Source of the DNA: Pseudomonadota bacterium
GTDB taxonomy: Bacteria; Pseudomonadota; Alphaproteobacteria; Sphingomonadales; Sphingomonadaceae
Length of the DNA: 64,000 nucleotides
Direction of reading: 5' to 3'
Assembly: GCA_039814925.1 (NCBI GenBank)
Contig: JBCCAH010000010.1
Span: 21,606 to 85,605, forward strand
Part shown: positions 1 through 64,000 of the stretch, piece after piece
How the letters are laid out: each line of letters starts with the position of its first letter
Numbering within the stretch: the stretch's first letter is position 1
Made by a program: the position numbers and the translations under genes
The notes under the pieces: generated by a model
What the model saw: only the letters and a program-made list of their open reading frames with translations
Told to the model about the DNA's origin: nothing
The model's database searches: none

Positions 1-790
1 CGCCTGCGCGGTCAAACATCCGCTCCAGATTATCAGCGTCTGCGAGCGACAACGCGCCCGCCGGAATGGGACTGGTGCGCTCGGGGAAGCTGGTGCCGCC
101 GGTGTGCGGGTTCCGGCTGCGATCCGTGCCGACCGAACGGATAACAGTCGCCACCGCGCCCTTGCTCGCCGCGATACTGGGGCCGAACCAACGCACAGGG
201 CCGGCAAAGCCATAATGCGAGCCATCCATCGAAGGGCGCATCTGGTGGGTGATATAGGCGATCTTGCCATCGAGCGCGCCGTCTTCGAGCGCGGACAGCG
301 CCGCGACACTCTCGAACTCGACCACTTCGGCTTCAATACCGTCAGGACCACTCGAGGCGCTGTTACCCAGCGGTTGGATCACCATGGGCTGCGCAAAGGG
401 GCTGATCACTTCGACTTTGTGCGTTTCGCCCGGCACCCAGGTTTCCATATCGAAGGGTTCGGCGGCCACGTTGGCAAATCCTTGCGCCTTCAGCCACGCC
501 ATCGCCCAATCGCGCGCCCGCGCCTCGGCCTCGGTCCCCGCTTGGCGCGGGCCGACTTCGGTGGTGATGCCTTCAACAAAGTCAAACGCTGTCGTGTCGC
601 GATCCAGCGCATCGGTGGCGACCGCCTCAAGCGATGGGGGCGCGGATGCGGCGGTTTGGGCGGCGCTCTCTTGCCCCCGCCCTTGCGCGGCTTCGAAAGC
701 GGACTGCGCGTAAGCGACCGACGACGAGGCCATAAGCGCCGACGCGCTGAGGAGCATCAAGGAACGAGCGGAAGAAAGGCTATGAGTCAT
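1..790 (-). CDS. M28-family peptidase (carboxypeptidase Q-like, with PA domain), 5' part only; runs off the window start
   Basis: Manual translation from ATG at 790: MTHSLSSARSLMLLSASALMASSSVAYAQ (signal peptide) ... FVEGITTEVGPRQAGTEAEARARDWA ... LDGKIAYI ... AASKGAVATVIRSVGT ... PHTG ... IPAGALS. Not in the ORF track (no stop in window). Catalytic residues lie outside the window. Confidence 0.75.
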   Translation of the reverse strand, partial: MTHSLSSARSLMLLSASALMASSSVAYAQSAFEAAQGRGQESAAQTAASAPPSLEAVATDALDRDTTAFDFVEGITTEVGPRQAGTEAEARARDWAMAWLKAQGFANVAAEPFDMETWVPGETHKVEVISPFAQPMVIQPLGNSASSGPDGIEAEVVEFESVAALSALEDGALDGKIAYITHQMRPSMDGSHYGFAGPVRWFGPSIAASKGAVATVIRSVGTDRSRNPHTGGTSFPERTSPIPAGALSLADADNLERMFDRAG

Positions 791-837
791 CCGCGCCGCG
801 CTATCTTGCGCGAGGCATAGTGTCCAGCGTGGCGCGA

Positions 838-2091
838 CTAGCGACCGCCCAGGGCAGCGCGCGCCGCGACGTCGATGTCCCCGGTCTGCTCTTCAACGGC
901 GAAGTCACTCGCGCGTTTGCCAAAAGCGGCCTGGTTGCCCGCTTCCGATCCGGCAAGGACGACGCAATCTCGGCCCGCATCCTTTGCAGCGTAGAGCGCC
1001 GCATCCGCGCGCTTGAACGCGTCGGTGTAGGATTCATGCGGATGCCATTCCGCGACACCAAAACTCGACGTGATCCTAATCTCTTGCGTGCCCCAAGGCA
1101 CCATCGTCCGGTCGATCGCGCGCCGCAGGCGGTTCGCAAGCGATTGGCCGTTTGCGCCATCGCACTTAAAGGCCACGACGCAAAACTCTTCGCCACCGAT
1201 GCGTCCACACAGGTCTTTGTCGCGCAGTTCCCCGGCGATCAGTTGGCCAAAGGCGGCGATCACTCGGTCCCCGGCTGCGTGACCGTGGGTGTCGTTCACG
1301 CGTTTGAAATTGTCGATATCGGCAATGATGAGCGTTAAAGGCGCTCCGCGGTCGCGCGCTATCTTTTGCAGTTCGCCGACTTCGGCTTCAAAGCGCGCGC
1401 GCATCGGCAGCCCGGAAAGCGGGTCCATCGCGGCAAGATCGCGGTCCGCTTCGGATTTGTCGCCCAACACGGTCGCAATCAGCACAACCGCTTGCACCGA
1501 CAAGAAGATCGCGAGGACCAGCACGTGGATGCCGAGGAGCAGCGCAGCCCCTTCTTCGCCGGGGCCAAACAGCGGGTCTGAAAACACGGTCAACAACGGC
1601 CGGATGAAGCCAAAAACGCAAAACAGCGACAGGACCCAGATCAGGGCGCGATCCGCCAATCGCCGAGATCCCGCGTGCCACAGGTTTTGCGCGGTCAACG
1701 CCATAAGCAAGCTGGAGTTGACGTTCTGAGCCAGCATCATCGCGTCGCGTTCACCGGCGGAAATGCACGCCCACAGGATCGCGGATGTGAACACCACGCT
1801 GGCGGCATAGGCTCCAATAGGCGTTTTCAACCCAACGCGATGCGCGGTGCCCCAGAGCAGCGCGATCAAGCCGGACATCGAAAGCAGATGATAGGCCACG
1901 ATACCACCAGGCGTTATCGCCTGGAAAATGAGGATGTTGATCATGACGCCCGCGCCCAGCGCGGCGTAGCAATAGGCGTAGGCGGCGACGTGCAGGCGAG
2001 ACCGATCTTGCCACCAAAGCACGCCAAAAACGCTCGCGAAAATCATCGCGAGCGCCGGAATGATAAAGGTGAGGATTAATGCCTGCATCAA
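838..2091 (-). CDS. Membrane-anchored diguanylate cyclase (GGDEF domain)
   Basis: Multi-TM N-terminus; DPLSGL, DIDNFKRVNDTHGHAAGD, RDKD I-site then GRIGGEEF, KRADAALYAAK. Confidence 0.93.
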   Translation of the reverse strand: MMQALILTFIIPALAMIFASVFGVLWWQDRSRLHVAAYAYCYAALGAGVMINILIFQAITPGGIVAYHLLSMSGLIALLWGTAHRVGLKTPIGAYAASVVFTSAILWACISAGERDAMMLAQNVNSSLLMALTAQNLWHAGSRRLADRALIWVLSLFCVFGFIRPLLTVFSDPLFGPGEEGAALLLGIHVLVLAIFLSVQAVVLIATVLGDKSEADRDLAAMDPLSGLPMRARFEAEVGELQKIARDRGAPLTLIIADIDNFKRVNDTHGHAAGDRVIAAFGQLIAGELRDKDLCGRIGGEEFCVVAFKCDGANGQSLANRLRRAIDRTMVPWGTQEIRITSSFGVAEWHPHESYTDAFKRADAALYAAKDAGRDCVVLAGSEAGNQAAFGKRASDFAVEEQTGDIDVAARAALGGR

Positions 2092-2246
2092 GAATCCATG
2101 GTTTCAGCCACGATCCTGTTGGCACAAGAGAGTTAATCCTATGCAAAGATACGAAAAGCAATGCTCAGAAATAGTACGAAAACGTGCAGCACACTCTGAT
2201 TACAATTGATCGGCTTCGCGCGTTGCAACGCGTTTTGCCAAGAGAT

Positions 2247-3503
2247 TTAGGCTGCGTCTTGTTCCGAGGGTGCCGAGCCGCCGCTCTGCATAGCGGGCAG
2301 CTGTTTCGAAGATGAGGATGCCGAAGCTGACCCTGCTCTTGCGACGGGCGCTTTATCCGCGTTCACAACACAGTCTCGGCCTGACGATTTGGCCTCGTAG
2401 AGCGCTGCATCGGCCCTGGCGAACAGTTTGCCAAAGCCCTCGCCTTGCCGCCACGCCGTCACGCCAAAGCTGGCTGTGAGACGGATGTCTGGTCCCAGGC
2501 CCTCGATTTCCTGATCGGCAAACCGTCGGCGTATTCGATTGGCGAGCCCTTCGGCGGCGCCGTGTTCGCAGTTATAGACAAGGATGCAGAACTCCTCGCC
2601 TCCGATCCGACCGCACAAATCGGTGCCGCGCACGGTATCGTCGATCAGCCTACCAAAGGTCGCAATCGCTTGATCCCCGGCCTGATGTCCCCAGATGTCA
2701 TTCACGCGTTTGAAGTGGTCGATATCGACGACGATCATGCAGATGGACAGGTCCCGGTCGACATTGTCCTCCAGCATATCCATCGCCGCGCTTTCAAAAC
2801 TTCGACGCATCTTGAGCCCGGACAGCGGATCAATTTCCGCTTCTTCACTCGCTGTGCGCCATTGATCGTAGACAACGGCCGCCACGAATGAGAGCGCCAG
2901 CACGAGGGAGTCGACCCCCATGAACAGCATCAGCACCGCGTAATAGTCAGAAGCGCGATAGGCCTCCGCGCTCATCGGCCCTCCAAGGATAATAGCGATC
3001 TGAGGGCGAACAAAAAACTGGATCGCGGTGACAACCATCAACCAGAAGATGACCTTGTCCAGCGTGGTGCGCTTTTCCGCGCGGCCAATCACTTGCGCGC
3101 TCAGTGCAAACATCAGACCGTAACCGGTGTTCGCCGCCATAAGGCGCGCATTCATATCGGGACTAAAGCTGCCGGCGAACATCAGCGCCCCGGATAACGC
3201 GCCAATCGCCACGATCCACGGAACTGAAAAGTTCTGACCCACGCGCGCCGCCGCGCCCCAGCACACCAGTCCCGTGGACGTGCAATAGATGAGGTGCATG
3301 AACAAAGCCCAGGCGGCCGCGTCGGGATCGGGCGTAAGGTGAAAGACCAGAAAGCCGCTCGCCATCAGGAAGTGGCCGAGGCTGAAAGCCAGCACACTTT
3401 TGTCGTCAGGATCGCGCTTCCATAGGGCGAGGAAGATCGAAGCGAAAATCGCCGCAATCATCGGATTCAAAAGCCCCATTATGGTCTCAGACACTTGCGA
3501 CAC
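2247..3503 (-). CDS. Membrane-anchored diguanylate cyclase (GGDEF domain), paralog of 838-2091
   Basis: GTG start with AAGGA RBS; multi-TM N-terminus; DIDHFKRVNDIWGHQAGD, RGTD I-site then GRIGGEEF. Confidence 0.93.
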   Translation of the reverse strand: MSQVSETIMGLLNPMIAAIFASIFLALWKRDPDDKSVLAFSLGHFLMASGFLVFHLTPDPDAAAWALFMHLIYCTSTGLVCWGAAARVGQNFSVPWIVAIGALSGALMFAGSFSPDMNARLMAANTGYGLMFALSAQVIGRAEKRTTLDKVIFWLMVVTAIQFFVRPQIAIILGGPMSAEAYRASDYYAVLMLFMGVDSLVLALSFVAAVVYDQWRTASEEAEIDPLSGLKMRRSFESAAMDMLEDNVDRDLSICMIVVDIDHFKRVNDIWGHQAGDQAIATFGRLIDDTVRGTDLCGRIGGEEFCILVYNCEHGAAEGLANRIRRRFADQEIEGLGPDIRLTASFGVTAWRQGEGFGKLFARADAALYEAKSSGRDCVVNADKAPVARAGSASASSSSKQLPAMQSGGSAPSEQDAA

Positions 3504-3537
3504 CGTTCCTTTGCCTGATCAGCTATTTCAAAAAGCG

Positions 3538-3553
3538 GTTAACAACGCCCTAA
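3538..3553 (-). promoter_or_regulatory. Putative CtrA-binding site
   Basis: Minus strand TTAG-GGCGTTG-TTAAC, one mismatch to TTAA-N7-TTAAC, about 35 nt upstream of the GGDEF start at 3503. Confidence 0.5.
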
Positions 3554-3658
3554 GTGGCTGTCTGGATGGAGAGATTTTCTCGCCTTGCCCTCCCATCCCT
3601 GGCCGCCTATTTGGCACCCAAGAATTCCACGCAATTTCCGATCCAAAAGGACGACCCA

Positions 3659-5332
3659 ATGGCCGCGCAATACGCCTATGTGATGAAGGGCATGACCAAG
3701 AGCTTCCCAGGAGCTCAAAAACCCGTGCTCTCCAACATCAATCTGCAGTTTTACCAAGGCGCGAAAATCGGCATCGTTGGCCCCAACGGCGCGGGCAAAT
3801 CGACGCTGATGAAAATCATGGCCGGGATCGACAAGGATATCACCGGCGAAGCGTGGGCGGGTGAAAACATCACCGTCGGCTATCTGCCGCAGGAACCGCA
3901 GCTCGACGAGAGCAAGACCGTGCTCGAAAACGTCAAGGACGGCGCGCGCGAAACCGCCGATCTGGTTGAGCGCTTTAACGCGGTCTCCGCGCAGATGGCC
4001 GAACCCGACGCCGATTTTGAAGCCTTGGGCGACGAAATGGCGGAACTCCAGACCAAGATTGACGCGGTCGATGGCTGGACGCTCGACAACCAGCTTGAGA
4101 TCGCCATGGAAGCCCTGCGCTGCCCCCCTTCGGACTCGCCGGTCGATAACCTGTCGGGCGGGGAAAAGCGCCGCGTCGCGCTCACCCGTCTGCTGATCCA
4201 GAAACCGTCCATCCTGCTGCTGGACGAGCCGACCAACCACCTTGATGCCGAAAGCGTCGAGTGGCTTGAAAACCACCTTAAGGAATACGCCGGCGCCGTC
4301 CTGATGATCACCCACGATCGCTACTTCCTGGACAACGTCGTCGAATGGATTCTCGAACTCGATCGCGGCACCTACTACCCGTATGAAGGCAATTACTCGA
4401 CCTATCTCGAGAAGAAGGCCAAGCGGATGGAGCAGGAAAGCCGCGAGGAATCGGGCAAGCAGAAAGCGCTCGCCCGCGAGCTGGAATGGATCCGTCAAAC
4501 GCCCTCCGCGCGCCAGACCAAATCCAAGGCGCGTATCCGCAAGTTTGAAGAGCTACAGGACGCGCAAGGCAACCGCGCGCCGGGCAAAGCGCAGATCGTC
4601 ATCCAGGTGCCCGAACGTCTGGGCGGCAAGGTGATCGAGGCGAAGAACATCTCGAAAGCCTATGGCGACAAGCTATTGTTCGAAAACCTCTCCTTTATGC
4701 TGCCGCCGGGCGGCATTGTCGGCGTGATCGGCCCCAACGGCGCGGGCAAATCCACTTTGTTCCGCATGATTACGGGGCAAGAGACACCCGACAGCGGCTC
4801 CATCGAGATCGGTGACACCGTCCACCTTGGCTATGTCGACCAGTCGCGCGACGACCTTGATCCCAGCAAGAACGTCTGGGAGGAAATTTCCGACGGGCTC
4901 GATTACATGCAGGTCAACGGCCACGACACCTCGACGAGGGCATACGTGGGCGCGTTCAATTTCAAAGGCGGCGACCAACAGAAGAATGTCGGCAAGCTAT
5001 CAGGCGGCGAACGCAACCGCGTGCACATGGCCAAGATGCTGAAACAAGGCGGCAACGTCCTGCTGCTCGACGAACCGACCAACGACCTCGACGTCGAGAC
5101 CCTAGGGGCCCTTGAGGACGCGATCGAAAACTTCGCCGGCTGCGCCGTGGTCATCTCGCACGACCGCTTCTTCCTCGACCGCCTCGCAACGCACATTCTG
5201 GCGTTTGAGGGCAACTCCCACGTGGAATGGTTTGAGGGCAACTTTGAAGCGTATGAGGAAGATAAGCGGCGTCGTCTGGGCGATGCGGCGGATCGGCCTA
5301 CAAGGCTGGCTTATAAGAAGTTGACGCGCTAA
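3659..5332 (+). CDS. ettA: Energy-dependent translational throttle protein EttA (ABC-F)
   Basis: MAAQYAYVMKGMTK start at 3659; two GPNGAGKST Walker A and two LSGGE signatures, no TM segments. Confidence 0.95.
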   Translation: MAAQYAYVMKGMTKSFPGAQKPVLSNINLQFYQGAKIGIVGPNGAGKSTLMKIMAGIDKDITGEAWAGENITVGYLPQEPQLDESKTVLENVKDGARETADLVERFNAVSAQMAEPDADFEALGDEMAELQTKIDAVDGWTLDNQLEIAMEALRCPPSDSPVDNLSGGEKRRVALTRLLIQKPSILLLDEPTNHLDAESVEWLENHLKEYAGAVLMITHDRYFLDNVVEWILELDRGTYYPYEGNYSTYLEKKAKRMEQESREESGKQKALARELEWIRQTPSARQTKSKARIRKFEELQDAQGNRAPGKAQIVIQVPERLGGKVIEAKNISKAYGDKLLFENLSFMLPPGGIVGVIGPNGAGKSTLFRMITGQETPDSGSIEIGDTVHLGYVDQSRDDLDPSKNVWEEISDGLDYMQVNGHDTSTRAYVGAFNFKGGDQQKNVGKLSGGERNRVHMAKMLKQGGNVLLLDEPTNDLDVETLGALEDAIENFAGCAVVISHDRFFLDRLATHILAFEGNSHVEWFEGNFEAYEEDKRRRLGDAADRPTRLAYKKLTR

Positions 5333-5341
5333 TAATGGTGC

Positions 5342-6088
5342 ATGCCGCGTTGGGAATTAGTCGAAAAGTCTGAGAGCTGGTTTTTCAATGCGCCTCTAGC
5401 GCAAATTGGCAAGCGTCTTTCGATTGCCTACCTTCTTATACTTGGTTTTTTGGTTGTATTTGCGACGGATAAGAGCTCTTGGCCCAAATTGAATGAGCTG
5501 GGCGATTTCTTGGCTGGAGCATTTGCACCAATCGCTTTGCTTTGGCTGGTGCTGGGCTTCTTCCAACAGGGAAGGGAACTGCGCAACAGCGCTAGATCGC
5601 TAGAACTGCAAGGCCAAGCTCTCAAGAACCAAGTTAAAGAGCTAAATGCCTCGGTTGAACAAAGTAGGCTATTGGCAAAAGCTGCACAAGAACAACTAGA
5701 GCTAGATCGCCGATTATTTCACGCAAAAATGGAAGAAGACAAGGCGCAGCAACTACCTATGCTCATAGCCGAAGCTTCAATTCATCACACAGAGCATAAT
5801 TATTCTACTATATTATTCACTCTCTCCAATGAGGGTGGTGAAATCACTGAAGTCAATATTATGTACGAGGACTTTCTCAGGAAGAAGCAGCGAGCATTTT
5901 TCTCAAGGATCCACAGAGATGGGACTGAGAATGCCCTATTAGAGAAAATTCCCGACAATGCACGAACTCTTATTCAAGTTACCTACAGAGACTCCCTGGG
6001 TAAGGTCCGTAAAGATACCTGGCCATGTGGATTGTCGTATGCTGATGGCGAAGTGCAAGTCGCCTTACCAAGGCGTCCATTAGGATAA
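5342..6088 (+). CDS. Hypothetical membrane protein, AT-rich; two TM helices plus coiled coil
   Basis: 248-aa ORF; LGDFLAGAFAPIALLWLVLGFFQQGREL motif; GC 21/60 at 5761-5820 vs 40/60 at 4141-4200. Confidence 0.75.
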   Translation: MPRWELVEKSESWFFNAPLAQIGKRLSIAYLLILGFLVVFATDKSSWPKLNELGDFLAGAFAPIALLWLVLGFFQQGRELRNSARSLELQGQALKNQVKELNASVEQSRLLAKAAQEQLELDRRLFHAKMEEDKAQQLPMLIAEASIHHTEHNYSTILFTLSNEGGEITEVNIMYEDFLRKKQRAFFSRIHRDGTENALLEKIPDNARTLIQVTYRDSLGKVRKDTWPCGLSYADGEVQVALPRRPLG

Positions 6089-6179
6089 GCCATGTCATCG
6101 CACATTCACATAGGTCGTATCGTGGTTTTGCTAGTCGTCGCAATGAACATGGCGATTGGTCAAGACACGGACACTGCCC

Positions 6180-6701
6180 TCACCCCAACGGCACATTCCC
6201 CTTCATCACCTCGCTGGTGAAGCGCATCAGGTCCCAGACCGCGTATTCGCGCGCTTCGTCCGATAGGTCGGTGCGATGCGCGAATTCGCGCAGTTTCTCG
6301 CGCTGCATGGTGACCAGTCCGTCGGCGTAGCCGTTTGCGGCGGCGGGGTTGAACAGGACCATACCGAAGCCCGAACTCGCCAGCGCCTCACGCACCGGAT
6401 CGTCCTTGGGACGCTGCAACAGGGTTCTGAGGCTGCGCTCATCCTTAAGCAGCGACATTTTGTTGCCCGCCATATTGGGCTCGAGCCCGACCTTGCGCAG
6501 CAGCGTGCCGATCTCCGGATCGTCCCATAGGCACGGCGCGAAGATCGAGCCGATATCAAAGTCCAGATTGATCCCCAGCGCCTCGGACAGAACGCCAATC
6601 GCATCGTCGGTGCGGCGATCCATTTCCTCCGGCGACATATCGGCCGGAACCGCGCGCGGCGCTGGCTGCGGCTGCGGTTTAACTTTCTTGCGTCCAAACA
6701 T
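6180..6701 (-). CDS. Hypothetical protein
   Basis: ATG at 6701 preceded by GGGGAG RBS; 173 aa with host-like codon use. Confidence 0.7.
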   Translation of the reverse strand: MFGRKKVKPQPQPAPRAVPADMSPEEMDRRTDDAIGVLSEALGINLDFDIGSIFAPCLWDDPEIGTLLRKVGLEPNMAGNKMSLLKDERSLRTLLQRPKDDPVREALASSGFGMVLFNPAAANGYADGLVTMQREKLREFAHRTDLSDEAREYAVWDLMRFTSEVMKGNVPLG

Positions 6702-6801
6702 GGTGTGCTCCCCTGATCCCTTGGTGTTCAGCCAAGACACTACCGGGACAAGGTTAACAAACGGATTTGATGGGACAAAATGGAGTTACAGAGGAACCGC
6801 G

Positions 6802-7016
6802 TTTTCCTACTCGCCCCGCCTCCGCTACGCTGCGCCCGGCTCTTTTTCATCGTTGGTCCGGCCTGACAGATCGCTGTTCAGAACCTCTCCCATTGGCCCT
6901 AGCCGAGGGCGAAAGAGAGTTGGAGAAGTGTCAAGCGGCTCTCTGGAGACACATTCCAATAATATCAGCGGGTTATCGCAGTCTCCTCTGCTTGACACCT
7001 GCCAAATGTGTCAAGC
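6802..7016 (+). repeat. Non-coding dispersed element, copy A
   Basis: TTTTCCTAC 6802-6810; TTGGAGAAGTGTCAAGC 6920-6936; AATAATATCAGCGGGTTA 6958-6975; perfect IR GCTTGACAC-N9-GTGTCAAGC 6990-7016. Confidence 0.65.
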
Positions 7017-7026
7017 AAATCGGCGC

Positions 7027-7647
7027 TTAAGGAGCGACCCAGCGGCCTAGCCAACCGTCATCCCCATCGCGGGAAAACTGCGCGCGAGCGTGACCGGTGT
7101 GAGCGAGATACAGCCAGTCGAGCTCGTTCAAGGTGATACGCAGCACCGCAAAGTTGTCGCGAGCGGGCACGAGTTGCTCGTCCGTTGGCTCAACACCCTC
7201 CAACTCAGCCGGTAAGCCCGAAGTGGGCGCGTCCGAGGCCGCCCCCGGGCTCTCGCCCATGTAACACCGGCGGGCAAAGTTGCTGCCATTGTCCCATGCG
7301 GTGTCCGTCACCGGTGCATCACGCAAGATCTCAGCGATGCCGCGCACGCGGATCTGGATCTTGGCGCCCTTGTCGTAAAACAGCACGGCGACGCGCGGGT
7401 CCGCTTCAATCGGGGCCACCTTGGGCGCGCGGGTGTCGGTGTGGAAACGCAAGGTCCAAGCCTGGCTGTCAAACTCGCGCAAGACCATGGTGCGCGCATC
7501 CACATCGCTGGTGATCACCGCCGGCGTGTGCATTGGCACCTTGCGGTCCTTCGCGGCGCGAATCAGGCGGTTGGTCAGGTCGGTGCGAACTTCATCAAGA
7601 TCTTCAAACATGGGCAGCGATGTGGCCTTGGGAGGGTGAAAGAACAA
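7027..7647 (-). CDS. Pyridoxamine 5'-phosphate oxidase-family FMN-binding protein
   Basis: ARTMVLREFD, FHTDTRAPKV, VAVLFYD, QIRVRG, ELDWLYL; a start at ATG 7611 is also possible. Confidence 0.8.
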   Translation of the reverse strand: MFFHPPKATSLPMFEDLDEVRTDLTNRLIRAAKDRKVPMHTPAVITSDVDARTMVLREFDSQAWTLRFHTDTRAPKVAPIEADPRVAVLFYDKGAKIQIRVRGIAEILRDAPVTDTAWDNGSNFARRCYMGESPGAASDAPTSGLPAELEGVEPTDEQLVPARDNFAVLRITLNELDWLYLAHTGHARAQFSRDGDDGWLGRWVAP

Positions 7648-7808
7648 GCTTCGGGCGGAAAAATCGGCCCAAACCCGTCGTTCATAAAAATAAATGTTTA
7701 GATTAACGACTTCCTGACAGACCGGTTAAGTTTGGCGACAGTCTGAGCTTGGTAACAGAACGTATCAACCAAGTCGCAGGTGGTGGGGCGGCAACACTGG
7801 AGGCATTT

Positions 7809-8996
7809 ATGGATATTACCCAGTTGCTCAGGGGCACCGCGCTCTCGGCCATCGCCGCCGCGCTCGCCCTTGTCATCACCCCAACCGAAGCGGAGGCTGC
7901 AACCAGCGCTTCGGCCACCGCATCGAGCGAGAATTCGGCGGCCGAACAACCGCGCGAACGCCGCGCCAATCGCCAGCGGGCGCCATCGAACAATCGCGGC
8001 AATCGTCAGCGGACTCGCCAGAACAACCGCGCTCGCAATGTCGGCGCGGTGCGCAGCGAGATCAATCGAGGCGAGCGGCGCGCAAACCGTGTCGAACGCC
8101 GAAGCGTCAATCGCGCCAATCGCGTTGACCGTCGTAGCGATAACCGCGCGAACCGCGTGGATCGCCGCAGTGGAAACAGCGCAAACCGTGTCGAACGTCG
8201 CGGTGACAATCGTGCGAACCGGCTTGAACGGCAGGGCCGCGATCGGGCCGCCAACCGGGTCGACCGGCGCAGCGATAATCGGGCGGGCCGCATTGAGCGC
8301 CGTGGCGATAACCGCGCCAACCGCGTTGAACGTCGCGGTGGCAACCGGGCGAACCGGATCGAGCGGCGCGAGACCCTGCGCGGCGACCGGTGGGTGAACC
8401 GTCAGAACACAGTCCGCGGTGACCGCCGCTCCGACCGCCGGGTCGATCGCGCGACACAGCGTCGCTTTGACCGTCAGGCTGATCGGCGCGCTGATCGCAG
8501 GGGCGACCGCCGCGTGGATCGCGCAAACCGTCGGGGCTTCCGCGATGGTGTGCGGGCTGAACGTCGCGGCAACCGCGCCGAAAACCGCCGCATTCGCAAC
8601 CGGGCCGAACGTCGCGGTTTCCGCAACGGAGTGCGCGCCGGCCAACGCGTAGGCAATCGCGGTTTTCGCAACGGCAATTTCCGTCGCTGGGACCGCAGAG
8701 GCTGGCGCAATAATCGCCGGTTTGGCTGGCGCGACTTCCGCCGCGCCAATCGCGGGCTCTTCCGCCTCGGCCGTTATTACGCCCCGTTCCGTGGGCACTT
8801 CTATCGGCCCATCGGTATCGGGTTCTTCCTCGACAGCGTGTTCTTCCAACCGCGCTTCTTCATCAACGACCCATGGGCGTACCGCCTGCCGCCGGTCTAC
8901 GGACCCTATCGCTGGGTTCGCTATTACGATGACGTGCTTCTGGTCGATATCTACACCGGCGAAGTCGTGGACGAGATCCGCAACTTCTTCTGGTAG
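7809..8996 (+). CDS. RcnB-family exported protein with long Arg/Asn/Asp-rich repeat region
   Basis: Signal peptide; C-terminal YRLPPVYGPYRWVRYYDDVLLVDIYTGEVVDEI is typical of RcnB; ATG 7809 with GGAGG RBS. Confidence 0.85.
   Translation: MDITQLLRGTALSAIAAALALVITPTEAEAATSASATASSENSAAEQPRERRANRQRAPSNNRGNRQRTRQNNRARNVGAVRSEINRGERRANRVERRSVNRANRVDRRSDNRANRVDRRSGNSANRVERRGDNRANRLERQGRDRAANRVDRRSDNRAGRIERRGDNRANRVERRGGNRANRIERRETLRGDRWVNRQNTVRGDRRSDRRVDRATQRRFDRQADRRADRRGDRRVDRANRRGFRDGVRAERRGNRAENRRIRNRAERRGFRNGVRAGQRVGNRGFRNGNFRRWDRRGWRNNRRFGWRDFRRANRGLFRLGRYYAPFRGHFYRPIGIGFFLDSVFFQPRFFINDPWAYRLPPVYGPYRWVRYYDDVLLVDIYTGEVVDEIRNFFW
8076..8375 (+). repeat. Nine tandem 33-bp (11-aa) coding repeats, consensus NRANRVERRGD
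   Basis: RRANRVERRSV/NRANRVDRRSD/NRANRVDRRSG/NSANRVERRGD/NRANRLERQGR/DRAANRVDRRSD/NRAGRIERRGD/NRANRVERRGG/NRANRIERRET. Confidence 0.9.
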
Positions 8997-9028
8997 ACCC
9001 AACGGGCTCCTGAAAGAACCTCACAAAC

Positions 9029-9062
9029 GCCCCCGCCGCACTTCGGTTCGGCGGGGGCTTTT
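9029..9062 (+). terminator. Rho-independent terminator after the RcnB-like gene
   Basis: GCCCCCGCCG-CACTTCGGTT-CGGCGGGGGC followed by TTTT. Confidence 0.8.
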
Positions 9063-9093
9063 GGTTGGAGCGCGCTCTTGCTAGGCATGGCGA

Positions 9094-9759
9094 ATGGCAA
9101 CCAAAAACATCCCTGACGCCGACGCGTTGCGCAAAATTGGTCAATCGGTTCGCGAGCGGCTCGAAGCGGATCCAGGTGTCTACAAGGTCGACACCGATAT
9201 GGCCGAGATTTTCGCGGTCGGCGATTTCCTGAGCCAGGAAGAATGCGACCGCCTGTGCGTCATGACCGACCTGATCGCGCGGCCCTCTTCCTTGCATGAA
9301 ATCGGCTATGATAGCGGCTTTCGCACCTCCTATTCCGGCGACCTCGACCCGACGGACAGCTTCGTCAAAGCCATTTCGCGCCGCATTGACGATCTGCTCG
9401 GCGTTAACCCGGAAATCGGCGAGGCCATCCAAGCCCAACGCTATCTCCCCGGCCAACAGTTCAAACCGCATAACGATTGGTTCTACACCACCGAGAAATA
9501 CTGGGAGGGCGAACGCAAACGCGGCGGTCAACGTTCCTGGACGACCATGGCCTTCCTCAGCGAGGTCGAAGAAGGCGGCGAGACCCACTTCACCAAGGTC
9601 GGGATCAAGATCGTGCCCAAGCCCGGCGTCTTGATGATCTGGAACAACGCACTTGAAGACGGATCGCCCAACGAAGACACAATGCACGCGGGCACCCCGG
9701 TTCTTCAGGGGAGCAAATACGTCATCACCAAGTGGTACCGGACACGGCGCTGGCGTTAG
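9094..9759 (+). CDS. 2OG-Fe(II) oxygenase, prolyl 4-hydroxylase-like
   Basis: HxD (PHNDWF), GGETHF, distal His (HAG), VITKW. Confidence 0.88.
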   Translation: MATKNIPDADALRKIGQSVRERLEADPGVYKVDTDMAEIFAVGDFLSQEECDRLCVMTDLIARPSSLHEIGYDSGFRTSYSGDLDPTDSFVKAISRRIDDLLGVNPEIGEAIQAQRYLPGQQFKPHNDWFYTTEKYWEGERKRGGQRSWTTMAFLSEVEEGGETHFTKVGIKIVPKPGVLMIWNNALEDGSPNEDTMHAGTPVLQGSKYVITKWYRTRRWR

Positions 9760-9798
9760 GGCATGATGCCCGCTGTAGGAAAATAGATTCCTCCTTTT

Positions 9799-9876
9799 GT
9801 GAGTCCCCGCGCAGGCGGGGACCTCTTTCAGTTGAGCGCTAAGCCGATGGAGGTCCCCGCCTTCGCGGGGACCCAC
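9799..9876 (+). repeat. 78-bp REP-like double-palindrome element between convergent genes
   Basis: GTCCCCGCGCAGGCGGGGAC and GTCCCCGCCTTCGCGGGGAC hairpins joined by a spacer; second copy at 50321-50398. Confidence 0.88.
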
Positions 9877-9883
9877 CGAGAAT

Positions 9884-11494
9884 TTAAGCCCCCGCCAACG
9901 CTTCCGCGATCAATTTGCGTGTGGGTTCAACACCATACAGCTTGATAAAGCTGCCCATGCGCGGGCCTTGTTCGCTTCCCAGCAGCGTTTCGTATTGCGC
10001 GCGGAACCAGTCGCGCAAGCTCTCGAACCCGTAGGCTTCGACCTTGCCGATTTCGTAGACCATGGTTTGCAGATCTTCGGCGCTCGCATCGGCGGGCGCT
10101 TGGGATAGCCGCGCGTCGAGGTCTTTGAGCGCTTCAATCTCTCCGCCCACCGGCGCGCGTTTTTTCAGCGTCGGCGCTAGAAAATCGCGGTTGTAGTTCA
10201 CCGCGCTCTCAATCAGCGTCAGCAGCACCGGATCGGTCACCGGCTGTCCGGTGTAGCTCGCGACATATTCGGCAAGGTTTTCCGGCGTCGCTTCAAGACC
10301 CAGCACAGACACGAGGTTGAGCAGCAGCGAGTACGGGACGCTCAAGGCGTCGCCCGCGCCCGGCGCTTCGGGCGTATCGATCCGCTCGTTCGCGCGCAGC
10401 AAGTGCCACACCGCGTTGCCTAGCTGTTTGTCGAGAGGTTGGTCGGCCAGACGCTCCCGGAACTGCCAGTAATCGTCGATCGCCTTCGGGATGACGCCCG
10501 CGTGCAATTGCTTTGCGCTCTTGGGGTTGGCGAAGATGTAGAAGCCCAGGCTTTCTTCCGAACCATAGGTCAGCCACTCCTCGATTGAGAGGCCGTTGCC
10601 CTTCGACTTGGAAATCTTGCCGCCTTCCGCGTCGAGGAACATCTCGTAGATCAGGCCCTCGGGCTTTTTACCGCCCAGAACGCGCGCGATTTTGCCCGAT
10701 TGCACGCCGCTGTCGGTCAAATCCTTGCCGTACATTTCATAATCGACGCCAAGCGCCACCCAGCGCATCGCCCAATCGACCTTCCACTGGCACTTGGATA
10801 GGCCGGAAAGCGCCGATTGCTCGACCACGCTGCCGTCTTCGTCGGTGAAGCGGATGATGCCTTCGGCGGCGTCGACAACCTCAATCGGCACTTGCAGCAC
10901 CGCACCCGTCGACGGGCTGACCGGCATGACCGGCGAATAGGTCTTGCGCCGTTCTTCGCCCAAGGTCGGCAGCATGATGTCCATGATCGCGTCAAAGTTC
11001 GTCAGCACCCCTCGCAGCGCGTCGTCAAACGCGCCCGAATTGTAACGGTCGGACGAGCTGACGAATTCGTAGTCGAACCCAAAGCGATCCAGAAACTCGC
11101 GCAGCATGGCGTTGTTATGGGCGGAGAAACTTTCGTGATCGGTGTCGAACGGATTGGGCACGCGCGACAAAGGCTTGTGCAGGTTCGCTTCGAGCAATTC
11201 CTGATTGGGCACATTGCCCGGCACTTTGCGCAAGCCGTCCATATCATCGCTGAACGCGACGAGGCGCGTGGGCTGCCCGGTCAGCGCTTCGTAGGCGCGC
11301 CGCACCAGCGAGGTTCTAAGGACCTCTTGGAAGGTGCCGATATGCGGCAGGCCCGAGGGACCATAGCCCGTTTCGAACAGCACCGGCTCGCCATTGGGTT
11401 TGCCGCCCTTCAGCCGTTTGGCCAGACGCTGGGCTTCCTGAAAGGGCCAGGCCTTGGAGTTTTGTGCGGCTTCGAGAAGGGTTTGATCTGTCAT
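9884..11494 (-). CDS. lysS: Lysine--tRNA ligase, class I
   Basis: ETGYGPSGLPHIGT (HIGH), DDMDGLRKVP, GKISKSKG (KMSKS), GPRMGSF. Confidence 0.96.
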   Translation of the reverse strand: MTDQTLLEAAQNSKAWPFQEAQRLAKRLKGGKPNGEPVLFETGYGPSGLPHIGTFQEVLRTSLVRRAYEALTGQPTRLVAFSDDMDGLRKVPGNVPNQELLEANLHKPLSRVPNPFDTDHESFSAHNNAMLREFLDRFGFDYEFVSSSDRYNSGAFDDALRGVLTNFDAIMDIMLPTLGEERRKTYSPVMPVSPSTGAVLQVPIEVVDAAEGIIRFTDEDGSVVEQSALSGLSKCQWKVDWAMRWVALGVDYEMYGKDLTDSGVQSGKIARVLGGKKPEGLIYEMFLDAEGGKISKSKGNGLSIEEWLTYGSEESLGFYIFANPKSAKQLHAGVIPKAIDDYWQFRERLADQPLDKQLGNAVWHLLRANERIDTPEAPGAGDALSVPYSLLLNLVSVLGLEATPENLAEYVASYTGQPVTDPVLLTLIESAVNYNRDFLAPTLKKRAPVGGEIEALKDLDARLSQAPADASAEDLQTMVYEIGKVEAYGFESLRDWFRAQYETLLGSEQGPRMGSFIKLYGVEPTRKLIAEALAGA

Positions 11495-11561
11495 AGTGAG
11501 GGGGTCTTTATTCTTCGGTTGCTGTGTTGCAAGCGCGAAGACGCGTTTCGGTTTCCAAAAA

Positions 11562-11751
11562 TTTCCTACCCGCTTGACAGTGTCAAGCGCCTGTCAAGCG
11601 CTCAAATCGAGCTTAAAATACTGATAAACATTGTTTTTATGGCAACTTCGCTGGCTTGACACTTGTCCAACACGAAACGCTTTTCGACAATTCATTCGGT
11701 TTACCTCTACGCCGGGGTGAGACCCTAGCCAGACCGCGCTGATGTAGGAAA
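11562..11751 (-). repeat. Non-coding dispersed element, copy B (inverted relative to copy A)
   Basis: TTTCCTAC 11562-11569 and GTAGGAAA 11744-11751 as terminal IR; perfect IR GCTTGACAG-N10-CTGTCAAGC 11572-11599; CTGATA 11621-11626; GCTTGACACTTGTCCAA 11654-11670. Confidence 0.65.
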
Positions 11752-11869
11752 GCGCTCCTGTACCAAGCCGCCTACGCAATCCTCTCACAAGAATCCCTCG
11801 CATGCGAAGAGCTACCCGTTCGTCGTATCAAGGTTGCGGATCGAGGCGTAGGAGTTAAGGCGAGCGCTG

Positions 11870-12241
11870 ATGACCGCGTCGCGTAATCATCCCTTTTTGC
11901 TGTCTATTGTGCTGCTATCCTTGGGCATGCGCGCGTTTTTTGGTGCGCCGTGCTGCCTGCCTATGGGGGCGAACGGCCCGCACGCAGGGCATCATGCGCA
12001 TCACGCTCATCATGGCTCCGCATCGCAAGCCGAAACGCCTGTGGGCGACAGCGATCCCGCGAGCGATCCTAGCGCCAATCCATGCTGTTCTGCGTGTTCT
12101 CCGCCGCTGCCGTCAGAGCCGGTTGAACTGATCGCGCGCACCGCGCCCAAATCTCTGCCCGAACCCACTCCGGTTCGTAGCCTGGCCACGCGGCCACCCT
12201 TCCCCGCCTACGAAGCGACAGGACCACCCGCGCTGATCTGA
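11870..12241 (+). CDS. DUF2946/CruR-like small Cys/His-rich protein
   Basis: N-terminal hydrophobic segment, PCCLP, HHAHHAHH, CCSAC (CxxC), Pro-rich C-terminus ending ATGPPALI; GGAG RBS. Confidence 0.72.
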   Translation: MTASRNHPFLLSIVLLSLGMRAFFGAPCCLPMGANGPHAGHHAHHAHHGSASQAETPVGDSDPASDPSANPCCSACSPPLPSEPVELIARTAPKSLPEPTPVRSLATRPPFPAYEATGPPALI

Positions 12242-12273
12242 CCCCACTTTTCAGATCAACTCGGAGACTTTTG

Positions 12274-13344
12274 ATGAAATTGCTTTTCAAGGGGGGCAGC
12301 GCGCTCGCCCTCGCTGGCTGCGTCTGCGCGGCCACCCCGGCGCTTGCCGATCACGACGACCGCCTCGACTCGCTCGACCACGCGCCGATTGGCGTTATGG
12401 GCGACCACCGCCACGCCAAGGGCGAATGGATGTTCAGCTACCGCTTCATGCATATGGACATGCGCGGCATCCAGATCGGCACTGACAGCGTGACGCCGGA
12501 AACCGTGGCGACCACCGTTCCCAACCGCTTTTTCGGCAATTCCGGACAGCCGCCCACCTTGCGCGTCGTGCCGACCGAAATGTTTATGGACATGCACATG
12601 CTGGGTGCGATGTATGGCCTTTCCGATCAGGTGACGCTGATGGTGATGGGCCATTACGTGTCGAAGAAGATGGACCATGTCGTCTTCGCGGGCGGCATGG
12701 GCACCAACCGGCTCGATACGTTTGAAACCAGCCCGCAAGGGATCGGAGACACCAAGGTCGCCGCTTTGATCGGCCTGACCGATAAGGTCCACCTCAACGC
12801 CGGTATCTCAATCCCGACCGGGTCCAACACGCAAACCGACGATATCGTCACGCCGATGGGCGGCAATCCGACCGTGCGCGTCCCCTATCCGATGCAGTTG
12901 GGATCGGGGACGTTCGATCTGGAACCGGGCGTCACCTATCGCGATCAGAACGACGCGTTTGGCTGGGGCGCGCAGGTGCGTGGTGTGATCCGAGTGGGAA
13001 ACGACGAAGGCTATTCGCTTGGTAACAAAGCGATGGCGACGGTGTGGGGCGCGGTGGCGTTGACCCCGGCGGTGTCGATCTCGGGCCGCGTGCAAGCGCA
13101 GACGCAAGGCCGGATCGACGGTATCGACCCGGTTGTCGTCGGGCCGATCCAGACCGCCAACCCCGACTTTCAGGGCGGCGAGACGGTCACCGCCTTTGCG
13201 GGCATGAATTTTGCGGTGACCAAAGGGTCGCTAAAAGGGTGGCGGCTTGGGCTCGAAGGCGGTTTGCCGGTTGTGCAGGACCTCAACGGTCCGCAAATGC
13301 CGACCGATTACACCTTCACGGTGGGTGTTCAGAAGGCCTTCTGA
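12274..13344 (+). CDS. Outer-membrane beta-barrel 'transporter' family protein (MetA/phenol-degradation-like) with His/Met-rich N-terminus
   Basis: Signal peptide, DHAPIGVMGDHRHAKGEWMFSYRFMHMDM, MDMHMLGAMYG, C-terminal Phe (VGVQKAF); start 12274 ATG or 12271 TTG. Confidence 0.75.
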   Translation: MKLLFKGGSALALAGCVCAATPALADHDDRLDSLDHAPIGVMGDHRHAKGEWMFSYRFMHMDMRGIQIGTDSVTPETVATTVPNRFFGNSGQPPTLRVVPTEMFMDMHMLGAMYGLSDQVTLMVMGHYVSKKMDHVVFAGGMGTNRLDTFETSPQGIGDTKVAALIGLTDKVHLNAGISIPTGSNTQTDDIVTPMGGNPTVRVPYPMQLGSGTFDLEPGVTYRDQNDAFGWGAQVRGVIRVGNDEGYSLGNKAMATVWGAVALTPAVSISGRVQAQTQGRIDGIDPVVVGPIQTANPDFQGGETVTAFAGMNFAVTKGSLKGWRLGLEGGLPVVQDLNGPQMPTDYTFTVGVQKAF

Positions 13345-13354
13345 ACGCAGAATG

Positions 13355-13384
13355 GCGCGGCGCGGGTTCCGGCTCGCGCCGCGC
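13355..13384. terminator. Hairpin between convergent genes, probable bidirectional terminator
   Basis: GCGCGGCGCGGG-TTCCGG-CTCGCGCCGCGC. Confidence 0.55.
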
Positions 13385-13385
13385 T

Positions 13386-13859
13386 TCATTCTATCTGCGA
13401 ATAGACCGCTGTGATTTGGCCGTTCTCCACCTCATACTCGGCGTAGGTGGTCAGGAACGGGCCGCCTTCGCCCAGTTGTTCCTTGGCGCGCACGAACACG
13501 CGTTCACCGGTCCAGCCGCTCTCTAGGATCTCTGGGACCGCTAGGATCGCCGAGTCCTCTTTGAAAAAGAACTCGTAGATCGCTCTCAGCTCTGCGCGGT
13601 TGTTGATATGCATCTGCGGTGATCGCACAATCACATCGGGGGAATAGCAAGCCAGCCAGCGTTTGAAGTTGCGCGCCCGCACCGCGTCGAGCGACAGTTG
13701 GATCACCTTGGCCGCCGCCATCATGCGCGCTTCGTCGTCGGCTTGCTGGGCGGGTGGTGATGAGGCTAGCTCTTCCTGCGCGCTCGCTGCTGTCGCACTG
13801 AACGCGAGAGAGAAAACGCACCCCGCTGTCATCCATGCCAGGCGAAGCGCCCAAGTCAC
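13386..13859 (-). CDS. NTF2/SnoaL-like protein with signal peptide
   Basis: GTGA overlap with the upstream stop; LDAVRARNFKRWLACYSPDV, YEVENGQI. Confidence 0.72.
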   Translation of the reverse strand: MTWALRLAWMTAGCVFSLAFSATAASAQEELASSPPAQQADDEARMMAAAKVIQLSLDAVRARNFKRWLACYSPDVIVRSPQMHINNRAELRAIYEFFFKEDSAILAVPEILESGWTGERVFVRAKEQLGEGGPFLTTYAEYEVENGQITAVYSQIE

Positions 13860-14350
13860 GGTCGAGACTCGTTCTGGGCCTCGATCTGACTATCGCTCTT
13901 GGCTTCAGTGTCCGCGCGCCGCACCCGTTTGGAGCGATTGCTCATTTTCACCTCTAGGAAGGCGATCTTGCCGTCTTTCACGAAATATTTCGCGTAGGTG
14001 CAGCAGCGCTCATATCCATCTTTAAAGGTGTAGGACATGGTGATGTAGACAAGGCCCCGCCTCAGGCCGCTTTCGATAACCTGGACCTTGTGCGGATCGT
14101 CGGCGAACGCGCTGGCGTAGTAGGCGCGGATGTCGGATTTCCCTTCGACGGCCTTGCCATCGACCATGACGATGGCGTCTTCGGTGAAGGTCGAGACGAA
14201 CGCGTCGAGGTCCCAGGCGCGGTAGATGTCGATATGCGCTTGCACCGCCTGGACGGCGGCTTCTTCATAGAAGTTGCGCGGCGGGCCGGCCGTAGCGGGC
14301 GCGGCGAACGCAGCTGTCGTTAGAACAAGCATCCATTTCCAACGCATCAT
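13856..14350 (-). CDS. NTF2/SnoaL-like protein with signal peptide
   Basis: IDIYRAWDLDAFVSTFTEDA, GKSDIRAYY, YFVKDGKI. Confidence 0.78.
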   Translation of the reverse strand: MMRWKWMLVLTTAAFAAPATAGPPRNFYEEAAVQAVQAHIDIYRAWDLDAFVSTFTEDAIVMVDGKAVEGKSDIRAYYASAFADDPHKVQVIESGLRRGLVYITMSYTFKDGYERCCTYAKYFVKDGKIAFLEVKMSNRSKRVRRADTEAKSDSQIEAQNESRP

Positions 14351-14476
14351 CTCACGTCCTCAATCCCGCGCGGCCAAACGTCGCCAGCAATCGGGCCGGC
14401 CCTTGGGCCAGCCATGGGGAGAGTGTGCCGCGTAATCGTTTACTTATCGTGTGCCCTCGCCCATTTTGGACACCAC

Positions 14477-17314
14477 GTGTCTTCGCCTCCCTCTCCTTTA
14501 GCGTTCGCGCCTGTGCCCCTGCCCGCGCTTCACGCCAGCCATGGCGGCAATTGGCTGCGGCCAGGAGATAAGGGGCCGAACGGAGAAACCGGTGCGGTTT
14601 CCAAGGGCGAGGCGATCATGGCGGCGGCGGACACGCCGATCCTGCTGCTAAACGCGCCCTTGGTGGCCAACCGGCTGGGCTACCCCGATCTTTCCGGGCT
14701 CGATCTTCTGGAGCTGTTCGCCTTTGTGCACCCCGCCCGCTTTTGCGTGCCGACGCCGCGTGGTCTGGCGCAGGCGCTGGAGATGGACGAGCCCGATGGC
14801 GATGAGGCGGTGCCCGAATTTCTGCAAAAGGCGGCGGGCGCTCTGATCGCGGCGGTGGAGGAACCGGAATGGTTTGAGCGCGCGGGCGCGTGGTCGGTGC
14901 TGCAAACGATGGAGCGGCTGCGCTGGCCCTGGGCGCAGGTGTTGAAACCGCATCTCGCCCGGCCAGAAAGAGCGGAAAAATGGCTCTTCGCCACGCTGCC
15001 CGAATGGGAGGAAGCGGGCGAACGCGCCCCACCCCGGCAGATCGAATTGAAGAGCGTCGATGTGCTGGGTCAGCTCGATCACCTGACCGGTGCCGGTTCG
15101 GAAAAGCGGCAGGGCCAGCGCGATTACGCCTCGGACGTCGCGCGCATCTTTGCGCCGCGTGATCGGGCCGAAGTGCCTCATGTCGCTTTGGCGGAGGCGG
15201 GCACCGGTATCGGCAAGACTTTGGGCTATCTCGCGCCCGCGTCGCTGTGGGCGCGCGCGTCGGGCGGCACGGTGTGGGTGTCGACCTTTACGAAGAACCT
15301 GCAACGCCAATTGCGCTCCGAAAGTCGCCGCGCCTGGCCGGTGAAACGGCCCGATGGCACGCCGCCCGTTGTGGTGCGCAAGGGGCGCGAGAATTATCTG
15401 TGCCTGCTCAACCTCGAAGACGCGCTGCAAGGTGGGTTTCAGTGGCGCCCGGCGATCTTGGCGCAATTGGTCGCGCGCTGGGCCGCCTTCACCCGCGATG
15501 GCGATATGATTGGCGGCGATTTGCCCGGATGGCTTGGTACCCTGTTCCGCAAGCGCGGTATTGCGGCGCTGACCGATCAGCGCGGCGAGTGCATCTACGC
15601 AGGCTGCCCGCATTACCGAAAATGCTTTATCGAGCGCGCCGCCCGCGACAGCGCGCAGGCCGATCTGGTCATCGCCAACCACGCTCTGGTCATGGTCAAC
15701 GCGGCAAGAGGACGAGACCACGCGCCCGGTCATTTTGGGCGCCCCACCCGCGTTATCTTTGACGAAGGCCACCACGTTTTCGAAGCGGCCGACAGCACCT
15801 TTGCCGCGACTTTGTCGGGGCAGGAAGCGATTGAGCTGCGCCGCTGGATCACCGGGCCGGAGCGCAAGAACCGGGGCCGACGGCGTGGCCTCTCCGCCCG
15901 GCTGGCCGATATCGCCAGCTATGACGAACAAGGCGCCGAAGCGATTGAGGCCGCGTGCGAAGCGGGAAAAGCCCTGCCCGGCGATGGCTGGTTGCAACGG
16001 CTGGTCGAAGGTGAACCGTTCGGCCCGCTCGAACACCTGCTCTCCGCCGTGCGCCAGACCGTCTACGCGCGCGATGAAAGCAACGCGGAGGCCGGATACG
16101 GCATCGAAACCGAGGCCAGCGGACTTCCCGGCGACCTGATCGAAGCCGCTGGGGTGGCGGGCCAAGCGCTGGCCGCGATACGCGTGCCGCTGATGCAGCT
16201 TGGCGGGCGTTTGGAAGCGATCATGGCCGATCCGCCCGATTGGCTCGACGGACAGGGCCGCGCCCGGATCGAAGGCGCGCGCCATTCGCTCAGTTGGCGG
16301 GTCGATTTGCTGACCGCGTGGGAGTCTTTGCTGGCAAGGCTGGGCGGCCCGGCGGACCCGGATTTTGTCGACTGGCTAGCGGTTGATCGGTCCGACGCGC
16401 GCGAATTTGACGTGGCGATCCACCGCCGCTGGCTCGATCCGATGAAACCGTTTGCGCGCACCGTCCTTGAACCCTCGCACGGCGTGATGCTCACCAGCGC
16501 GACCTTGACCGACCGGATCGAAGACGAAGGCGCCGCCTGGGACAGCGCGATCCAGCGTTCGGGCGCGGCGCATGTCGAAAGCCAGCCGCTGCTATCCTCT
16601 GCGCAAAGCCCGTTTGACTACGCGGCGCGGGCCGAAGTGTTGATCGTCACTGACATCAAGCGCGGCGATCTGCCGGGCCTTGCGGGCGCCTACGCTCGGT
16701 TGATCGAGGCGAGCGATGGCGGCGTGCTGGGCCTGTTCACCGCAATCCGCCGGATGCGCGCGGTGCATGGGCGCATTGCGGACCGGCTGGCGCGCAACGG
16801 ACTGCCGCTGTTCGCGCAGCATGTGGACCCGATCGACACAGGCACGCTGGTCGATATCTTCCGCGACGATCCGCGCGCCAGCCTGCTGGGCACTGACGCC
16901 TTGCGCGATGGGGTGGACGTGCCGGGCCGAAGTTTGCGCTGCGTGGTGATGGAAGCGGTGCCCTGGCCCCGCCCCGATATCCTGCACAAGGCCCGCCGCG
17001 CGGCGGCTCAGGAAACGGGCGCTAAGGGCAGTGGGGGCGGCAACGCTTTTGACGACCGCATCATCCGCGCGCGACTGGCGCAGGCCTTTGGTCGCCTAAT
17101 CCGAAATCGCGAAGATAGCGGGCATTTTGTCGTGCTTTCGGCCGCTTTCCCTAGTCGATTGCTAACCGCTTTTCCCAAAGGCGCGGTGGTGCGGCGCGTG
17201 ACGCTCGACGAAGCGCTGTTACGGATAAAGGGAGGCCTGATCGGTGAAGACACCCCAGAGGCCGTTCAAATCGCTGGACCCTTGGACGATAGCATCCCAG
17301 ATAGTTTCGCATGA
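14477..17314 (+). CDS. dinG: ATP-dependent DNA helicase, DinG/YoaA family
   Basis: EAGTGIGKT, NYLCL and CIYAGCPHYRKC Fe-S cysteines, DEGHH, LTSATL, QAFGRLIR; start uncertain (GTG 14477 preferred; frame is open from 14414). Confidence 0.88.
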   Translation: MSSPPSPLAFAPVPLPALHASHGGNWLRPGDKGPNGETGAVSKGEAIMAAADTPILLLNAPLVANRLGYPDLSGLDLLELFAFVHPARFCVPTPRGLAQALEMDEPDGDEAVPEFLQKAAGALIAAVEEPEWFERAGAWSVLQTMERLRWPWAQVLKPHLARPERAEKWLFATLPEWEEAGERAPPRQIELKSVDVLGQLDHLTGAGSEKRQGQRDYASDVARIFAPRDRAEVPHVALAEAGTGIGKTLGYLAPASLWARASGGTVWVSTFTKNLQRQLRSESRRAWPVKRPDGTPPVVVRKGRENYLCLLNLEDALQGGFQWRPAILAQLVARWAAFTRDGDMIGGDLPGWLGTLFRKRGIAALTDQRGECIYAGCPHYRKCFIERAARDSAQADLVIANHALVMVNAARGRDHAPGHFGRPTRVIFDEGHHVFEAADSTFAATLSGQEAIELRRWITGPERKNRGRRRGLSARLADIASYDEQGAEAIEAACEAGKALPGDGWLQRLVEGEPFGPLEHLLSAVRQTVYARDESNAEAGYGIETEASGLPGDLIEAAGVAGQALAAIRVPLMQLGGRLEAIMADPPDWLDGQGRARIEGARHSLSWRVDLLTAWESLLARLGGPADPDFVDWLAVDRSDAREFDVAIHRRWLDPMKPFARTVLEPSHGVMLTSATLTDRIEDEGAAWDSAIQRSGAAHVESQPLLSSAQSPFDYAARAEVLIVTDIKRGDLPGLAGAYARLIEASDGGVLGLFTAIRRMRAVHGRIADRLARNGLPLFAQHVDPIDTGTLVDIFRDDPRASLLGTDALRDGVDVPGRSLRCVVMEAVPWPRPDILHKARRAAAQETGAKGSGGGNAFDDRIIRARLAQAFGRLIRNREDSGHFVVLSAAFPSRLLTAFPKGAVVRRVTLDEALLRIKGGLIGEDTPEAVQIAGPLDDSIPDSFA

Positions 17315-18372
17315 TCGAGACGTGGGACTTCTATATTCGGCTAATCGCCATTGGGGCCGCGCTGCTTCTCATCGCACAGATGGCCGCTGGCGATATCAGG
17401 GATCGCATCAAATTTCCCGTTGTGTTCATGGTCATTGGCGCAATCGCCTACTTGATGAACTCAACGCCGGTGCTCCCCTCTTCAGGACCGATGGACCCAT
17501 GGATCGATCTTTTGTCGCTTTCCGTGCCTTTCTGGATCTGGATGTTCGCGCGCAACCTGTTCGAGCGCGAAGCCCGTCCCCGAGTGATTTTGATCGTCGC
17601 CGCTCTATTTGTAGGCGCTTGGTCGATCAGCAATTTCTTCGCGCCAGCCGGCCTTATTGGGTTCTACATCATCCACCTGATTTCACTGGGATTGATTGGA
17701 GATCTCGTGCGGGTCGCTTTCCTCGATCGTGAGGACGATTTAGTTGAAGAGCGCCGTATCATTCGCCTGTGGCTGCCATTGCTAGTCGCGGCCCAAGCAG
17801 GGACGATCTTGGCGGCCGAACTGATCTTTGTGCCCAACGCGCCACCGCCAGCGATGCAACTGCTCAACGCGGTTATGATTCTTGCGCTGATCCTGTTTGC
17901 AGGCCTGTCGCTTCTACGTGCCGAGCCCGCCCTGCTAATGGAAACGAACGCAAGCAAGGCTGCAAATGGCGAAGAGGGAAAGCTCGACCTCTCCCCTTCC
18001 GAAGCGGTGCTGCATGAGAAGCTGAAACACGCCATGGACGAAGGCGGATACCGAACCACCGGCTTGACCATCGCCGCCCTCGCCGATCAACTCGACACGC
18101 CGGAGCATCGACTTCGCGCGTTGATCAACCAGCGGCTGGGCTATCGTAATTTCTCCGCCTTCCTCAACCGCCACCGGATTGGGGAGGCGCGCGAGAAGCT
18201 GGTTGATAAGCAAAATGTCGATCTGCCGGTGCTGACGATTGCGATGGATCTGGGATACAATTCGTTGGCGACCTTCAACCGCGCTTTCCGCAGTGAAACC
18301 GGCACAACGCCTAGCGACTACCGGCGGTTAGGGATGGCCGACGAGCCCGTCCCGGCGGCTGATCAAAACTGA
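17311..18372 (+). CDS. AraC-family regulator with multi-TM N-terminal sensor domain
   Basis: ATGA overlap with the helicase; hydrophobic N-terminal half; C-terminal NRHRIGEA ... IAMDLGYNSLATFNRAFRSETGTTPSDYR. Confidence 0.9.
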   Translation: MIETWDFYIRLIAIGAALLLIAQMAAGDIRDRIKFPVVFMVIGAIAYLMNSTPVLPSSGPMDPWIDLLSLSVPFWIWMFARNLFEREARPRVILIVAALFVGAWSISNFFAPAGLIGFYIIHLISLGLIGDLVRVAFLDREDDLVEERRIIRLWLPLLVAAQAGTILAAELIFVPNAPPPAMQLLNAVMILALILFAGLSLLRAEPALLMETNASKAANGEEGKLDLSPSEAVLHEKLKHAMDEGGYRTTGLTIAALADQLDTPEHRLRALINQRLGYRNFSAFLNRHRIGEAREKLVDKQNVDLPVLTIAMDLGYNSLATFNRAFRSETGTTPSDYRRLGMADEPVPAADQN

Positions 18373-18479
18373 AAAAAGCGCGTCAATTTCAAAATTGATG
18401 CGGATTTTCCGCCTTTGCAGAGAGTTTTACGATAGGCTCCTCCACACCGTGATCAGAAACGGATTGGAGGACCCTTCTG

Positions 18480-19424
18480 ATGGCACACAACGACCTCACC
18501 CCTGACCTCACCCCTGACCTTACCTACATTACCGAGCTGGTGACCGAACATTTCGCCAACGTCTTTTACTTTGACCTTGGACGCTATCTGATCGCGGCGA
18601 GCGTCGCCGCTGCGATCCTGTTTGCCTTTCGCGGATACGCCAAAGCGCGCCGCATTCAGAAACGGCGCGCGGCCGGCAAGGATTACGTTCGCGAAATCCT
18701 GTCTTCGCTGCGCACGGTCTTCTTCTTCGGCGTGACCACCATGGCGACGGTTATCGGGGTGGAAACCGGTGTGATCCAGTTCGACGGCGACCAATCGGCG
18801 TGGTGGATTGTCGCGCTGCATTTTGCCGCGATTGTTCTGGCGCACGATGCCTATTTCTATTGGGCGCACCGCGCGATGCATTCCAAGGCGCTCTTCAAAG
18901 CCACCCACCTCCATCACCATAAATCGCGCACCCCCACGCCGTGGACCGCCTACAGCTTCTCCGCGTGGGAGGCGGTTATCGAGGCCGCCTATATGCCGCT
19001 CTTCCTGTTGACCATCAGCCTGACGGGCTACGCCATGGCCGGGTTCGCGGTGTTCCTGTTCCTGTGGCATATGATCATCCGCAACGTGATGGCGCATGTC
19101 GGCCATGAAATCTTCCCAGCGGGCTGGGTCGACAATCCGCTGACCGATTGGATCAGCACCACGACCCACCACGATCTGCACCATTCTTCGGGCCACAATT
19201 ACGGGTTTTACTTCACCTTTTGGGACCGCATGATGGGCACCGAGCACCCACGCTATAAGGAAGAGTTCCGCAAGAACGCAAAACCGCTGCCCCGCCCATG
19301 GCCCAGCCGTTGGACACTCAAAGGGCGCCCGGCGGAGCAAGTCTCGGTGCTGGTCAGCGCCTTGCTCGCCGCCAGCGCCACGATTGGCCTGTGGTCGGGA
19401 ACAAGCGCTCTGGCTCTCGCGTAA
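18480..19424 (+). CDS. Sterol desaturase / fatty acid hydroxylase family protein
   Basis: His boxes HDAYFYWAHR, HLHHH, HHDLHH; NYGFYFTFWDRMMGT. Confidence 0.9.
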   Translation: MAHNDLTPDLTPDLTYITELVTEHFANVFYFDLGRYLIAASVAAAILFAFRGYAKARRIQKRRAAGKDYVREILSSLRTVFFFGVTTMATVIGVETGVIQFDGDQSAWWIVALHFAAIVLAHDAYFYWAHRAMHSKALFKATHLHHHKSRTPTPWTAYSFSAWEAVIEAAYMPLFLLTISLTGYAMAGFAVFLFLWHMIIRNVMAHVGHEIFPAGWVDNPLTDWISTTTHHDLHHSSGHNYGFYFTFWDRMMGTEHPRYKEEFRKNAKPLPRPWPSRWTLKGRPAEQVSVLVSALLAASATIGLWSGTSALALA

Positions 19425-19463
19425 ACGAAATTGAATTGTCCGCCACTCCTCAGGCGGTCTGAA

Positions 19464-19511
19464 GGCAGCCTCGCGGCGCTCAGCACCCAAACTGAGTGTC
19501 ACGAGGCTGCC
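19464..19511. other. Long intergenic stem-loop
   Basis: GGCAGCCTCG (19464-73)/CGAGGCTGCC (19502-11) plus inner CTCAG/CTGAG; no U-tract. Confidence 0.5.
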
Positions 19512-19623
19512 GCATTGCGTTTGCAAGGGAGGCGTTCACGGCTCGCCGCTGGTGGAATGCCGCTTGCCTGAGATCGGTCGGTGGCTACAGTGCGCGGGAG
19601 CACTTCGAGGGATTGGTGGACAC

Positions 19624-20160
19624 ATGAAACGGCTCGGCCTGTTGCGCCACGCAAAGTCGGAATGGGACGACGCGGTCAAGCGTGACTTTGACCGCGGCCT
19701 CAACGACCGTGGCCGGCGCGGGGCCGCTCTGATGGGCGAGCATGTGGTGGCCGAGGACATCCCGTGGAACATCGCCATCGCCAGCCCCGCCGTGCGCGTG
19801 TGCGAAACGCTGGAAAGCGCGCGGCTTGGCCTTTCGCCGACCTTTGATAAACGGCTGTACCTCGCAAGCCCGGATACGATTGTAGAGGTCCTGCATGGGC
19901 AGGCGAGCGACGGGGACGATCCCGAAAACGTCCTACTGATCGGGCACAATCCCGGCCTGCAGGAAACCATCCTCAATCTTGTCGCCCCGGCGCGCGAAAA
20001 CGATCTGTTTCGCGAAGCGGCGGTGAAGTTTCCGACGGCGGCCTTTGCCGTGCTCGAATGCGCGATCGACAGTTGGAGCGAGCTCAAACCGCGCTGCGCC
20101 ACGCTGGTGCATTTCGCGCGGCCGCGTGATCTCGATACCGAACTCGGTCCAGAATATTGA
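19624..20160 (+). CDS. sixA: Histidine phosphatase, SixA family
   Basis: LLRHAKS, VLLIGHNPG, FPTAA. Confidence 0.87.
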   Translation: MKRLGLLRHAKSEWDDAVKRDFDRGLNDRGRRGAALMGEHVVAEDIPWNIAIASPAVRVCETLESARLGLSPTFDKRLYLASPDTIVEVLHGQASDGDDPENVLLIGHNPGLQETILNLVAPARENDLFREAAVKFPTAAFAVLECAIDSWSELKPRCATLVHFARPRDLDTELGPEY

Positions 20161-20162
20161 GC

Positions 20163-20615
20163 CTATCCGATGATTTGACGCGGCCCCGGCCCTCTTTCGG
20201 CCAGCGCGTCATCCGGATTGTAGATCGCGCAGTGTTCCAGACTTAAGCAGCCACATCCAATGCACCCGTCCAGTCGATCGCGCGTGCGTTCCAATTGAGC
20301 GATCTGGTCGTCCAACCTCCCCCGGATCGCGCGGCTGATCGCGCGCCAATCCTTGGCCGTCGGCGTGCGACCGTGCGGCAGACCGCGCATCAGGTCCTGA
20401 ATCTCGCCCAAAGCCAGCCCCAATTGCTGCGCAATCAAAATGAAGCTGACCCGGCGGATATCGGAGCGCAGGAAGCGCCTTTGGTTGCCGCTGGTGCGCA
20501 CGGGCTCAATCAAACCCTTGCCTTCGTAAAAGCGGATGGCCGAAACCGAAAGCCCAGTGCGACGCGCCATGTCTCCTATCGGAATAAGGTCTTTGTGACT
20601 GATCGCGCGGGGCAT
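20163..20615 (-). CDS. soxR: Redox-sensitive transcriptional activator SoxR
   Basis: MerR HTH (IGDMARRTGLSVSAIRFYE) and CIGCGCLSLEHC [2Fe-2S] motif. Confidence 0.95.
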   Translation of the reverse strand: MPRAISHKDLIPIGDMARRTGLSVSAIRFYEGKGLIEPVRTSGNQRRFLRSDIRRVSFILIAQQLGLALGEIQDLMRGLPHGRTPTAKDWRAISRAIRGRLDDQIAQLERTRDRLDGCIGCGCLSLEHCAIYNPDDALAERGPGPRQIIG

Positions 20616-20637
20616 AGAGGCTTCCTTCAGAATAAGC

Positions 20638-20668
20638 TTGACCTCAACTTAGGTTGAGGTTGTACGAT
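20638..20668 (+). promoter_or_regulatory. SoxR-activated MerR-type promoter with SoxR box
   Basis: -35 TTGACC 20638-43, 19-bp spacer, -10 TACGAT 20663-68; palindrome ACCTCAAC-TTAG-GTTGAGGT 20641-20660 resembles CCTCAAGTTAACTTGAGG. Confidence 0.9.
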
Positions 20669-20733
20669 GGGCAAGCGCGGTGATTCGGAGCGTTTCGCTC
20701 CCGCCCCATTCAAACCGACTAAGGAGACCACCT

Positions 20734-21123
20734 ATGCCCATCGGAACCATCGAACACGCCAACCTCTCTGTCACCGACCCCGACCGCAGCGCGCGGCTTT
20801 TCAAGGACCTGCTCGGCTGGCAGGAACGCTGGCGCGGCAAATCGCAATTTGGCGGCGACACGATCCATGTGGGGGAGCCCGACAATGGCGGCTCCTACAT
20901 GGCGCTCTACACCAGCGATGACGTCAAAGGCGATTATTCCAAGGGCCAGCCGCTCAACCATGTGGGCTTGCAAGTCGACGATCTGGCCGCTGCGGAAGCG
21001 GTGGTGGCGGGCGCGGGCCTTAACCCCTTTGGCCACGACGATTACGATCCGGGAAAGCGGTTCTACTTCTTCGATTGGGACGGGATTGAGTTTGAGGTTG
21101 TGAGCTATGCGGCGGATCAATGA
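20734..21123 (+). CDS. VOC/glyoxalase family protein
   Basis: AAGGAG RBS; EHANLSVTD, NHVGLQVDD, FYFFDWDGIEFEV. Confidence 0.9.
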   Translation: MPIGTIEHANLSVTDPDRSARLFKDLLGWQERWRGKSQFGGDTIHVGEPDNGGSYMALYTSDDVKGDYSKGQPLNHVGLQVDDLAAAEAVVAGAGLNPFGHDDYDPGKRFYFFDWDGIEFEVVSYAADQ

Positions 21124-21175
21124 TGAACGAGATCATGCCCCGCGAACCGCTGTTCAAGCCACCAACAAAGCCGCG

Positions 21176-21805
21176 TCAGAGCAAGGATGTCTGGCTGGGC
21201 TTTCCGCGAACCCAGCTTTGGTCGGTCTGGTCGATGGTCAGCTCGCCACTCCAAGCCGTGCACAAAGCCCTCGCCTCGTCCGGTGATCCCGACGCCCAGC
21301 CCTCGTAATCCTCGGTGCGCAACAGGACCGGCATACGGCTGTGAATGTCCGCTGAGGCTGATCCGGCGCTGTCGGTCATCACCATGGAGTAACATAGGCC
21401 AAACTCATCGCTCTCGCGCCAGACACCGGCCACGGCGAACAATTCGGTGTCAGGTCGCGCCATCCAGGTGCGCGTCTTGGCGCCCTTTGGCCCCTGCGCT
21501 TCGGCCCAGGCGCTGATGGGGATCAGGCAGCGGCGCTCTTCGAATGAATATCGCCAGAAGAAACTGTCGAGCTTATCGGTGCGCGCGTTGTTGACGGGTT
21601 TGGGTTTCAAGGGCTGGCCGCTCTTGCCCTTCATCACCAAGGGGAAGCCCCAGGTCATCTGTTTGATCTGGCCATCCACCGCGACAAGGCCGGGATAGCC
21701 GGGATAGACCTCCTCCCCGAAATTTGCGCCGCCCAGCGAATTGACCATGTCAAACCACTTGGCGACCTCGTCGGTGTTCTTGGTCATGCGATAGAGGTTG
21801 CACAT
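21176..21805 (-). CDS. SOS response-associated peptidase (SRAP/HMCES family)
   Basis: N-terminal MC (catalytic Cys2), NNARTDKL, RRCLIP, IHSRMPVLL. Confidence 0.88.
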   Translation of the reverse strand: MCNLYRMTKNTDEVAKWFDMVNSLGGANFGEEVYPGYPGLVAVDGQIKQMTWGFPLVMKGKSGQPLKPKPVNNARTDKLDSFFWRYSFEERRCLIPISAWAEAQGPKGAKTRTWMARPDTELFAVAGVWRESDEFGLCYSMVMTDSAGSASADIHSRMPVLLRTEDYEGWASGSPDEARALCTAWSGELTIDQTDQSWVRGKPSQTSLL

Positions 21806-21807
21806 AT

Positions 21808-22752
21808 CTAGAAACCGCCCCCGGCATGGGCGTTGCCGACGATAAAGCACGCCGCCGCCATCAGCGCTCCGGCCCAGCGGTTGGAGCGGAAACGGTTGAG
21901 CGGGTTGGCGGGGTCTTCGGGGTTGAGCGTCGCCACTTGCCACACAAGATGACCCGCAACCGGCAGCAGCGCAGCCAGCGCGAGCCAATCGGGGCGGTAG
22001 AGCCAAATCCCCAGCGCCCAAAGACCGATAGTCGCGGCGTAGAACCCTGCGATGCCAGCGTGCACTTTCGCTCCCATACGCAGCGCCGATGATCGAATGC
22101 CGACCAGCGCATCATCTTCGCGGTCCTGCAACGCGTAGATCGTGTCGTAGCCGATCACCCAGGTCACACAGCCCGCGTAAAGCGCCGCGACCGCGTCCCA
22201 ATGTTGATTGCCGAACAACGCAAAGCCCACCTGGCTCCACCCAACCAACAGCCCCCAGTTGAACACCATGCCGAGCCACGCCTGCGGCCACCACGTGATG
22301 CGCTTCATGAACGGATAGGCCGCGACCAAAGCCAGACTGGCGAGCGCTACGAGCTGCGCCTCTAAGCGCAATTGCAGCAGCACGATGAGACCGAGAAGGC
22401 ATAGGCTGATCAGCCACGCCCACGCCGTTTTCTTGCTCACTCGCCCGCTGGCGACAGGCCGCGCGGCGGTGCGCGCCACTTTGCTGTCGAGATCGGCGTC
22501 CACGATGTCGTTGTAGACGCACCCCGCCCCGCGCATCGCAATCGCGCCCAGCAGGAACCACGCCAGCAAACCAATCTGCAAACCCGCGCCCGACAACCAC
22601 ACCCCAAAGGCGCAGGGCCAGAACAAAAGCCACCAGCCAATCGGCCGATCAAACCGCGCCAACTGCGCCAGATCGCGCGGCAATTGCGGCAGTCGTTCGA
22701 CTAACCCGCGATGTTCTGTGTCCGGGACAACTGTCTCAGGCGTTTGGCTCAT
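21808..22752 (-). CDS. ubiA: 4-hydroxybenzoate polyprenyltransferase
   Basis: RFDRPIGWWLL, NDIVDADLDSKVARTAARP, YDTIYALQDREDD. Confidence 0.94.
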   Translation of the reverse strand: MSQTPETVVPDTEHRGLVERLPQLPRDLAQLARFDRPIGWWLLFWPCAFGVWLSGAGLQIGLLAWFLLGAIAMRGAGCVYNDIVDADLDSKVARTAARPVASGRVSKKTAWAWLISLCLLGLIVLLQLRLEAQLVALASLALVAAYPFMKRITWWPQAWLGMVFNWGLLVGWSQVGFALFGNQHWDAVAALYAGCVTWVIGYDTIYALQDREDDALVGIRSSALRMGAKVHAGIAGFYAATIGLWALGIWLYRPDWLALAALLPVAGHLVWQVATLNPEDPANPLNRFRSNRWAGALMAAACFIVGNAHAGGGF

Positions 22753-22792
22753 GGCCTTGTCCTCTAGCGCTGCATGGGATTAGGGGAAAGCC

Positions 22793-23572
22793 ATGTCCGA
22801 CGACACCGCCAAAGAGGCTCTTGCCCGCATTCCCGCCTGGCCGCCCAAATCGGCGCCCCGGCTGTTTGTCGATGAAGACCTGAGCCGCTGCCAAAGCGTG
22901 CGGATTGACGGCAATCAGGCGCACTACCTTTCCCGCGTGATGCGCGTCGGCGAAGGCAGCGTTGTCATCCTGTGCGACGATCTGACCGGCGAGTGGATGG
23001 GCAAGGTGCGCGAAGTGGCCAAACGGCACGTTCTGCTTGACGTCACCGAGCAATTGGGTCCGCGCGAGACTGTGCCCGATCTGTGGCTGTGCCCCGCTTT
23101 GCTCAAGAAAGACCGGTTTGATCTGGTGCTTGAGAAGGCAACCGAACTGGGCGCTGAACGAATCCAGCCGGTGATCACCCGGCGATGCGTGGCGGATAAG
23201 CTCAACCTCGACCGCGCCACAACAATCACCATCGAAGCCGCGGAACAATGCGCGCGCACCGCCTTGCCAGACCTGCGCGAACCGGAAAGCCTCAGGGCGT
23301 TGCTCGAACACTGGCCGGGCGACCGACGCTTGTTCTTCGCCGACGAGGAAGGCGGCGAGCCGGCGTACGACGCGTTCCGGTACAGTTCTGGCCCAGTCGG
23401 GCTCTTGATCGGCCCCGAAGGCGGCTTTGACACCGCCGAACGCGAGGCTATCCGCGCGCACCCGGCTGCCACTCCCATCTCGCTTGGCCCGCGCATCTTG
23501 CGCGGTGAAACCGCCGCGATCGCTGCGCTGTCTGTGTGGATGGCGACAAGCGGAGATTGGGACCCCCAATAG
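22793..23572 (+). CDS. rsmE: 16S rRNA m3U1498 methyltransferase
   Basis: HYLSRVMR, KATELG, EAAEQC, LIGPEGGF, LGPRILRGETA. Confidence 0.94.
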   Translation: MSDDTAKEALARIPAWPPKSAPRLFVDEDLSRCQSVRIDGNQAHYLSRVMRVGEGSVVILCDDLTGEWMGKVREVAKRHVLLDVTEQLGPRETVPDLWLCPALLKKDRFDLVLEKATELGAERIQPVITRRCVADKLNLDRATTITIEAAEQCARTALPDLREPESLRALLEHWPGDRRLFFADEEGGEPAYDAFRYSSGPVGLLIGPEGGFDTAEREAIRAHPAATPISLGPRILRGETAAIAALSVWMATSGDWDPQ

Positions 23573-23682
23573 TTTAACTTTTTTCGCGCGTAGGCTTTTT
23601 TGGGGTGCATTTGCGCCTTTTTTGGCTTCCCTCGCCCCGACCCCGCGCCTACGGCGACGCCAATGATGGAAGTTGGATCCCT

Positions 23683-25053
23683 ATGAGCACACGCGAAGAC
23701 AACGGCGTTCCTGAGCCGATTATCGAAGGCCTCGATGACCTGGTCGCGCCCATGATCGGCGGCGAAAAGCCCGCCTCAGACTGGCGCATTGGCACAGAGC
23801 ATGAAAAGTTCGTCTACGCCCGCGACGATCGCCGCGCGCCTTCTTATGACGAGCCTGGCGGCATTCACGATATCCTTCTGGCTCTGACCGAGTTCGGCTG
23901 GGAGCCGATTGAGGAGAACGGCAAGGTCATCGCGATGAAGGGTCCTGATGGGACCGTCAGCCTCGAACCGGCGGGCCAGCTGGAACTGTCGGGCGCACCG
24001 CTCGAAAACCTGCACGAAACCTGCGCGGAAACGGGCCGACACCTGGCGCAGGTCAAGGAAATCGGCGACCGTTTTGGCGTCAGCTTTCTGGGCCTTGGCA
24101 TGTGGCCGGACAAGACCCGTGAAGACCTGCCGGTGATGCCCAAGGGGCGCTACAAGATCATGATGAACCATATGCCGAAGGTCGGCTCGCTGGGTCTCGA
24201 CATGATGCTGCGCACCTGCACCATTCAGGTGAACCTCGACTATCGTAGCGAAGCCGACATGGTGAAGAAGTTTCGCGTCGGCCTCGCGCTGCAACCGCTC
24301 GCCACCGCTTTGTTCGCCAACTCGCCCTTCACCGAGGGCAGGCCCAACGGCTATCTCTCCTATCGCAGTCACATCTGGTCGGACACCGATCCGCACCGCA
24401 CCGGGATGCTGCCCTTCGTCTTCGAAGACGGTTTCGGCTATGAACGTTGGGCGCAGTATATGCTCGATGTGCCGATGTATTTCGTGTTTCGCGATGGAAA
24501 GTACATTGACGCCGCCGGGCTTTCGTTCCGCGACTTTATGGATGGCAAGCTGCCCGTCCTGCCCGGCGAACGCCCCACGGCGAGCGATTGGTGGGATCAC
24601 CTCTCCACCGCCTTCCCCGAAGTGCGGCTGAAAAGCTTCCTCGAAATGCGCGGCGCCGATGGCGGCCCGTGGAGCCGGATCTGCGCGCTGCCCGCTTTGT
24701 GGGTGGGCTTGCTCTACGATCAGGGCGCGCTCGACGCGGCGTGGGACTTGGTCAAAGGCTGGACCATGGAAGAACGCGAGGCGCTGCGAAACGACGCGCC
24801 GCGCCTTGGCCTCGACGCCGCGCTGCCCGGCAGCGGCACGATGCAGGATCTGGGCAAACAGGTGCTCGAGATCGCGCGCTCAGGCCTCACCGCCCGCGCG
24901 CGCCTCAATGGGGCGGGCGACAACGAAACCGGCTACCTCGAAACGCTCGACGAGATCGTGAAATCGGGCAAGGTGCCGGCGCAAAGGCTCCTTGACGCTT
25001 ACAACGGCGACTGGGGCGAAGACGTCGGCCACGTCTACAAATATTCGTTCTAG
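23683..25053 (+). CDS. gshA: Glutamate--cysteine ligase (alphaproteobacterial/plant type)
   Basis: IGTEHEKF, LEPAGQLELSG, QVNLDY, EMRGADGGP. Confidence 0.94.
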   Translation: MSTREDNGVPEPIIEGLDDLVAPMIGGEKPASDWRIGTEHEKFVYARDDRRAPSYDEPGGIHDILLALTEFGWEPIEENGKVIAMKGPDGTVSLEPAGQLELSGAPLENLHETCAETGRHLAQVKEIGDRFGVSFLGLGMWPDKTREDLPVMPKGRYKIMMNHMPKVGSLGLDMMLRTCTIQVNLDYRSEADMVKKFRVGLALQPLATALFANSPFTEGRPNGYLSYRSHIWSDTDPHRTGMLPFVFEDGFGYERWAQYMLDVPMYFVFRDGKYIDAAGLSFRDFMDGKLPVLPGERPTASDWWDHLSTAFPEVRLKSFLEMRGADGGPWSRICALPALWVGLLYDQGALDAAWDLVKGWTMEEREALRNDAPRLGLDAALPGSGTMQDLGKQVLEIARSGLTARARLNGAGDNETGYLETLDEIVKSGKVPAQRLLDAYNGDWGEDVGHVYKYSF

Positions 25054-25092
25054 GCCGTGAACTCATAGTCAGGGCCTAAGGGGAGACATGCG

Positions 25093-25395
25093 ATGCTGAT
25101 GGTGATTGGAACAGCCAAACTGGGCGAAGGCGCAATCGACGCCGGGCGCGACGCGCTCGAAGCGATGATCACCGCATCGCGCGAAGAAGACGGTTGCATT
25201 GACTACGCCTACTCGATCGACATTCTGGACCCTTCGATCATGCGGATTACCGAGAAATGGGTCGATGAGGCGGCTCTCGTCACGCATTTTCAAACGCCGC
25301 ATATGGCCGCTTTTCAGCAGGCGCTGGCGAGCCTTGATGTGACGATCCTCGACGTGAAGAAATTCCAGGCGGACGACGGCGCGCCGCTGATGTAG
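25093..25395 (+). CDS. Putative quinol monooxygenase (ABM domain)
   Basis: SREEDGCIDY, EKW, HFQTPHM; GGAG RBS. Confidence 0.85.
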   Translation: MLMVIGTAKLGEGAIDAGRDALEAMITASREEDGCIDYAYSIDILDPSIMRITEKWVDEAALVTHFQTPHMAAFQQALASLDVTILDVKKFQADDGAPLM

Positions 25396-25398
25396 GCG

Positions 25399-26790
25399 TT
25401 ACTCAGCCGGTTCGGCCTGAGCGCTCGGACCGGCTTGCGACGTAGCGCGGCTGAGCAACCGGCGTTTGAGCCGGGCCAGGGGCGCGGTGATGACGCCGTT
25501 CTCTTCCATCCACGCGTGGTATTCGCGGTATTTGGGGTCTTCGGCCAGCAAATGCGCCTCTTCGGTGCGCGCGCGCCAGTAATAGATCGCGTTGACGACA
25601 CCCAGGAAGAAACAGTTGCGAATGACGTCCACCACAGATCCGCTCGTGGCGAAGATCGGCATGAAGAAACACCACCAATAGAGGTTCTTCGAAAGGTAGG
25701 CCGGGTGGCGGGTGTAGCGGTACGGGCCGTTGGTGATGACCCCTCGATAAGTGAGGTTGGAAAACCGGATGCCAAAAATGAACGTCGCCCACGCGTAGGC
25801 AAAGGTGAGCAGCACCAGCCATCCGGCCCACAGCCACAACATCGCGTCGCTGCCCATCAGCCAGTAATCCCACTTCGCGCCGTTCATCTCGTAATTGAGC
25901 ACGCCGCCCGCGCCAAAGACACCCCATGCAAAAGGTGGGTAGCACACCAAAGCCGCAATCCAGCCAGCGAAGAACGGGTTGCCCGAACGGATATGCGCAT
26001 CGAGCGGACGCAGCGTGAAAATGTAGCCAACCGTTCCGATCTGCACGTCGATCATAAACAGCAGCGTGACCAAGAACATGCCCAGTTCCACCGGGTTGTT
26101 CAGAATTGCGCTGGGCTGCGCTTCGACCACAAAGGCGAAACCGCCGGGCAAGATCGAGATCATGAAGGCGCTGAAGAAGCCTTTGATAATCCAGGCGCGC
26201 CAATGCTTTTTGACCGGCTCAGCCTCCCACGGCTCGCGCGTGATCAGCATCGCGCCGAAATGCCACGCGCCGTCTTTGGGATCGACCATATAGCGGTCGA
26301 GCCACATGACATAGGGCACGCTCAAAAGCACCATAGGCACCAGCGCGACCGCCAGCACCTTGATCGCGAACAGATAGTCGCCCTCCCAATACCACCGCGC
26401 GAGGCAATAGAGCGCGGCGAGGCCCGCCCATGTCGCCCACAGACCGGCAATTTTGACGGTGGAGATCGACATAACCTCGGGCCATGGCCGCTTAAGCGAC
26501 CAGTCAAGGCCAGTCGATGGGCGCAGATGCACACGGTCCACCGCAACGCTCCACAAGGCCATCGGTCCGGCGGTGAACACCATCGTCATGAGCGCCGCGT
26601 AGGGTCCGGATAGAACTTCTCGCGGGCCCGGTAGATCAAGCCATTCCGCGGTCAGCGGATAGGTGCGGCAAAACAGGATCCACACCGCAAGGCCCAGCAG
26701 GCCAGCAATTCCCACGCCCGATGACACGTCGCTCTCGGGTCGGCGCGCAGGCGTGGGTGTAGAGACGATTGAGGGCGTCGCTTCGCTCAT
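25399..26790 (-). CDS. Polytopic membrane protein with C-terminal isoprenylcysteine carboxyl methyltransferase (ICMT/PEMT)-like domain
   Basis: RFSNLTYRGVITNGPYRYTRHPAYL, RARTEEAHL. Confidence 0.75.
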   Translation of the reverse strand: MSEATPSIVSTPTPARRPESDVSSGVGIAGLLGLAVWILFCRTYPLTAEWLDLPGPREVLSGPYAALMTMVFTAGPMALWSVAVDRVHLRPSTGLDWSLKRPWPEVMSISTVKIAGLWATWAGLAALYCLARWYWEGDYLFAIKVLAVALVPMVLLSVPYVMWLDRYMVDPKDGAWHFGAMLITREPWEAEPVKKHWRAWIIKGFFSAFMISILPGGFAFVVEAQPSAILNNPVELGMFLVTLLFMIDVQIGTVGYIFTLRPLDAHIRSGNPFFAGWIAALVCYPPFAWGVFGAGGVLNYEMNGAKWDYWLMGSDAMLWLWAGWLVLLTFAYAWATFIFGIRFSNLTYRGVITNGPYRYTRHPAYLSKNLYWWCFFMPIFATSGSVVDVIRNCFFLGVVNAIYYWRARTEEAHLLAEDPKYREYHAWMEENGVITAPLARLKRRLLSRATSQAGPSAQAEPAE

Positions 26791-26897
26791 TACCCTCAAG
26801 CCCTTAGCGCGAAAGGGTTAATGAGCGGTCCACAACTGCGGCGCCGTCCTATTGGCGGACAGTGCCACGGGCACAGGTTAACGCGGCAAAACCGAGC

Positions 26898-28262
26898 CTA
26901 TTTCCAGGCGTGAATCGTCCCACCATCGTCGAGCACGTAAAGGTACCCGTCGGCGACAACCGGCGCGAGGCTGATCGGATCGTCGAGCTCAGCGAACAAT
27001 TGCGCAGAGCCTTCGGCGACGCTCACGCGCCAGACTTCACCTTGTGAGTTGGCGACCCACAGCTGGTTGCCCGCCAGCACTGGCCCCATCCAGAAGATCG
27101 GGTCCTTCTTCTTCTCTTCCTTGCGGTATTGCGGCAGCTGCGAGATCCAGCGGACCTGTCCGTTGGTCCGCGCAATCGCCAACAGGCGCGCGTCATCGGT
27201 CAGCGTGAAAACCCACTCACCGGCAATTGCGGGGGTGGAGATACCGGCAAGGTTCAGTTCCCAGATACGCTGGCCGGTGACCAGCTCATAAGCCGCCATA
27301 CGACCGCCCTGCCCAAGGGCGTAAACGCGGCCCGAATCGATAATTGGATCGGCGTCGATGTCGGTGAGCGAGCTCACCTGCGTCGAGATATTGGTGCGCG
27401 CCAAAGCGTCTGCCCACAGCTCGCGCCCGTTTTCATAACGATAGGCGGTCAATTCGCCGCTGGAATAACCGGCCACGATCGTACCCTGCCCCGCCGCCGG
27501 GGCCGCGACGCCAAACACGCCGGATTGCGCGGACGAACCGCCCTTGTTCCAGACAATTTCACCATTCGTCGCGTCGAGCGAGATGATTTGGTTGTCCTGC
27601 GTCATGACATAGACTTGGCCAAAGGCGATGGTCGGTGATCCACGCAAAGGCCCTGAGGGCTTCACTTTCCAGATGCGCTCGCCGGTTTCGGCGTTCTTAG
27701 CCTTCACTTCGCCGACGCCATTGGTTGCGTAGACCACGCCGTTATCGTAGCTGACGCCGCCGCCGAATGCGCTGGGACGCATGTCGTCGTCCATATCGTC
27801 TTCGGCCTTGCGCCAGATTTCGGCGCCGGTCTTCTTGTCAAAGGCGTGGATGGTCCCGTCGGTGCCTTCCACAAACAGCTTGTTGCTGCCCACAACCGGC
27901 GAAGCAGCCAAACGTTCGCGGTTGCTCGAACCAGCAATGCGCGCGCTCCACACCTTCGTCGGATTCTGCGCTAATTGCAGGTGGCCGTAAGACTTGCTGG
28001 CCGCGCCGCCAACCTGCGACCATTCGGGATTGGGCAGCGCGGGCGGCAGAACCACCGTCACGCCTTCGAGCCCCGGATTAACCGCCGTTCCGCTTTCAAT
28101 GCGCGACAGGATCGGCGTACGGTCGCCGATGGTCGGCGTGGTCTTCTCGCGCTTTCCGAACAGGCCATTGCCTGCGCAGCCGGTCAGCGCCGCGGCCAAA
28201 GCCCCCGCTATCAACGCGGTTCGCGCGCCTTTCTTGAGGCTGAGTGTTGTCGTCTTGGTCAT
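26898..28262 (-). CDS. bamB: PQQ-like beta-propeller lipoprotein, BamB
   Basis: Lipobox LTGC; repeated G.xxW propeller blades (TGAEIW, TGERIW, NGEIVW, TGQRIW); directly after a YfgM-like gene. Confidence 0.8.
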   Translation of the reverse strand: MTKTTTLSLKKGARTALIAGALAAALTGCAGNGLFGKREKTTPTIGDRTPILSRIESGTAVNPGLEGVTVVLPPALPNPEWSQVGGAASKSYGHLQLAQNPTKVWSARIAGSSNRERLAASPVVGSNKLFVEGTDGTIHAFDKKTGAEIWRKAEDDMDDDMRPSAFGGGVSYDNGVVYATNGVGEVKAKNAETGERIWKVKPSGPLRGSPTIAFGQVYVMTQDNQIISLDATNGEIVWNKGGSSAQSGVFGVAAPAAGQGTIVAGYSSGELTAYRYENGRELWADALARTNISTQVSSLTDIDADPIIDSGRVYALGQGGRMAAYELVTGQRIWELNLAGISTPAIAGEWVFTLTDDARLLAIARTNGQVRWISQLPQYRKEEKKKDPIFWMGPVLAGNQLWVANSQGEVWRVSVAEGSAQLFAELDDPISLAPVVADGYLYVLDDGGTIHAWK

Positions 28263-28285
28263 CGTAAATTTTCCGTCCATAGATC

Positions 28286-29089
28286 TTATTGCGCTGGTGC
28301 GGCGCCTCCCGGCGCTCCCTCGACACCAGCGGCATCCGGAGCGACCCCTTGCTCTTCAAGCAACGCTTCCACATCTTCGACCGCATCAACTCCCAATTGA
28401 CCGGTCATCTGCAAGGCCCGGTCGCGCAGGCTTCCGGGCAGATCTTCGTTTTTGGCAATGGCGGCGAACAAGGCGCCCGCTTCGTCGCGGTTGCCCGCTT
28501 CCAGATGCGCAATCGCGGTCAGTTCCGCGGCGCTGCCGTAGAACGCGTTCTCTGGCGTGGCCAGAATGGCAAGCTTGGCGATCACATCGGCGGGTGCGCG
28601 ATCGTCAAAATTCGTTGTGACTTCGCGCAAGGTCGCCAGATCGCGCAGACCCTTCGGCGCCTCTTCGTCTGCCGCAACCTGGGCGTAGAGTTCAACCGCG
28701 CGATCGGGCTCCGAGGATTCCAACGATGCGGCGGCCTGCAACAACCGTGCGGCGGTGCGTACGCCAACCGTCTCGTTGTCGAGCAGAGGCTGGGTGCGAT
28801 CTTTGACCGAAGCAAAATCTTCCGCCTGTGCGTAGTCCAGCACGGCGACCAATTGCTCTGAATCGGCCTCAAGACCGGCCTCAACTTGTGAATCCCAGAA
28901 AAGGTAGCCCGCCAGGCCTAGCAAGATCACGGCCAATGCCGATCCCAAGGGCACGCCATAATTGCGCACAAACTCAGCCGCGTCATCCTTGCGCACGGCC
29001 TCGTCAATTTCGCGCATCACCACCTCATCTTCGGCGGAGAGTTCGGGCGTGTCAGAATTCGGGTTTGAAGGTGTCGGGGTACGCGCCAC
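28286..29089 (-). CDS. YfgM-like TPR membrane protein
   Basis: REIDEAVRKD, single TM, helical TPR-like C-terminus; canonical yfgM-bamB order. Confidence 0.8.
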   Translation of the reverse strand: MARTPTPSNPNSDTPELSAEDEVVMREIDEAVRKDDAAEFVRNYGVPLGSALAVILLGLAGYLFWDSQVEAGLEADSEQLVAVLDYAQAEDFASVKDRTQPLLDNETVGVRTAARLLQAAASLESSEPDRAVELYAQVAADEEAPKGLRDLATLREVTTNFDDRAPADVIAKLAILATPENAFYGSAAELTAIAHLEAGNRDEAGALFAAIAKNEDLPGSLRDRALQMTGQLGVDAVEDVEALLEEQGVAPDAAGVEGAPGGAAPAQ

Positions 29090-29238
29090 GGCAGCCAGGT
29101 ATCCTCATGCAATTCTTGTCTTTGATGCGCGGCCTTAATCGTTGGATTTGGCGGGCGCAATGGCAGCATTCAGCTTGTGCCGTATCCAATCGACCAAGGG
29201 CACGCTTGCCAGATGGCCTGGGCATGCGCGTCCACACT

Positions 29239-29253
29239 TGAACCTTAGGTTAA
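29239..29253 (-). promoter_or_regulatory. Possible CtrA site upstream of yfgM-bamB
   Basis: Minus strand TTAA-CCTAAGG-TTCA, one mismatch to TTAA-N7-TTAA. Confidence 0.3.
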
Positions 29254-29271
29254 GAGCCGGCGTTTGACCGA

Positions 29272-30414
29272 TCAGAAATCGCGATCCATCGCGCTGGCGT
29301 AGATCGTCCGGTACCGCTCCACCATGCGTTCCTGATCGAATTGCGCGCGCGCTTTTGCGCGGTTAGCCGCCCCGATTTCCGCACGGCCTTCGGGGTCTCC
29401 CGCCAGTTCATCGAGCGCGTTTGCGAGCGCGGCGACGTCGCCGGGCGGCGTGATGTAGTCGATGTTTTCCTTTGCCACGATCGAGGCGATGTCGCCCACC
29501 GCTGGCGCCGCCACCGGCAGCCCCGCCGCCATGGCTTCGACCACCGAAAGCGGGAATTGCTCGCTGCGCGATGAAAGCGCGAAAATGTCGAACAGCCCGA
29601 TCACGCTCGCCGGATCGCTGATCGCGCCGGGCAAGTGGACGCGGTGGTCCACTTCATGGCGGGTCGCGGCCTCGCGGATGGCCTTTCGTTCTGGTCCTTC
29701 GCCCAGGATCACGAGATGCCAGTTCTCCGGCAGATCCTTGATTGCTTCGACCAGCATCGGAAGTTGCTTTACGGCGCGGAGCCCTGCCAGCGTCCCGATC
29801 CAACGCTCGCCATCGCGTTTGACGACGCGCAGCGCCGAAGGGTTCGCCTTTTTGCCAAAAGCAGCGGTGTCGATGCCGTTGGGAATGCGCGTAATCCGCT
29901 CGCGCGGCTGGCCCCATTTGGTCAGCGCAATCCGCTCCAGCACCCCGCTCGGCACCACAAGGCCATTGGTGCGCCACAGCGCCATGCGACGATACCAGTT
30001 GCGGCTGGTTTTGAGCTGATCGGCTTCGTCATCGTTGAAGCCATCTTCGTGATGAATCAGCGGCGGCAAGCCAAACTGCTGACCAAAGGTCGTGTGCGCC
30101 ATCACCGCGTCCATCGCGCCCCAATTGTAGGTGAGAACGAGGTCAAATCCCTCCATCTCCCGCGCAATGGTGACCAATCGCCCCGGCGTCGGTCGCCCAG
30201 TCAGGCTCGGAAAATCAGTGGGAAAGCGCACGCGCACCTTGCGATCAATCAGCTCACGCGCGCCCATTTGATCGGGCATGCCCGAAACGATCGTGTGATC
30301 CGCCGCTTTGCCAAAGGCATTCATGAGTTGCACTGCGCGGCGCTCTTTGCCGCCCGCGCTGAACGTCGAATGGCAATGCAGAATGCGGACAGGGCCGCCC
30401 TTAATCTTGCTCAT
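29272..30414 (-). CDS. Glycosyltransferase family 4
   Basis: HHEDGF, IPNGID, SRSEQFPLSVVEAMAAG (E-x7-E). Confidence 0.9.
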   Translation of the reverse strand: MSKIKGGPVRILHCHSTFSAGGKERRAVQLMNAFGKAADHTIVSGMPDQMGARELIDRKVRVRFPTDFPSLTGRPTPGRLVTIAREMEGFDLVLTYNWGAMDAVMAHTTFGQQFGLPPLIHHEDGFNDDEADQLKTSRNWYRRMALWRTNGLVVPSGVLERIALTKWGQPRERITRIPNGIDTAAFGKKANPSALRVVKRDGERWIGTLAGLRAVKQLPMLVEAIKDLPENWHLVILGEGPERKAIREAATRHEVDHRVHLPGAISDPASVIGLFDIFALSSRSEQFPLSVVEAMAAGLPVAAPAVGDIASIVAKENIDYITPPGDVAALANALDELAGDPEGRAEIGAANRAKARAQFDQERMVERYRTIYASAMDRDF

Positions 30415-30436
30415 TTGAGACGCCCCAGTTTCCCGA

Positions 30437-31309
30437 TCAGGCCAGCGTGGCAAGCCACGCGTCAATCGCGGCGCGCGCTTCGGGTTCGTCAAGGCTCGGT
30501 GCGTGACCCACACGCGGAACGGTGACCGCGGTCATCATCGGATTACGCGCGCCCATTTGCTTGACCGTGTCGGGTGAGAGCAAGTCTGACAATTCCCCGC
30601 GCACCAGCACCATCGGCACACCGCTCAGCGCCTCATAGGCGAGCCACAGATTGTCTGGTGCCGCGTTGCCTGGTTCGGAAAAGGGATCAGCGATCGCCAT
30701 ATCGTAATCGTAGCTGATCCGACCGTTCTGGCTCACCACCAAGGTCCGTTTGGCCATCTGCAGCCATTGATCGAGGTCCCAATCGGGAAACGCCTCGCCA
30801 TGAACTGATTGCAGCGATTTGGCCGCGTGCATCCAGGTCGGATAACTGCGCCCTTGTCCGACATAACCGCCAATCCGCTCAAGCCCTGCCGGATCGACCT
30901 CGGGACCGATATCGTTGAACAACACTCCCTCAAGCCGTCCGGGCTTTGCCGCCGCCAACAGCATCGTAATCAGCCCGCCCATCGATGTCCCGACCGAGAT
31001 GAAGCGTTCAACGCCAAGGTCTTTGAACAAAATCTCCAGATCCTGAACATATTGGAGAGGCGTGTAGGTGCTGGAATCGGACGAGTATTCGCTGAAACCG
31101 CGCCCGCGCATTTCGGGCACGAACACGCGGCGACCCTGGGCGGCGATATGTTCAGCCAAGCTTTCAAAATCGCGCGAATTGCGGGTCAAGCCGTGCAGAC
31201 AAAAGACAGGCAGTTTATCCGCCGCACCCTCTCCGCCCGCGTAATCGCGATAGAACAGCGACAAGCCGTCCGCGCTCGTCCAGCGCTTTTCCTCATAGCT
31301 TTCGGGCAT
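30437..31309 (-). CDS. Alpha/beta fold hydrolase
   Basis: CLHGLTRN, GTSMGG nucleophile elbow, RGELSDLL, GHAP. Confidence 0.9.
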   Translation of the reverse strand: MPESYEEKRWTSADGLSLFYRDYAGGEGAADKLPVFCLHGLTRNSRDFESLAEHIAAQGRRVFVPEMRGRGFSEYSSDSSTYTPLQYVQDLEILFKDLGVERFISVGTSMGGLITMLLAAAKPGRLEGVLFNDIGPEVDPAGLERIGGYVGQGRSYPTWMHAAKSLQSVHGEAFPDWDLDQWLQMAKRTLVVSQNGRISYDYDMAIADPFSEPGNAAPDNLWLAYEALSGVPMVLVRGELSDLLSPDTVKQMGARNPMMTAVTVPRVGHAPSLDEPEARAAIDAWLATLA

Positions 31310-31405
31310 GGTGAGCCACAGTCCCTTCATCGAAACGGTCGGGCACGCTCTTGCGCGGGATATTCGCGCCTTGCAAGCGGCAACTTAGAGACCCACTATC
31401 GGCCC

Positions 31406-32812
31406 ATGAGCGAACCGACGCAACACAACGCCTATCGGCCCGATCCGCAGATCACCCAACTGGCCAGTTGGCTGGGATCGCCGGTGGAGGCGGCGGATTT
31501 CCCCGAGACATACATCCGTTTTCGCAACGATAAGGCCGCAGCAAGCGTAGGCTTGGAGGATTTGAGTAACGAGGACTGGGCACGCCATTTCGGCCGGTTT
31601 GAACCGCTCGAAGGCAATCTGCCCCAACCCTTGGCGCTCAAATATCACGGGCACCAATTCCGCACCTACAACCCCGAAATCGGTGATGGACGCGGCTTCC
31701 TGTACGCACAGATGCGAGGGAATGATGGGCGCTTGATGGATTTGGGGACCAAGGGTTCAGGCCAGACACCATACAGCCGCGCGGGCGATGGCCGGCTGAC
31801 GTTGAAAGGCGCGGTGCGTGAAATTCTGGCGACCGAGATGCTGGAGGCGCTGGGCGTCAACACATCGAAGACTTTCAGCGTGGTCGAAACAGGCGAGGAG
31901 CTGTGGCGCAACGATGAACCCTCCCCCACCCGTTCCGCGGTGATGGTGCGACTGAGCCATTCGCATATCCGCATAGGTACATTTCAGCGGTTGATGGCGC
32001 TTGAGGAGCCGGAGAACCTGGCCGCGTTAATCGACTACGCTTTGACCCAGTTCCCCGGCAACAAGCCGCCTCAAGACGCTCCCGGACGCGACGAACCGGC
32101 GGTTTGGTTGATGCATCAGGTGGTTGAGCGCATGGCGGATCTCGCCGCCAGTTACATGGTCGCTGGCTTTGTTCATGGCGTCCTCAACACCGACAACATG
32201 AATATCACCGGCGAAAGCTTTGATTACGGCCCCTGGCGCTGGCTGCCCACGTGGGAGCCGAGCTTTACCGCCGCCTATTTCGATCACGGCGGGCTCTACG
32301 CTTTTGGCCGCCAGCCCGAAGCGCTGCACTGGAACTGCGCTCAATTGGCCATCGCGCTCAGGCCTCTGGCAGAAAGTGATCCGCTGGTCGAAGCGCTGAA
32401 CCGATTTGGGCCCCTGTATATGGAAGCGATTGCCCGGCGATGGTGTTGGCGTTTGGGAGTCGTTCAGCGTGGCTCTGAGGCCGATACGCAACTTGTTTCG
32501 GTTTGCGAAAAAGCCATGCGCGACGCTGAACAAGGGCCTGATGCGTTCTTCTTCGGCCATCGCGGGGGACGCGGTCTCGGCAGCGCGCCGGATGAGCTAG
32601 TAGACGCGCTGGAAGGCTATGAACCAACGCCATCGGCTCATGACTATTGGAGCGATTCAGAACCTCAATCGATGTTGATCGAAGAGGTCGAAGACATCTG
32701 GTCTGCAATTGATGAGCGCGACGATTGGGCGCCGCTGACGGCCAAGGTCGATGCGCTCCGGTGGATGGGAAAGGCCCACGGGCCTGCTCCCACACCCGCC
32801 GGTCACGCGTAG
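31406..32812 (+). CDS. selO: Protein adenylyltransferase SelO/YdiU family
   Basis: YHGHQF, GDGRG, KGSGQTPYSRAGDGRL, HGVLNTDNM, DYGP; ATG at 31406. Confidence 0.92.
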   Translation: MSEPTQHNAYRPDPQITQLASWLGSPVEAADFPETYIRFRNDKAAASVGLEDLSNEDWARHFGRFEPLEGNLPQPLALKYHGHQFRTYNPEIGDGRGFLYAQMRGNDGRLMDLGTKGSGQTPYSRAGDGRLTLKGAVREILATEMLEALGVNTSKTFSVVETGEELWRNDEPSPTRSAVMVRLSHSHIRIGTFQRLMALEEPENLAALIDYALTQFPGNKPPQDAPGRDEPAVWLMHQVVERMADLAASYMVAGFVHGVLNTDNMNITGESFDYGPWRWLPTWEPSFTAAYFDHGGLYAFGRQPEALHWNCAQLAIALRPLAESDPLVEALNRFGPLYMEAIARRWCWRLGVVQRGSEADTQLVSVCEKAMRDAEQGPDAFFFGHRGGRGLGSAPDELVDALEGYEPTPSAHDYWSDSEPQSMLIEEVEDIWSAIDERDDWAPLTAKVDALRWMGKAHGPAPTPAGHA

Positions 32813-32831
32813 TCTCTGTTGGCGCTTAGAC

Positions 32832-33431
32832 CTATTGGCGGCCTGGACGCGGTTGCGCCTGCGCCATTTCCGCCGGTTGCAGATCGATCCCCGCGAGTTT
32901 CCAACGACCTTGTTCCCATTGGAAGAACATGTCGAAAGTGATCGAGATCGGTCGCAACTGGAACAGACCTTTCACGCGGAAGAGATCCTCACGCACCATT
33001 TGCGGCGCTTCGTAATAGGTTGGCGGGACCAACAAAGCGGTCGACAGATCGATATTCGAATTGCGCAATCCGGCGAAAATCTCGGTAAGCTTGGCCGGGT
33101 TGTAATTGATCTGGAACGGCTGAGCTGAAATGTCGCGCAGGACCGAATAATTGCCCGATCGGTTGGCGTGATCGACAGCGGCCACGGTCGACCAGATCAT
33201 ACGTGAAAGCTCAAGCTGGCTTGGCGTGGGGCGCAGCGACGGCGGAGGCTGCACGCTGGGTTGCTGCAGACTGCCCCCCGGCTGAACCTGCGCGGCGGCT
33301 GGCGTTGAACCAATGCCGAAGGCTATCGCCCCCATCAGGGCAAGAGCAGAAACGCCAATTCGGGCGGCGGTGAAACGAAATGCCGGGGCGCAGGGCCCCG
33401 GCATCGTTCTTTGAGTCGAGATCATTTTCAT
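32832..33431 (-). CDS. Hypothetical exported protein directly downstream of the autotransporter
   Basis: Signal-like segment ending TPAAA-Q; HANRSGNYSVLRD ... WEQGRWKL; 18-bp gap to the adhesin stop. Confidence 0.75.
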   Translation of the reverse strand: MKMISTQRTMPGPCAPAFRFTAARIGVSALALMGAIAFGIGSTPAAAQVQPGGSLQQPSVQPPPSLRPTPSQLELSRMIWSTVAAVDHANRSGNYSVLRDISAQPFQINYNPAKLTEIFAGLRNSNIDLSTALLVPPTYYEAPQMVREDLFRVKGLFQLRPISITFDMFFQWEQGRWKLAGIDLQPAEMAQAQPRPGRQ

Positions 33432-33449
33432 GATCGTATGTCTATCGGC

Positions 33450-36443
33450 TTACCAGGCGACTTGGAAGCCACCGCGTGCGCCGACTTCGCCGCTGTCGAG
33501 GCCAACGCCCATACCAGCGGAGAACGAGGCGTTTTCGCTGATGCGCGCGCTAAAGGCGAGCGAGCCAGCGCCACGGTCCTGGAAGTAACCCACACCGCCC
33601 GACAGAGCGAAGTTGGTACCCGGCTGGAGCGACGGGCTTTCCATGGCCAGAGCCATCGCGACGCCTTCGTTGGCGCGGTTGATCAGCTCACGGTTGGCGG
33701 CCGTTTGACCGAACAGCGTATTGATCTGACCTTGCTGCGCTCCGGTGAGGGTTTGCAGCGCGGTGATGTTACCCGCGTTGGTCGAGATGCCGGCCGCGTT
33801 GGTGGCAATGTCCGCCGCGTTGACCGCGATCGCAGCCTGGTTAGCTGAGATGTTGGTAACGTTGGTGGCGATGCCCGTGGCGTTCGTCGCAATGTCCATC
33901 ACGTTCGTGGCGATGTTGGTCGCGTTGGTGGCGATGGCGCCTTCGTTCGCTGTAACACGCGTATCGAGACCTGTGATCGCCATTGCGTTGGCACCGATCG
34001 AAGTGGTGTTGGCCGCAATGTTGGTCGCGTTGGTCGCGATGTCAGTCGTGTTGGTGGCGATGTTGGTGGCGTTGGTCGCGATATCGGTCACGTTCGTGGC
34101 GATTTGCGTTTCGTTTGCGGTGACCCGGGTGTCGAGCCCAGTGATCGCCATCGCGTTGGCACCGATTGCAGCCGTGTTCGTATCGATGTTGGTCTGCAGC
34201 GTCGTATCAGCCGCAATACGTGCAGCTTCCTCGGCGTCGATGTTGTTTTGCAACGTCGTGTCGGCTGCGGCGCGTGTGGCCGCCTCAGTGTCGATGTTGT
34301 CCTGCAACGTCGTGTCAGCTGCGATACGCGCGGCCGTTTCGGCGGTAATCGCCGCCGCGTTGGCTGCGATATCCTGGTCATTTGCGAAGATATCAGCCGC
34401 GTTCTGCGTGATATTCGTCGCGTTGTCGGCGATATTAGCCGCGTTCTGAGCGATGTCAGTGTCGTTCGACAGGATATTCGCCGCATTGGTGGCAATGTCA
34501 CCCTCATTGGTGGTCACGCGACCATCAAGAGCGGTAATTGCCGCGTCGGCAGCTGCGATATCAGACGCATTTTGCGCGATATCGACATCGTTGGACTGGA
34601 TCGCAGCCAGATTGGCCGCGATATCCGCTTCGTTTGTCGTCACACGGCCATCGAGAGCCGTGATGTCCGCTTCGTTGGTCGTCACACGGCCATCGAGAGC
34701 GGTGATGTCCGCAGCGTTCGTTGCGATGTTCGTCGCGTTCGTGGTGATATCAGCCGTGTTGGTTGCGATGTTCGTCGCGTTCGTGGCGATATCGGCCGTG
34801 TTGGTTGCGATATCGTCGAGAACGTCCTGAACAACCGGGCCCGTACCCAGCGTGCCCGTGCTATCAACCGTCGCGAAGTTCACAGCTCCGCCTTGCGCTG
34901 CGGTGCTCGCGGCGATGTCGCCCACGGTTACCGAGCTGCCTGCACCGCCCAGTTTGACCTGGCCGTCGCGATCCGTGGCTGCATCAGCGCCAACAGCGGT
35001 TGAACCCGCAAAGTCAGCGGTCGCGTCACTGCCAAGCGCGGTCGCGCTGTCACCACCGGCAATCGATGCGGCACCCACTGCCGTTGAGTTTGCGCCCGAA
35101 GCAGCGGCCGCAGTACCAAGCGCGGATGCGTCTTCCGCTGTAGCGGCCGCGGACACGCCGAAGGCCGCTGCACCGTCCGAGTCGGCAAGACTGCTGCTAC
35201 CAGCCGCTGTTGAGTCGGCTCCCGAAGCGACAGCTAGCGAACCGAAGGCGGATGCGAAATCGCCCGAAGCCGAAGAAAGGCTACCCGTGCTGGTCGAACC
35301 GAGGCCAGCGCCGCTGGCTCCAGCACCGACTGCAACCGCACCGTCACCGGCGGCGCCGGAAAGGACACCAAGGGAGACGCTGCTCGCGCCACCCGAAGCG
35401 GCGTCAAGACCGATAGCAACCGACGAATCGCCGCTTGCGTCTGCACCGGTGAGGTTTCCGTCCAGATCACCACCGATTGCAATGCCGCCGCTTGCGCTGG
35501 CGGAAGAGAGGTTGCCTACCGCAATCGCCTGGAGGCCAGAAGCGTTGGCCGCTTCGCCCACGGCGAGCGAGCGAACACCCGAAGCGTTGGCGAGGTGACC
35601 AAGAGCCTGAGCGCGTTCCGCGCTGGCCGAAGAACGCCAACCGAAGGCCGAAGCGCCGGCGCCGACAGCGTTAGCTTCACCGCCAACCGCCGTGGTCGAG
35701 TTACCGACAGCGTTCGCGCCCGAGTCAGCGTCATCGCCACCGATGGCGAGAGCATCGATACCGTCCGCGTTGGCGTCATTACCAATTGCGATCGAAGCTT
35801 CGCCGATCGCGGTCGTGCGCGTACCAACGGCAACAGCGCGGTTCTGCGTCGCAAGCGAATCGGCACCGATCGCGACCGTGTTCGATTCGGTGGTGCGCGC
35901 CTGCGTACCCAGAGCGACCGAGTTGGAGCCGAGCGAAACAGCGCCGTTACCGATCGCGGTCGAGCCCGAAGCGCCTGCATTGGTGCGACGGCCGATAGCG
36001 ATCGCGTTGCCGCCATTGGCGGTCGCGTCGAGGCCGATTGCGGTGTCGTTCACCTGCAGCGCTTCTGCGTCGGTGCCGATAGCGATGGTTTCATCCGCCG
36101 AAGCTTCGGCACGCGTACCGATAGCGGTCGAGCGTTCGCCCGTCGCTTGGGAGTCCGTGCCGTAAGCAGCGGCGTCTTCGCCTGTTGCCATCGAACGGGT
36201 CCCGAACGCGGTTGCACGATCGCCTGAGGCGACTGAGTCGACGCCACAAGCCAGCGAGTCAGTGCCCGAGCCGTTGCCGATGACAACGCCATCACCAAAA
36301 CCGTCATTGTCGGTGTCGAGCACACACTGATCAGCGTGCGCAGGAGTGGCACCAATCGAAAAAGCAGCGACCGAAACGGCCGTCGCGATGACGAGAGCGG
36401 AAGCGCCTCGTTTCAATTCAAGACTCATTCTATGCATTTTCAT
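33450..36443 (-). CDS. Trimeric autotransporter adhesin (YadA-like)
   Basis: Signal peptide; about 30 14-aa YadA head repeats (e.g. ATGERSTAIGTRAE); I/N heptad stalk (NATNIAT); anchor ANEGVAMALAM ... GARGGFQVAW. Confidence 0.92.
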   Translation of the reverse strand: MKMHRMSLELKRGASALVIATAVSVAAFSIGATPAHADQCVLDTDNDGFGDGVVIGNGSGTDSLACGVDSVASGDRATAFGTRSMATGEDAAAYGTDSQATGERSTAIGTRAEASADETIAIGTDAEALQVNDTAIGLDATANGGNAIAIGRRTNAGASGSTAIGNGAVSLGSNSVALGTQARTTESNTVAIGADSLATQNRAVAVGTRTTAIGEASIAIGNDANADGIDALAIGGDDADSGANAVGNSTTAVGGEANAVGAGASAFGWRSSASAERAQALGHLANASGVRSLAVGEAANASGLQAIAVGNLSSASASGGIAIGGDLDGNLTGADASGDSSVAIGLDAASGGASSVSLGVLSGAAGDGAVAVGAGASGAGLGSTSTGSLSSASGDFASAFGSLAVASGADSTAAGSSSLADSDGAAAFGVSAAATAEDASALGTAAAASGANSTAVGAASIAGGDSATALGSDATADFAGSTAVGADAATDRDGQVKLGGAGSSVTVGDIAASTAAQGGAVNFATVDSTGTLGTGPVVQDVLDDIATNTADIATNATNIATNTADITTNATNIATNAADITALDGRVTTNEADITALDGRVTTNEADIAANLAAIQSNDVDIAQNASDIAAADAAITALDGRVTTNEGDIATNAANILSNDTDIAQNAANIADNATNITQNAADIFANDQDIAANAAAITAETAARIAADTTLQDNIDTEAATRAAADTTLQNNIDAEEAARIAADTTLQTNIDTNTAAIGANAMAITGLDTRVTANETQIATNVTDIATNATNIATNTTDIATNATNIAANTTSIGANAMAITGLDTRVTANEGAIATNATNIATNVMDIATNATGIATNVTNISANQAAIAVNAADIATNAAGISTNAGNITALQTLTGAQQGQINTLFGQTAANRELINRANEGVAMALAMESPSLQPGTNFALSGGVGYFQDRGAGSLAFSARISENASFSAGMGVGLDSGEVGARGGFQVAW

Positions 36444-36773
36444 ACTCCCCCAGGGCAGTCGAGCGACTCGACCAACCAGAAATCGGATCGTCGTTCACAA
36501 ACATTTTCAGGAGGATAGTAGCACCGCGATGGTTAACCACGCGTTGTTCCCCCCGTTTATGCCGAACTACGCGATCCTACTTATTCTGGAACACCCTGCC
36601 TGCGCAAGGGGGTCTTGTTACTGTTTTTCTTGCTTTAAGGGCGGAAAATTGTCCTACATGGGACATTGAAAGCGGGGGTACGCGTAGTTTCGAATTTACG
36701 ATAGATGTGAACCAACTCAGGGGCTTCTCGCTCCACAAGGTTCGCGGGACGACAATCGAGAGTTTGCACAACA

Positions 36774-38186
36774 TTGGCTAACGACACGCTGATTTCATTC
36801 GAGCCGGCCACCGGAGAACAGCTTTGGAGCGCACCGCACACCGATGTGGCGTCAGCGGTGGGTCGCGCGCGCAAAGCGTGGCCGTCCTGGGCCGCGATGG
36901 CGGTGGGAACACGGATCGAGATCACCAGGCGATTCGCGAACGAGGTGCGAAAACGCGCTGATGAATTCGCCTATCTAATCGCGCGTGAGGCGGGAAAGCC
37001 GCTGTGGGAAGCGACCACCGAAGTTGAGGCGGTGATCAACAAGGTCGACATTTCCGTTGCCGCCTATGCCGAACGAACCGGCAAAAAACGACATGACAGC
37101 GCGCTTCAAGGGGCCAGCGCGCTCCGCCACAAGCCACACGGTGTCATGGCCGTCCTGGGGCCGTACAATTTTCCGGCGCATCTGCCGAACGGGCACATCA
37201 TCCCGGCGCTGATTGCGGGCAACACGGTCTTGTTCAAACCATCCGAAAAAACACCCGCTTCGGGCGAAATGCTGGTTGAGTGCTTGAATGCGGCCGGTTT
37301 GCCAGAGGATATCGTCCAACTTGTGATCGGCGGGCCCGACGAAGGGAGAGAACTCGTCGCGCATCCTGGCGTCGACGGTGTGCTTTTCACCGGTTCTGCG
37401 CAAACGGGTATTGCCATCAATCGAAAACTTGCCGCCAATCCCGGTAAAATAGTGGCGCTTGAGATGGGCGGGAACAACCCGCTCGTGGTGATCGACACAC
37501 CGAAACTCGCAGACGCCGCCGTTCTGATCGCTCAAAGCGCATTCACCACCGCAGGCCAGCGCTGCACGGCGGCGCGGCGATTGATCGTCAAAGAAAGCGT
37601 CTATGACGAATTGATGCTCGAACTGCTGCCGTTGGTGCGCAAGCTGATCGTGGGCGATCCCCTGGCCGAACCCCAACCTTTTATGGGCCCAGTGATCGAC
37701 ACGGAGGCCGCAGAAACTCTCAATGACGCGTTCGTCACTTTGGTCACCGCAGGGGGCAAGGCGCTTTTGCCAATGCGACAGCCAATGGCGAACAAACCAT
37801 TCCTTACGCCAGGTATCATCGAAACGACCGCAATCCCCGAACGCCCCGATATCGAATTGTTCGGACCGATCCTGCAAGTCATCAAAGTGCCCGATCTCGA
37901 CGCTGGGATCGCCGAAGCGAACAACACGAGATTTGGCCTGTCAGCTTCGCTGATTGGCGGTTCGCCAGAAGATTACGGGCGATTTTGGGCGAACATTCGA
38001 GCGGGCATAATCAACTGGAATCGCCCCACAAATGGCGCCTCTTCTGACGCGCCTTTCGGCGGCATCGGTTTATCCGGCAACCATCGCCCCGCCGCATTCT
38101 ACGCCGCGGATTACTGCGCTTATCCCGTGGCGAGCAACGAAATGGAACAGCCGCGCGCCAATATCGGCGTGGGACTCAAAGAGTAG
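36774..38186 (+). CDS. astD: N-succinylglutamate 5-semialdehyde dehydrogenase
   Basis: HKPHGVMAVLGPYNFPAHLPNGH, FTGS, LEMGGNNP, GQRCT, ELFGP, SGNHRP. Confidence 0.9.
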   Translation: MANDTLISFEPATGEQLWSAPHTDVASAVGRARKAWPSWAAMAVGTRIEITRRFANEVRKRADEFAYLIAREAGKPLWEATTEVEAVINKVDISVAAYAERTGKKRHDSALQGASALRHKPHGVMAVLGPYNFPAHLPNGHIIPALIAGNTVLFKPSEKTPASGEMLVECLNAAGLPEDIVQLVIGGPDEGRELVAHPGVDGVLFTGSAQTGIAINRKLAANPGKIVALEMGGNNPLVVIDTPKLADAAVLIAQSAFTTAGQRCTAARRLIVKESVYDELMLELLPLVRKLIVGDPLAEPQPFMGPVIDTEAAETLNDAFVTLVTAGGKALLPMRQPMANKPFLTPGIIETTAIPERPDIELFGPILQVIKVPDLDAGIAEANNTRFGLSASLIGGSPEDYGRFWANIRAGIINWNRPTNGASSDAPFGGIGLSGNHRPAAFYAADYCAYPVASNEMEQPRANIGVGLKE

Positions 38187-38203
38187 ACGCCACCACCCGA
38201 GGA

Positions 38204-38923
38204 TCAGCGCGCCCAGGTTACCACATCCACCGCGGTGAGGTTGCCGGAAGTGGCTCGAGCAAAGACGCGCAGAAAAGTGCCTCGTCGGTCCGCGGTCAGA
38301 CTGGCTTCCGGTTCAGCAAAATAGCTAACTTCAAACCCTTCGCGTGTCGCAATGGTGTAGTGGTATTGAAGCGCATCCACAATTGGGACCGGCGTAACAT
38401 AGCGCACCAGCCGCAAGTCACATTCCGGTGCCTCGACCGCTGCAGCCACGCGAACCATGCCATGGGGCATCACGCGAGCGATATCCGGCAAGCTCGCCGC
38501 ATAGGCGAAATCACCCTCAATATCTTTGCGGCAACGCGGCGGTGCACCGACCACTTCAAGCACCGCTTCAACGCCGTACTGGTTGGCAAGACTTGCAGGA
38601 CCCGGTTCGAGGCTGGGCATGGGCAGATCGCGGATTGGCCCCTCCTCCAACAGTTCAAGCCGCGCCACTTCGCGCGCAGCGCTGACGCTTTCTTCGGTGC
38701 CTTTGAACGAGGGTAACGCGTGGTCATAGCCGATCGTGATCGCCGCGTTGGCTTCGTTACGATAGGCGAGATCAGGATCCACCATGAGAGGATCGTTGAG
38801 CGCGCGGGCGATGTAGGGGTCGACTTCGTTGACGATCGCTGTTTGCTCGGCCGTGGGGTTACCCCCACAGGCCGATAAGGCGAACGCAAGAAGTGCGACC
38901 GTCGAAAGAGCTTGGCTGCGCAT
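38204..38923 (-). CDS. Hypothetical lipoprotein
   Basis: Lipobox LSAC; ALNDPLMVDPDL motif. Confidence 0.72.
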   Translation of the reverse strand: MRSQALSTVALLAFALSACGGNPTAEQTAIVNEVDPYIARALNDPLMVDPDLAYRNEANAAITIGYDHALPSFKGTEESVSAAREVARLELLEEGPIRDLPMPSLEPGPASLANQYGVEAVLEVVGAPPRCRKDIEGDFAYAASLPDIARVMPHGMVRVAAAVEAPECDLRLVRYVTPVPIVDALQYHYTIATREGFEVSYFAEPEASLTADRRGTFLRVFARATSGNLTAVDVVTWAR

Positions 38924-39274
38924 GACAATGTCTTGCCACGGTTTGGTTAACAATCCGGTTCTGGCGGCCCTCATTGACGCATACGAAAACGCCCCCATAC
39001 CGCGAGCGGCATGAAGGCGCTTCCCACGGCTGGTGGAAGCCGCGCCCGGACCATTGGTGGGATGGCCCAAGTTGGTAAAAGCCGATGAGGGACTTGGTGG
39101 AGGATACCCTCACCAGCGATCTTGTTCATTTATAATCACCTTTACCTGAACGCAGTGACAGCAGGATTTGCAGGGGTTGTTCAGGAAAATCGCCTCAAAC
39201 CTGACTATCAACACGCTGGTTTGAGAGCAAAGGCGGCGCTTGCGCCGGGTCGATAGCGGCCCTACGGCGCAGCG

Positions 39275-40198
39275 ATGACGACCGGCGAACCCCAAACCAA
39301 CCCGAACCATCCTTCGGGCTTGCCTCAAGCGTTGGGTGCCTATTTGATTTGGGGCTTTCTGCCGCTCTATTTCATTCTCGTGTCCGCGATCCCGCCGTTC
39401 GAATTTGTCGGCTGGCGGATCATTTGGACGCTTCCACTTTGTATTTTGATTGTCGCGGTCAGACGCCAGTTTCCCGAGGTGATCGCCGCCCTGAAAGACA
39501 GGCGGGCGCTTTTCATGCTGGCTCTCAGCGCCGCTTTGATCGCGGCCAACTGGTTTGTGTATGTCTGGGCGATCGTTGAAGGGCATGTCTATGCAACATC
39601 GCTTGGCTATTACCTCAATCCCTTGCTGAATGTTCTGCTCGGCACCATGCTTTTGGGGGAGAGACTTTCGAAATGGCAGTGGCTTGCGGTCGCCATCGCC
39701 GCTTGCGCGGTTGGTCTGCTGGCCTGGGGCGCCCTCACCACATTGTGGATCAGCCTCAGCCTTGCTTTCAGTTTCGGACTTTATGGCATCGTGCGCAAAC
39801 AGGTGAATGTCGGCGCCTTGCCCGGCCTCACGATCGAAAGCGCCATTCTGCTCATCCCCGCGAGCGCGATAGTAGCCACCTACGCGACCAGCGAGGCTGG
39901 CACCGTTTTCGGACAGGATATGCGCCTAAGCGCGTTGATCATCTTTTCCGGTGTGCTTACCGCGACCCCGCTTTTGCTGTTTGCGATTGCCGCGCGGCGG
40001 ATGGAATACTCAACGCTCGGCTTCATTCAATACATGGCGCCGACGATCGTGTTCTTGCTGGGCTTGTTTGTCTTCGGCGAGGAGCTGAAACTCGCGCAAT
40101 TGGGCAGTTTCGCGCTAATCTGGACCGCCGTGGCCATTTTTGTCGGCGACTTGGTGGTGCGAAACCGCCGGGCCAAGCGAGCGCAACTCGCAACCTAG
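39275..40198 (+). CDS. rarD: EamA-family transporter RarD
   Basis: AYLIWGFLPLYF, SLGYYLNPL, LGFIQYMAPT. Confidence 0.92.
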   Translation: MTTGEPQTNPNHPSGLPQALGAYLIWGFLPLYFILVSAIPPFEFVGWRIIWTLPLCILIVAVRRQFPEVIAALKDRRALFMLALSAALIAANWFVYVWAIVEGHVYATSLGYYLNPLLNVLLGTMLLGERLSKWQWLAVAIAACAVGLLAWGALTTLWISLSLAFSFGLYGIVRKQVNVGALPGLTIESAILLIPASAIVATYATSEAGTVFGQDMRLSALIIFSGVLTATPLLLFAIAARRMEYSTLGFIQYMAPTIVFLLGLFVFGEELKLAQLGSFALIWTAVAIFVGDLVVRNRRAKRAQLAT

Positions 40199-41250
40199 GC
40201 CAGACTTACGAACTTCCATCCAATGGTCTGCCCACCGTGCCACGGTACGATTGTCTGGCCGACGAGTGGCAGCTCTTCAGGCACAGCGACCTCCACGCGT
40301 TCCAGCGTGACCGTCTCATCATTGACCGGCAGCTTGTAAAAGGCCGGGCCATTGAGCGAGGCAAAGGCCTCAAACCGGTCCAGCGCGCCTTCCTCATCAA
40401 ACACCGTCGCATAGCTTTCCAGCGCGTAGGGCGCACCGAAGATCCCGGCGCATCCGCAGTCGCTCTCTTTATCACCGCGCAAATGCGGCGCGCTGTCCGT
40501 GCCTAAAAAGAACTTATTGGCGATGGCTGGATCAGCGCTAGTCGCGGCCGCCCGCAAGGCGAGCCTGTGCGTCTCTCGCTTGGCAACGGGCAGACAGTAA
40601 TTGTGCGGCTGTATGCCGCCCACGAGCATCGCGTTGCGATTGATGTGAAGGTGCTGCGGTGTGATGGTCGCGGCGATCTTGTCGCTGCCCGCCTTGACGA
40701 ACTCTACGGCTTCGGACGTGGTGATGTGTTCAAAAACAATCCGCAAGTTCGGAAAGGTCGAAGCGATCTTGCCCAGATATCGATCAATAAACTCCGCCTC
40801 GCGGTCAAACACGTCGATATCCGCATCGACCACCTCGCCGTGGATGCACAGGACGATGTCCTCTTTCTCCATGCGTTCGAAGACAGGGAAAATCCCTTCG
40901 ACATCGGTGACACCGCTCGCAGAGTTCGTGGTGGCGTTCGCGGGATACATCTTGGCGGCGGCGAACACCCCCTCGCCTGCCCCCAACGCCAGATCATCGG
41001 GATCGGTGCCATCAGTAAGATAGCAGGTCATCAGCGGCGTGAAGTCGACACCTTCAGGCACCGCCGCGTTGATCCGATCGCGATATTCGCGCGCCAGCTG
41101 CATGGTGGTCACCGGCGGCGAGAGATTGGGCATAACAATCGCGCGCGCAAACTGGCGGGCCGTGTAAGGCACCACTCCGCGCATGATATCTCCATCACGA
41201 AAATGCAGATGCCAATCGTCGGGGCGGCGGATCGTGATCGTCTCTGTCAT
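40195..41250 (-). CDS. pyrC: Dihydroorotase (type II)
   Basis: DWHLHFRDG, HGE, EHIT, LGTDSAPH. Confidence 0.96.
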   Translation of the reverse strand: MTETITIRRPDDWHLHFRDGDIMRGVVPYTARQFARAIVMPNLSPPVTTMQLAREYRDRINAAVPEGVDFTPLMTCYLTDGTDPDDLALGAGEGVFAAAKMYPANATTNSASGVTDVEGIFPVFERMEKEDIVLCIHGEVVDADIDVFDREAEFIDRYLGKIASTFPNLRIVFEHITTSEAVEFVKAGSDKIAATITPQHLHINRNAMLVGGIQPHNYCLPVAKRETHRLALRAAATSADPAIANKFFLGTDSAPHLRGDKESDCGCAGIFGAPYALESYATVFDEEGALDRFEAFASLNGPAFYKLPVNDETVTLERVEVAVPEELPLVGQTIVPWHGGQTIGWKFVSLA

Positions 41251-41318
41251 GATTGCCCCTCTAATCTGTGACGAGAGGGCTTTCCAGTGCCCGATCATGG
41301 CCGTACACGGCCTGCGCA

Positions 41319-42206
41319 ATGACGACTGTAGCTTTCCTCGCTTGCGCGACCACCGTGCCCGGTTCCGGAGAACGTCGCGGTGACGCCTTCGAACACGATT
41401 TGATGATTGCCAACCTCGAGCCCGCCTTTGCAGCCAAAGGGCTAAACCTGCGCGTTATCGATTGGGAAGCGCCGCTATCGGAGTTCAACGGCGTGGACGC
41501 TGCGCTGCTGGGGACCGCATGGAATTACCAAGATCGCTCCGACGCGTTTCTGGAAAAGCTGACCGCGTTGCAGGCCAAGGGCGTCGCTATTCACAACCCG
41601 CCAGATCTGGTTCGCTGGAACATCATCAAAACCTATTTGCGTGAGCTGGAGACGGCTGGAGTACGCACGATCCCGACCTTGTGGCGTGAGACGGTCACGC
41701 AAAAGGGCGTGATAGAAGCGCTCGAAGTCTTTGAATGCGACCGGGTCGTGGTTAAACGCCAGGTTGGCGCGGGGGCCGAGGGACAAGAGCTTATGCACCG
41801 TTCCAGCCTGCCGGGACCCGATTGGTCCTTTGGGGCACCAGCGATGATCCAGCCCTATCTTCCCGCAATCGCCACCGAAGGCGAGTTGAGCTTTATCATC
41901 GTGGACGGCGCGATCAGCCACGCTTTGGTCAAACGCGCGGCGGATGGCGAATACCGTATCCAGTCGCTCTATGGCGGCACCGAAGATCACTATCAGCCCA
42001 GCACCGACGACCTCGCCACCGCGAAAGCCGTGTTGGACGCGGTGCCGTTCGACACTCCGCTCTACGCGCGTATCGACATGCTGCGAATGGAAGATGGTAA
42101 CCTCGCCCTTATGGAAGCCGAGCTGATCGAACCCTATCTCTATCCCGTACAAGGCCCGCAACTGGGCGAGCGCCTTGCGGATGCGATTGTAAAGAGAATC
42201 CGATGA
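41319..42206 (+). CDS. ATP-grasp protein, RimK/glutathione-synthetase-like
   Basis: WNIIKTYL, VVKRQVGAG, MIQPYLP, GELSF, ARIDM, MEAELIEP. Confidence 0.8.
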   Translation: MTTVAFLACATTVPGSGERRGDAFEHDLMIANLEPAFAAKGLNLRVIDWEAPLSEFNGVDAALLGTAWNYQDRSDAFLEKLTALQAKGVAIHNPPDLVRWNIIKTYLRELETAGVRTIPTLWRETVTQKGVIEALEVFECDRVVVKRQVGAGAEGQELMHRSSLPGPDWSFGAPAMIQPYLPAIATEGELSFIIVDGAISHALVKRAADGEYRIQSLYGGTEDHYQPSTDDLATAKAVLDAVPFDTPLYARIDMLRMEDGNLALMEAELIEPYLYPVQGPQLGERLADAIVKRIR

Positions 42207-42931
42207 GCGCAACACATTTAGCTTTAAGGGCCCTGGTGCGCCTCGCGCCGCGCGAGCCTGGCGAAGACGTTCGCGGGTTTCTTCAGGGACTTGTGACCAA
42301 TGACGTGTCCGGTGACCTGCCGGTCTACGCCGCACTGTTGAGCGCGCAAGGCAAGGCGATGTTCGACTTTATCGTCTGGGACGGCGGAGATGGGGCGTTG
42401 CTGCTGGACTGCGAGGCAGCGATTGCGCTGGATTTGGTCAAGCGCCTGTCGCTTTATCGTCTGCGCCGCCAGATCGATATTGGCCTGGAAGAAGCGCTGG
42501 GGGTGCACTGGTCCTCCGCAACGGCTGAGGGCGCTGTGAAGGACCCGCGGCTCACGGCGCTTGGCCATCGCTGGTTGGCAGCTCCCAATGGCGATCCCGC
42601 TGATGCGGCGTGGATGACGCATCGCCTTTCGCTCGGTGTGCCTGAAGGCGTGGCTGAGTTGGGCGATATCCTGTGGTTGGAAACCAACGCAGTCGAACTG
42701 GGCGGGGTAAGCTTTGAAAAGGGCTGCTATGTAGGCCAGGAAAACACCGCCCGCATGAACTGGCGGCAGAAGGTGAACCGCCGTCTTGTCGTGGTGCCGT
42801 TGGACGCATCAGACGAGAAGCGGCGGAAAGTCGCGTATCCAGAGGCTCGGCTGGCCATCGATCACTTGCGCGTGGCGGATATTGATCCTGCGGCGCTGCC
42901 GGATTGGCAACGCGCTGGTCTTTCAGAATAG
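42203..42931 (+). CDS. ygfZ: Folate-binding Fe-S/tRNA-modification factor YgfZ/Iba57
   Basis: FLQGLVTND, KGCYVGQE signature. Confidence 0.92.
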   Translation: MSATHLALRALVRLAPREPGEDVRGFLQGLVTNDVSGDLPVYAALLSAQGKAMFDFIVWDGGDGALLLDCEAAIALDLVKRLSLYRLRRQIDIGLEEALGVHWSSATAEGAVKDPRLTALGHRWLAAPNGDPADAAWMTHRLSLGVPEGVAELGDILWLETNAVELGGVSFEKGCYVGQENTARMNWRQKVNRRLVVVPLDASDEKRRKVAYPEARLAIDHLRVADIDPAALPDWQRAGLSE

Positions 42932-42950
42932 AATCTAAAAGATCGACCTC

Positions 42951-43547
42951 TCAGGTCGTTTGATAGCGTTCCATAGACGCTTCAAGAGCTTGCTGAGCGC
43001 GTTCGCGGGCCGCGTCGCGAGGCAGCCCCAAGGATTTTGCCAACGCCGCACCGATTAATGCGTCACCGAGCGCTAAGAGCACGAGATTAAGAGTGTCGCG
43101 GTGGACTGGCTGATCCTCTTCCACGCAAACGGCCTCCTCCGTAGCGATTTCATCGACGAGTGCGTGGATAGTGGTAATGATGGGTGCGAGGGCGTCTTCA
43201 TTACCGGTCAGAAGCATCCAGCTGGTTAGCGCGCCGGCTCCTTCGCGATCGAACGCGTCAAACGTCAGGTCCACCACCTCGCGAGCGGATCCAAGCCCGG
43301 CGCGGCTCGCATGGACCGCCTCTTTAATGGTCTCGCACACCGTCGTAGCCAAATGCCCCGCAAGCGCCTTTTGTAGCCCCGAAGCCGATCCGAAGTGGTG
43401 CAAAAGATTCGCGTGCGTTCGCCCGATCCGCGTCGCCACGGCCTTGAGGGTGACCGATTGCGGACCAGTTTCGATAAGAAGAGCGCGCGCAGCAGCCAAA
43501 GCGCTGGCTCGCGATTCTTCGGGTGTTAAACGTTTGCGACTTGTCAT
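42951..43547 (-). CDS. TetR/AcrR-family regulator
   Basis: VTLKAVATRIGRTHANLLHHFGS HTH. Confidence 0.88.
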   Translation of the reverse strand: MTSRKRLTPEESRASALAAARALLIETGPQSVTLKAVATRIGRTHANLLHHFGSASGLQKALAGHLATTVCETIKEAVHASRAGLGSAREVVDLTFDAFDREGAGALTSWMLLTGNEDALAPIITTIHALVDEIATEEAVCVEEDQPVHRDTLNLVLLALGDALIGAALAKSLGLPRDAARERAQQALEASMERYQTT

Positions 43548-43610
43548 TGCGGCTGACCCTAAGCGCAATCATGCACCGCGACAAGCGAGCGGCTCAACAA
43601 GGCACGTTGA

Positions 43611-44153
43611 TCACGCCGCGTAAGATACGCTCTCACCACTCTGCACAAAATCCAGAGTGAATTCGCGCGCCAGAACCGCTTCTCCGCGCGCACAAGAATG
43701 CCGCTTCGACACCGCGCCCGTGGCTTCGAAACCCAGCTTTTCCAGCACTCGGCCCGATGCGGGATTATCGAGGAAGTGCATCGCCATTACGCGGGCATAT
43801 CCCAGCGTGCGCGCGATCTCGAGCACTGCGCGACCGGCCTCAGTCGCAAAGCCCTGCCCCCAGTGTTGGCGCGCAATCCAATATCCAAGCTCCGCCCCGT
43901 CATCGAATGCGTCGGACCGGTCGATGCCGATACAGCCCACTAACGCCGCATCGCGCGCGCGGGTGATCAGGAAACGAGGAAAGTGCGGCTCTATCGGCAG
44001 CGTGGTGAATTCGCGGGCGTCGTCTTCGCGATAAGGCCAGGGTGCCTTGGCGAGATTTCGCACGACGCCTTCGTCAGCGATACCGCTAAGAACGATTTGC
44101 CAGTCTTCGGGCCAGATAGGCCGCAACAGCAGTCTTTGGCTTCTGTGAAACAC
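43611..44153 (-). CDS. GNAT N-acetyltransferase (RimJ/RimL-like)
   Basis: ELGYWIARQHWGQGFATE, NPASGRVLEKLGF; GTG start 6 nt after GAGGGA. Confidence 0.9.
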   Translation of the reverse strand: MFHRSQRLLLRPIWPEDWQIVLSGIADEGVVRNLAKAPWPYREDDAREFTTLPIEPHFPRFLITRARDAALVGCIGIDRSDAFDDGAELGYWIARQHWGQGFATEAGRAVLEIARTLGYARVMAMHFLDNPASGRVLEKLGFEATGAVSKRHSCARGEAVLAREFTLDFVQSGESVSYAA

Positions 44154-44367
44154 GATCAATCCCTCTCTCGCCCCACGCCTCGCCCGCTACAGCCAATGCG
44201 TGACACAATTGTGGCCACGAAACATGATTTCGCGCCGAATTGAGGGAGAAATGCGAAGAGGGAGACGGCTCCCCCAGTCTTGGGGTGGCCCTTCTCCCTC
44301 ATCAGTGCCGATTTCTATGATCGGCTAGGACCGCCCCGGTGGACGATCCTGTTCGTGAACCGTCCGG

Positions 44368-44637
44368 TTATTCGGCTGCTTCCGCAATCATGTCGACTGA
44401 GACATATTTGCGGCCGAGTTTGCCTTTGTGGAATCGAACAACGCCATCGCTGGTCGCGAAGAGCGTGTGGTCACGGCCCAGGCCAACATTGGCGCCCGGA
44501 TAGAATTTGGTGCCGCGTTGACGCACGAGGATGTTGCCGCCGACCACGACCTGGCCGCCGAACTTCTTCACACCAAGATACTTAGGGTTTGAATCGCGAC
44601 CGTTACGCGATGAACCGCCTGCTTTTTTATGTGCCAT
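44368..44637 (-). CDS. rpmA: 50S ribosomal protein L27
   Basis: [31 protein letters not shown]. Confidence 0.98.
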
Positions 44638-44650
44638 GGTTCAGTGATCC

Positions 44651-45151
44651 TTACTTGGTCTCGTCAGCCTTGGGCGCGGCTTTCTTAGCCGGAGCCTTTT
44701 TGGCCGGTGCTTTCTGGGCGGCGGGCTTCTTTTCAGCCGCTGCGGTTTTCGGCGCCGCTTTCTTCGCGGGAGCCTTCTTGGCCGGTGCCGCCTTGGCGTC
44801 GGCGTCATCCGTCTTCGGAGCGGCGGCTTTCTTGGTCGGAGCCTTCTTCGCACCCGCGCCCACATCCGTGATGCGCAGCAACGTCATTTGCTGACGGTGG
44901 CCGGCTTTGCGACGGTAGTTGTGACGGCGGCGCTTTTTGAAAACGACAACCTTTTCACTTTTGGCCTGAGCGATGATCTCAGCCGAAACGGTGACCTTCG
45001 ACGCGTCAGCGATCGTGTCGCCTTCGCCGGCCAGCAGAATATCGTCCAGCGTGATCGTCTCACCGGCTTCACCAGCGAGTTTTTCAACGGCAATTTTGTC
45101 TCCGGCGGCAACCCGATATTGCTTGCCGCCTGTGCGCACTATCGCGAACAT
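44651..45151 (-). CDS. rplU: 50S ribosomal protein L21 with Lys/Ala/Pro-rich C-terminal tail
   Basis: [31 protein letters not shown], then PAKK repeats. Confidence 0.97.
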
Positions 45152-45430
45152 GGCTTGTAAACTCTCAATCTTGCGTGTGTGTTCAGCCTTGTGAGGCGTA
45201 AAGCCCCGACCAAACGCGTATGCGGCGCCGCTTCGAGAGCAGCCCCGGAAAGATGCGTGCCGTTAAGGGACCGGGGCCTTCAAGTCAACAACAAGGTGCG
45301 AGAGAAAGAGCGTTTGATGGGCTTTCCCCGATCGTCCGCCAATGCAGCTGCTCTGTCTAACCAACATGACACGGCTGATGTTGCGCTATCTATCGCGCTT
45401 TGACACCGCGTGGTATCAGACTGCGGGATT

Positions 45431-45994
45431 ATGACTCACGCTCTTAGACGACTTCAACCAGCAAAGCCCATATTTGCATGCGCTGGCGCGCTGTTCCTTG
45501 GTGCCTGCGCGGGGAGCAGCACCAACTATCCCTCTTTCGCGATACCGACGGCCAGCGAAGAGACCGGGCGCGTCGCGATGCAGTTTCCGGGAGTATCCGT
45601 GCCGGAGCCGCGTGACGGCATTGCGCAACCGGAGACGCTACCTGCCGAGCTGGACGCGCGTCTCGCGGCGATTAACAACCGAGCGATGGTCGCTTCAAAG
45701 GCGTTTTCGGCGAATCTCAGCGCCACTCGAACGCTAGCCCGCTCGGCCGATTCGGCTCCGCCCGATTCGGATCGCTGGGCCGAGGCGCAGATTCGCATTG
45801 CTGATCTTACCTTGCACCACAACAAGACTTCGCTCGCCGCAGCGGACCTCGACGCTTTGGCCGCCTTGGCCCAAACCAGTCAGGCCACGCCGGAAGAAAC
45901 CGGCCAGATCGCCCAGTTGCAGTCCAGCCTTTCTGGTATTTTGACCGGTCAGGCCCAACAATTGGCAGAGATCGCCGCGCGGTTGGATCGTTGA
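45431..45994 (+). CDS. Hypothetical lipoprotein
   Basis: Lipobox LGAC, YPSFAIP, helical remainder. Confidence 0.7.
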   Translation: MTHALRRLQPAKPIFACAGALFLGACAGSSTNYPSFAIPTASEETGRVAMQFPGVSVPEPRDGIAQPETLPAELDARLAAINNRAMVASKAFSANLSATRTLARSADSAPPDSDRWAEAQIRIADLTLHHNKTSLAAADLDALAALAQTSQATPEETGQIAQLQSSLSGILTGQAQQLAEIAARLDR

Positions 45995-46021
45995 AGTTTA
46001 ATCGGGATGAAACAGACATAA

Positions 46022-46735
46022 ATGGCTACAGTTCAACTCGCCTGTGAAGACTGCCCGGTCAAAGCGACCGCCGCATGCGCGGTGCTTACGCCCGAAGAGC
46101 GCGAAGCCATGGCCGCAGCGGGCCGCACGCGCGTCCTTAAGCGCGGTGAGATGCTGTTCGCAGCTGGCGACGAAGAAGCGGCCTGCGCCACCTTGGTCAG
46201 CGGCGCACTAAAGGTCTCTGCGATTGACGCCGATGGCAATGAACAGATCCTCGCGCTGGTCCATCCTGCGGGCTTTATTGGCGAACTGTTCGCTCCCTTT
46301 GCGCATCACGATGTGGTTGCGTTGACTGAGAGTCAGTTGTGCACCTTTGCGCGCGGCGACATTCAGGCGGCGATTGAGAGCTATCCGGCGCTTGCGCGCG
46401 CGCTGCTGCGGCGGTCTCAGGAAGATCTGCTTGCGACGCGCAGCCTCCTAGAGCTTACCGGTAACGCGTCGGCCGAAGCGCGTCTGGCCGCGCTGCTGCA
46501 CGATTTCTCGCGCGCGGCGAGTCAGTCTTCGTGCCACCCCAGCATTGCTTTCGATCTTCCGCTTACGCGTGGAGAGATCGCCAACATGCTGGGCCTGACG
46601 ATTGAGACCGTCAGCCGAAAGCTGGGCGATATCGAGGCCAGCGGCGCGATCAAACGTACAGGAAAGCGCGGGATCGAGGTCCTCGATCCCGCGCTTCTAT
46701 CGGCGCTATCGGGTCGCGCCGAAGACCTAGTGTAG
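46022..46735 (+). CDS. FNR-type (FnrL/FnrN-like) Crp/Fnr regulator
   Basis: Cys8-x2-Cys11-x7-Cys19-x87-Cys107 spacing; LTRGEIANMLGLTIETVSR recognition helix. Confidence 0.9.
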   Translation: MATVQLACEDCPVKATAACAVLTPEEREAMAAAGRTRVLKRGEMLFAAGDEEAACATLVSGALKVSAIDADGNEQILALVHPAGFIGELFAPFAHHDVVALTESQLCTFARGDIQAAIESYPALARALLRRSQEDLLATRSLLELTGNASAEARLAALLHDFSRAASQSSCHPSIAFDLPLTRGEIANMLGLTIETVSRKLGDIEASGAIKRTGKRGIEVLDPALLSALSGRAEDLV

Positions 46736-46744
46736 GACTTAACC

Positions 46745-47179
46745 TTAGGCGACGATTGCCACGACGATCGAAACCGCCAGACCCCAGCACACAATCAGAA
46801 CCGGCAGGATCAGCATCTGGATCGCCGCATCGCGCGGGGCGCAGCGTCCGGTGTTGGTCATCACGCCATCATTGCGAAACTGACCATAGGACATCGGCTT
46901 TGTTGTGTTACCGGCCAGTCGCGTCCAGATCATCGGGACGCCAAAACCGGCGACGATAAATCCGGCAAAGATGACCATCGGGATCGCCAACATCGGAGCC
47001 GCAAAGGCTGCGAGCATGATGCCAAGAAAACCGAGATAACAGGCGACCGTCGTTCCAAACAGCGCGGTGGGCAGTTCGAAGTTCTGGTCAACCTCAACCT
47101 GATGACGCGGAGCTTTGACCGGCGTATCGACGAGACGGGCCTGACCGGTGGCGAGTTTATCTTGAATAAGTTGGCTCAT
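46745..47179 (-). CDS. Hypothetical membrane protein (about 3 TM)
   Basis: AGGAGA RBS; 144 aa with hydrophobic segments. Confidence 0.8.
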   Translation of the reverse strand: MSQLIQDKLATGQARLVDTPVKAPRHQVEVDQNFELPTALFGTTVACYLGFLGIMLAAFAAPMLAIPMVIFAGFIVAGFGVPMIWTRLAGNTTKPMSYGQFRNDGVMTNTGRCAPRDAAIQMLILPVLIVCWGLAVSIVVAIVA

Positions 47180-47231
47180 ATGGTGTCTCCTATGTTGGAG
47201 ACAGAGCTAGGGCTGGGGCTGTTGGATTGCC

Positions 47232-47245
47232 TTGATCTTGATCAA
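47232..47245. promoter_or_regulatory. FNR/FixK box
   Basis: Perfect TTGAT-CTTG-ATCAA, about 52 nt upstream of the ATG at 47179. Confidence 0.85.
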
Positions 47246-47279
47246 AGTGCGTAGGCGGTATTGCGAAATATCAAATCGG

Positions 47280-47729
47280 TCAGCTCCAGCGCGCCAGATC
47301 GGTGTAGTCCTCATCGCGCGGCTCGATCCACGACCACTCGCCGTCCTTGAGTTCACGTTTCCAGAACCACGCCGCGCTTTTGAGGTGGTCCATGCAATAA
47401 TCGACCGCTTCGATCGCGCCGCGACGGTGGCGCGCGGCGGCGCTGACGCAGACAATCGGTTCACCCGGGCGCATCCGGCCAACGCGGTGCACCATCAGGA
47501 TACCCATCAGGCCAAAGCGCTCCAGAGCCGCGTCAGCGAGATCATGCATGCCAGACAGCGTCAGCGGTTCGTAATGCGAAAGCTCCAGCGCCTCGACCCG
47601 CTGGTCATCTCCGCTGCGCACTTCGCCGACGAAGGTGCACACCCCGCCCAGCCCCGGATTGGCGTTGGTAAACGGCCCGATCAGCGTGCCGGGTATGAAC
47701 ATTTCGTGGAGAAGACGAACGTCTTTCAT
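47280..47729 (-). CDS. moaE: Molybdopterin synthase catalytic subunit
   Basis: FVGEVR, LELSHYEP, HRVGRM, DHLKSAAWFWKRE. Confidence 0.92.
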   Translation of the reverse strand: MKDVRLLHEMFIPGTLIGPFTNANPGLGGVCTFVGEVRSGDDQRVEALELSHYEPLTLSGMHDLADAALERFGLMGILMVHRVGRMRPGEPIVCVSAAARHRRGAIEAVDYCMDHLKSAAWFWKRELKDGEWSWIEPRDEDYTDLARWS

Positions 47730-47746
47730 GCGCCGCTGGTGTGGCC

Positions 47747-47989
47747 CTATCCGCCCGAAACCGGCGGGAGCAGCGCCACCTCGTCGCCGTCCTGCGCGTC
47801 AAGCTGAGTCTTGTCGCCCAGCACCTTACCCGCGCACGCGACGTTGACGCGTGCCTCCCTCAATTGCTCGGCCACCTCAGGCCCCACAGCGTGCAGCAGC
47901 CCCGCCCAGTCCAGCGGCGCGTCAACCTCACGGGACGCCTCGCCCGCCAGATCGCGAAGAGGACCGAGGAAAAGGATTTTGATCGCCAT
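47747..47989 (-). CDS. moaD: Molybdopterin synthase sulfur carrier
   Basis: 80 aa ending DEVALLPPVSGG. Confidence 0.92.
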   Translation of the reverse strand: MAIKILFLGPLRDLAGEASREVDAPLDWAGLLHAVGPEVAEQLREARVNVACAGKVLGDKTQLDAQDGDEVALLPPVSGG

Positions 47990-47992
47990 CGC

Positions 47993-49057
47993 TCACCCTC
48001 CCGTCATTGACATATGGCGCGCAAGGTGCGGCGTGGCCCCGCGTTCGTCCATGCGAAAGCGATGCTTTTCCGGCTTGATCATGAGAGCGCGGCTGAGAGC
48101 GTCAGCGACCTGCGCCTGCGGATCGTCCGAGCGCAAGGCCGCGCGCAGGTCCACCCGCTCCGAGCCGCCAAGGCACGGATAAAGCTGCCCCGTCGCGGTC
48201 ACACGCAAACGGTTGCAACCCTCGCAAAAATTGCCGGTGTGCGGGGTAATCAGGCCAAGCCGCCCACCCGTCTCGGCAATGTCCCAATAGCGCGCCGGCC
48301 CGCCAGTGTTCACGGCGCTGGCGTTCAGCGTCCAGCGCTGCTCCAGACGCGCTTTCACCTCATCAAGCGGCAGATACTGATCGAGGCGTTCTTCCTCAAC
48401 ATCGCCCAGCGGCATCACTTCGATCAGCGTTACGTCGTGCCCGTCCGAATGCGCCCAACCGATCAGATCCTCGATCTCGTCCTCGTTCACGCCCTTAAGC
48501 GCGACCGCGTTGAGTTTGACCTTCAACCCAGCTTCTTTGGCTGCCGCGATGCCTTCAAGAACCTGAGGCAAAGCGTCGCGCCGCGTCAGTTCAGCAAATT
48601 TCGCAGGGTCGAGCGTGTCGAGCGAGATATTGACCCGTTCCACGCCGGCCTTGGCCAGTTCATCGGCGTAACGATCCAATTGCGTCGCGTTGGTAGTGAG
48701 GGTGAGCTCGTTTAGGCCGCCTCCCCCTTTCGAAACCAAATGCCGACCCAGCGCCGTGAACAGATCGATGATATCGCGCCGTACCAACGGCTCACCGCCG
48801 GTGATGCGAATTTTGGTGACCCCGCGCGCGATAAAGCCGGTAGAGAGATCGTAAAGCTCTTCAAGGCTCAACACTTCCTTGCGCGGCAGAAAGGTCATGC
48901 GTTCGGGCATGCAATAGGTGCAGCGCAAATCGCAGCGATCGGTGACGGAAAGGCGCAGATATGTGATCCGGCGCTGGAACGCGTCGACGAGACCCACGGG
49001 GTCAGCGCCGGACAGGTCCAAGCGATCGCGGTCGCGACTGGATTTCAGCTCACTCAT
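47993..49057 (-). CDS. moaA: GTP 3',8-cyclase
   Basis: YLRLSVTDRCDLRCTYC, RITGGEP, FCEGCNRLR ... PCL, C-terminal MTGG. Confidence 0.95.
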   Translation of the reverse strand: MSELKSSRDRDRLDLSGADPVGLVDAFQRRITYLRLSVTDRCDLRCTYCMPERMTFLPRKEVLSLEELYDLSTGFIARGVTKIRITGGEPLVRRDIIDLFTALGRHLVSKGGGGLNELTLTTNATQLDRYADELAKAGVERVNISLDTLDPAKFAELTRRDALPQVLEGIAAAKEAGLKVKLNAVALKGVNEDEIEDLIGWAHSDGHDVTLIEVMPLGDVEEERLDQYLPLDEVKARLEQRWTLNASAVNTGGPARYWDIAETGGRLGLITPHTGNFCEGCNRLRVTATGQLYPCLGGSERVDLRAALRSDDPQAQVADALSRALMIKPEKHRFRMDERGATPHLARHMSMTGG

Positions 49058-49379
49058 GCGCCTCAACATAGTGGCCTGTGACGCCCGGCGCATCCCTTAG
49101 ATATCGCAGCAGGGTCGCCAGCGCTTCGCCCGGCTCGCCAGCGGCAATATTCACGCGCTTGGGCGTGTATTCGCGCGCCAGATCGCCCGCCAAGGCGCGG
49201 CGCCACGCGTCGTGTTCGCTCGATGCGGCAGGTAGGATGACGGTCAGCGAAGCAAGGTCGTCCGTTTCGATAGCGGCGCGAATATCGGGCAGCAGTTTTT
49301 CGATCAGAAAGGCGTGCGCTTCAAGGCCCGAGGCCGGCAAATCGCGTTGCGCTTCCCAATCCACGTGCTGCCCGGCCAT
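49050..49379 (-). CDS. Small protein resembling the C-terminal half of an SDR (Rossmann-fold fragment)
   Basis: LAREYTPKRVN and APGVTGHYV resemble SDR C-terminal motifs; overlaps the folB stop (TGATG) and the moaA start. Confidence 0.65.
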   Translation of the reverse strand: MAGQHVDWEAQRDLPASGLEAHAFLIEKLLPDIRAAIETDDLASLTVILPAASSEHDAWRRALAGDLAREYTPKRVNIAAGEPGEALATLLRYLRDAPGVTGHYVEAHE

Positions 49380-49753
49380 CAGTCGAGGGGCCGTTCGCGA
49401 TGCATGGTGATGCCGATCTGTTCGTTCGCCTCCGCAATGGCAAGCTTGACGATCTTCACCGTCACCGCCTGCACGCGCCGGTCTTGCACAAACAAGGTCT
49501 CACACACGTGGTCCGCCACCGCTTCGATCAGTTTGAAATGCACGCCTTCGGGCAAACCCTCACAGGCGGCCTTCAGGTCCATGTAATTCTTGCTCGCCTC
49601 AAGCGGTGTATCGGGCTCATACCGATCCGCGATGTCATAGCGCGCCTGCACGGTGAAGCGCAGCGGCTGCGGCTTTCCGGTTTCCTCGGAATAGATGCCG
49701 GTTAGGACGTCGACTTCAAGATCGGCGACTTCGAGAGTGAGCGAATCGGTCAT
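49379..49753 (-). CDS. folB: Dihydroneopterin aldolase
   Basis: GIYSEE, NYMDL, LIEAVA, VTVKIVK. Confidence 0.87.
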   Translation of the reverse strand: MTDSLTLEVADLEVDVLTGIYSEETGKPQPLRFTVQARYDIADRYEPDTPLEASKNYMDLKAACEGLPEGVHFKLIEAVADHVCETLFVQDRRVQAVTVKIVKLAIAEANEQIGITMHRERPLD

Positions 49754-49786
49754 ATTTCTGCTTGCAATGGATCCTTGCGAGGCCCC

Positions 49787-50764
49787 TTAGCGCGGATTGC
49801 TCCACCGTGCGAAGATAGCTGTGGGAAGCAACCGGGGGTTTGCCGCGCCCGTCACGGGCTCCTCGCGCACGACCAGGTCGCCGTGTTCGATGACGCCCGG
49901 CAAATGTCTAAGCGCTTCTTGGAGCAGTCCTGCAATTGCGACGCTGCTCATGCGCACGGCGTAGACGGTGAGGAACAGGAATGCGCTGTCGCGGTCGAGC
50001 AACTGCGCGCAATCGCCGACCAGGCCGGGCAAACCCTCTTCCAAACGCCATGTCTCATTCTTGGGTCCGCGGCCGAATTTGGGCGGGTCAAGGATGATGC
50101 CATCATAGCGTTTTTCGCGGCGCACTTCGCGCGCGGTGAATTTGGCGGCGTCGTCCACCAACCAGCGGATGGGCTTGTCCTCCATCCCCGACAGCGCGGC
50201 GTTGTCGCGCGCTTGGGCCACCGATTTCTTCGAGGCATCGACATGAGTGACTTGGCCGTATTCGCTGAGCGCGAGAGAACCGAGCCCGGTGTAGCCGAAC
50301 AGGTTCAAAAAACTTAGCGGCGAGCCCTCGCGAAGGCGGGGGCCTCCATCGTCTTGGAGCTTCGATTGAGAGAGGTCCCCGCCTGCGCGGGGACTCACGA
50401 TTGACCCCATCCAGTCCCACACCGGGGCCATATCGGGGAAGAATTGCAAATGCCGGAAAGGTGTCGGCTGTGCCGAGAAGCGCACGCTGTTCCAATTGAG
50501 CGTCCAATCCGCCGGAGGAGCATCAGGCTCCATAACCCAGCGCCCGCCACCGTCTTCATCGCTGCCCGGAATGAACTCGCCCGCCGCCGGCCAATCGGCA
50601 AGGCGCGGCTGCCATAGGGCTTGCGGTTCGGGACGGATAAAGGCGTGCGGGCCGAACGCCTCGTATTTGCGCCCCGCCCCGCTGTCGAGCAGACGGTACG
50701 CGCCCTCGTCGTTTGGCCACCCGGTGCATTCCATCAGGATCGGCTGTTGCCGCAGTTCCGCCAT
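49787..50764 (-). CDS. Class I SAM-dependent methyltransferase (RlmI/RlmK-like) with internal 26-aa insertion
   Basis: FIRPEPQALW, FRHLQFFP, LNLFGYTG, HVDASKK, DGIILDPPKFGRG. Confidence 0.88.
   Translation of the reverse strand: MAELRQQPILMECTGWPNDEGAYRLLDSGAGRKYEAFGPHAFIRPEPQALWQPRLADWPAAGEFIPGSDEDGGGRWVMEPDAPPADWTLNWNSVRFSAQPTPFRHLQFFPDMAPVWDWMGSIVSPRAGGDLSQSKLQDDGGPRLREGSPLSFLNLFGYTGLGSLALSEYGQVTHVDASKKSVAQARDNAALSGMEDKPIRWLVDDAAKFTAREVRREKRYDGIILDPPKFGRGPKNETWRLEEGLPGLVGDCAQLLDRDSAFLFLTVYAVRMSSVAIAGLLQEALRHLPGVIEHGDLVVREEPVTGAANPRLLPTAIFARWSNPR
50321..50398 (-). repeat. In-frame copy of the 78-bp REP-like element
   Basis: First 28 nt identical to 9799-9826 (GTGAGTCCCCGCGCAGGCGGGGACCTCT); encodes VSPRAGGDLSQSKLQDDGGPRLREGS. 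Confidence 0.9.
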
Positions 50765-50774
50765 TAGATAACCG

Positions 50775-52196
50775 TCACGCGCTCTCGATCCGGCCCGCAG
50801 CGTGGTCGAGCACGTAATCGCGCGAAGCTTGGTACTCGCCCGCGATTTCGCTGTAGGCTTCTTCGCGCCCGAACAGGTCCCCCACGCGCGTCGGCAGCGA
50901 GGGGCGCACGCCAATGGCGCGCTCAACCGCGTCGGTGAACTTGGCCGGATGCGCGGTGGCTAGGGTGACGATAGGCGTGCCGCGTTCGATGGTTTGATCG
51001 TCGGCCAGAGCAAGACTGGCGTGCAGACCCACCGCTGTGTGCGGATCAATGACTTGGCCAGCGTTGCGGCTGGCCCATTGCAGCGCCTTGATCGTCTCGT
51101 CAGGATCGGCGCTGGCGCTTGCAAAAAGGGAGGCCGCGCCCTCGCGCTGGCTGTTGGTCAGCTGCATCGCGCGCGATTTTTCGAAGGTCGCCATCTGAGC
51201 CGCCATCGCCGCGCCATCGCGCCCGCCGGAGTCGAACAAAAGTCGCTCAAAATTTGAGCTCACCTGAATATCCATTGACGGCGTGTGCGTGGGCGTGACC
51301 TCGCCAGCGGAATAGTCGCCGTCTTTCAGCGCGCGGTGGAGAATGTCGTTGATGTTGGTCGCAACGATCAGCTTTGCGATGGGCAGGCCCATCTGGCTCG
51401 CGACATAGCCCGCGAACACATCACCGAAATTGCCCGTTGGCACGCTGTACGCCGCCGCGCGTTCGGGAGCGCCCAGTTGCAGGCCAGCGTAGAAATAATA
51501 GACCACTTGCGCCATCAAGCGCGCCCAGTTGATCGAGTTGACCGCGCCGAGGTTCAGCACCGTGTTCACATCGCTGTCGCCAAACATGCGCTTCACATGG
51601 CGCTGCGCGTCGTCGAAGCTGCCTTCAATCGCTAGGTTGTGGACGTTGGGCGCGCGCACTGTGGTCATCTGGCGGCGCTGCACCTCGCTCACCCGGCCTT
51701 TGGGGTGGAGCATGAAAATCTCGACCCGGTCGCGCCCGGCCACTGCGTTGATCGCCGCCGAGCCCGTATCGCCGCTGGTCGCGCCGACGATAGTCAGACG
51801 CTGGTTACGACGCTCTAGAAATGTCTCGAACAATGACCCGAGCAATTGCAGCGCGACATCTTTGAACGCCAGCGTCGGGCCGTGGAACAATTCAAGCAGC
51901 CAATGCGTCTCATCCATCTGCACCAGCGGCGTGACCGCCTTGTGCCCGAAGTCGCCATAGACCGCCTGGCACAGCCCTTCGAGCTCTTCGCGCGTCAGGC
52001 TGCCCTCCACAAAGGGAGCCATAATTCGCGCGGCCAGTTCGTGATAGGGCAGCCCGCGCATCTCCGCGATTTCGCCGGGCGAGAATTTGGGCCAGACCTG
52101 CGGCACATAGAGGCCGCCATCGCTGGCAAGGCCCGCCAATGTGGCGCCTTCAAAATCGAGCGTTGGGGCCGATCCTCGAGTGGAAATATATTGCAT
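50775..52196 (-). CDS. thrC: Threonine synthase
   Basis: MQYISTRG, GLASDGGLYVP, FHGPTLAFKD (PLP Lys), ATSGDTG, ATAHPAKF. Confidence 0.96.
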   Translation of the reverse strand: MQYISTRGSAPTLDFEGATLAGLASDGGLYVPQVWPKFSPGEIAEMRGLPYHELAARIMAPFVEGSLTREELEGLCQAVYGDFGHKAVTPLVQMDETHWLLELFHGPTLAFKDVALQLLGSLFETFLERRNQRLTIVGATSGDTGSAAINAVAGRDRVEIFMLHPKGRVSEVQRRQMTTVRAPNVHNLAIEGSFDDAQRHVKRMFGDSDVNTVLNLGAVNSINWARLMAQVVYYFYAGLQLGAPERAAAYSVPTGNFGDVFAGYVASQMGLPIAKLIVATNINDILHRALKDGDYSAGEVTPTHTPSMDIQVSSNFERLLFDSGGRDGAAMAAQMATFEKSRAMQLTNSQREGAASLFASASADPDETIKALQWASRNAGQVIDPHTAVGLHASLALADDQTIERGTPIVTLATAHPAKFTDAVERAIGVRPSLPTRVGDLFGREEAYSEIAGEYQASRDYVLDHAAGRIESA

Positions 52197-52248
52197 ATGC
52201 GAAATGGGGTTAGCGATGCGGACCCTCGCGGGCAAGATTGACGCTACG

Positions 52249-52854
52249 TCAGGCTGATTTTGATCGGGAGACGCGGGCCGTGCGTGACCTGAGCGCGAGG
52301 AAATAGATCACCAAGGCGGTGATGGCGAAGAAGAACCATTGGCCAGCATAGGCGATATGGTTGTTGGGCAGATCATTGGGATCGGGTTTGGCAAGAGGCT
52401 CGAGGCCAGCCAAAGCCGGATCGGCAATAACCTTGAATCCAATCCCCATTTTCACCAGGACACCCTCGACCACTCCACCATCAAAGACCGGCTGCTGAGG
52501 GGACTGTGACCATCCAATATCGGCGTAGGTGTGTTCCGGTAAGTCATCGAAGAATGGCTGAACGGCGCACAAATAGCGGTGCGCAAACCCAGTCTGACCC
52601 CGACGATTGCGCCCCGCGACGGCTTGCCAGCCTCTTGGGTTATCGCATTCCATTCGTATCCGGCGGTAGGCAAAATCCTCGCGACCTGTTTTGATCTCAA
52701 CCACTTCGTCTCTGGCAGATTGCGCCTCAAATTGGGCGATCAGTTCAGCCTTCTCCTCCGCTCGGCCGATCTGCCAGATGCCAAGCGCCACCATTGTCGC
52801 CGCGGCGGCCAGCACAAGGATTGTGGGGATGATGGGGAGCGGTTTCAGCGTCAT
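52249..52854 (-). CDS. SURF1 family cytochrome oxidase biogenesis protein
   Basis: LGIWQIGR, PNNHIAYAGQWF. Confidence 0.88.
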   Translation of the reverse strand: MTLKPLPIIPTILVLAAAATMVALGIWQIGRAEEKAELIAQFEAQSARDEVVEIKTGREDFAYRRIRMECDNPRGWQAVAGRNRRGQTGFAHRYLCAVQPFFDDLPEHTYADIGWSQSPQQPVFDGGVVEGVLVKMGIGFKVIADPALAGLEPLAKPDPNDLPNNHIAYAGQWFFFAITALVIYFLALRSRTARVSRSKSA

Positions 52855-53228
52855 CGCGGCTCACTTTGCACATGGGCGGTGCGCTTTCTCTCATAAGCGC
52901 GATAGACACCGGCGGCCTTGTAATAGCGCAGGACAAACAGAACCGATCCAATCGTCAGCGGCGTCCAAAGTACGACATGCACCCACAAAGGCGGTCGCAC
53001 GAAATCGTCAAACGCCATGGCTGCTAGGATCAGCGCCACGGCCACCACCATGGTGATTAGCCCCGCTATGCGCCCGCCTTTGTCCAACTCAGCCAGCGGC
53101 TCTGCGCACGACGTGCATTCGCCCGCGATCATCGCTGGTGCCTCAAACAAGGTGCGCGCGCCGCAGCTGGGGCAGCGGCCCTCAATGGCGGCTTTGACGA
53201 GGCTGGTTGGTGGCGGGGCGTCAGGCAC
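52851..53228 (-). CDS. DUF983 family protein
   Basis: GRCPSCG ... CTSC, PPLWVHVVLW; GTG start inferred; usual position before surf1. Confidence 0.82.
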   Translation of the reverse strand: MPDAPPPTSLVKAAIEGRCPSCGARTLFEAPAMIAGECTSCAEPLAELDKGGRIAGLITMVVAVALILAAMAFDDFVRPPLWVHVVLWTPLTIGSVLFVLRYYKAAGVYRAYERKRTAHVQSEPR

Positions 53229-53673
53229 CAAAACGGCTCGCGCTGGCAAAGGTGAAAGCGTCTTCGGTCGGGCCGTGTTCGCGCAAGTGGGCCAGCTTCG
53301 CCAGCCCCTCTTGCGGCGTGGGTCGATGCCCGGAATCCACGAACCACAGCGCCTGAAACGGCCCTTCATGCGGTTCAAAGAAACGCGTGCGTTCGCGCAT
53401 CACGTCGGCGTGGTCGGTGCGATAAACATAGGCGGCAAGGCTCGCCGCGTCGCGCCATACGGACATGTTGAGCAAGGAGAGCGGATCGCCGCCCACGGCA
53501 ATGCCGGTCGCGTCCGCGCCGTCTTCGTCCACCAAGCGCCAGATGAAACCGTCTGAACTTTCCGCGATGGCGTTGATCCGGTCGAGATTTTCAAAGAAAT
53601 CGGCCACCTGCGGATCGCCTTCGGGCGCGCGCAAGCGCCCGACATTGATCTGCGCCAATTCACGCTCGTCCAT
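53221..53673 (-). CDS. DUF3291 family protein (ABM-like)
   Basis: LAQINVGRL, AESSDGFIWR, NMSVW, YVYRTDH, LWFV, GPTEDAFTF. Confidence 0.82.
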   Translation of the reverse strand: MDERELAQINVGRLRAPEGDPQVADFFENLDRINAIAESSDGFIWRLVDEDGADATGIAVGGDPLSLLNMSVWRDAASLAAYVYRTDHADVMRERTRFFEPHEGPFQALWFVDSGHRPTPQEGLAKLAHLREHGPTEDAFTFASASRFGA

Positions 53674-53703
53674 CAACCGTCTCCGTCTCTAAGGCACAAA
53701 CCG

Positions 53704-53740
53704 AAAAGGGCAGCCCGGACGATCCCGGACTGCCCTTTTT
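53704..53740 (-). terminator. Terminator after ctaE
   Basis: AAAAGGGCAG...CTGCCCTTTT stem with A/T tracts on both sides. Confidence 0.8.
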
Positions 53741-53767
53741 CGTATTCAGGAGCCGCGCTCCCGGTCA

Positions 53768-54655
53768 TCAGTGAACCGGCGCGCCCCAGCCACCCCAGAC
53801 GTAGACGGCGACGAACAGGAACAACCACACCACATCGACGAAGTGCCAGTACCAAGCCGCCGCTTCGAAACCAAAGTGTTGGCGCGCGGTGAAGTGGCCC
53901 TTGTACGCGCGGAACAGACACACAGCGAGGAAGATGGTGCCGATCGCCACGTGGAAGCCATGGAACCCGGTTGCCATGTAGAACGCCGAGCTAAAGGTGT
54001 TGCCGCCGAACGAAAACGGCGCGACGCTGTATTCGTAAGCCTGGATCATGCTGAAGATGATGCCGAGCGCGATGGTCGCCCATAGGCCCTGCTTGAGACC
54101 TTCGCGATCACCGTGGATCAGCGCGTGGTGCGCCCAGGTGACCGTCGTGCCTGAGCACAGCAAAATGATGGTGTTCAGAAGCGGCAACTGGAAGGCGTTG
54201 AGCACTTCCATGCCGCTCGGCACACGCTCACCCAGCGTGGTCACGCCTTCGGAGATGAACAGGTTGGTCGTTTCATCCCCGCCTTCGCCTTGGATGAATT
54301 CGAGCGGTGCGGGGAACAAGGTGAAATCGAAGAAGGCCCAGAACCAGCCAACAAAAAACATCACTTCCGAAGCGATGAACAGGATCATGCCGTAGCGCAT
54401 GTGCAACTGCACGATAGGCGTGTGATCGCCGCGCTGCGCTTCGACCACGATATTCTTGAACCACATGAAGAAGGTCGCGATCAGGCCGGCAAAGCCAGCC
54501 CACATGACAATCGTCCCGGCCGAACCGAAGGTGTCAGCCGCCGACGGGAAGTTCATCACCATCCCGCTCGTGAAGGTCAGAGCCGATAGCGAGCCGATCA
54601 GCGGCCAGATATCCGGTTCCAGAATGTGATAATCGTGGTTTACTTGTCCGCCCAT
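53768..54655 (-). CDS. ctaE: Cytochrome c oxidase subunit III
   Basis: HDYHI, FIASEVMFF, NTIILLCSG, FHGFHV, YWHFVDVVW. Confidence 0.96.
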   Translation of the reverse strand: MGGQVNHDYHILEPDIWPLIGSLSALTFTSGMVMNFPSAADTFGSAGTIVMWAGFAGLIATFFMWFKNIVVEAQRGDHTPIVQLHMRYGMILFIASEVMFFVGWFWAFFDFTLFPAPLEFIQGEGGDETTNLFISEGVTTLGERVPSGMEVLNAFQLPLLNTIILLCSGTTVTWAHHALIHGDREGLKQGLWATIALGIIFSMIQAYEYSVAPFSFGGNTFSSAFYMATGFHGFHVAIGTIFLAVCLFRAYKGHFTARQHFGFEAAAWYWHFVDVVWLFLFVAVYVWGGWGAPVH

Positions 54656-54688
54656 GATGCGTTTCCCGTCGCTGGCTTTCGATTCAAA

Positions 54689-55282
54689 TTAGCTTGGCTC
54701 TTGAGCCGTCGATACGGGCTCAATCGCGCGGTGAAAAGTGTAACTGAGCGTGATTTGCTCCACGTCAGCCATAAATTCGTCTTCCAGGATCGCCGGGTCA
54801 ACATAATAGACGACCGGCATCTGCACTTCCTGACCCGGTTGAAGGGTCTGCTCGGTGAAGCAGAAGCATTGGACTTTGTTGAAGTAGAGACCCGCCTGCG
54901 CCGGTTCGACGTTGAAGGTCGCCGTACCCGTGATCGGCTCGTCACCATCGTTGCGCGCCACGTAAACCGCCATATCGCGTTGCCCAATAGTAACCGTATC
55001 GGTCGTCTGCGCAGGCTTGAACGTCCAGGGCACATCAATCGCGGTCGAGCCGTCGAAACGGATCGACATGGTCTGCCCCGTCGCCGCGGCCGCAGCGTTG
55101 GCCGCCTGCGCGTCCGTCGCCACCTGCGTGGTCCCGCCAAACCCTGTGACCTGACAGAACAGACGATAAAGCGGGACAGAAGCGAACCCTAACCCGACCA
55201 TAGCGGCGGCCAAGGCCAGCGCCATCAGGCCGGTGCGCGCGTTGGCGCGCTGTGTTTGGAGATCAAGCGGAGCACTCGCCAT
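54689..55282 (-). CDS. ctaG: Cytochrome c oxidase assembly protein Cox11/CtaG
   Basis: VPLYRLFCQVTGFGGT, YFNKVQCFCF, LSYTF. Confidence 0.95.
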   Translation of the reverse strand: MASAPLDLQTQRANARTGLMALALAAAMVGLGFASVPLYRLFCQVTGFGGTTQVATDAQAANAAAAATGQTMSIRFDGSTAIDVPWTFKPAQTTDTVTIGQRDMAVYVARNDGDEPITGTATFNVEPAQAGLYFNKVQCFCFTEQTLQPGQEVQMPVVYYVDPAILEDEFMADVEQITLSYTFHRAIEPVSTAQEPS

Positions 55283-55410
55283 CACTGCGCTCCAAGTCGG
55301 GCGATGGTGATAAGATAGAACAGCACCACGAAGAAAATCAGCGTTCCGGCCAAAACCAGATTGCGGCTGCGTTGGCGGCGTTTGAATTCGGCTTCTTCTT
55401 CGGGCGTCAT
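55282..55410 (-). CDS. 42-aa single-TM protein (CoxF-like), not in the ORF track
   Basis: [42 protein letters not shown]; TGATG overlaps with both ctaB and ctaG. Confidence 0.85.
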   Translation of the reverse strand: MTPEEEAEFKRRQRSRNLVLAGTLIFFVVLFYLITIARLGAQ

Positions 55411-56408
55411 CAGAGTACGCCTCCAGCCATCATGCCCGGACCGATCAGGCCCTGGGCCTCAAGCACGCGATCCGCGACCAAGGCTGCGAAGAGCGCGAAA
55501 AGGTAGACGATGCTGAATTTGAAAAGCCGGATTTCCTCGGCCATCGGATCGCCTTCTCCCATTACGGCGTTGCGACGCGCGACGGGCAGAGCAAGCGCTA
55601 TGAAAAGGAGCGACAAGACGACAGCGGTGCTGCCGTAGAGCCAGCTCGTTCCACCAATCAGCCAAGGTGCGATTGTGAAGGGAGCAAGCAGCAGAGTGTA
55701 GACCCAGATGTGATTGCGCGTCGTCCGCTCACCGGCGACCACTGGGAGCATTGGAATGCCAACCTTCGCGTAATCCGTCTTTACGAACAACGCGAGCGCC
55801 CAAAAGTGCGGCGGGGTCCACATGAAGATTATAGCGAAGAGTAGGATCGGCATCGCCGTGACTTCGCCCGTCACTGCGACCCAACCGATTAGCGGAGGAA
55901 ACGCACCCGCGCCGCCTCCGATCACGATGTTCTGCGGCGTGCGCGGTTTGAGCCACATCGTGTAAATAACGGCGTAATAGATAATCGCGACGAGCAACAA
56001 CGCCGAGGCGAGCCAGCCCACGGCAAGGCCCATCAGAACCAGCGAAACGCCCGACAGGAACAACCCGAAATCGCGCGCGTCGTCACGCGCAACACGGCCA
56101 CCAGGCAAAGGCCGATTAGCCGTGCGTTTCATCCCGGCGTCGATGTCGGCTTCCCACCATTGGTTGAGAACCGCGGATCCGCCCGCGCCCATCGCAATCG
56201 CGAGCACGGCGGTGAAGCCGAGCACCGGATGGATTGTGCCAGGAGCCGCCAGTAATCCACAGATCGCGGTGAAGATCACCAGCGTCATCACGCGCGGCTT
56301 GGTCAGAGCGAAAAAGTCACGCCACTCCGCTGGCAGGCGGGTGGTTTGCACCGGCGCGCCGCCCTGCAACAGGGCTCTGTCTGGAGTGGATGATGGGCTT
56401 GCGCTCAT
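55410..56408 (-). CDS. ctaB: Protoheme IX farnesyltransferase (heme O synthase)
   Basis: [44 protein letters not shown]. Confidence 0.95.
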
Positions 56409-56434
56409 GGGTCTCTGTGTCTTGCCTCGTCTTC

Positions 56435-56466
56435 AAAAAGGAGCGCACCTTTGTCAGGCGCGCTCC
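56435..56466 (-). terminator. Rho-independent terminator after ctaD
   Basis: Stem GGAGCGCACCT/AGGCGCGCTCC followed by TTTTT on the minus strand. Confidence 0.7.
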
Positions 56467-56517
56467 CCATTTGTTAGGTTGGTAGCCGGGGTGATCCGGC
56501 CTCGCATGCCGTGCGCC

Positions 56518-58224
56518 TTACTCAGCGGGCTGGGCGCCGGCGGGCATGTGGTTGTGGTAATCGTGGTGGTCCTCGATCACCGGAAGCGTTTCGAATTGGT
56601 GGAACGGCGGCGGGCTCGTCAGAGTCCATTCCAGCGTCGTTGCGCCTTCGCCCCACGGATTGTTCTCGGCTTTGCGTCCGCCAAGGAAAGCGTAGGCAAT
56701 GTTGACGAAGAACACCGCGACCGAAGCCAGCACCACGGCGTAGCCGAGCGAGCTGATTTCGTTCCAATAGGCAAACGCCTCAGGATAGTCGGGGTAGCGG
56801 CGCGGCATGCCCTGCATTCCCAAGAAGTGCTGCGGGAAGAACACGATGTTCACGCCGATGAAGAACGCCCAGAAGTGGATGTGGCTGAGCAGTTCAGAGT
56901 GCATCCGGCCGCTCATCTTCGGGAACCAGTAGTAGAAACCGGCAAACATCGAGAAGACAGCGCCCATCGACAGAACGTAGTGGAAGTGAGCGACCACGTA
57001 GTAGGTGTCGTGCAGGTTGTCGTCGATGCCGCCATTGGCAAGCACAACACCGGTCACACCGCCCACGGTGAACAGGAAGATGAAGCCCAGCGACCAGACC
57101 ATCGGCGATTTAAACTCGAGGCTACCGCCCCACATCGTCGCGATCCAGCTGAAGATTTTCACGCCCGTCGGGACAGCGATAACCATCGTCGCGGCGGTGA
57201 AGTACATCTTCGTGTTCACGTCGAGGCCGACCGTATACATGTGGTGCGCCCACACGATAAAGCCAACGACACCAATGGCGACCATGGCGTAGGCCATACC
57301 GAGGTAACCGAAGACCGGCTTACGGCTGAAGGTCGCGACGATCTGCGAGATCATGCCAAAGCCCGGCAGGATCATGATGTACACTTCGGGGTGACCGAAG
57401 AACCAGAACAGGTGCTGGTACAGGACCGGATCGCCGCCACCAGCGGGATCGAAGAAGGTCGTGCCAAAGTTACGGTCGGTCAGCAGCATCGTGATCGCCG
57501 CCGCCAGAACCGGCAGGGCAAGCAGCAGCAGGAAGGCCGTGACCAGCACCGACCACACGAACAGCGGCATTTTGTGCAGGGTCATACCCGGCGCGCGCAT
57601 GTTGAAAATGGTGGTGATGAAGTTGGTGGCACCCAGGATCGAACCAGCGCCCGCAAGGTGAAGCGAGAAGATCGCGAAGTCGACCGCCGGACCGACCGAA
57701 CCTGTCGTCGAAAGCGGCGCGTAGACCGTCCAGCCAACGCCGGCGCCTTGACCGCCGCCACCGGGGACAAACATCGAGAACAGCAGGCTCAGGAAACCAG
57801 CGACCGTCAGCCAAAACGACACGTTGTTCATGCGCGGGAAGGCCATGTCCGGCGCGCCGATCATCAGCGGGACAAACCAGTTACCAAAGCCGCCAATCAT
57901 GGCCGGCATGACCATGAAGAACACCATGATCAGGCCGTGCGCGGTGATAAACACGTTCCACATATGACCCGCGGCTGCGAGATTTTCGGGCGAGGAACCG
58001 GCGAACCACCATAGATATTGAATGCCCGGCTCGTACAGCTCGAGGCGCATGATGCCCGAGATCGCGCCACCAATGATACCCGCGACAATCGCGAAGATCA
58101 GGTAGAGCGTACCGATATCCTTGTGGTTGGTCGACATGAACCAACGGGCGAAGAAGCCCGGCTTGTGATCCGCATGCGCGTGATCGTCGTGGTGTGCGTC
58201 GAAACCTTCAGCAGTGGTGGCCAT
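56518..58224 (-). CDS. ctaD: Cytochrome c oxidase subunit I (aa3, A1 type)
   Basis: [35 protein letters not shown]. Confidence 0.98.
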
Positions 58225-58278
58225 GGTTCAGTCTATCCCAGTTTCGCAAATTCGTTTTCGTATTCGTTCTTAGTCGGT

Positions 58279-59292
58279 TCAGTTCGCCAACGCGACTTCG
58301 GTCGGAGCTTCTTCGGCTTCACCGTCAGCTTCAGCAACCTCAGTTCCGGGGATTTCCCCGCCCTGCTCCAGCACCCACGCTTCGAATTTTTCGCGCGGAA
58401 GAGCTTCAACAGCAATCGGCATGAACCCGTGCAGCGTTCCGCACAGCTCCGAGCACTGACCGTAATAGACACCCTCGGGAATGCCCTCGATCAGCTTTTC
58501 GTTCAGTCGGCCAGGAACCGCATCTTGTTTGAACCACAGTGCGGGCACCGCGAAAGCGTGGATCACGTCGGCAGCCGTCGTCTGGATACGCAGCGGCGTG
58601 TCGGCCGGAACAACCATGCGGTTGTCGACCGCCAGCTGATACGGCTCACCATCAGCCAGCGCGTCGGCCTTCTTCTTCATGTTAGAAACGACCTCAAAGC
58701 CACCATGGTCGGGATACTCATATCCCCAGTACCACTGATAGCCGATCGCCTTGATCGTCACGGCATCCTCGGGCGGTGTTTCGTATTGGCGCGCCAGAAG
58801 CGTCATCGACGGAACCGCGATAACCACCAGAATGGCCGCGGGAAGAATCGTCCAGATCACTTCGATCGCGGTGTTGTGAGTGGTTTTCGACGGCGCCGGA
58901 TTCGCACGGCGGCTGAAACGCACCATCGTGTAAAGCAGAAGACCAAGCACCAAAAGGCTGATACCCGTGATCACCGGAAGCAGGAACCAGTTGTGCATCC
59001 ACAGCGCGTATTCACCCGTGCCGGTGTATTGGTCCTGGAAGGTGAGCGACTTCATAAACGAGCCCTCACGGCCATCGCGCGGATCAGTGGGCATTCCTTT
59101 GTCGATCGTGGGAGCCATCGGCGTGTAGCCAGCGGTCTCCGCAGGAGCGGCCTCGACCGTTTCTACCGCGACGTCTTCCGCCACAGCCACGTCTTCTTGA
59201 GCGAGCGCAGCCGGTGCGAAAGCAGCGCTCAGCAGCGCAACCAATGCAAGCAAGGTGACCTTAATACGGCCGAGTTGTTGACCCATGTCCAT
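58279..59292 (-). CDS. ctaC: Cytochrome c oxidase subunit II
   Basis: IEVIWT, GYQWYW, DVIHAF, CSELCGTLHGFM CuA motif. Confidence 0.96.
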   Translation of the reverse strand: MDMGQQLGRIKVTLLALVALLSAAFAPAALAQEDVAVAEDVAVETVEAAPAETAGYTPMAPTIDKGMPTDPRDGREGSFMKSLTFQDQYTGTGEYALWMHNWFLLPVITGISLLVLGLLLYTMVRFSRRANPAPSKTTHNTAIEVIWTILPAAILVVIAVPSMTLLARQYETPPEDAVTIKAIGYQWYWGYEYPDHGGFEVVSNMKKKADALADGEPYQLAVDNRMVVPADTPLRIQTTAADVIHAFAVPALWFKQDAVPGRLNEKLIEGIPEGVYYGQCSELCGTLHGFMPIAVEALPREKFEAWVLEQGGEIPGTEVAEADGEAEEAPTEVALAN

Positions 59293-59519
59293 GCGTCCAA
59301 TGTTATCCAGTATTAATCCCAAAACGCCCCGCCATTCCGGCTTGAAACACGATCGAGTTCGTGAAGGCGCGCACCGACAGTTCATGCCGATATTGAAGCC
59401 CCCATTAGCCGCGCTTGCTCCGGCTCTCAAGCGCTTCTAGGGAGAAAATTATGCAAGCGGGCGTGTTGCTCGCGCAATTTCGCTGAGTTTTCCCTTATCA
59501 ATTCGGATGATAGCCACGC

Positions 59520-60125
59520 ATGAACGCTCCTTCTCACACCGCTATGACAACAGACCAAGTTCTCGCGGAGTTTCGCGAGAGTGGAGCCCTATTAGAGGGG
59601 CACTTCAAGCTTTCTTCGGGACGCCATAGTGGACACTACCTGCAATGCGCCCGCGTTCTCATGCGCCCATCACGCGCGGCGCGGTTGGCCGAAGCAGTGG
59701 TCGCGAATATCCCCAGCGATGTTTTGTCACTGGTCGATAGCGTCGTGAGTCCAGCTATGGGCGGTATTATCATCGGGCAGGAAGTCGCGCGGGTCCTGGA
59801 CAAGGACGCGCTGTTTCTCGAACGGCCCGATGGCGTCTTTCATCTCCGCCGCGGATTCGCCCTCTCCCCCGGCGATAAGGTTTTGATGGTCGAAGACGTC
59901 GTCACCACCGGACTTTCCAGCCGCGAAGCCATTGCCGCGGTCGCGAATGAAGGCGGCGAGGTGGTCGCCGAATGTTCGCTTATCGACCGGTCGCTGGGCA
60001 GCGTCGATTTGGGCGTGCCGTTCTATCCGCTGGCCGCGTTTGATTTCCCGACCTACGATGAAGCGGGCATCCCGCCCGAACTGGCCGCCGTACCTGTCAG
60101 CAAGCCCGGCAGTCGCAAGGAATAG
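59520..60125 (+). CDS. pyrE: Orotate phosphoribosyltransferase
   Basis: LEGHFKLSSGRHS, YLQCA, MVEDVVTTG. Confidence 0.95.
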   Translation: MNAPSHTAMTTDQVLAEFRESGALLEGHFKLSSGRHSGHYLQCARVLMRPSRAARLAEAVVANIPSDVLSLVDSVVSPAMGGIIIGQEVARVLDKDALFLERPDGVFHLRRGFALSPGDKVLMVEDVVTTGLSSREAIAAVANEGGEVVAECSLIDRSLGSVDLGVPFYPLAAFDFPTYDEAGIPPELAAVPVSKPGSRKE

Positions 60126-60133
60126 GCCACTTC

Positions 60134-61243
60134 ATGCTCCGCCCCATCGCAACTTTGGCGCTAGCCCTTGTGGGATCGGCGGCGGCGGCGACCGTCAGCG
60201 CGCAGGATGGCTTTAACGACACCGGCGTGGCCGCGCTCATCAGGCAATCGGGCTTCGACGGCGATATCGCCATCTCCACCCGGATCAACGATCCCGCCTA
60301 TCTCGGTCCGCGTTACGCTTGGAGGGCCCTTTTGCCCGAACCCTATCGCGGGGATGGCGATGGCCTGACATGGCGCTGGGCTTCGGTTACCAAGCAAATC
60401 GTCGCGATTCTTGTGATGCAGCAGGTGGAACGCGGCAACCTTGCGCTCGACAAACCAGTGGCAAACTATCTGCCGGATTTCGAAAGCCCCAACGCGGACA
60501 AAGTCACCATTCGTCAATTGCTGCAACATCAAAGCGGACTGCCCAACCCGGATGAATCTGTCGATGAAGCGGGCAACCCCAATGCGTTTTACGAACCCGA
60601 TTTCGCGGACAGTCGCGACCCCGTTATCGGCTATTGTGCAGGACCCGTCACCGGCGGGCCGGGCAACAATTGGTCCTATAACAATTGCGATTACATGGTT
60701 CTGGGCGCGGTGCTGGAGGGCGTTACCGGGCTTAGCTGGGACGCTCTTTTCGCGCGCGATATCGCTGAGCCCGCTGAGCTTGCGCTTGTGGGGGCCTATC
60801 CCGGCGAAGACTTCACGCGCTGGGGCTGGCTTGGCGACACGCGCGAGGTGAAATTCGACCTTTCGGTCTATGGCGCATCGGCTGGGCTATACGGCAGTCC
60901 CGAAGATCTGATCCGCATCGATAACGCGTTGATGCGCGGCGACTTGCTGGGGCCAGAGGCGCTGGCGCAAATTTGGGACGGTGATCGCGCGCTGGGCTTT
61001 ATGGCGCTGGGGCAATGGGTTTTCGAAGCGCGCCTTGAAGGCTGCGAGAGCCCCCTGCGCGTGATCGAGCGGCGCGGCGATATTGGCGCTGTTCAAGTGC
61101 GCAACTTCATCCTGCCCGAGCGCGAAATGGCCGTCGTCGCCTTCTCCCAGCGCAAACCCTTCGAGTTTGGAGAGATCTGGATGGGTCAGGGTTTCTCATT
61201 CGACTTGCTTTCAACCGCTGTGTGCCAAACAGAGGCTTCATGA
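60134..61243 (+). CDS. Serine hydrolase, beta-lactamase/class C-like family
   Basis: Signal peptide; SxxK (ASVTK), LLQHQSGL, WSYNN. Confidence 0.85.
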   Translation: MLRPIATLALALVGSAAAATVSAQDGFNDTGVAALIRQSGFDGDIAISTRINDPAYLGPRYAWRALLPEPYRGDGDGLTWRWASVTKQIVAILVMQQVERGNLALDKPVANYLPDFESPNADKVTIRQLLQHQSGLPNPDESVDEAGNPNAFYEPDFADSRDPVIGYCAGPVTGGPGNNWSYNNCDYMVLGAVLEGVTGLSWDALFARDIAEPAELALVGAYPGEDFTRWGWLGDTREVKFDLSVYGASAGLYGSPEDLIRIDNALMRGDLLGPEALAQIWDGDRALGFMALGQWVFEARLEGCESPLRVIERRGDIGAVQVRNFILPEREMAVVAFSQRKPFEFGEIWMGQGFSFDLLSTAVCQTEAS

Positions 61244-61998
61244 CACCAAACCACTCGCTCACCGCGCGCCTGCGCCTTGGCGTGAATATCGATCACGTGG
61301 CCACGATCCGCAACGCGCGCGGCGGGGATCATCCTGATCCGGTGCGCGCGGCGCAAATCGTCGCGAGTGTTGGTGGAGATGGCATCACCGCGCACTTGCG
61401 CGAAGATCGACGCCATATCCGTGATGAGGATTTGGCCCGAATCCAGGAATCGACCGATCTGCCGCTCAATCTGGAAATGGCCGCGACGCCCGAAATGCTC
61501 GACATCGCGCTGCGCCACAAACCGCACGCGGCGTGTATCGTGCCCGAAAAACGCGAAGAGCGCACCACCGAAGGCGGGCTCGACGCCGCGGGGCTGGACA
61601 ACACGCTGGCGCCGATTGTGGAGCGACTGCGCGAGGCGGGTATTCGCGTCTCGCTGTTTATCGAAGCGAACGAGCGGCAACTGGACGCGGCTCTGCGCCT
61701 TGGCGCGCCGGTCGTCGAATTCCACACTGGCGAATACGCGCACGCCTTCCTTGACGGCGACAACGAGAAAGTCGCGAGCGAGGTGAAGCGCATTTCCGAC
61801 ATGGCCGCGCTCGCCGCCAAAAACGGAATTGAACCGCACGCTGGCCACGGCCTCACATTCGAGAACGTCCAACCGATCGCCGCCATCCCGCAAATCGCAG
61901 AGCTTAATATCGGCCACTATCTGATCGGAGAGGCGGTGTTTATCGGCCTTGAAGGCGCGATCCGCCGGATGCGCGATCTGATGGACGACGCGCGATGA
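61240..61998 (+). CDS. pdxJ: Pyridoxine 5'-phosphate synthase
   Basis: LGVNIDHVATIRNARG, HLREDRRHI, VPEKREERTTEGG, HAGHGL, ELNIGH. Confidence 0.97.
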   Translation: MTPNHSLTARLRLGVNIDHVATIRNARGGDHPDPVRAAQIVASVGGDGITAHLREDRRHIRDEDLARIQESTDLPLNLEMAATPEMLDIALRHKPHAACIVPEKREERTTEGGLDAAGLDNTLAPIVERLREAGIRVSLFIEANERQLDAALRLGAPVVEFHTGEYAHAFLDGDNEKVASEVKRISDMAALAAKNGIEPHAGHGLTFENVQPIAAIPQIAELNIGHYLIGEAVFIGLEGAIRRMRDLMDDAR

Positions 61999-62270
61999 GT
62001 GAGCCCCAGGCCGAACTCACAAAGGAACAAACTCGTTGGGCAATGGCCGCAGCGGTGCTGTTCCTGTGCGCGGTCGGGCTGCTAGGATACGCCTTCGCCA
62101 GCGGCACGCTGCTGCCCTTTGCGGGCGGTTGGCTGATTCTGCAGATGTTCGGCTATGTCGGCGCTCTGCGATTTGCCCATGGCGACCTTGCGCATCCCTT
62201 GTTCAAGAGCCAGGTGATGCTGCATGCGATTGCCTTCATGCTGGTCATTGGACTGCTGGTTCGAGGCTGA
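61995..62270 (+). CDS. Small hypothetical membrane protein
   Basis: ATGA overlap with pdxJ; about 3 TM; fills the gap to acpS. Confidence 0.7.
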
Positions 62271-62281
62271 GGAGAGACTCT

Positions 62282-62686
62282 ATGATCATCGGCCTGGGAT
62301 CGGACCTGTGCAATATTGAACGCATCGCCAACTCGCTCGACCGGTTTGGCGAACGCTTTGAAAACCGAGTCTTCACCGAAACCGAGCGCGCCAAGGCCCG
62401 CCGTCGGCCCTTCACCATCGCGGGCACCTACGCGAAACGCTTCGCCGCCAAGGAAGCGTTCAGCAAGGCGGTGGGCACCGGTTTTCGACGCGGCGTCTTT
62501 ATGAAAGATATCGGCGTGGTCAACGCGCCCAGCGGCGCGCCGACCCTTGCGCTGACCGGTGGAGCGGCAAAGCGGCTTGAAGAAATGATCCCCGAAGGGC
62601 ATGAGGCGGCCATTCATCTCACCCTAACCGACGATCACCCATGGGCGCAGGCCTTCGTGATCATCGAAGCGACACCCAAGGGTTGA
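62282..62686 (+). CDS. acpS: Holo-ACP synthase
   Basis: [28 protein letters not shown]. Confidence 0.95.
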
Positions 62687-62720
62687 GCAACCGGCCCTGA
62701 AACGCAACGAAAAGAAGAAC

Positions 62721-63659
62721 TTGAGCCAGCCTGACACCCCCGCTTCCGCGCCCGACGCTGACACCACGGCTTCTGTTGAGGCCGAAGCCAAGACGGATTC
62801 GCCCACAACGACCGAGGCTGAAAAGCCTGAGGAGAAGGTCAATTGGCTCGCCGAATTGCGCGGCCTGGCGCTTATGCTGCTCGCGGTTCTGGCGTTTCAC
62901 AGCCTTGTGGCCAAGCCATTCTACATTCCGTCCACCTCTATGATGCCGACGCTGCATGTTGGCGACCGGCTGGTGGTCAGCAAGTACCCCTATGGCTGGT
63001 CCTGGGCCTCAGCGAGCTTTCACATGTTGCCGCGCAGCGATTGGCGGATCTGGGCCGACACGCCCGAATATGGCGACATCGTCATTCCGGTTCACCCGCT
63101 GCGAAACGAGGACTACATCAAGCGCGTCGTCGCCTTACCCGGCGACACGATCGAAGTGCGCGATGGCCGCATCATCCTCAACGGAGAAATGGTCAAACGC
63201 GAAGTCGTGCCGCCGGTTCGCATCCCGTTTGAGCCGGACTTGCTGTGCAACGGAGCGCCGTGCCTCTCGAGCTTTTCGCGTTTTCTGCAACGAGACGCTT
63301 CGGGCGCGCAGTTTTACGAGCCCCCCACTTATCGCGAAACACTGCCAAATGGCGCGTCCTACCTGATCATTGATCACAACAATCAGCCGCTCGACAATTA
63401 CGGCCCTTACCCTGTTCCGGAAGATTCCGTCTTCGTGATGGGCGACAACCGCGACGAAAGCGCGGACAGCCGCGCTCGAGCTGAAGCGCGCGGTCTGGGC
63501 GATGCCATCCCGCTTGAAAATGTCGGTGGACGCGCAGAATTCATCACTTTCAGCCTGGATGGTTCGACCAGCTGGAACCCGATTTCGTGGTTCACGAGCC
63601 TGCGTGGTGACCGCGCATGGACGACGCTGCGCCCGGCAAAGTCGGAAACGGCTGAATAA
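62721..63659 (+). CDS. lepB: Signal peptidase I
   Basis: PFYIPSTSM (Ser), DYIKRV (Lys), FVMGDNRDESADSR. Confidence 0.94.
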   Translation: MSQPDTPASAPDADTTASVEAEAKTDSPTTTEAEKPEEKVNWLAELRGLALMLLAVLAFHSLVAKPFYIPSTSMMPTLHVGDRLVVSKYPYGWSWASASFHMLPRSDWRIWADTPEYGDIVIPVHPLRNEDYIKRVVALPGDTIEVRDGRIILNGEMVKREVVPPVRIPFEPDLLCNGAPCLSSFSRFLQRDASGAQFYEPPTYRETLPNGASYLIIDHNNQPLDNYGPYPVPEDSVFVMGDNRDESADSRARAEARGLGDAIPLENVGGRAEFITFSLDGSTSWNPISWFTSLRGDRAWTTLRPAKSETAE

Positions 63660-63694
63660 CAACGTCTCTTAGACGCACGGACTGAAACAGCGCC

Positions 63695-64000
63695 ATGGCC
63701 AAGAAGTTTCTCTATTTCATCGCGGTCTGCATCGTCCTCTTTCTCGTCGGGCGGATCGGATACGAGATTTTCCAGAAAGAAATCGCACAAATCGCGCTGG
63801 TCCCCAGCACCGAATTCACTCCGCAGGAGCCGTTGGAAGTGAACGCGTACGAAGATCCCGTATTGTGGATCTCGCGCCCAGGCACCGGCGTAAAAGACCC
63901 CGCCCGCTGGCAGCCAGCTTTCGCGCCAGTCGTCGGCCCGGATGGCGCCGTGATCAACGAAGGCAGAGCGGGCGAAACGCCCAACGCCCCGGACTTTGCT
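63695..64000 (+). CDS. 5' part of a membrane-anchored protein, probably DUF3089 family (truncated by the window end)
   Basis: MAKKFLYFIAVCIVLFLVG ... AYEDPVLWISRPG ... PDFA; family assignment from recall only. Confidence 0.55.
   Translation, partial: MAKKFLYFIAVCIVLFLVGRIGYEIFQKEIAQIALVPSTEFTPQEPLEVNAYEDPVLWISRPGTGVKDPARWQPAFAPVVGPDGAVINEGRAGETPNAPDFA

Follow-up and report, generated by a model that had tools for sequence, protein, structure and literature searches.

Two intergenic elements, copies A and B, in a 64-kb stretch of the draft genome G000 (the window, C8:21606-85605; genome size 3.80 Mb, 60% G+C) are members of an undescribed family of mosaic intergenic repeats, ~190-230 bp in length, that occurs in some Erythrobacter-group bacteria. 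They represent two of the 14 copies in this genome, all of which are intergenic. The element is neither an att site nor a marker of gene acquisition. The reading preferred here, to which about an even chance is given, is that it is an orphan mosaic repeat of the BIME, RIME or Correia kind whose array of one plus three sites is maintained by the host as a putative protein-binding platform. Small interspersed repeats of alphaproteobacteria outside the Rhizobiales are almost undescribed. Neither the Rfam 15 covariance models (no relevant match at E <= 1 for loci of the present family, (a), or of the sibling families (b) and (c)) nor a literature search by motif or topic, which returned nothing relevant on such elements in Sphingomonadales, identified the family with an already described repeat.

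Architecture of the repeat unit

All seven TGTCAAGC octamers in the 64-kb window lie inside the copy A and copy B loci, and 43 of the 85 in the G000 genome group into 14 clusters with a common order and spacing: a direct TGTCAAGC, 60-74 nt, an inverted site, 9-19 nt and a direct site. An nhmmer profile built on the 38-nt left box and run against the G000 genome returned exactly the same 14 loci (E <= 4e-5), the next match having E = 0.5. Single TGTCAAGC octamers outside the elements number 42, fewer than composition predicts (98 expected genome-wide, elements included). The earlier note had proposed, from A and B, a multi-copy family in which the order of the boxes is conserved and their spacing is restricted, and this is borne out by the 12 further copies with the same spacing in G000 and by others in related genomes.

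The ordered motifs and spacings described for A and B were all found by reading and alignment (Table 1). TTTTCCTAC at 6802-6810 in copy A corresponds to the reverse complement of TTTCCTAC at 11744-11751 in copy B, and TTGGAGAAGTGTCAAGC at 6920-6936 pairs with TTGGACAAGTGTCAAGC at 11670-11654. From this box to TATCAG there are 26 nt in A and 27 nt in B, followed in both by exactly 21 nt to GCTTGACAC-N9-GTGTCAAGC in A and to GCTTGACAG in B. The inverted repeat proposed for copy B, GCTTGACAG-N10-CTGTCAAGC, is present as sequence but is described more tightly as two tandem inverted arms with a compact GCTTGACA-C-TGTCAAGC palindrome, and the 'compensatory C/G swap' attributed to it is a by-product of these nested arms. 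The GC-rich end of copy A abuts the stop codon (7027-7029) of a convergent PNPOx-like gene, while the ends of copy B, whose ortholog in the sister genome G044 is L047, are perfect 8-bp terminal inverted repeats, TTTCCTAC/GTAGGAAA.

Table 1. Copies A and B part by part, the lysK promoter-like site and the sibling families (positions refer to the window).
Feature	Position	Strand	Sequence or composition	Remarks
Copy A, whole	6803-7026	+	head TTTCCTAC to GC-rich end	ortholog in sister genome G044
Copy A, head box	6803-6810	+	TTTCCTAC	-35 position relative to -10-like GCTACG at 6824-6829
Copy A, recurrent GGCTCTTTGAAAT box	6838-6852	+	GGCTCTTTTTCATCG	~35 nt past head
Copy A, left box	6909-6936	+	GCGAAAGAGAGTTGGAGAAGTGTCAAGC	one direct TGTCAAGC site
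Copy A, spacer	6937-6989	+	53 nt, AT-rich	IHF-consensus match TATCAGCGGGTTA at 6963-6975
Copy A, right box	6990-7016	+	GCTTGACAC-CTGCCAAAT-GTGTCAAGC	inverted arm, degenerate middle slot, direct arm
Copy B, whole	11562-11751	-	TTTCCTAC (11744-11751) to inverted GTAGGAAA (11562-11569)	
Copy B, left box	11654-11681	-	GCGTTTCGTGTTGGACAAGTGTCAAGC	
Copy B, spacer	11600-11653	-	54 nt, AT-rich	IHF-consensus match TATCAGTATTTTA at 11614-11626
Copy B, right box	11572-11599	-	GCTTGACA-GGC-GCTTGACA-C-TGTCAAGC	two inverted arms, one direct arm
Native lysK promoter-like site	11505-11533	-	CTTGCA-N17-TAAAGA	11 nt before ATG at 11494; outside element
Family (b)			CGAAAGGTGACAC (inverted TGTCACCTT), ~65 nt, ACTTTYGCAAAA-N10-GTGTGGTCCA	upstream of pyrH, ruvA, ppdK, others
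Family (c)			TAGGACCGTGTAACACGTGGTCCATGTCTC	19 G000 copies, all outside window; usually ~110 nt past T(T/G)TCCTAC head
Family (d)			TGTCGCCTT arrays, same left-spacer-right plan	three loci seen, one upstream of prfA

Across the family, the unit runs from a head, TTTCCTAC, through 60-110 variable nt to a left box, an AT-rich spacer, a three-slot right box and a tail. The head, exact in 12 of the 14 G000 copies, precedes the left box there by 61-116 nt, and of 35 copies from other genomes 30 likewise have it ahead of that box; it is preceded by a GC-rich ...GGCGC and followed after 14-15 nt by a -10-like CTA. A GGCTCTTTGAAAT box is often found within the variable region (many copies, several genomes), and the consensus of the left box is (GCGAAAGCGA)GTTGGAnAAGTGTCAAGC. 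The spacer is fixed in length and free in sequence: it measures 51-55 nt in most of 53 copies and 64-65 nt in four, with a mean AT content of 57% versus 40% for the genome. In 12 G000 copies the left site stands 79-83 nt away from the last right site, in the remaining two 69 nt, and the DNA 3' of the left box tends toward complementarity with it (mean z = -0.8).

In the right box the slots lie ~0, 11 and 20 nt apart. The first holds an inverted GCTTGACA and the last a direct TGTCAAGC; the middle one is empty or is filled by either another inverted arm or a degenerate direct TGTCAAATG. The box is a palindrome with 8-13-bp arms in 13 of the 14 G000 copies; the inter-arm distance is 1, 3, 5, 9 or 11 nt depending on the copy, and the arms co-vary (GG..CC vs GC..GC). 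Several copies finish with GTAGGAAA, the inverted head, and others with ACTTTCGCAAAG, a frequent second promoter-like box that resembles the head. Terminal inverted repeats of the type TTTCCTAC...GTAGGAAA, with one mismatch allowed, are found in 5-6 of the 14 G000 copies and in none of those of Qipengyuania sp. ASV99.

The earlier note had placed a central TATCAG among the shared motifs, which does not extend to the family: the IHF consensus WATCAR-N4-TTR matches in only 4 of 53 spacers, copies A and B included. An IHF site is not a family feature, though it is enriched over shuffles (mean 0.08). Several other identities for the boxes were considered and rejected. As sigma70 promoters they contain TTGACA with no -10 at 16-18 nt on either strand, and the promoter scan gave one weak CTGTCA-17-TAAAAT in copy B; as sigma54 -24/-12 elements, their GG...GC spacing, judged by eye, is off by one. 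The boxes bear what we take to be a partial resemblance to matS and to the DnaA box, but copies in G011 are not confined to one chromosomal region, while those described here lie near parS/lysK.

Distribution, insertion and sequence constraint

An exact scan for the element architecture over 185,579 species genomes found ~17 copies in Qipengyuania sp. ASV99, 14 in the sister MAG G044, seven in the Erythrobacter MAG OZ245896, five in Altererythrobacter xiamenensis and a few singletons. The copies in G044 are orthologous to all 14 in G000, with one substitution in the ortholog of copy A. Matches outside the Erythrobacteraceae had no right box and were discarded as chance. The architecture occurs 0-3 times in 22 other congeners, most of which have none, and the left-box pattern was seen among 41 relatives only in G000 (14) and in one other of 24 congeners (two copies). 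The family is patchy, with 5-17 copies in a few Erythrobacter, Qipengyuania and Altererythrobacter genomes. Three of 13 ASV99 copies checked are at loci common to G000 and the remainder are elsewhere; a few of the OZ245896 and A. xiamenensis copies are also at G000-shared loci, the others elsewhere.

The junction of the BCKDH E1beta and E2 genes shows that the unit arrived by insertion, in agreement with the earlier proposal of a non-autonomous inserted element. The gap between these genes is 4-8 nt in 11 congeners and 233 nt, with a complete element, in G000; in G012 it is 223 nt and holds a variant element with left and right boxes of TGTCAACTT/TGTCACCTT instead of TGTCAAGC. Two features of the G000 insert, noted by eye, weakly favour an event of the transposition type: its right end is a diverged repeat of the E1beta-end AAGGACTGA, a possible target duplication of ~9-15 nt, and its ends match each other as an imperfect inverted repeat over the outermost 10 nt, TGACCGGCGC / GCGCCTGACA. 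At the PNPOx and lysK loci, relatives have broken synteny or another family member in place, and no second clean empty site was found. A different insert of 274 nt occupies the same E1beta-E2 junction in G005 (L059), where ~23-bp perfect terminal inverted repeats (GGACCTTGCCTCTGGTAGCCAAA...) mark a classical MITE.

Searches for an enzyme that might mobilise the element were negative in G000. No Y1/HUH protein (PF01797) was found in G000, G044, G042, G043 or G041, control genomes being positive, so that the search for the cognate HUH transposase suggested earlier came back empty and RAYT/IS200-type mobilisation was rejected for G000. IstB (PF01695) was absent from G000 and the other element-rich genomes, which discounts an IS21-type parent with multiple terminal repeats. 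The rve domain (PF00665) had no match in G000 or G041 and one match each in G042, G043 and G044, and any rve-type DDE enzyme was dismissed as mobiliser on its absence from G000. Furthermore, no longer parent with matching extended inverted repeats was found across 0.6-9 kb in G000, and TGTCAACTT was missing from the rve-family IS loci retrieved from G011. A phage origin was likewise rejected, the viral collection having given one chance match.

Comparison of orthologous copies in G000 and G044 revealed very uneven constraint. Mean identity is highest in the left box (97%), followed by the right box (28 nt; 87%), the head-to-left region (82%), the 60 nt downstream (81%) and the spacer (69.5%). 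The copy A spacer is ~60-62% identical to its G044 ortholog between flanks of 85-96%, and the spacers of A, B and C11:5897 are unusually diverged between the sister species. No spacer inversion was seen, as orthologous G000/G044 spacers align forward only, and inversion or exchange between loci was rejected because the best matches are orthologous and forward, with one possible conversion in which the L048 spacer resembles that of a C10 copy. Boxes that stay intact around a spacer drifting at fixed length, with no transposases found, point to a trans-acting host factor. The multi-site protein binding proposed earlier fits boxes that evolve far more slowly than the spacer, although biased gene conversion between copies could in part be an alternative cause of box conservation.

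It is possible, though unlikely, that the copies are purely selfish: decaying MITE-like elements whose boxes are former transposase-binding sites (TGT...ACA-type ends, subterminal repeats), spread by an enzyme now lost or supplied in trans, with no gain to the host. Insertion polymorphism at E1beta-E2 would be expected of such elements, as would patchy, lineage-specific bursts of 8-23 copies, each with a genome-specific box variant, and they would also account for the 8-bp terminal inverted repeats TTTCCTAC/GTAGGAAA of copy B and ~6 of the 14 copies, for the possible target duplication and 10-bp terminal inverted repeats read by eye at E1beta-E2, and for the box of sibling family (c) that lies in frame inside two genes. 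However, G000 lacks Y1/HUH, IstB and rve genes as well as any longer element whose extended inverted repeats match, the G011 rve-family IS loci do not carry TGTCAACTT, and all 14 copies are kept at orthologous sites in the sister species. Moreover, a neutral MITE that had spread recently would show the reverse of the highly diverged interiors and intact boxes seen here.

Sibling families and genomic neighbourhood

The head is not restricted to the family. TTTCCTAC occurs 88 times in G000, 81 of them outside long open frames and many 30-60 nt before a start codon, and averaging over the 88 sites gives a TA peak at +23/+24. The promoters of the tRNA genes (TTGACA-N17-CTAnnG), in which TTTCCTAC is never used, have the same register. 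From these positions we infer that the head is promoter-like, with TTTCCTAC taking the place of a -35 box ahead of a CTA-type -10; ACTTTCGCAAAA-N10-GTGGTCCA may be a further putative promoter-like box. At least three paralogous HTH proteins (C3:58038-58754, C19 and C27; L143-L145), weakly similar to the Sf6 terminase small subunit, each have TTTCCTAC 30-60 nt ahead of the start codon. The head is also conserved in front of this gene in distant Erythrobacteraceae; homologs from Altererythrobacter lutimaris, Porphyrobacter sp. HT-58-2 and a metagenome contig have it. These paralogs are candidates for head-binding, autoregulated proteins and the family may be related to the head; as element-specific factors they were rejected, being ubiquitous in the Erythrobacteraceae, in contrast to the patchy TGTCAAGC family.

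Sibling families carry the same head with other 9-mers, namely TGTCACCTT, TGTCGCCTT and TGTCAACTT, other genomes included. Family (b) (loci L094-L110 in G000, e.g. C9:42988-43467 and C19:7006-7485) has its head ~100 nt before CGAAAGGTGACAC and a right box of ACTTTYGCAAAA-N10-GTGTGGTCCA or GTGTAACAC that resembles a second TTTCCTAC-class promoter; the family is found 20-140 nt before core genes, among them pyrH, ruvA, ppdK and the 3-hydroxyisobutyrate dehydrogenase gene. Family (c) is found at C3:227563, C11:175694, C12:157547, C21:69246, C23:131629, C27:21784 and 13 more sites, with two copies in frame within genes for a GH24 lysozyme-like protein (C4) and a terminase-like HTH protein (C27). 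Its box recurs in 22 copies in G006 and 18 in G009 as a species-specific variant (…CATGCGG…) in which hairpin pairing is kept only through G-U, on the sense strand. The family (d) loci (C13:126546-127025, C20:29808-30287, C21:10317-10796) combine AAGGCGACA-CAC-TGTCGCCTT-TGTCGCCTT with an AT-rich spacer, and the palindrome fits GCGNC-N5-GNCGC, which we take to be a RegA/PrrA-type consensus. Tandems of TGTCAACTT number 23 in G011 and eight in G012, with none in G000.

Different families replace one another at the same intergenic loci across species. The site upstream of lysK holds family (a) in G000, (b) in G006, the TGTCAACTT type in G011 and the TGTAAACTT type in G010; that upstream of ppdK holds (b) in G000 and the TGTCAACTT type in G023; and the 3' side of the PNPOx-like gene holds (a) in G000, a (c)-like element in G014 and a (b)-like element in G015. 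Box sequence also changes in concert between species at one locus, as with the left and right boxes at E1beta-E2 in G000 and G012.

The genes beside the 14 copies are mostly core (lysK, rplK, BCKDH E2, hpf, rbfA, thiSG, cobB) and show no functional theme. Six copies lie upstream of genes in the same orientation (lysK, rplK, E2, hpf and the genes for an amidohydrolase and a saccharopine-dehydrogenase-like protein), on the head side of three others there is a divergent gene, and the rest face 3' ends; seven of the 14 are directed toward a convergent gene's 3' end. Orientation showed no bias with respect to GC skew or replication (6:4, 9:8, 5:4). A link to the acquisition of accessory genes, suggested by the earlier note, finds no support, as the neighbours are mostly core and the lysK-to-PNPOx block is syntenic in relatives without the element. 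Its question whether copies mark the boundaries of variable genes is answered in part, A and B both being at synteny break-points, but no accessory-gene theme runs across the family.

The PNPOx-like gene whose 3' end copy A faces is conserved in the genus; the head side of the copy borders a hypothetical gene that most relatives lack. The window segment 5342-6702, between the ABC-F and PNPOx-like genes in G000 and G044, comprises a 248-aa ORF (+) and a 174-aa hypothetical gene (-), where congeners have a GGDEF-like gene or none; copy A lies at the edge of this variable segment. Elsewhere in the window, BLAST against the sister genome detected diverged tandem-like repeats (73-80% identity, shifted) at 8077-8370, within the 434-aa ORF at 7698-9002, and another TTTTCCTAC head lies at 9775-9783 (-), adjoining a REP-like palindrome (9799-9876); this head, which has none of the (a)-(d) boxes with it, is directed toward the 3' end of a 2OG-Fe(II) oxygenase gene.

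Copy B lies upstream of the gene for class I lysyl-tRNA synthetase (lysK), where GCGCTTGCAA is conserved in relatives of the genus with or without the element. From copy B to the start codon of lysK run ~65 nt (window 11495-11561) that are 99-100% identical to the sister genome, far above adjacent intergenic DNA; they may constitute a conserved promoter or leader. Upstream of lysK, parS-like sites, TGTTTCACGT(G/A)AA(A/G)CA, were seen at L075 (G007), L077 (G003) and L079 (G005), each adjoined by runs of CCCCCTCTAGA-type short repeats; the parS-like sites suggest that the lysK region is origin-proximal.

An RNA element is a distinctly improbable explanation for these families. The TTTCCTAC/-10 head would be the promoter of a ~150-200-nt transcript, either an sRNA or a 5' leader, acting through two hairpins, one from the left box and one from the right-box palindrome. 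The head is indeed promoter-like, families (b) and (c) almost always aim at a downstream gene 120-290 nt off, the (c) box folds as a hairpin that, in its species-specific variants, stays paired only via G-U when read as the sense strand, that strand has modestly lower z-scores for folding (mean ~-1.9 vs -1.4) and the palindrome arms co-vary. But the left-box hairpin is found in only about a quarter of copies, palindromes of the N1 type are incapable of a full hairpin loop, no terminator follows the right box, Rfam has no match for (a), (b) or (c), and the spacer is constrained in length, not sequence.

A putative binding platform and its known counterparts

In a host-maintained platform, the four TGTCAAGC-type sites (one left, up to three right) would be docking positions for one DNA-binding protein encoded elsewhere. 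The AT-rich spacer, held at 51-55 bp, would permit a bend in the DNA, either intrinsic or imposed by IHF or HU, which would join the left site and the right palindrome in one nucleoprotein complex, and the whole element might serve as a portable upstream promoter/operator or insulator cassette between genes, a reading drawn from the promoter-like head and the similar tail box. Protein binding, DNA bending or looping and a promoter role for the head are all deduced from sequence. Several observations count against such a platform: no single regulatory logic fits all copies, since half of them point toward convergent 3' ends, the flanking genes share no theme, lysK retains its own conserved promoter downstream of copy B, and few spacers (4 of 53) match the strict IHF consensus. 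Arm co-variation and left-box complementarity could also be explained without protein, by a hairpin or by palindrome correction through template switching.

An active site for site-specific recombination or synapsis, whether att-like, an invertible segment or a pair of transposon ends, is the least supported alternative and very improbable. It draws on the inverted TGTCAAGC/GCTTGACA pair around a 52-54-bp segment, the IHF-consensus matches in A and B and the unusual spacer divergence between the sisters at A, B and C11:5897, and is opposed by orthologous spacers that align forward only with no inversion signal, by the lack of any gene of the three transposase families screened (Y1/HUH, IstB and rve), by the absence of orientation bias relative to GC skew and by the core, syntenic nature of the A-B block. 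The att-like core and arm sites proposed by the earlier note find no support, the same 8-9-mer being used at all sites; with arms spaced N1, N3 or N9-11, a recombinase core is unlikely, as it would not tolerate such variation, and an att-, dif- or lox-like core with a fixed 6-8-bp centre was rejected on the same 1-11-nt range.

The platform reading has a more speculative extension, for which the chances are slim: an 'addressable' system in which fast-evolving DNA-binding proteins, one or a few per genome, would co-evolve with 8-23 dispersed 1+3 arrays. Their specificities would be TGTCAAGC, TGTCAACTT, TGTAAACTT, TGTCGCCTT and TGTCACCTT, and the arrays would fold around the bendable spacer. If true, this would be an unrecognised class of chromosomal landmark or portable operator, and it may tie to the TTTCCTAC promoter class and the terminase-like HTH paralogs in a cos/pac-like, phage-free arrangement.

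Three properties of the family are unusual: a strictly conserved promoter-like 8-mer head common to several families, an identical 8-9-mer array of fixed geometry that is intact in genomes without transposases (those screened), and box sequences that shift in concert between species, even in same-locus copies. If a protein binds the array, it would offer a tractable DNA-binding specificity co-evolving with dozens of dispersed sites, and a source of portable promoter/operator cassettes near lysK, rplK, BCKDH E2 and ppdK. If nothing binds, this is still a new repeat family that annotators should mask, and one for which in-frame insertion into genes is possible.

The closest parallels are with other mosaic repeats. 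Like the BIME-1/RIP elements of E. coli, the family is extragenic and interspersed, a mosaic of short palindromic units ~100-200 bp long as a whole that lies between genes and at 3' ends, and an IHF-consensus site lies between units in some copies. Unlike them, it has no RAYT (Y1) gene, its left unit is not palindromic, it numbers tens rather than hundreds of copies, the IHF match is confined to 4 of 53 spacers and the promoter-like TTTCCTAC head has no counterpart in BIMEs. With RIME and similar alphaproteobacterial mosaics it shares an intergenic location, modular palindromes in varied order and a patchy distribution across species, whereas its modules are 9-mer arrays that differ by genome and no sequence relation was seen via Rfam or the literature.

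The Correia elements (NEMIS) of Neisseria are also small non-autonomous inserts with promoter-like sequences, found beside genes without a resident transposase, and their long forms have a central IHF site. However, they have 26-bp terminal inverted repeats, a TA target duplication and conserved interiors, whereas here the inverted repeats are at most 8-10 bp, in some copies only, and the interiors are highly diverged. In layout, the element recalls lambda cosB (R3-I1-R2-R1), the arm and core sites of attP and the sigma54 UAS-IHF-promoter arrangement, each with a distal site, a bendable or IHF-bound region of fixed length and a cluster of two to three sites that the same protein recognises; those are single loci with a known enzyme or activator, whereas the element described here is a dispersed family of 14 copies.

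Follow-up and report, generated by a model that had tools for sequence, protein, structure and literature searches.

A putative diverged member of the CutF/CruR (DUF2946) leader class, with a compact stop-codon stem-loop, upstream of a predicted outer-membrane beta-barrel gene

Genes and features of the locus

The window, as the whole 64,000-nucleotide stretch of Sphingomonadaceae DNA analyzed here will be called, contains a short forward-strand ORF followed closely by a gene for a putative outer-membrane protein. The parts of both that matter here, and of the sequence where they meet, are:

11870..12241, + strand: leader ORF, putatively a diverged DUF2946/CutF-like member, from ATG 11870 to TGA 12239-12241 (65 homologues, 47 loci)
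11894..11950, + strand: hydrophobic, export-like N-terminal segment F9-P27, from the family alignment
11951..11956, + strand: first Cys pair C28-C29 (the CC of APCC); in the alignment C29 is invariant and C28 nearly so
11981..12013, + strand: His cluster H38-H48 (HAGHHAHHAHH), from translation and alignment
12083..12097, + strand: CCSAC, residues 72-76, holding the CxxC motif (alignment, codon table)
12098..12175, + strand: linker, residues 77-102, of which 77-81 are still conserved and 82-102 vary in sequence at constant length
12110..12230, + strand: C-rich, G-poor tract in the 3' third of the leader (C 40-48 %, G 18-25 %)
12176..12229, + strand: arrest-like module R103-P120, RxLxTRPPFPAYxA[T/R]GPP, from the codon table; GPP codons at 12221-12229
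12228..12264, + strand: weak outer pairing, CCG 12228-12230 with CGG 12262-12264 (the first two G of the Shine-Dalgarno sequence)
12230..12241, + strand: last three leader codons and UGA; amino acids vary, nucleotides are constrained
12234..12258, + strand: inner hairpin, with 5' arm 12234-12241 (stop codon included), loop 12242-12250 and 3' arm 12251-12258
12263..12266, + strand: Shine-Dalgarno (SD) GGAG of the barrel gene, 7 nt before ATG 12274 and 4 nt past the 3' arm
12274..13344, + strand: proposed regulated gene, a predicted outer-membrane beta-barrel of 356 aa with a Sec signal peptide and a FapF/COG4313-like fold

The leader product is 123 amino acids long, specified by the 123 codons before the TGA (the range given above includes the stop). 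Its hydrophobic segment has a Kyte-Doolittle mean of 1.74 over the 19 residues F9-P27, within which R21 and G25-A26-P27 are invariant in the family alignment; inspection of the sequence did not reveal a clear AxA cleavage site or a lipobox at the N-terminus. A lipoprotein reading was considered and rejected, because a Pro separates Ala from Cys in G-A-P-C-C. The His cluster differs in length between relatives, with H45 and H48 nearly invariant. The CxxC motif is C73-S-A-C76, and C72, C73 and C76 are invariant both in the family alignment and in 48 of 48 loci (described below); here the Cys residues are fixed and their synonymous codons free. The protein ends in ...YEATGPPALI (ATRPPFPAYEATGPPALI), the two prolines being residues 119-120. 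An initial annotation of this DNA had listed the ORF, its export-like N-terminus, the His cluster, CSAC and the ATGPPALI tail, and all of these are present where it placed them. The C-rich tract toward the 3' end is possibly a Rho-loading (“rut-like”) region, as far as base composition can indicate.

Relationship to the DUF2946 family

As defined in Bordetella, the CruR family comprises proteins with an export signal, a CxxC motif, a C-terminal RAPP followed by three residues, a spacing of 45 +/- 2 between the two motifs, and a position as first gene of a copper-related operon; the CxxC-to-RAPP spacing matters functionally (PMC9426467). The window leader keeps the position of the two prolines, three residues before the stop, with the letters TGPP in place of RAPP, and its CxxC-to-motif spacing is fixed at 40, outside the published 45 +/- 1-2. 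It also agrees with the rules by which CutF-like leaders have been sought (fewer than 150 aa, PP among the last 15 residues, and a following gene in the same orientation no more than 1000 nt away; PMC9973294), at 123 aa, PP at 119-120 and a same-strand neighbor 32 nt away.

Direct profile matches are lacking: the window leader has no Pfam match at E<=1 and none to PF11162 in an alignment scan at E<=10, and an NCBIfam scan of leader and barrel gave nothing usable. The PF11162 gathering cut-off is 23.7 bits, which the window protein does not reach. Two relatives, P0038 and P0054, do reach it, each at 25.6 bits and over profile positions 3-117 and 4-117 of 117; their identities to the window protein are 41 % (E 2.8e-23) and 37 % (E 3.2e-20), respectively. 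PF11162 matches at E<=10, full-length or nearly so and mostly below threshold, were found in 33 of 43 family members. When the family was compared by hhalign with 22 canonical alphaproteobacterial DUF2946 proteins, the two aligned from CxxC through PP plus three residues to the C-terminus, with 85.6 % probability and an E-value of 5.6e-6. The homology to DUF2946, CruR and CutF claimed in the initial annotation thus holds, by transitivity only, through P0038 and P0054, the 33 family members and the hhalign match. Taken together, the sequences place the window leader as what appears to be a diverged member of the CutF/CruR (DUF2946) class with a compact stop-codon stem-loop, and show that part of this leader family escapes the Pfam thresholds.

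The tail itself can be placed in a series. Canonical DUF2946 proteins carry RAPP, RGPP, RSPP or RDPP about three residues before the end, and L065, which scores above the PF11162 cut-off, ends TTGPPSLI, so that a genuine DUF2946 protein has TGPP too. In the window's own subfamily, the more distant members end ARAPPSLV or ARAPPVRV (P0190, P0197) and others ARGPP or ATGPP, and these sister proteins share the APCC...CCSAC architecture and the 40-residue spacing. With RGPP or RAPP standing at this position in sister proteins, TGPP is a derived RAPP in which Arg-Ala has been replaced by Thr-Gly. That the motif is a variant, as first proposed, stands as far as its letters go; as a separate invention it does not, being part of a RAPP/RGPP/TGPP series.

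The subfamily is narrow: when 1.84 billion representatives were searched with its profile, only 29 clusters matched, and the canonical DUF2946 proteins were not reached. In a sample of the GTDB family, the leader was found in 2 of 151 genomes, both in the window's own genus. One genome of that genus, G173, keeps the leader and the hairpin while its barrel gene is largely deleted. The available part of Table S1 of PMC9426467 has no Erythrobacter or Erythrobacteraceae entry, which is consistent with a subfamily lying below the HMM threshold.

A switch of constraint at Pro-Pro

A word-indexed search gave 65 leader homologues, all from Erythrobacter-like bacteria, several of which carry a DUF2946 label in UniRef or NCBI. 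The comparative set consisted of 47 loci from the scan, taken from one genome per species, plus the window (48 in all), with protein identities of 35-95 %. Its geometry is uniform. In 48 of 48 loci the leader tail is Y-x-A-[T/R]-G-P-P, then three codons, then UGA; the distance from the second Cys of CxxC to [T/R]GPP is exactly 40 residues (77-116); and the leader is the first gene, its stop 29-40 nt from the start of the next. Thr and Arg precede GPP in a ratio of 34:14.

Within this uniform frame, a gap-free codon table of the last 56 leader codons shows two kinds of constraint. Residues 69-81 (ANPCCSACGPTLP) and 103-120 are conserved at the amino-acid level with their codons free, to the extent that positions 118-120 draw on the full set of four Gly and four Pro codons. 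The last three residues comprise 11, 6 and 5 different amino acids respectively, and the final codon is NNC in every locus: Ile is ATC in 22 of 22, Thr ACC in 7 of 7, and Val GTC in 15 of 15, against the 33 % expected from the usage of the neighboring gene. At the first position after Pro-Pro, 20 of the 26 Leu codons are CTC, where 24 % would be expected. A peptide constraint that ends, and an RNA constraint that starts, at Pro-Pro is how an arrest peptide joined to an mRNA switch should look, judged from sequence comparison.

The stem-loop in the window and in its relatives

In the window the arms TGATCTGA (12234-12241) and TCAGATCA (12251-12258) pair perfectly over 8 bp around a 9-nt loop; a reading of the sequence bears out the earlier description of an 8-bp hairpin that overlaps the stop and ends 4 nt before GGAG. 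RNAfold gives -16.8 kcal/mol for 12215-12285 (z = -2.4, hairpin in the centroid), and the inner hairpin appears in both MFE and centroid structures in 71-nt and 191-nt contexts; folding of 12150-12340 did not find a robust alternative partner for the SD. An Rfam scan of 11400-12500 at E<=1 returned no known RNA family, and a scan for intrinsic terminators found none at the hairpin. An intrinsic terminator was rejected as a reading of the hairpin: it has no T-run and no terminator-scan match.

As a single sequence, the window hairpin is not beyond chance. The 64-kb window has 34 perfect 8-bp hairpins with loops of 3-12 nt, against 19.4 +/- 5.9 in first-order Markov simulations. The hairpin is significant because it is conserved across 48 loci, not by its own improbability.

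That conservation is extensive. In 48 of 48 loci an invariant CUGA stands at the leader end and an invariant UCAG follows 8-20 nt downstream; the invariance of CUGA follows from a final codon with C in third place and a stop that is UGA throughout, and this core yields no covariation because it never varies. Covariation is found in the pairs around it. In the 10-pair helix of the inner stem, on a MAFFT alignment, 83.8 % of cells are paired. Compensatory double changes account for 28 cells, compared with 16.1 for shuffled columns, and none of 500 shuffles came as high; sliding the 3' partner lowers pairing to 9-47 %. The pair adjoining the CUGA/UCAG core is A-U in 29, G-C in 9 and G-U in 6. Conservation of the hairpin in homologues, which the initial annotation had put forward as a check, is thus borne out: the hairpin has one and the same place in all 48 loci, and the pairs that flank its core covary.

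In most loci, per-locus RNAfold adds an outer helix, in which either the codons after Pro-Pro (typically CUC CUG) or the Pro codons (CCU CCG) pair with an SD of the form CAGGAG, UAGGAG or CGGAG. A relative of the L015 type has a strong outer stem, CTCCTGATCTGA ... TCAGATCTCAGGAG. In the +1/+2 register, pairing extends to 75 % of outer-stem cells and drops to 44-53 % on sliding, and none of 500 shuffles equaled it; in register B, Pro codons against SD, pairing is no better than in shuffles, the match of CC to GG being trivial. From the MAFFT alignment RNAalifold recovers the inner stem only, since the outer stem uses two registers. The probability that the SD pairs with the final 30 nt of the leader averages 0.84 over the loci, compared with 0.50 when those codons are recoded synonymously, and the mean MFE is -17.6 against -14.2 kcal/mol (Wilcoxon p ~1e-11, which overstates independence, the loci being related). 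The shuffle statistics overstate independence for the same reason, the 48 loci being relatives. Counted from the first base of the Gly codon, the anti-SD occupies +4 to +14 nt, and both helices would necessarily be held open by a ribosome that has Pro119/Pro120 in the P and A sites or stands at the stop.

The window is at the weak end of this range. There, and in its closest relative (L001), the outer helix has shrunk to CCG/CGG; the window SD is paired to the leader end at 0.33, no better than the 0.38 of synonymous recodings, and the MFE is -15.5 against -14.7 kcal/mol. The outer stem is thus weak in the window and the sole robust element is the inner hairpin, whose stem at 8 bp is longer than in the relatives and whose 3' arm, reaching -16 from the start codon, may itself hinder 30S binding. 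The earlier proposal of a variant leader circuit is supported by the conserved hairpin, with the qualification that the window SD is only partly masked (0.33 against 0.38).

The downstream barrel and its partners

The signal peptide of the downstream protein is a standard one (...TPALA/DHDD). Its mature part of 331 residues contains 19 Met and 9 His, of which 13 Met and 8 His are in the N-terminal third, and in 35 homologues of 57-83 % identity 16 Met columns and 4 His columns (H36, H45, H47, H135) show little or no variation. A Pfam search at E<=1 with the window barrel gave no match, PF13557 included; a precomputed PF13557 match exists for some barrel homologues (56-66 % identity), described as “faint” in the one locus where its strength is shown. 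A PDB sequence search with the barrel profile found no match. The AlphaFold2 model (pLDDT 83.5, pTM 0.81) has as its best Foldseek matches FapF (5O65) and the COG4313 channel Pput2725 (4RL8), with E-values of 2e-13 to 6e-13 and TM-scores of 0.55-0.71. Modeling thus predicts a small TonB-independent beta-barrel of FapF/COG4313-like type, and the initial annotation, which had called the gene a non-TonB outer-membrane protein, is borne out by the AlphaFold2 model and the Foldseek matches. The small TonB-independent fold is shared with Pput2725 (PDB 4RL8) and FapF (PDB 5O65), but sequence identity to them is only 12-15 %, and unlike them the barrel has many invariant Met and His residues. Such residues, shared with its homologues, point to a metal as the substrate, in place of the hydrophobic molecules or amyloid subunits of those channels.

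A barrel gene is the leader's partner in 46 of the 48 loci (one of these is cut by a contig end). In the other 2 the partner is a 705-aa TonB-dependent receptor, preceded by the same hairpin, which ties this leader subfamily to the classical CruR arrangement.

Discussion

To our knowledge, the CruR/CutF class is the only known case in bacteria of transition-metal sensing through a nascent exported peptide. Two members have been studied, and they have opposite signs and different outputs. We consider it fairly probable that the window leader is another: a cis-acting, metal-sensing leader peptide of this class, in which a controlled pause acts through the stem-loop on translation of the barrel gene. 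The metal sensed, to judge from the residues of the motifs, is probably copper; arrest, metal identity and the sign of the response are parts of the circuit that we infer.

In such a circuit, the leader would be translated and exported, exposing APCC, the His cluster and CCSAC. Between CCSAC and the C-terminal module TRPPFPAYxA[T/R]GPP lie 40 residues, approximately one exit-tunnel length, so that CCSAC would have newly emerged when the ribosome is at Pro-Pro. The module would slow or arrest the ribosome there, or at the UGA three codons on, and the held ribosome would cover 12228-12241, the 5' side of the stem-loop, whose 3' side lies directly before the barrel SD (on it, in most relatives). 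As long as the ribosome is present, the stem-loop would be open and the barrel gene translatable; with the ribosome gone, it would re-form and translation would drop, possibly followed by Rho-dependent polarity. Metal binding, most likely of copper, would alter the length of the pause. We take translation initiation to be the primary output of the switch, given the short gap of 32 nt and the selection seen on anti-SD pairing; Rho may plausibly contribute as well, the leader being rich in C and poor in G over its final third. TGPP need not cause arrest: it has Thr-Gly where CruR has Arg-Ala, and in CruR the double change R139A+A140S abolished downstream expression (PMC9426467).

Three other explanations have to be weighed. 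One possibility is a CruR-type output: the paused ribosome would shield the transcript from Rho, once the pause ends Rho could bind the C-rich final third of the leader and stop transcription ahead of the barrel gene or within it, and the hairpin would be secondary, for instance an RNA polymerase pause site. The tract at 12110-12230, with its 40-48 % C and 18-25 % G, does resemble the C>G bubble and rut site mapped in cruR (PMC9426467), two loci of the leader family precede TonB-dependent receptors, and SD masking in the window is weak. The cruR-bfrG intergenic region, where termination is Rho-dependent, is 162 nt long (PMC9426467), however, against just 29-40 nt in all 48 loci here; the C-richness is a consequence of the Pro-rich peptide; and the conserved anti-SD/SD pairing and codon bias would have no role in a pure Rho model. 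As the main output we think this improbable, although the Rho and SD-masking mechanisms are not mutually exclusive. Another possibility is plain translational coupling, the small protein being a periplasmic metal-binding partner or chaperone of the barrel, the conserved tail a protein-interaction motif, and the hairpin a means of tying translation of the barrel to that of the small protein, without regulated arrest. Conservation of the tail as peptide could equally reflect a binding motif, any ribosome reaching the UGA would open the hairpin, and leader and barrel genes co-occur tightly. Against this, the middle of the leader is variable and of low complexity, the position of the motif and the PP-three codons-stop geometry match experimentally characterized arrest leaders, and CutF is degraded quickly following export (PMC9973294); persistence of leader and hairpin in G173 with the barrel mostly deleted is not a strong argument either way. 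This too we regard as rather unlikely.

The remaining alternative, an inverted repeat arisen by chance at the end of an ordinary hypothetical gene with no regulatory link, draws on the surplus of such hairpins in the window (34 seen, about 19 expected) and on the absence of a direct Pfam match for the window protein. Position, stop codon, NNC and the UCAG partner are nevertheless kept in 48 of 48 loci, and the hairpin has been kept despite protein identities of 35-95 % and free synonymous change elsewhere. By this comparative reckoning a chance origin of the hairpin is excluded by its conservation, and the alternative as a whole is very improbable.

The putative metal-sensing leader resembles several published systems, each in part. 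With Rhodobacter capsulatus CutF (cutFOG) it shares a small, putatively exported leader, a Cys motif, a C-terminal proline motif and a short intergenic region; in that operon the cutO SD is shielded by a stem-loop, which the stalled ribosome is proposed to melt (PMC9973294; 10.1101/2025.02.05.636593). By itself, the CutF proline motif did not stall strongly in a reporter (PMC9973294), and copper prolongs the CutF stall and relieves that of CruR (10.1101/2025.02.05.636593). Unlike CutF, with its CxxxC and PPP repeat, the window leader has CxxC and GPP; its anti-SD is in its own last codons with the stop codon within the stem, not in a separate intergenic stem-loop; its predicted target is an outer-membrane barrel, not a Tat-exported multicopper oxidase; and SD masking in the window is only partial. 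With Bordetella pertussis CruR (bp2923; PF11162) it shares a place as first gene of an operon for an outer-membrane transporter (a predicted one in the window) and a C-rich 3' part, and two of its relatives precede a TonB-dependent receptor, as cruR does. It differs from CruR in having TGPP (relatives RGPP or RAPP) for RAPP, a spacing of 40 rather than 45 +/- 2, a gap of ~32 nt with an SD-linked hairpin rather than 162 nt with Rho-dependent termination, a TonB-independent barrel as partner, and a score below the Pfam threshold. Escherichia coli SecM-secA, as summarized in 10.1101/2025.02.05.636593, is also similar in having an exported leader, a C-terminal arrest sequence (SecM RAGP) and a stem-loop that masks the downstream SD and is opened by the stalled ribosome; SecM and RAPP-type arrest peptides sense secretion force, however, while the window leader is a predicted metal sensor with no sequence homology to them.

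Much of this is already known: the class, its motifs and both output mechanisms have been published, and some relatives are labeled DUF2946 in UniRef. What is new is a sub-threshold leader subfamily with TGPP and a 40-residue spacing, a stem-loop using the stop codon and the last leader codons as anti-SD, and a widespread partner, the Met/His-rich FapF/COG4313-like barrel. The 48 loci are an unusually clean natural data set, with the constraint switch at Pro-Pro, the 40-residue spacing and the anti-SD under the putative paused ribosome; by comparison they lend support to the view that the CutF stem-loop model is general, and they provide a compact test system.

The locus also points to a widespread, uncharacterized barrel family as a likely metal channel. 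More tentatively, the Met/His-rich barrel might be an unrecognized TonB-independent outer-membrane copper channel, controlled post-transcriptionally across Pseudomonadota by arrest-type leaders of two or more kinds, RAPP/RGPP/TGPP and IECGCGCH...PPP among them; this broader idea we hold to be possible but doubtful. On the same view, the Erythrobacter-type leader would show that Thr-Gly can stand in for the Arg-Ala of RAPP, arrest would depend on the TRPPFPAY stretch upstream, and the Pro-Pro codons and those after them would themselves encode the anti-SD. The barrel has more than 4,300 homologues, and a search of the literature for the family in a metal context gave nothing relevant. At 20 of 29 loci sampled across Pseudomonadota, distant barrel homologues are preceded by a PP-tailed Cys/His leader. 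The leader at a gammaproteobacterial locus ends ...RFPRAPPTYS, followed by the stop; a second type of leader found before barrel homologues has the form ...IECGCGCH...PPP[KRE]xx, again at the stop; and in Pacificimonas the leader ends ...YLARGPPLFA and has a CUGA/UCAGA hairpin of its own.

Gene neighborhood of the leader and barrel genes

On the 3' side, the barrel gene (stop codon at 13344) is followed by a short inverted repeat and then by genes of opposite orientation:

13356-13384: perfect inverted repeat of 8-9 bp, between the barrel stop and the convergent SnoaL-like gene
13386-14350 (-): two tandem SnoaL-like (PF12680) exported proteins, convergent with the barrel gene

The SnoaL-like pair being convergent, the leader and barrel genes are therefore confirmed as a two-gene unit. 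The inverted repeat lacks a T-run, and the terminator scan made no call on it.

Upstream, the leader diverges from lysK:

11562-11751: intergenic region between lysK and the leader (genes divergent)
11743-11753: motif TGTAGGA[AC]AGC, on the coding strand of the leader and upstream of it

The intergenic region contains nested palindromes (CTTGACAgTGTCAAG, about 11573-11587), several TTGACA hexamers, and a sigma-70-like match at 11591-11619. The TGTAGGA[AC]AGC motif, found once in the window (0.15 expected), lies 5' of the leader in 14 of the 48 loci, that is, the window and 13 related ones, always in the same orientation and, in those 13, 60-126 nt from the leader start. The motif may serve as a promoter element or as the binding site of a regulator; GTAGGAAA has also been read as the end of a repeated element of about 200 bp.

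Leaders in other contexts

The window's genome has only two other PF11162 matches, both weak:

G000:C27:22480-22842: L048, weak PF11162 match (E = 0.03)
G000:C3:131-316: L049, weak PF11162 match (E = 0.08)

One of them has an in-frame TAG, and when translated neither looked like a DUF2946 leader.

In a genome of the same genus as the window's (L114; G173:C1:116800-119600, 649-1212), leader ORF (...NATGPPLLI*) and hairpin are both intact, and the barrel gene lacks about 890 bp. TTTCAGG is followed directly by barrel codons ~296-356, and the junction resembles one left by a deletion between two short copies of TCAGG.

In Erythrobacter westpacificensis (L041, 2501-5031) and Aurantiacibacter odishensis (L047), leaders of the window family, with tails ...RAYLATGPPSRV and ...RAYQARGPPSRV, are followed by a 705-aa TonB-dependent receptor (Pfam Plug and TonB_dep_Rec_b-barrel) in place of the small barrel, and the GUCUGA/UCAGAC hairpin is also present 5' of the receptor. 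Across the phylum, the set L097-L113 includes distant barrel homologues preceded, at 80-140 nt, by a second leader type of about 120-150 aa, with the motif ...C(R/F)IECGCGCH..., a conserved LAPH and the tail PPP[KRE]xx*.

Follow-up and report, generated by a model that had tools for sequence, protein, structure and literature searches.

The gene at positions 49787 to 50764 (minus strand) of the 64,000-nucleotide window analysed here encodes P0001, a class I SAM-dependent methyltransferase of 325 residues with an intact open reading frame. The window corresponds to C8:21606-85605 of an Erythrobacter genome of 3.8 Mb and 60% G+C, assembled in 28 contigs. P0001 scores just above the cut-off of PF10672 and is homologous over its full length (residues 7-322, E = 9e-67) to 2IGT, a methyltransferase of Agrobacterium tumefaciens that is its closest solved relative and shares the motif LNLFGYTG. 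Orthology to RlmI, the 23S rRNA m5C1962 methyltransferase whose name is used in some sources, was rejected: NF053718 gave 43.2 bits against an equivalog cut-off of 575, and its match was limited to the Rossmann core (residues 151-233). The gene order is that found around the orthologues, with threonine synthase upstream and FolB, an SDR-like gene and MoaA downstream. The dN/dS of P0001 against its five nearest orthologues was 0.08-0.14 and its motifs are intact; the invariant columns of a 22-sequence alignment are, by construction, also conserved in P0001. The methyltransferase gene is thereby observed to be intact and constrained, not decaying, and this integrity suggests that the loop described below is expressed.

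Within this gene, positions 50321-50398 hold on the minus strand a 78-nt doublet of REP units (GTGAGTCCCCGCGCAGGCGGGGACCTC...GGAGGCCCCCGCCTTCGCGAGGGCTCG), composed of two hairpins of the type GTCCCCGC-N4-GCGGGGAC and belonging to a repeat family that we call A. The doublet encodes VSPRAGGDLSQSKLQDDGGPRLREGS, residues 123-148 of the protein, which then continues as PLSF-LNLFGYTG. A reading made from the sequence only had described the element as exactly 78 nt long, free of stops and translated ahead of LNLFGYTG, and so we found it in the gene frame, although the freedom from stops is weak evidence alone because four of the six frames of the copy are open. The first hairpin in gene order (50375..50394) reads GTCCCCGC-GCAG-GCGGGGAC on the coding strand and has a perfect 8-bp stem and a 4-nt loop; its head is CGTGA and its tail CTC. 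The second (50324..50343) reads GCCCCCGC-CTTC-GCGAGGGC on the coding strand and is a GC-ended sub-variant of the family. It had been taken for decayed, but it contains only one C.A mismatch, and its GC..GC ends are a compensated variant present also in intergenic copies, for example at C2:179649. Across the window, three instances of the pattern GTCCCCGC-N4-GCGGGGAC were counted, where shuffles gave an expectation of 0.05 and never reached three.

An intergenic copy of the doublet lies at 9799..9876 on the plus strand, between convergent open reading frames (9094-9759, plus; 9884-11494, minus), the usual setting for a REP, and both its hairpins are perfect. The match between the two copies that had been pointed out earlier holds up: the reverse complement of 50321-50398 has its first 28 nt identical to 9799-9876, and BLAST aligned the copies with 88.6% identity over 70 nt. 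The REP units of each doublet are in inverted orientation, and in the minimum-free-energy structure of both copies the left REP pairs with the right one, giving as RNA a long hairpin of -46.3 kcal/mol (z = -4.8) for the coding copy and of -60.5 kcal/mol (z = -9.0) for the intergenic one. Beside the intergenic REP, other notes of the sequence-only reading describe a family of non-coding elements of about 200 bp and GTAGGAAA motifs (window 6802-7016, 9775-9783 and 11562-11751).

REP families in the genome were found with a hairpin census by stem sequence; a list of the most frequent 12-mers was dominated by GC-rich coding words and was useless for the purpose. The scan for further copies yielded about 31 units of family A, mostly arranged in doublets (about 15), with the consensus TGTGA-GTCCCCGC-GAAG-GCGGGGAC-CTC. 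Their heads read TGTGA, GTGA, GCGA, GCGCGA, GTGC or GCGC, and the methyltransferase copy reads tCGTGa. Its closest copies in the genome are at C8:31404 and C2:179594, and the element is a typical member of its family. As is generic for REPs, family A consists of a short GC-rich imperfect palindrome in many dispersed copies. It is mainly intergenic: in a codon log-likelihood test trained on long open reading frames, only 1 of the 15 doublets runs through a coding frame. GC3 frame plots were dropped as too blunt, and the same codon test with relaxed hairpin matching returned mostly chance single hairpins inside genes, which were discarded. The genome contains 25 units of a second family, B, with the consensus CGTC-ATCCCAGC-GAAA-GCTGGGAT-CGC/CCA, a CGTC-1 type.

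The exact family A hairpin occurs 21 times in this genome and 4, 12 and 13 times in three other checked genomes with a family A insert, and was not found in the two closest insert-free genomes. Five of the seven insert-free genomes have zero to two copies of the family, though one has seven. Given its absence from the two closest insert-free genomes, family A is lineage-specific, which agrees in part with the earlier suggestion that the element is active or recent. Against that suggestion, the nearest insert-free relatives of P0001 are at a dS of about 1, so that purifying selection after the insertion is inseparable from that before it and "recent" gets no number, and a RAYT/HUH transposase was sought and not found: PF01797 had no match in this genome, which is 97% complete, whereas 6 of 14 control genomes responded. 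The intergenic copies show no conserved flanks beyond the 4-6-nt REP heads, and thus no mobile unit longer than 78 nt was found.

In-frame elements of this kind are well represented in the literature, and the earlier statement that few such cases are described outside the Rickettsia palindromic elements (RPEs) does not stand. Intragenic REP dimers encoding 20-30 residues have been catalogued in many species (Di Nocera, De Gregorio and Rocco 2013, BMC Genomics 14:522, PMC3733652), including dimers in RsmE, TruB, DnaE2, GlyS and IleRS of E. litoralis, and this kind of event is therefore already in print for the genus. The CGTC REPs of that work have no dedicated transposase (PMC3733652), a conclusion with which the absence of a RAYT here agrees. 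Our elements resemble the CGTC-1 REPs in having an 8-bp GC-rich stem and a 4-nt loop, in forming inverted dimers in an alphaproteobacterial host, and in being mostly intergenic, with a minority in frame encoding 20-30 residues and no dedicated transposase. The CGTC-1 elements of E. litoralis HTCC2594 come from the same genus and give very similar peptides, RHPREGGDP...DPRLRGG in TruB and ...GPRLRGGA in RsmE. Family B of this genome is CGTC-1 proper, and its IleRS insert matches the one of E. litoralis (PMC3733652). Family A differs in its terminal motifs: its head is GTGA or GCGA against CGTC, TGTC or CCTC in CGTC-1, its stem starts with GT or GC against AT, and its tail is CTC against CCA. 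The methyltransferase host gene is absent from the E. litoralis list of PMC3733652.

Two other known systems are close in part. With the REPINs mobilized by RAYTs (Bertels and Rainey; PMC8049555), family A shares two inverted REPs in one long hairpin and dispersed copies, but here there is no RAYT (PF01797) and no GTAG head, the tetranucleotide at the hairpin foot being missing from the family A head consensus, and there are about 15 doublets rather than hundreds. With RPEs, the shared feature is in-frame insertion in conserved proteins that stay intact. The element here has 78 nt, is GC-rich and comes from a free-living marine bacterium, whereas RPEs, compared by description, reside in reduced intracellular genomes, and the fraction of insertions that are coding is much higher for RPEs than for the REPs here. 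RPE-1 elements are AT-rich. Following Ogata et al. 2000 and 2002, PMC10969869 and PMC3733652 describe RPEs as palindromic repeats in frame in conserved housekeeping proteins, with whose fold and function they appear compatible, and PMC10969869 gives about 150 bp as the length of the first-described ones (RPE-1). RPE-4 and RPE-6 have been classed as CGTC-4 and CGTC-1 REPs (PMC3733652).

Comparison with orthologues confirmed the insertion but not its cleanness. The segment from FFPDM to FGYTG has exactly 32 residues in 90 of the 97 fetched loci, covering the genus and the family, and 53 in P0001. In a tree built without this segment, P0001 groups with 17 other sequences, all of them insert-free, in a clade of 98% support. 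Aligned with 2IGT, P0001 faces a gap of 20 residues at the insert site, and the 20-21 residues ahead of strand beta-1 are missing from 2IGT and from most orthologues. A few orthologues have a loop of 34, 40 or 42 residues with no REP there. Neither an orthologous segment of the same length nor an inactivated gene, either of which would have spoken against the insertion, was found. The closest relatives read ATG GGC GAG CAA TTG GCA GGG CGC AGC GAC GCG TCC ACG ATG AAC, and the window gene reads ATG GGG TCA ATC, the 78 nt, and CCG CTA AGT TTT TTG AAC. In place of the relatives' 36 nt the window gene has a 99-nt block (TCAATC, the 78 nt and CCGCTAAGTTTTTTG), with twelve host codons replaced. Exchanging 36 nt for 99 nt gives a net gain of 21 residues, not the 26 expected from a clean insertion. 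The left junction, TCAATC (Ser-Ile; 50399..50404, minus strand), replaces the Glu-Gln codons of the closest orthologues. The right junction, CCGCTAAGTTTTTTG (Pro-Leu-Ser-Phe-Leu; 50306..50320, minus strand), is AT-rich and includes a change of Thr to Phe, written with the rare codon TTT. Because the intergenic copies share only the 4-6-nt heads, these junction bases do not belong to the element in its other copies across the genome. No target-site duplication is visible at the junctions of the methyltransferase insert.

Two side observations concern the set of loci. In L094 (Erythrobacter sp. HI0063) the segment has 34 residues, not 32, and the same loop carries a small GC hairpin, GGGCGCG-CGGGCGAAC-CGCGCCC, which may be what is left of one REP unit or may have arisen in a small event of its own. 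Three metagenome bins labelled Synechococcus sp., Rhodobacter sp. and Novosphingobium sp. (L089, L069 and L088) contain Erythrobacteraceae-type copies that nest in the family tree; these bins are probably mis-binned or mislabelled.

The position of the loop was modelled with AlphaFold, which placed the insert between helix 113-123 and strand beta-1 (151-155, motif I), at low confidence: residues 133-139 have a pLDDT below 50, and the values for the blocks of ten residues from 121 to 150 are 62, 46 and 67. With a mean pLDDT of 64.7, the model, computed from 22 sequences, is mediocre and served only to position the insert between these two secondary-structure elements.

Taken with the dispersed copies, the intact reading frame and the low dN/dS, which bear out the earlier view of a REP-family member in frame in a real and conserved methyltransferase, these data very probably describe a tolerated passenger loop, arising from a REP doublet whose lineage-specific family is a sister of CGTC-1, in an enzyme that stays functional. 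On this account, the coding sequence of a 2IGT-type SAM methyltransferase would have received a REPIN-like doublet from a small lineage-specific REP family, in the linker that joins the N-terminal domain to strand beta-1 (motif I) of the Rossmann fold. A 99-nt block would then have taken the place of the ancestral 36 nt with the frame kept, and the element would be translated as a Gly/Pro/Arg/Asp-rich and probably disordered loop with the net gain of 21 residues. We infer that this loop is neutral and disordered, and it would be a passenger rather than a new functional module. The lost host codons and the lack of a target-site duplication favour an origin by illegitimate recombination, by repair templated on a REP locus, or by an insertion after which the loop was trimmed, and simple cut-and-paste transposition fits less well. 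The passenger model leaves unexplained the twelve replaced codons and the AT-rich junction sequence (TCWATCG and AGTTTTTG) that unrelated insert-bearing alleles share.

The same methyltransferase loop carries REP-type inserts of two families in several separate lineages. Among the best 120 homologues, 13 have inserts in the loop, nine of them of family A, with peptides SPR[EDA]GGDL...GPRLR or ...EAPAFAGA, two of a further family, C (P0050 and P0097; PPR.GEGDH...GGG, in DNA CCTCCCCG...CGGGGAGG), and two, P0025 and P0057, short and matching neither. In the set of fetched loci, family A inserts occur in L028, L029 and L088, and family C inserts in L065 and L078. In the tree, family A alleles occupy at least five separate places and family C alleles four, and constraining the family A alleles to one clade cost 272.6 units of log-likelihood (AU test, p = 2.5e-7), by which a single vertical origin of these alleles is rejected. 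In each genome examined, the insert is of the type of the resident family: the genomes of L065 and L078 contain 27 and 40 copies of family C, the window's genome 2, and the same-genus genomes G011 and G007, whose IleRS loop carries similar elements, 24 and 70. As a separate observation, family C has the form CCCTCCC-N-GGGAGGG, gives the peptides PPR.GEGDH...GGG and LPSGEGLGVGG..., and occupies, in genomes other than the window's, this loop of the methyltransferase and the IleRS loop (L065, L078, L105 and L110). In the published catalogue, the recB genes of two Xanthomonas species are the only pair reported to have a common insertion site, and no loop filled by several families is mentioned; we found nothing in the literature on repeated REP filling of one site beyond the recB remark (PMC3733652).

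Elsewhere in the same genome, the codon-likelihood test also detected REP units that run through open, coding-like frames in IleRS (two sites), in PheT and in GlyS (at least one). The insert HSRAGGNPASDGDGSALDPRLRGDD lies in the editing domain of IleRS, where all relatives have HPMHHLGGFYA, and VVPAKAGTANGQGANLEAIPASAGMT lies at the second site, which repeats the pattern of the methyltransferase loop with three families across the genus. The IleRS and GlyS of E. litoralis contain REP peptides closely similar to those of this genome (PMC3733652). The two in-frame doublets of the IleRS gene (L101) are of the CGTC-1 type and lie outside the window at C2:91461-91531 and C2:90946-91016. The one that replaces the conserved HPMHHLGG adds a net 36 residues and is present only in this genome among 15 relatives; the other is at a variable site that is filled in other Erythrobacter by the same or by two other palindromic families. 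The PheT and GlyS units, likewise outside the window (C20:93638-93753 and C19:382044-382063), give the peptides HSGEGRNP...LDPGLRRG, GPLLSQGI and VTPAQAGNQ...DFGLRRND, and the NCBIfam matches to pheT_bact and glyS are each split into stretches, the first of PheT ending at residue 436, at the insert.

The recurrence raises the question of whether the loop is a true insertion hot spot, to which the resident REP family is repeatedly directed by a cue such as local DNA structure or the sequence around the CAA-TTG (Gln-Leu) codons, and where the event itself leaves the Thr-to-Phe/Tyr change. This we regard as a possibility to be taken seriously, if short of an even chance. The scattered positions of both families in the tree, with the one-clade constraint rejected, and the agreement between insert type and resident family are as it predicts. 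No other loop of the methyltransferase carries REP-like sequence, and IleRS site 2 behaves alike with its three families. The flanks of the window gene are also compatible with an insertion in place: in five of six 50-nt windows they are nearest to the gene's own clade, the sixth, to the left of the loop, being conserved in all clades, and the right junction keeps the clade-specific Ser, so that no tract imported from another insert-bearing allele is visible. On the other hand, no target motif could be defined, neither a hairpin nor a T-run is obvious at this position in the insert-free alleles, and the intergenic copies share no flank past the 4-6-nt head. Selection acting on a permissive linker could alone concentrate the survivors there.

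The junctions carry a signature of their own. Phe or Tyr stands two residues before the Asn of NLFGYTG in 16 of 17 family A entries and in none of 197 insert-free entries, 193 of which have Thr. The exception, L088, keeps Thr and has cleaner junctions, with GEQL and DASTL retained. All five Phe alleles for which DNA is available use TTT and both Tyr alleles use TAT, minority codons with 0.35 and 0.45 of usage, and the next codon is often TTG or TTA. The loci with the change are window 50306-50314, L028, L029 and L126-L129. The window allele and L129, an otherwise unrelated insert-bearing allele of a different clade, share TC[AT]ATCG[TG]GAGT on the left, where TCTATC of L129 is near-identical to the window's TCAATC, and AGTTTTTGAA on the right, which points to common descent of the junctions or a common mechanism. 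Candidate causes of the signature are targeted replacement, short-tract allele exchange and convergent compensation.

Allele exchange would make the recurrence only apparent: short-tract homologous recombination, with the highly conserved flanks …VWDWM and NLFGYTG as anchors, would have spread one or very few old insertion alleles through the Erythrobacteraceae. The near-exclusive link of Phe/Tyr to family A, the uniform use of the minority codons and the two junctions shared across clades are what such spread would produce, and the 50 nt to the left of the loop, with 84-92% identity across all clades, would offer a place for exchange. Other features of the same alleles make us consider this unlikely as the explanation. 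The codon after ATG (Gly or Arg) and the Ser of the AST motif would both fall within the exchanged tract, yet in each allele they are those of its own clade. Between alleles, the spacers that separate the two REPs resemble each other neither in sequence nor in length, and the junction of L088 is different and cleaner. The family C loci examined, L065 and L078, are moreover in genomes rich in family C copies. For the window gene itself, a tract imported from another insert-bearing allele was rejected on the strength of its own-clade flanks.

A functional role for the insert appears improbable. It could have been co-opted, for example as an Arg/Gly-rich, RNA-contacting loop of an RNA methyltransferase, or through the mRNA hairpin of about -46 kcal/mol, which might modulate translation or decay. 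The intragenic REPs of this genome and of E. litoralis are concentrated in RNA-handling enzymes (IleRS, PheT, GlyS, TruB, RsmE and this methyltransferase), the stability of the hairpin still far exceeds that of shuffles, and the recurrent aromatic substitution beside the insert could be an adaptation. Yet the spacer is conserved between alleles neither in sequence nor in length, the loop is missing from most orthologues, the hairpin of the intergenic copy is more stable than that of the coding copy, and the enrichment in large, loop-rich housekeeping enzymes may reflect mere tolerance (discussed in PMC3733652). Finally, although the loop varies slightly in the few REP-free orthologues of 34, 40 and 42 residues, an ordinary variable loop with a coincidental resemblance to a REP or a decaying pseudogene can be dismissed given the 88% identity over 70 nt to an intergenic copy, the full two-hairpin architecture, the fixed segment length in nearly all loci, and the intact frame, conserved motifs and low dN/dS of the gene.

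The passenger loop is accordingly the reading that we retain for the window gene, and it represents a well-resolved case of selfish palindromic DNA turned protein in a free-living marine alphaproteobacterium, with the ancestral state given by about 100 orthologues. In-frame REPs were already known in the genus; less expected, and of broader interest, is that in related bacteria elements of different families have come to occupy one and the same linker of a conserved enzyme time and again, with junctions that resemble replacement, not simple insertion. Tentatively, and with more doubt than confidence, we suggest that this linker and IleRS site 2 are mechanistically targeted landing sites, at which a replacement event overwrites 12-36 nt and leaves an AT-rich junction (AGTTTTTG, Thr to Phe/Tyr). 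Should tolerance and selection be all that is involved, the case would be an ordinary one. Should the landing be targeted, REPs would be mobile without a transposase, by way of repair or recombination, and would create protein loops in the process, which would bear on how RAYT-less REPs move and on the share of surface-loop diversity in housekeeping proteins that comes from mobile DNA.
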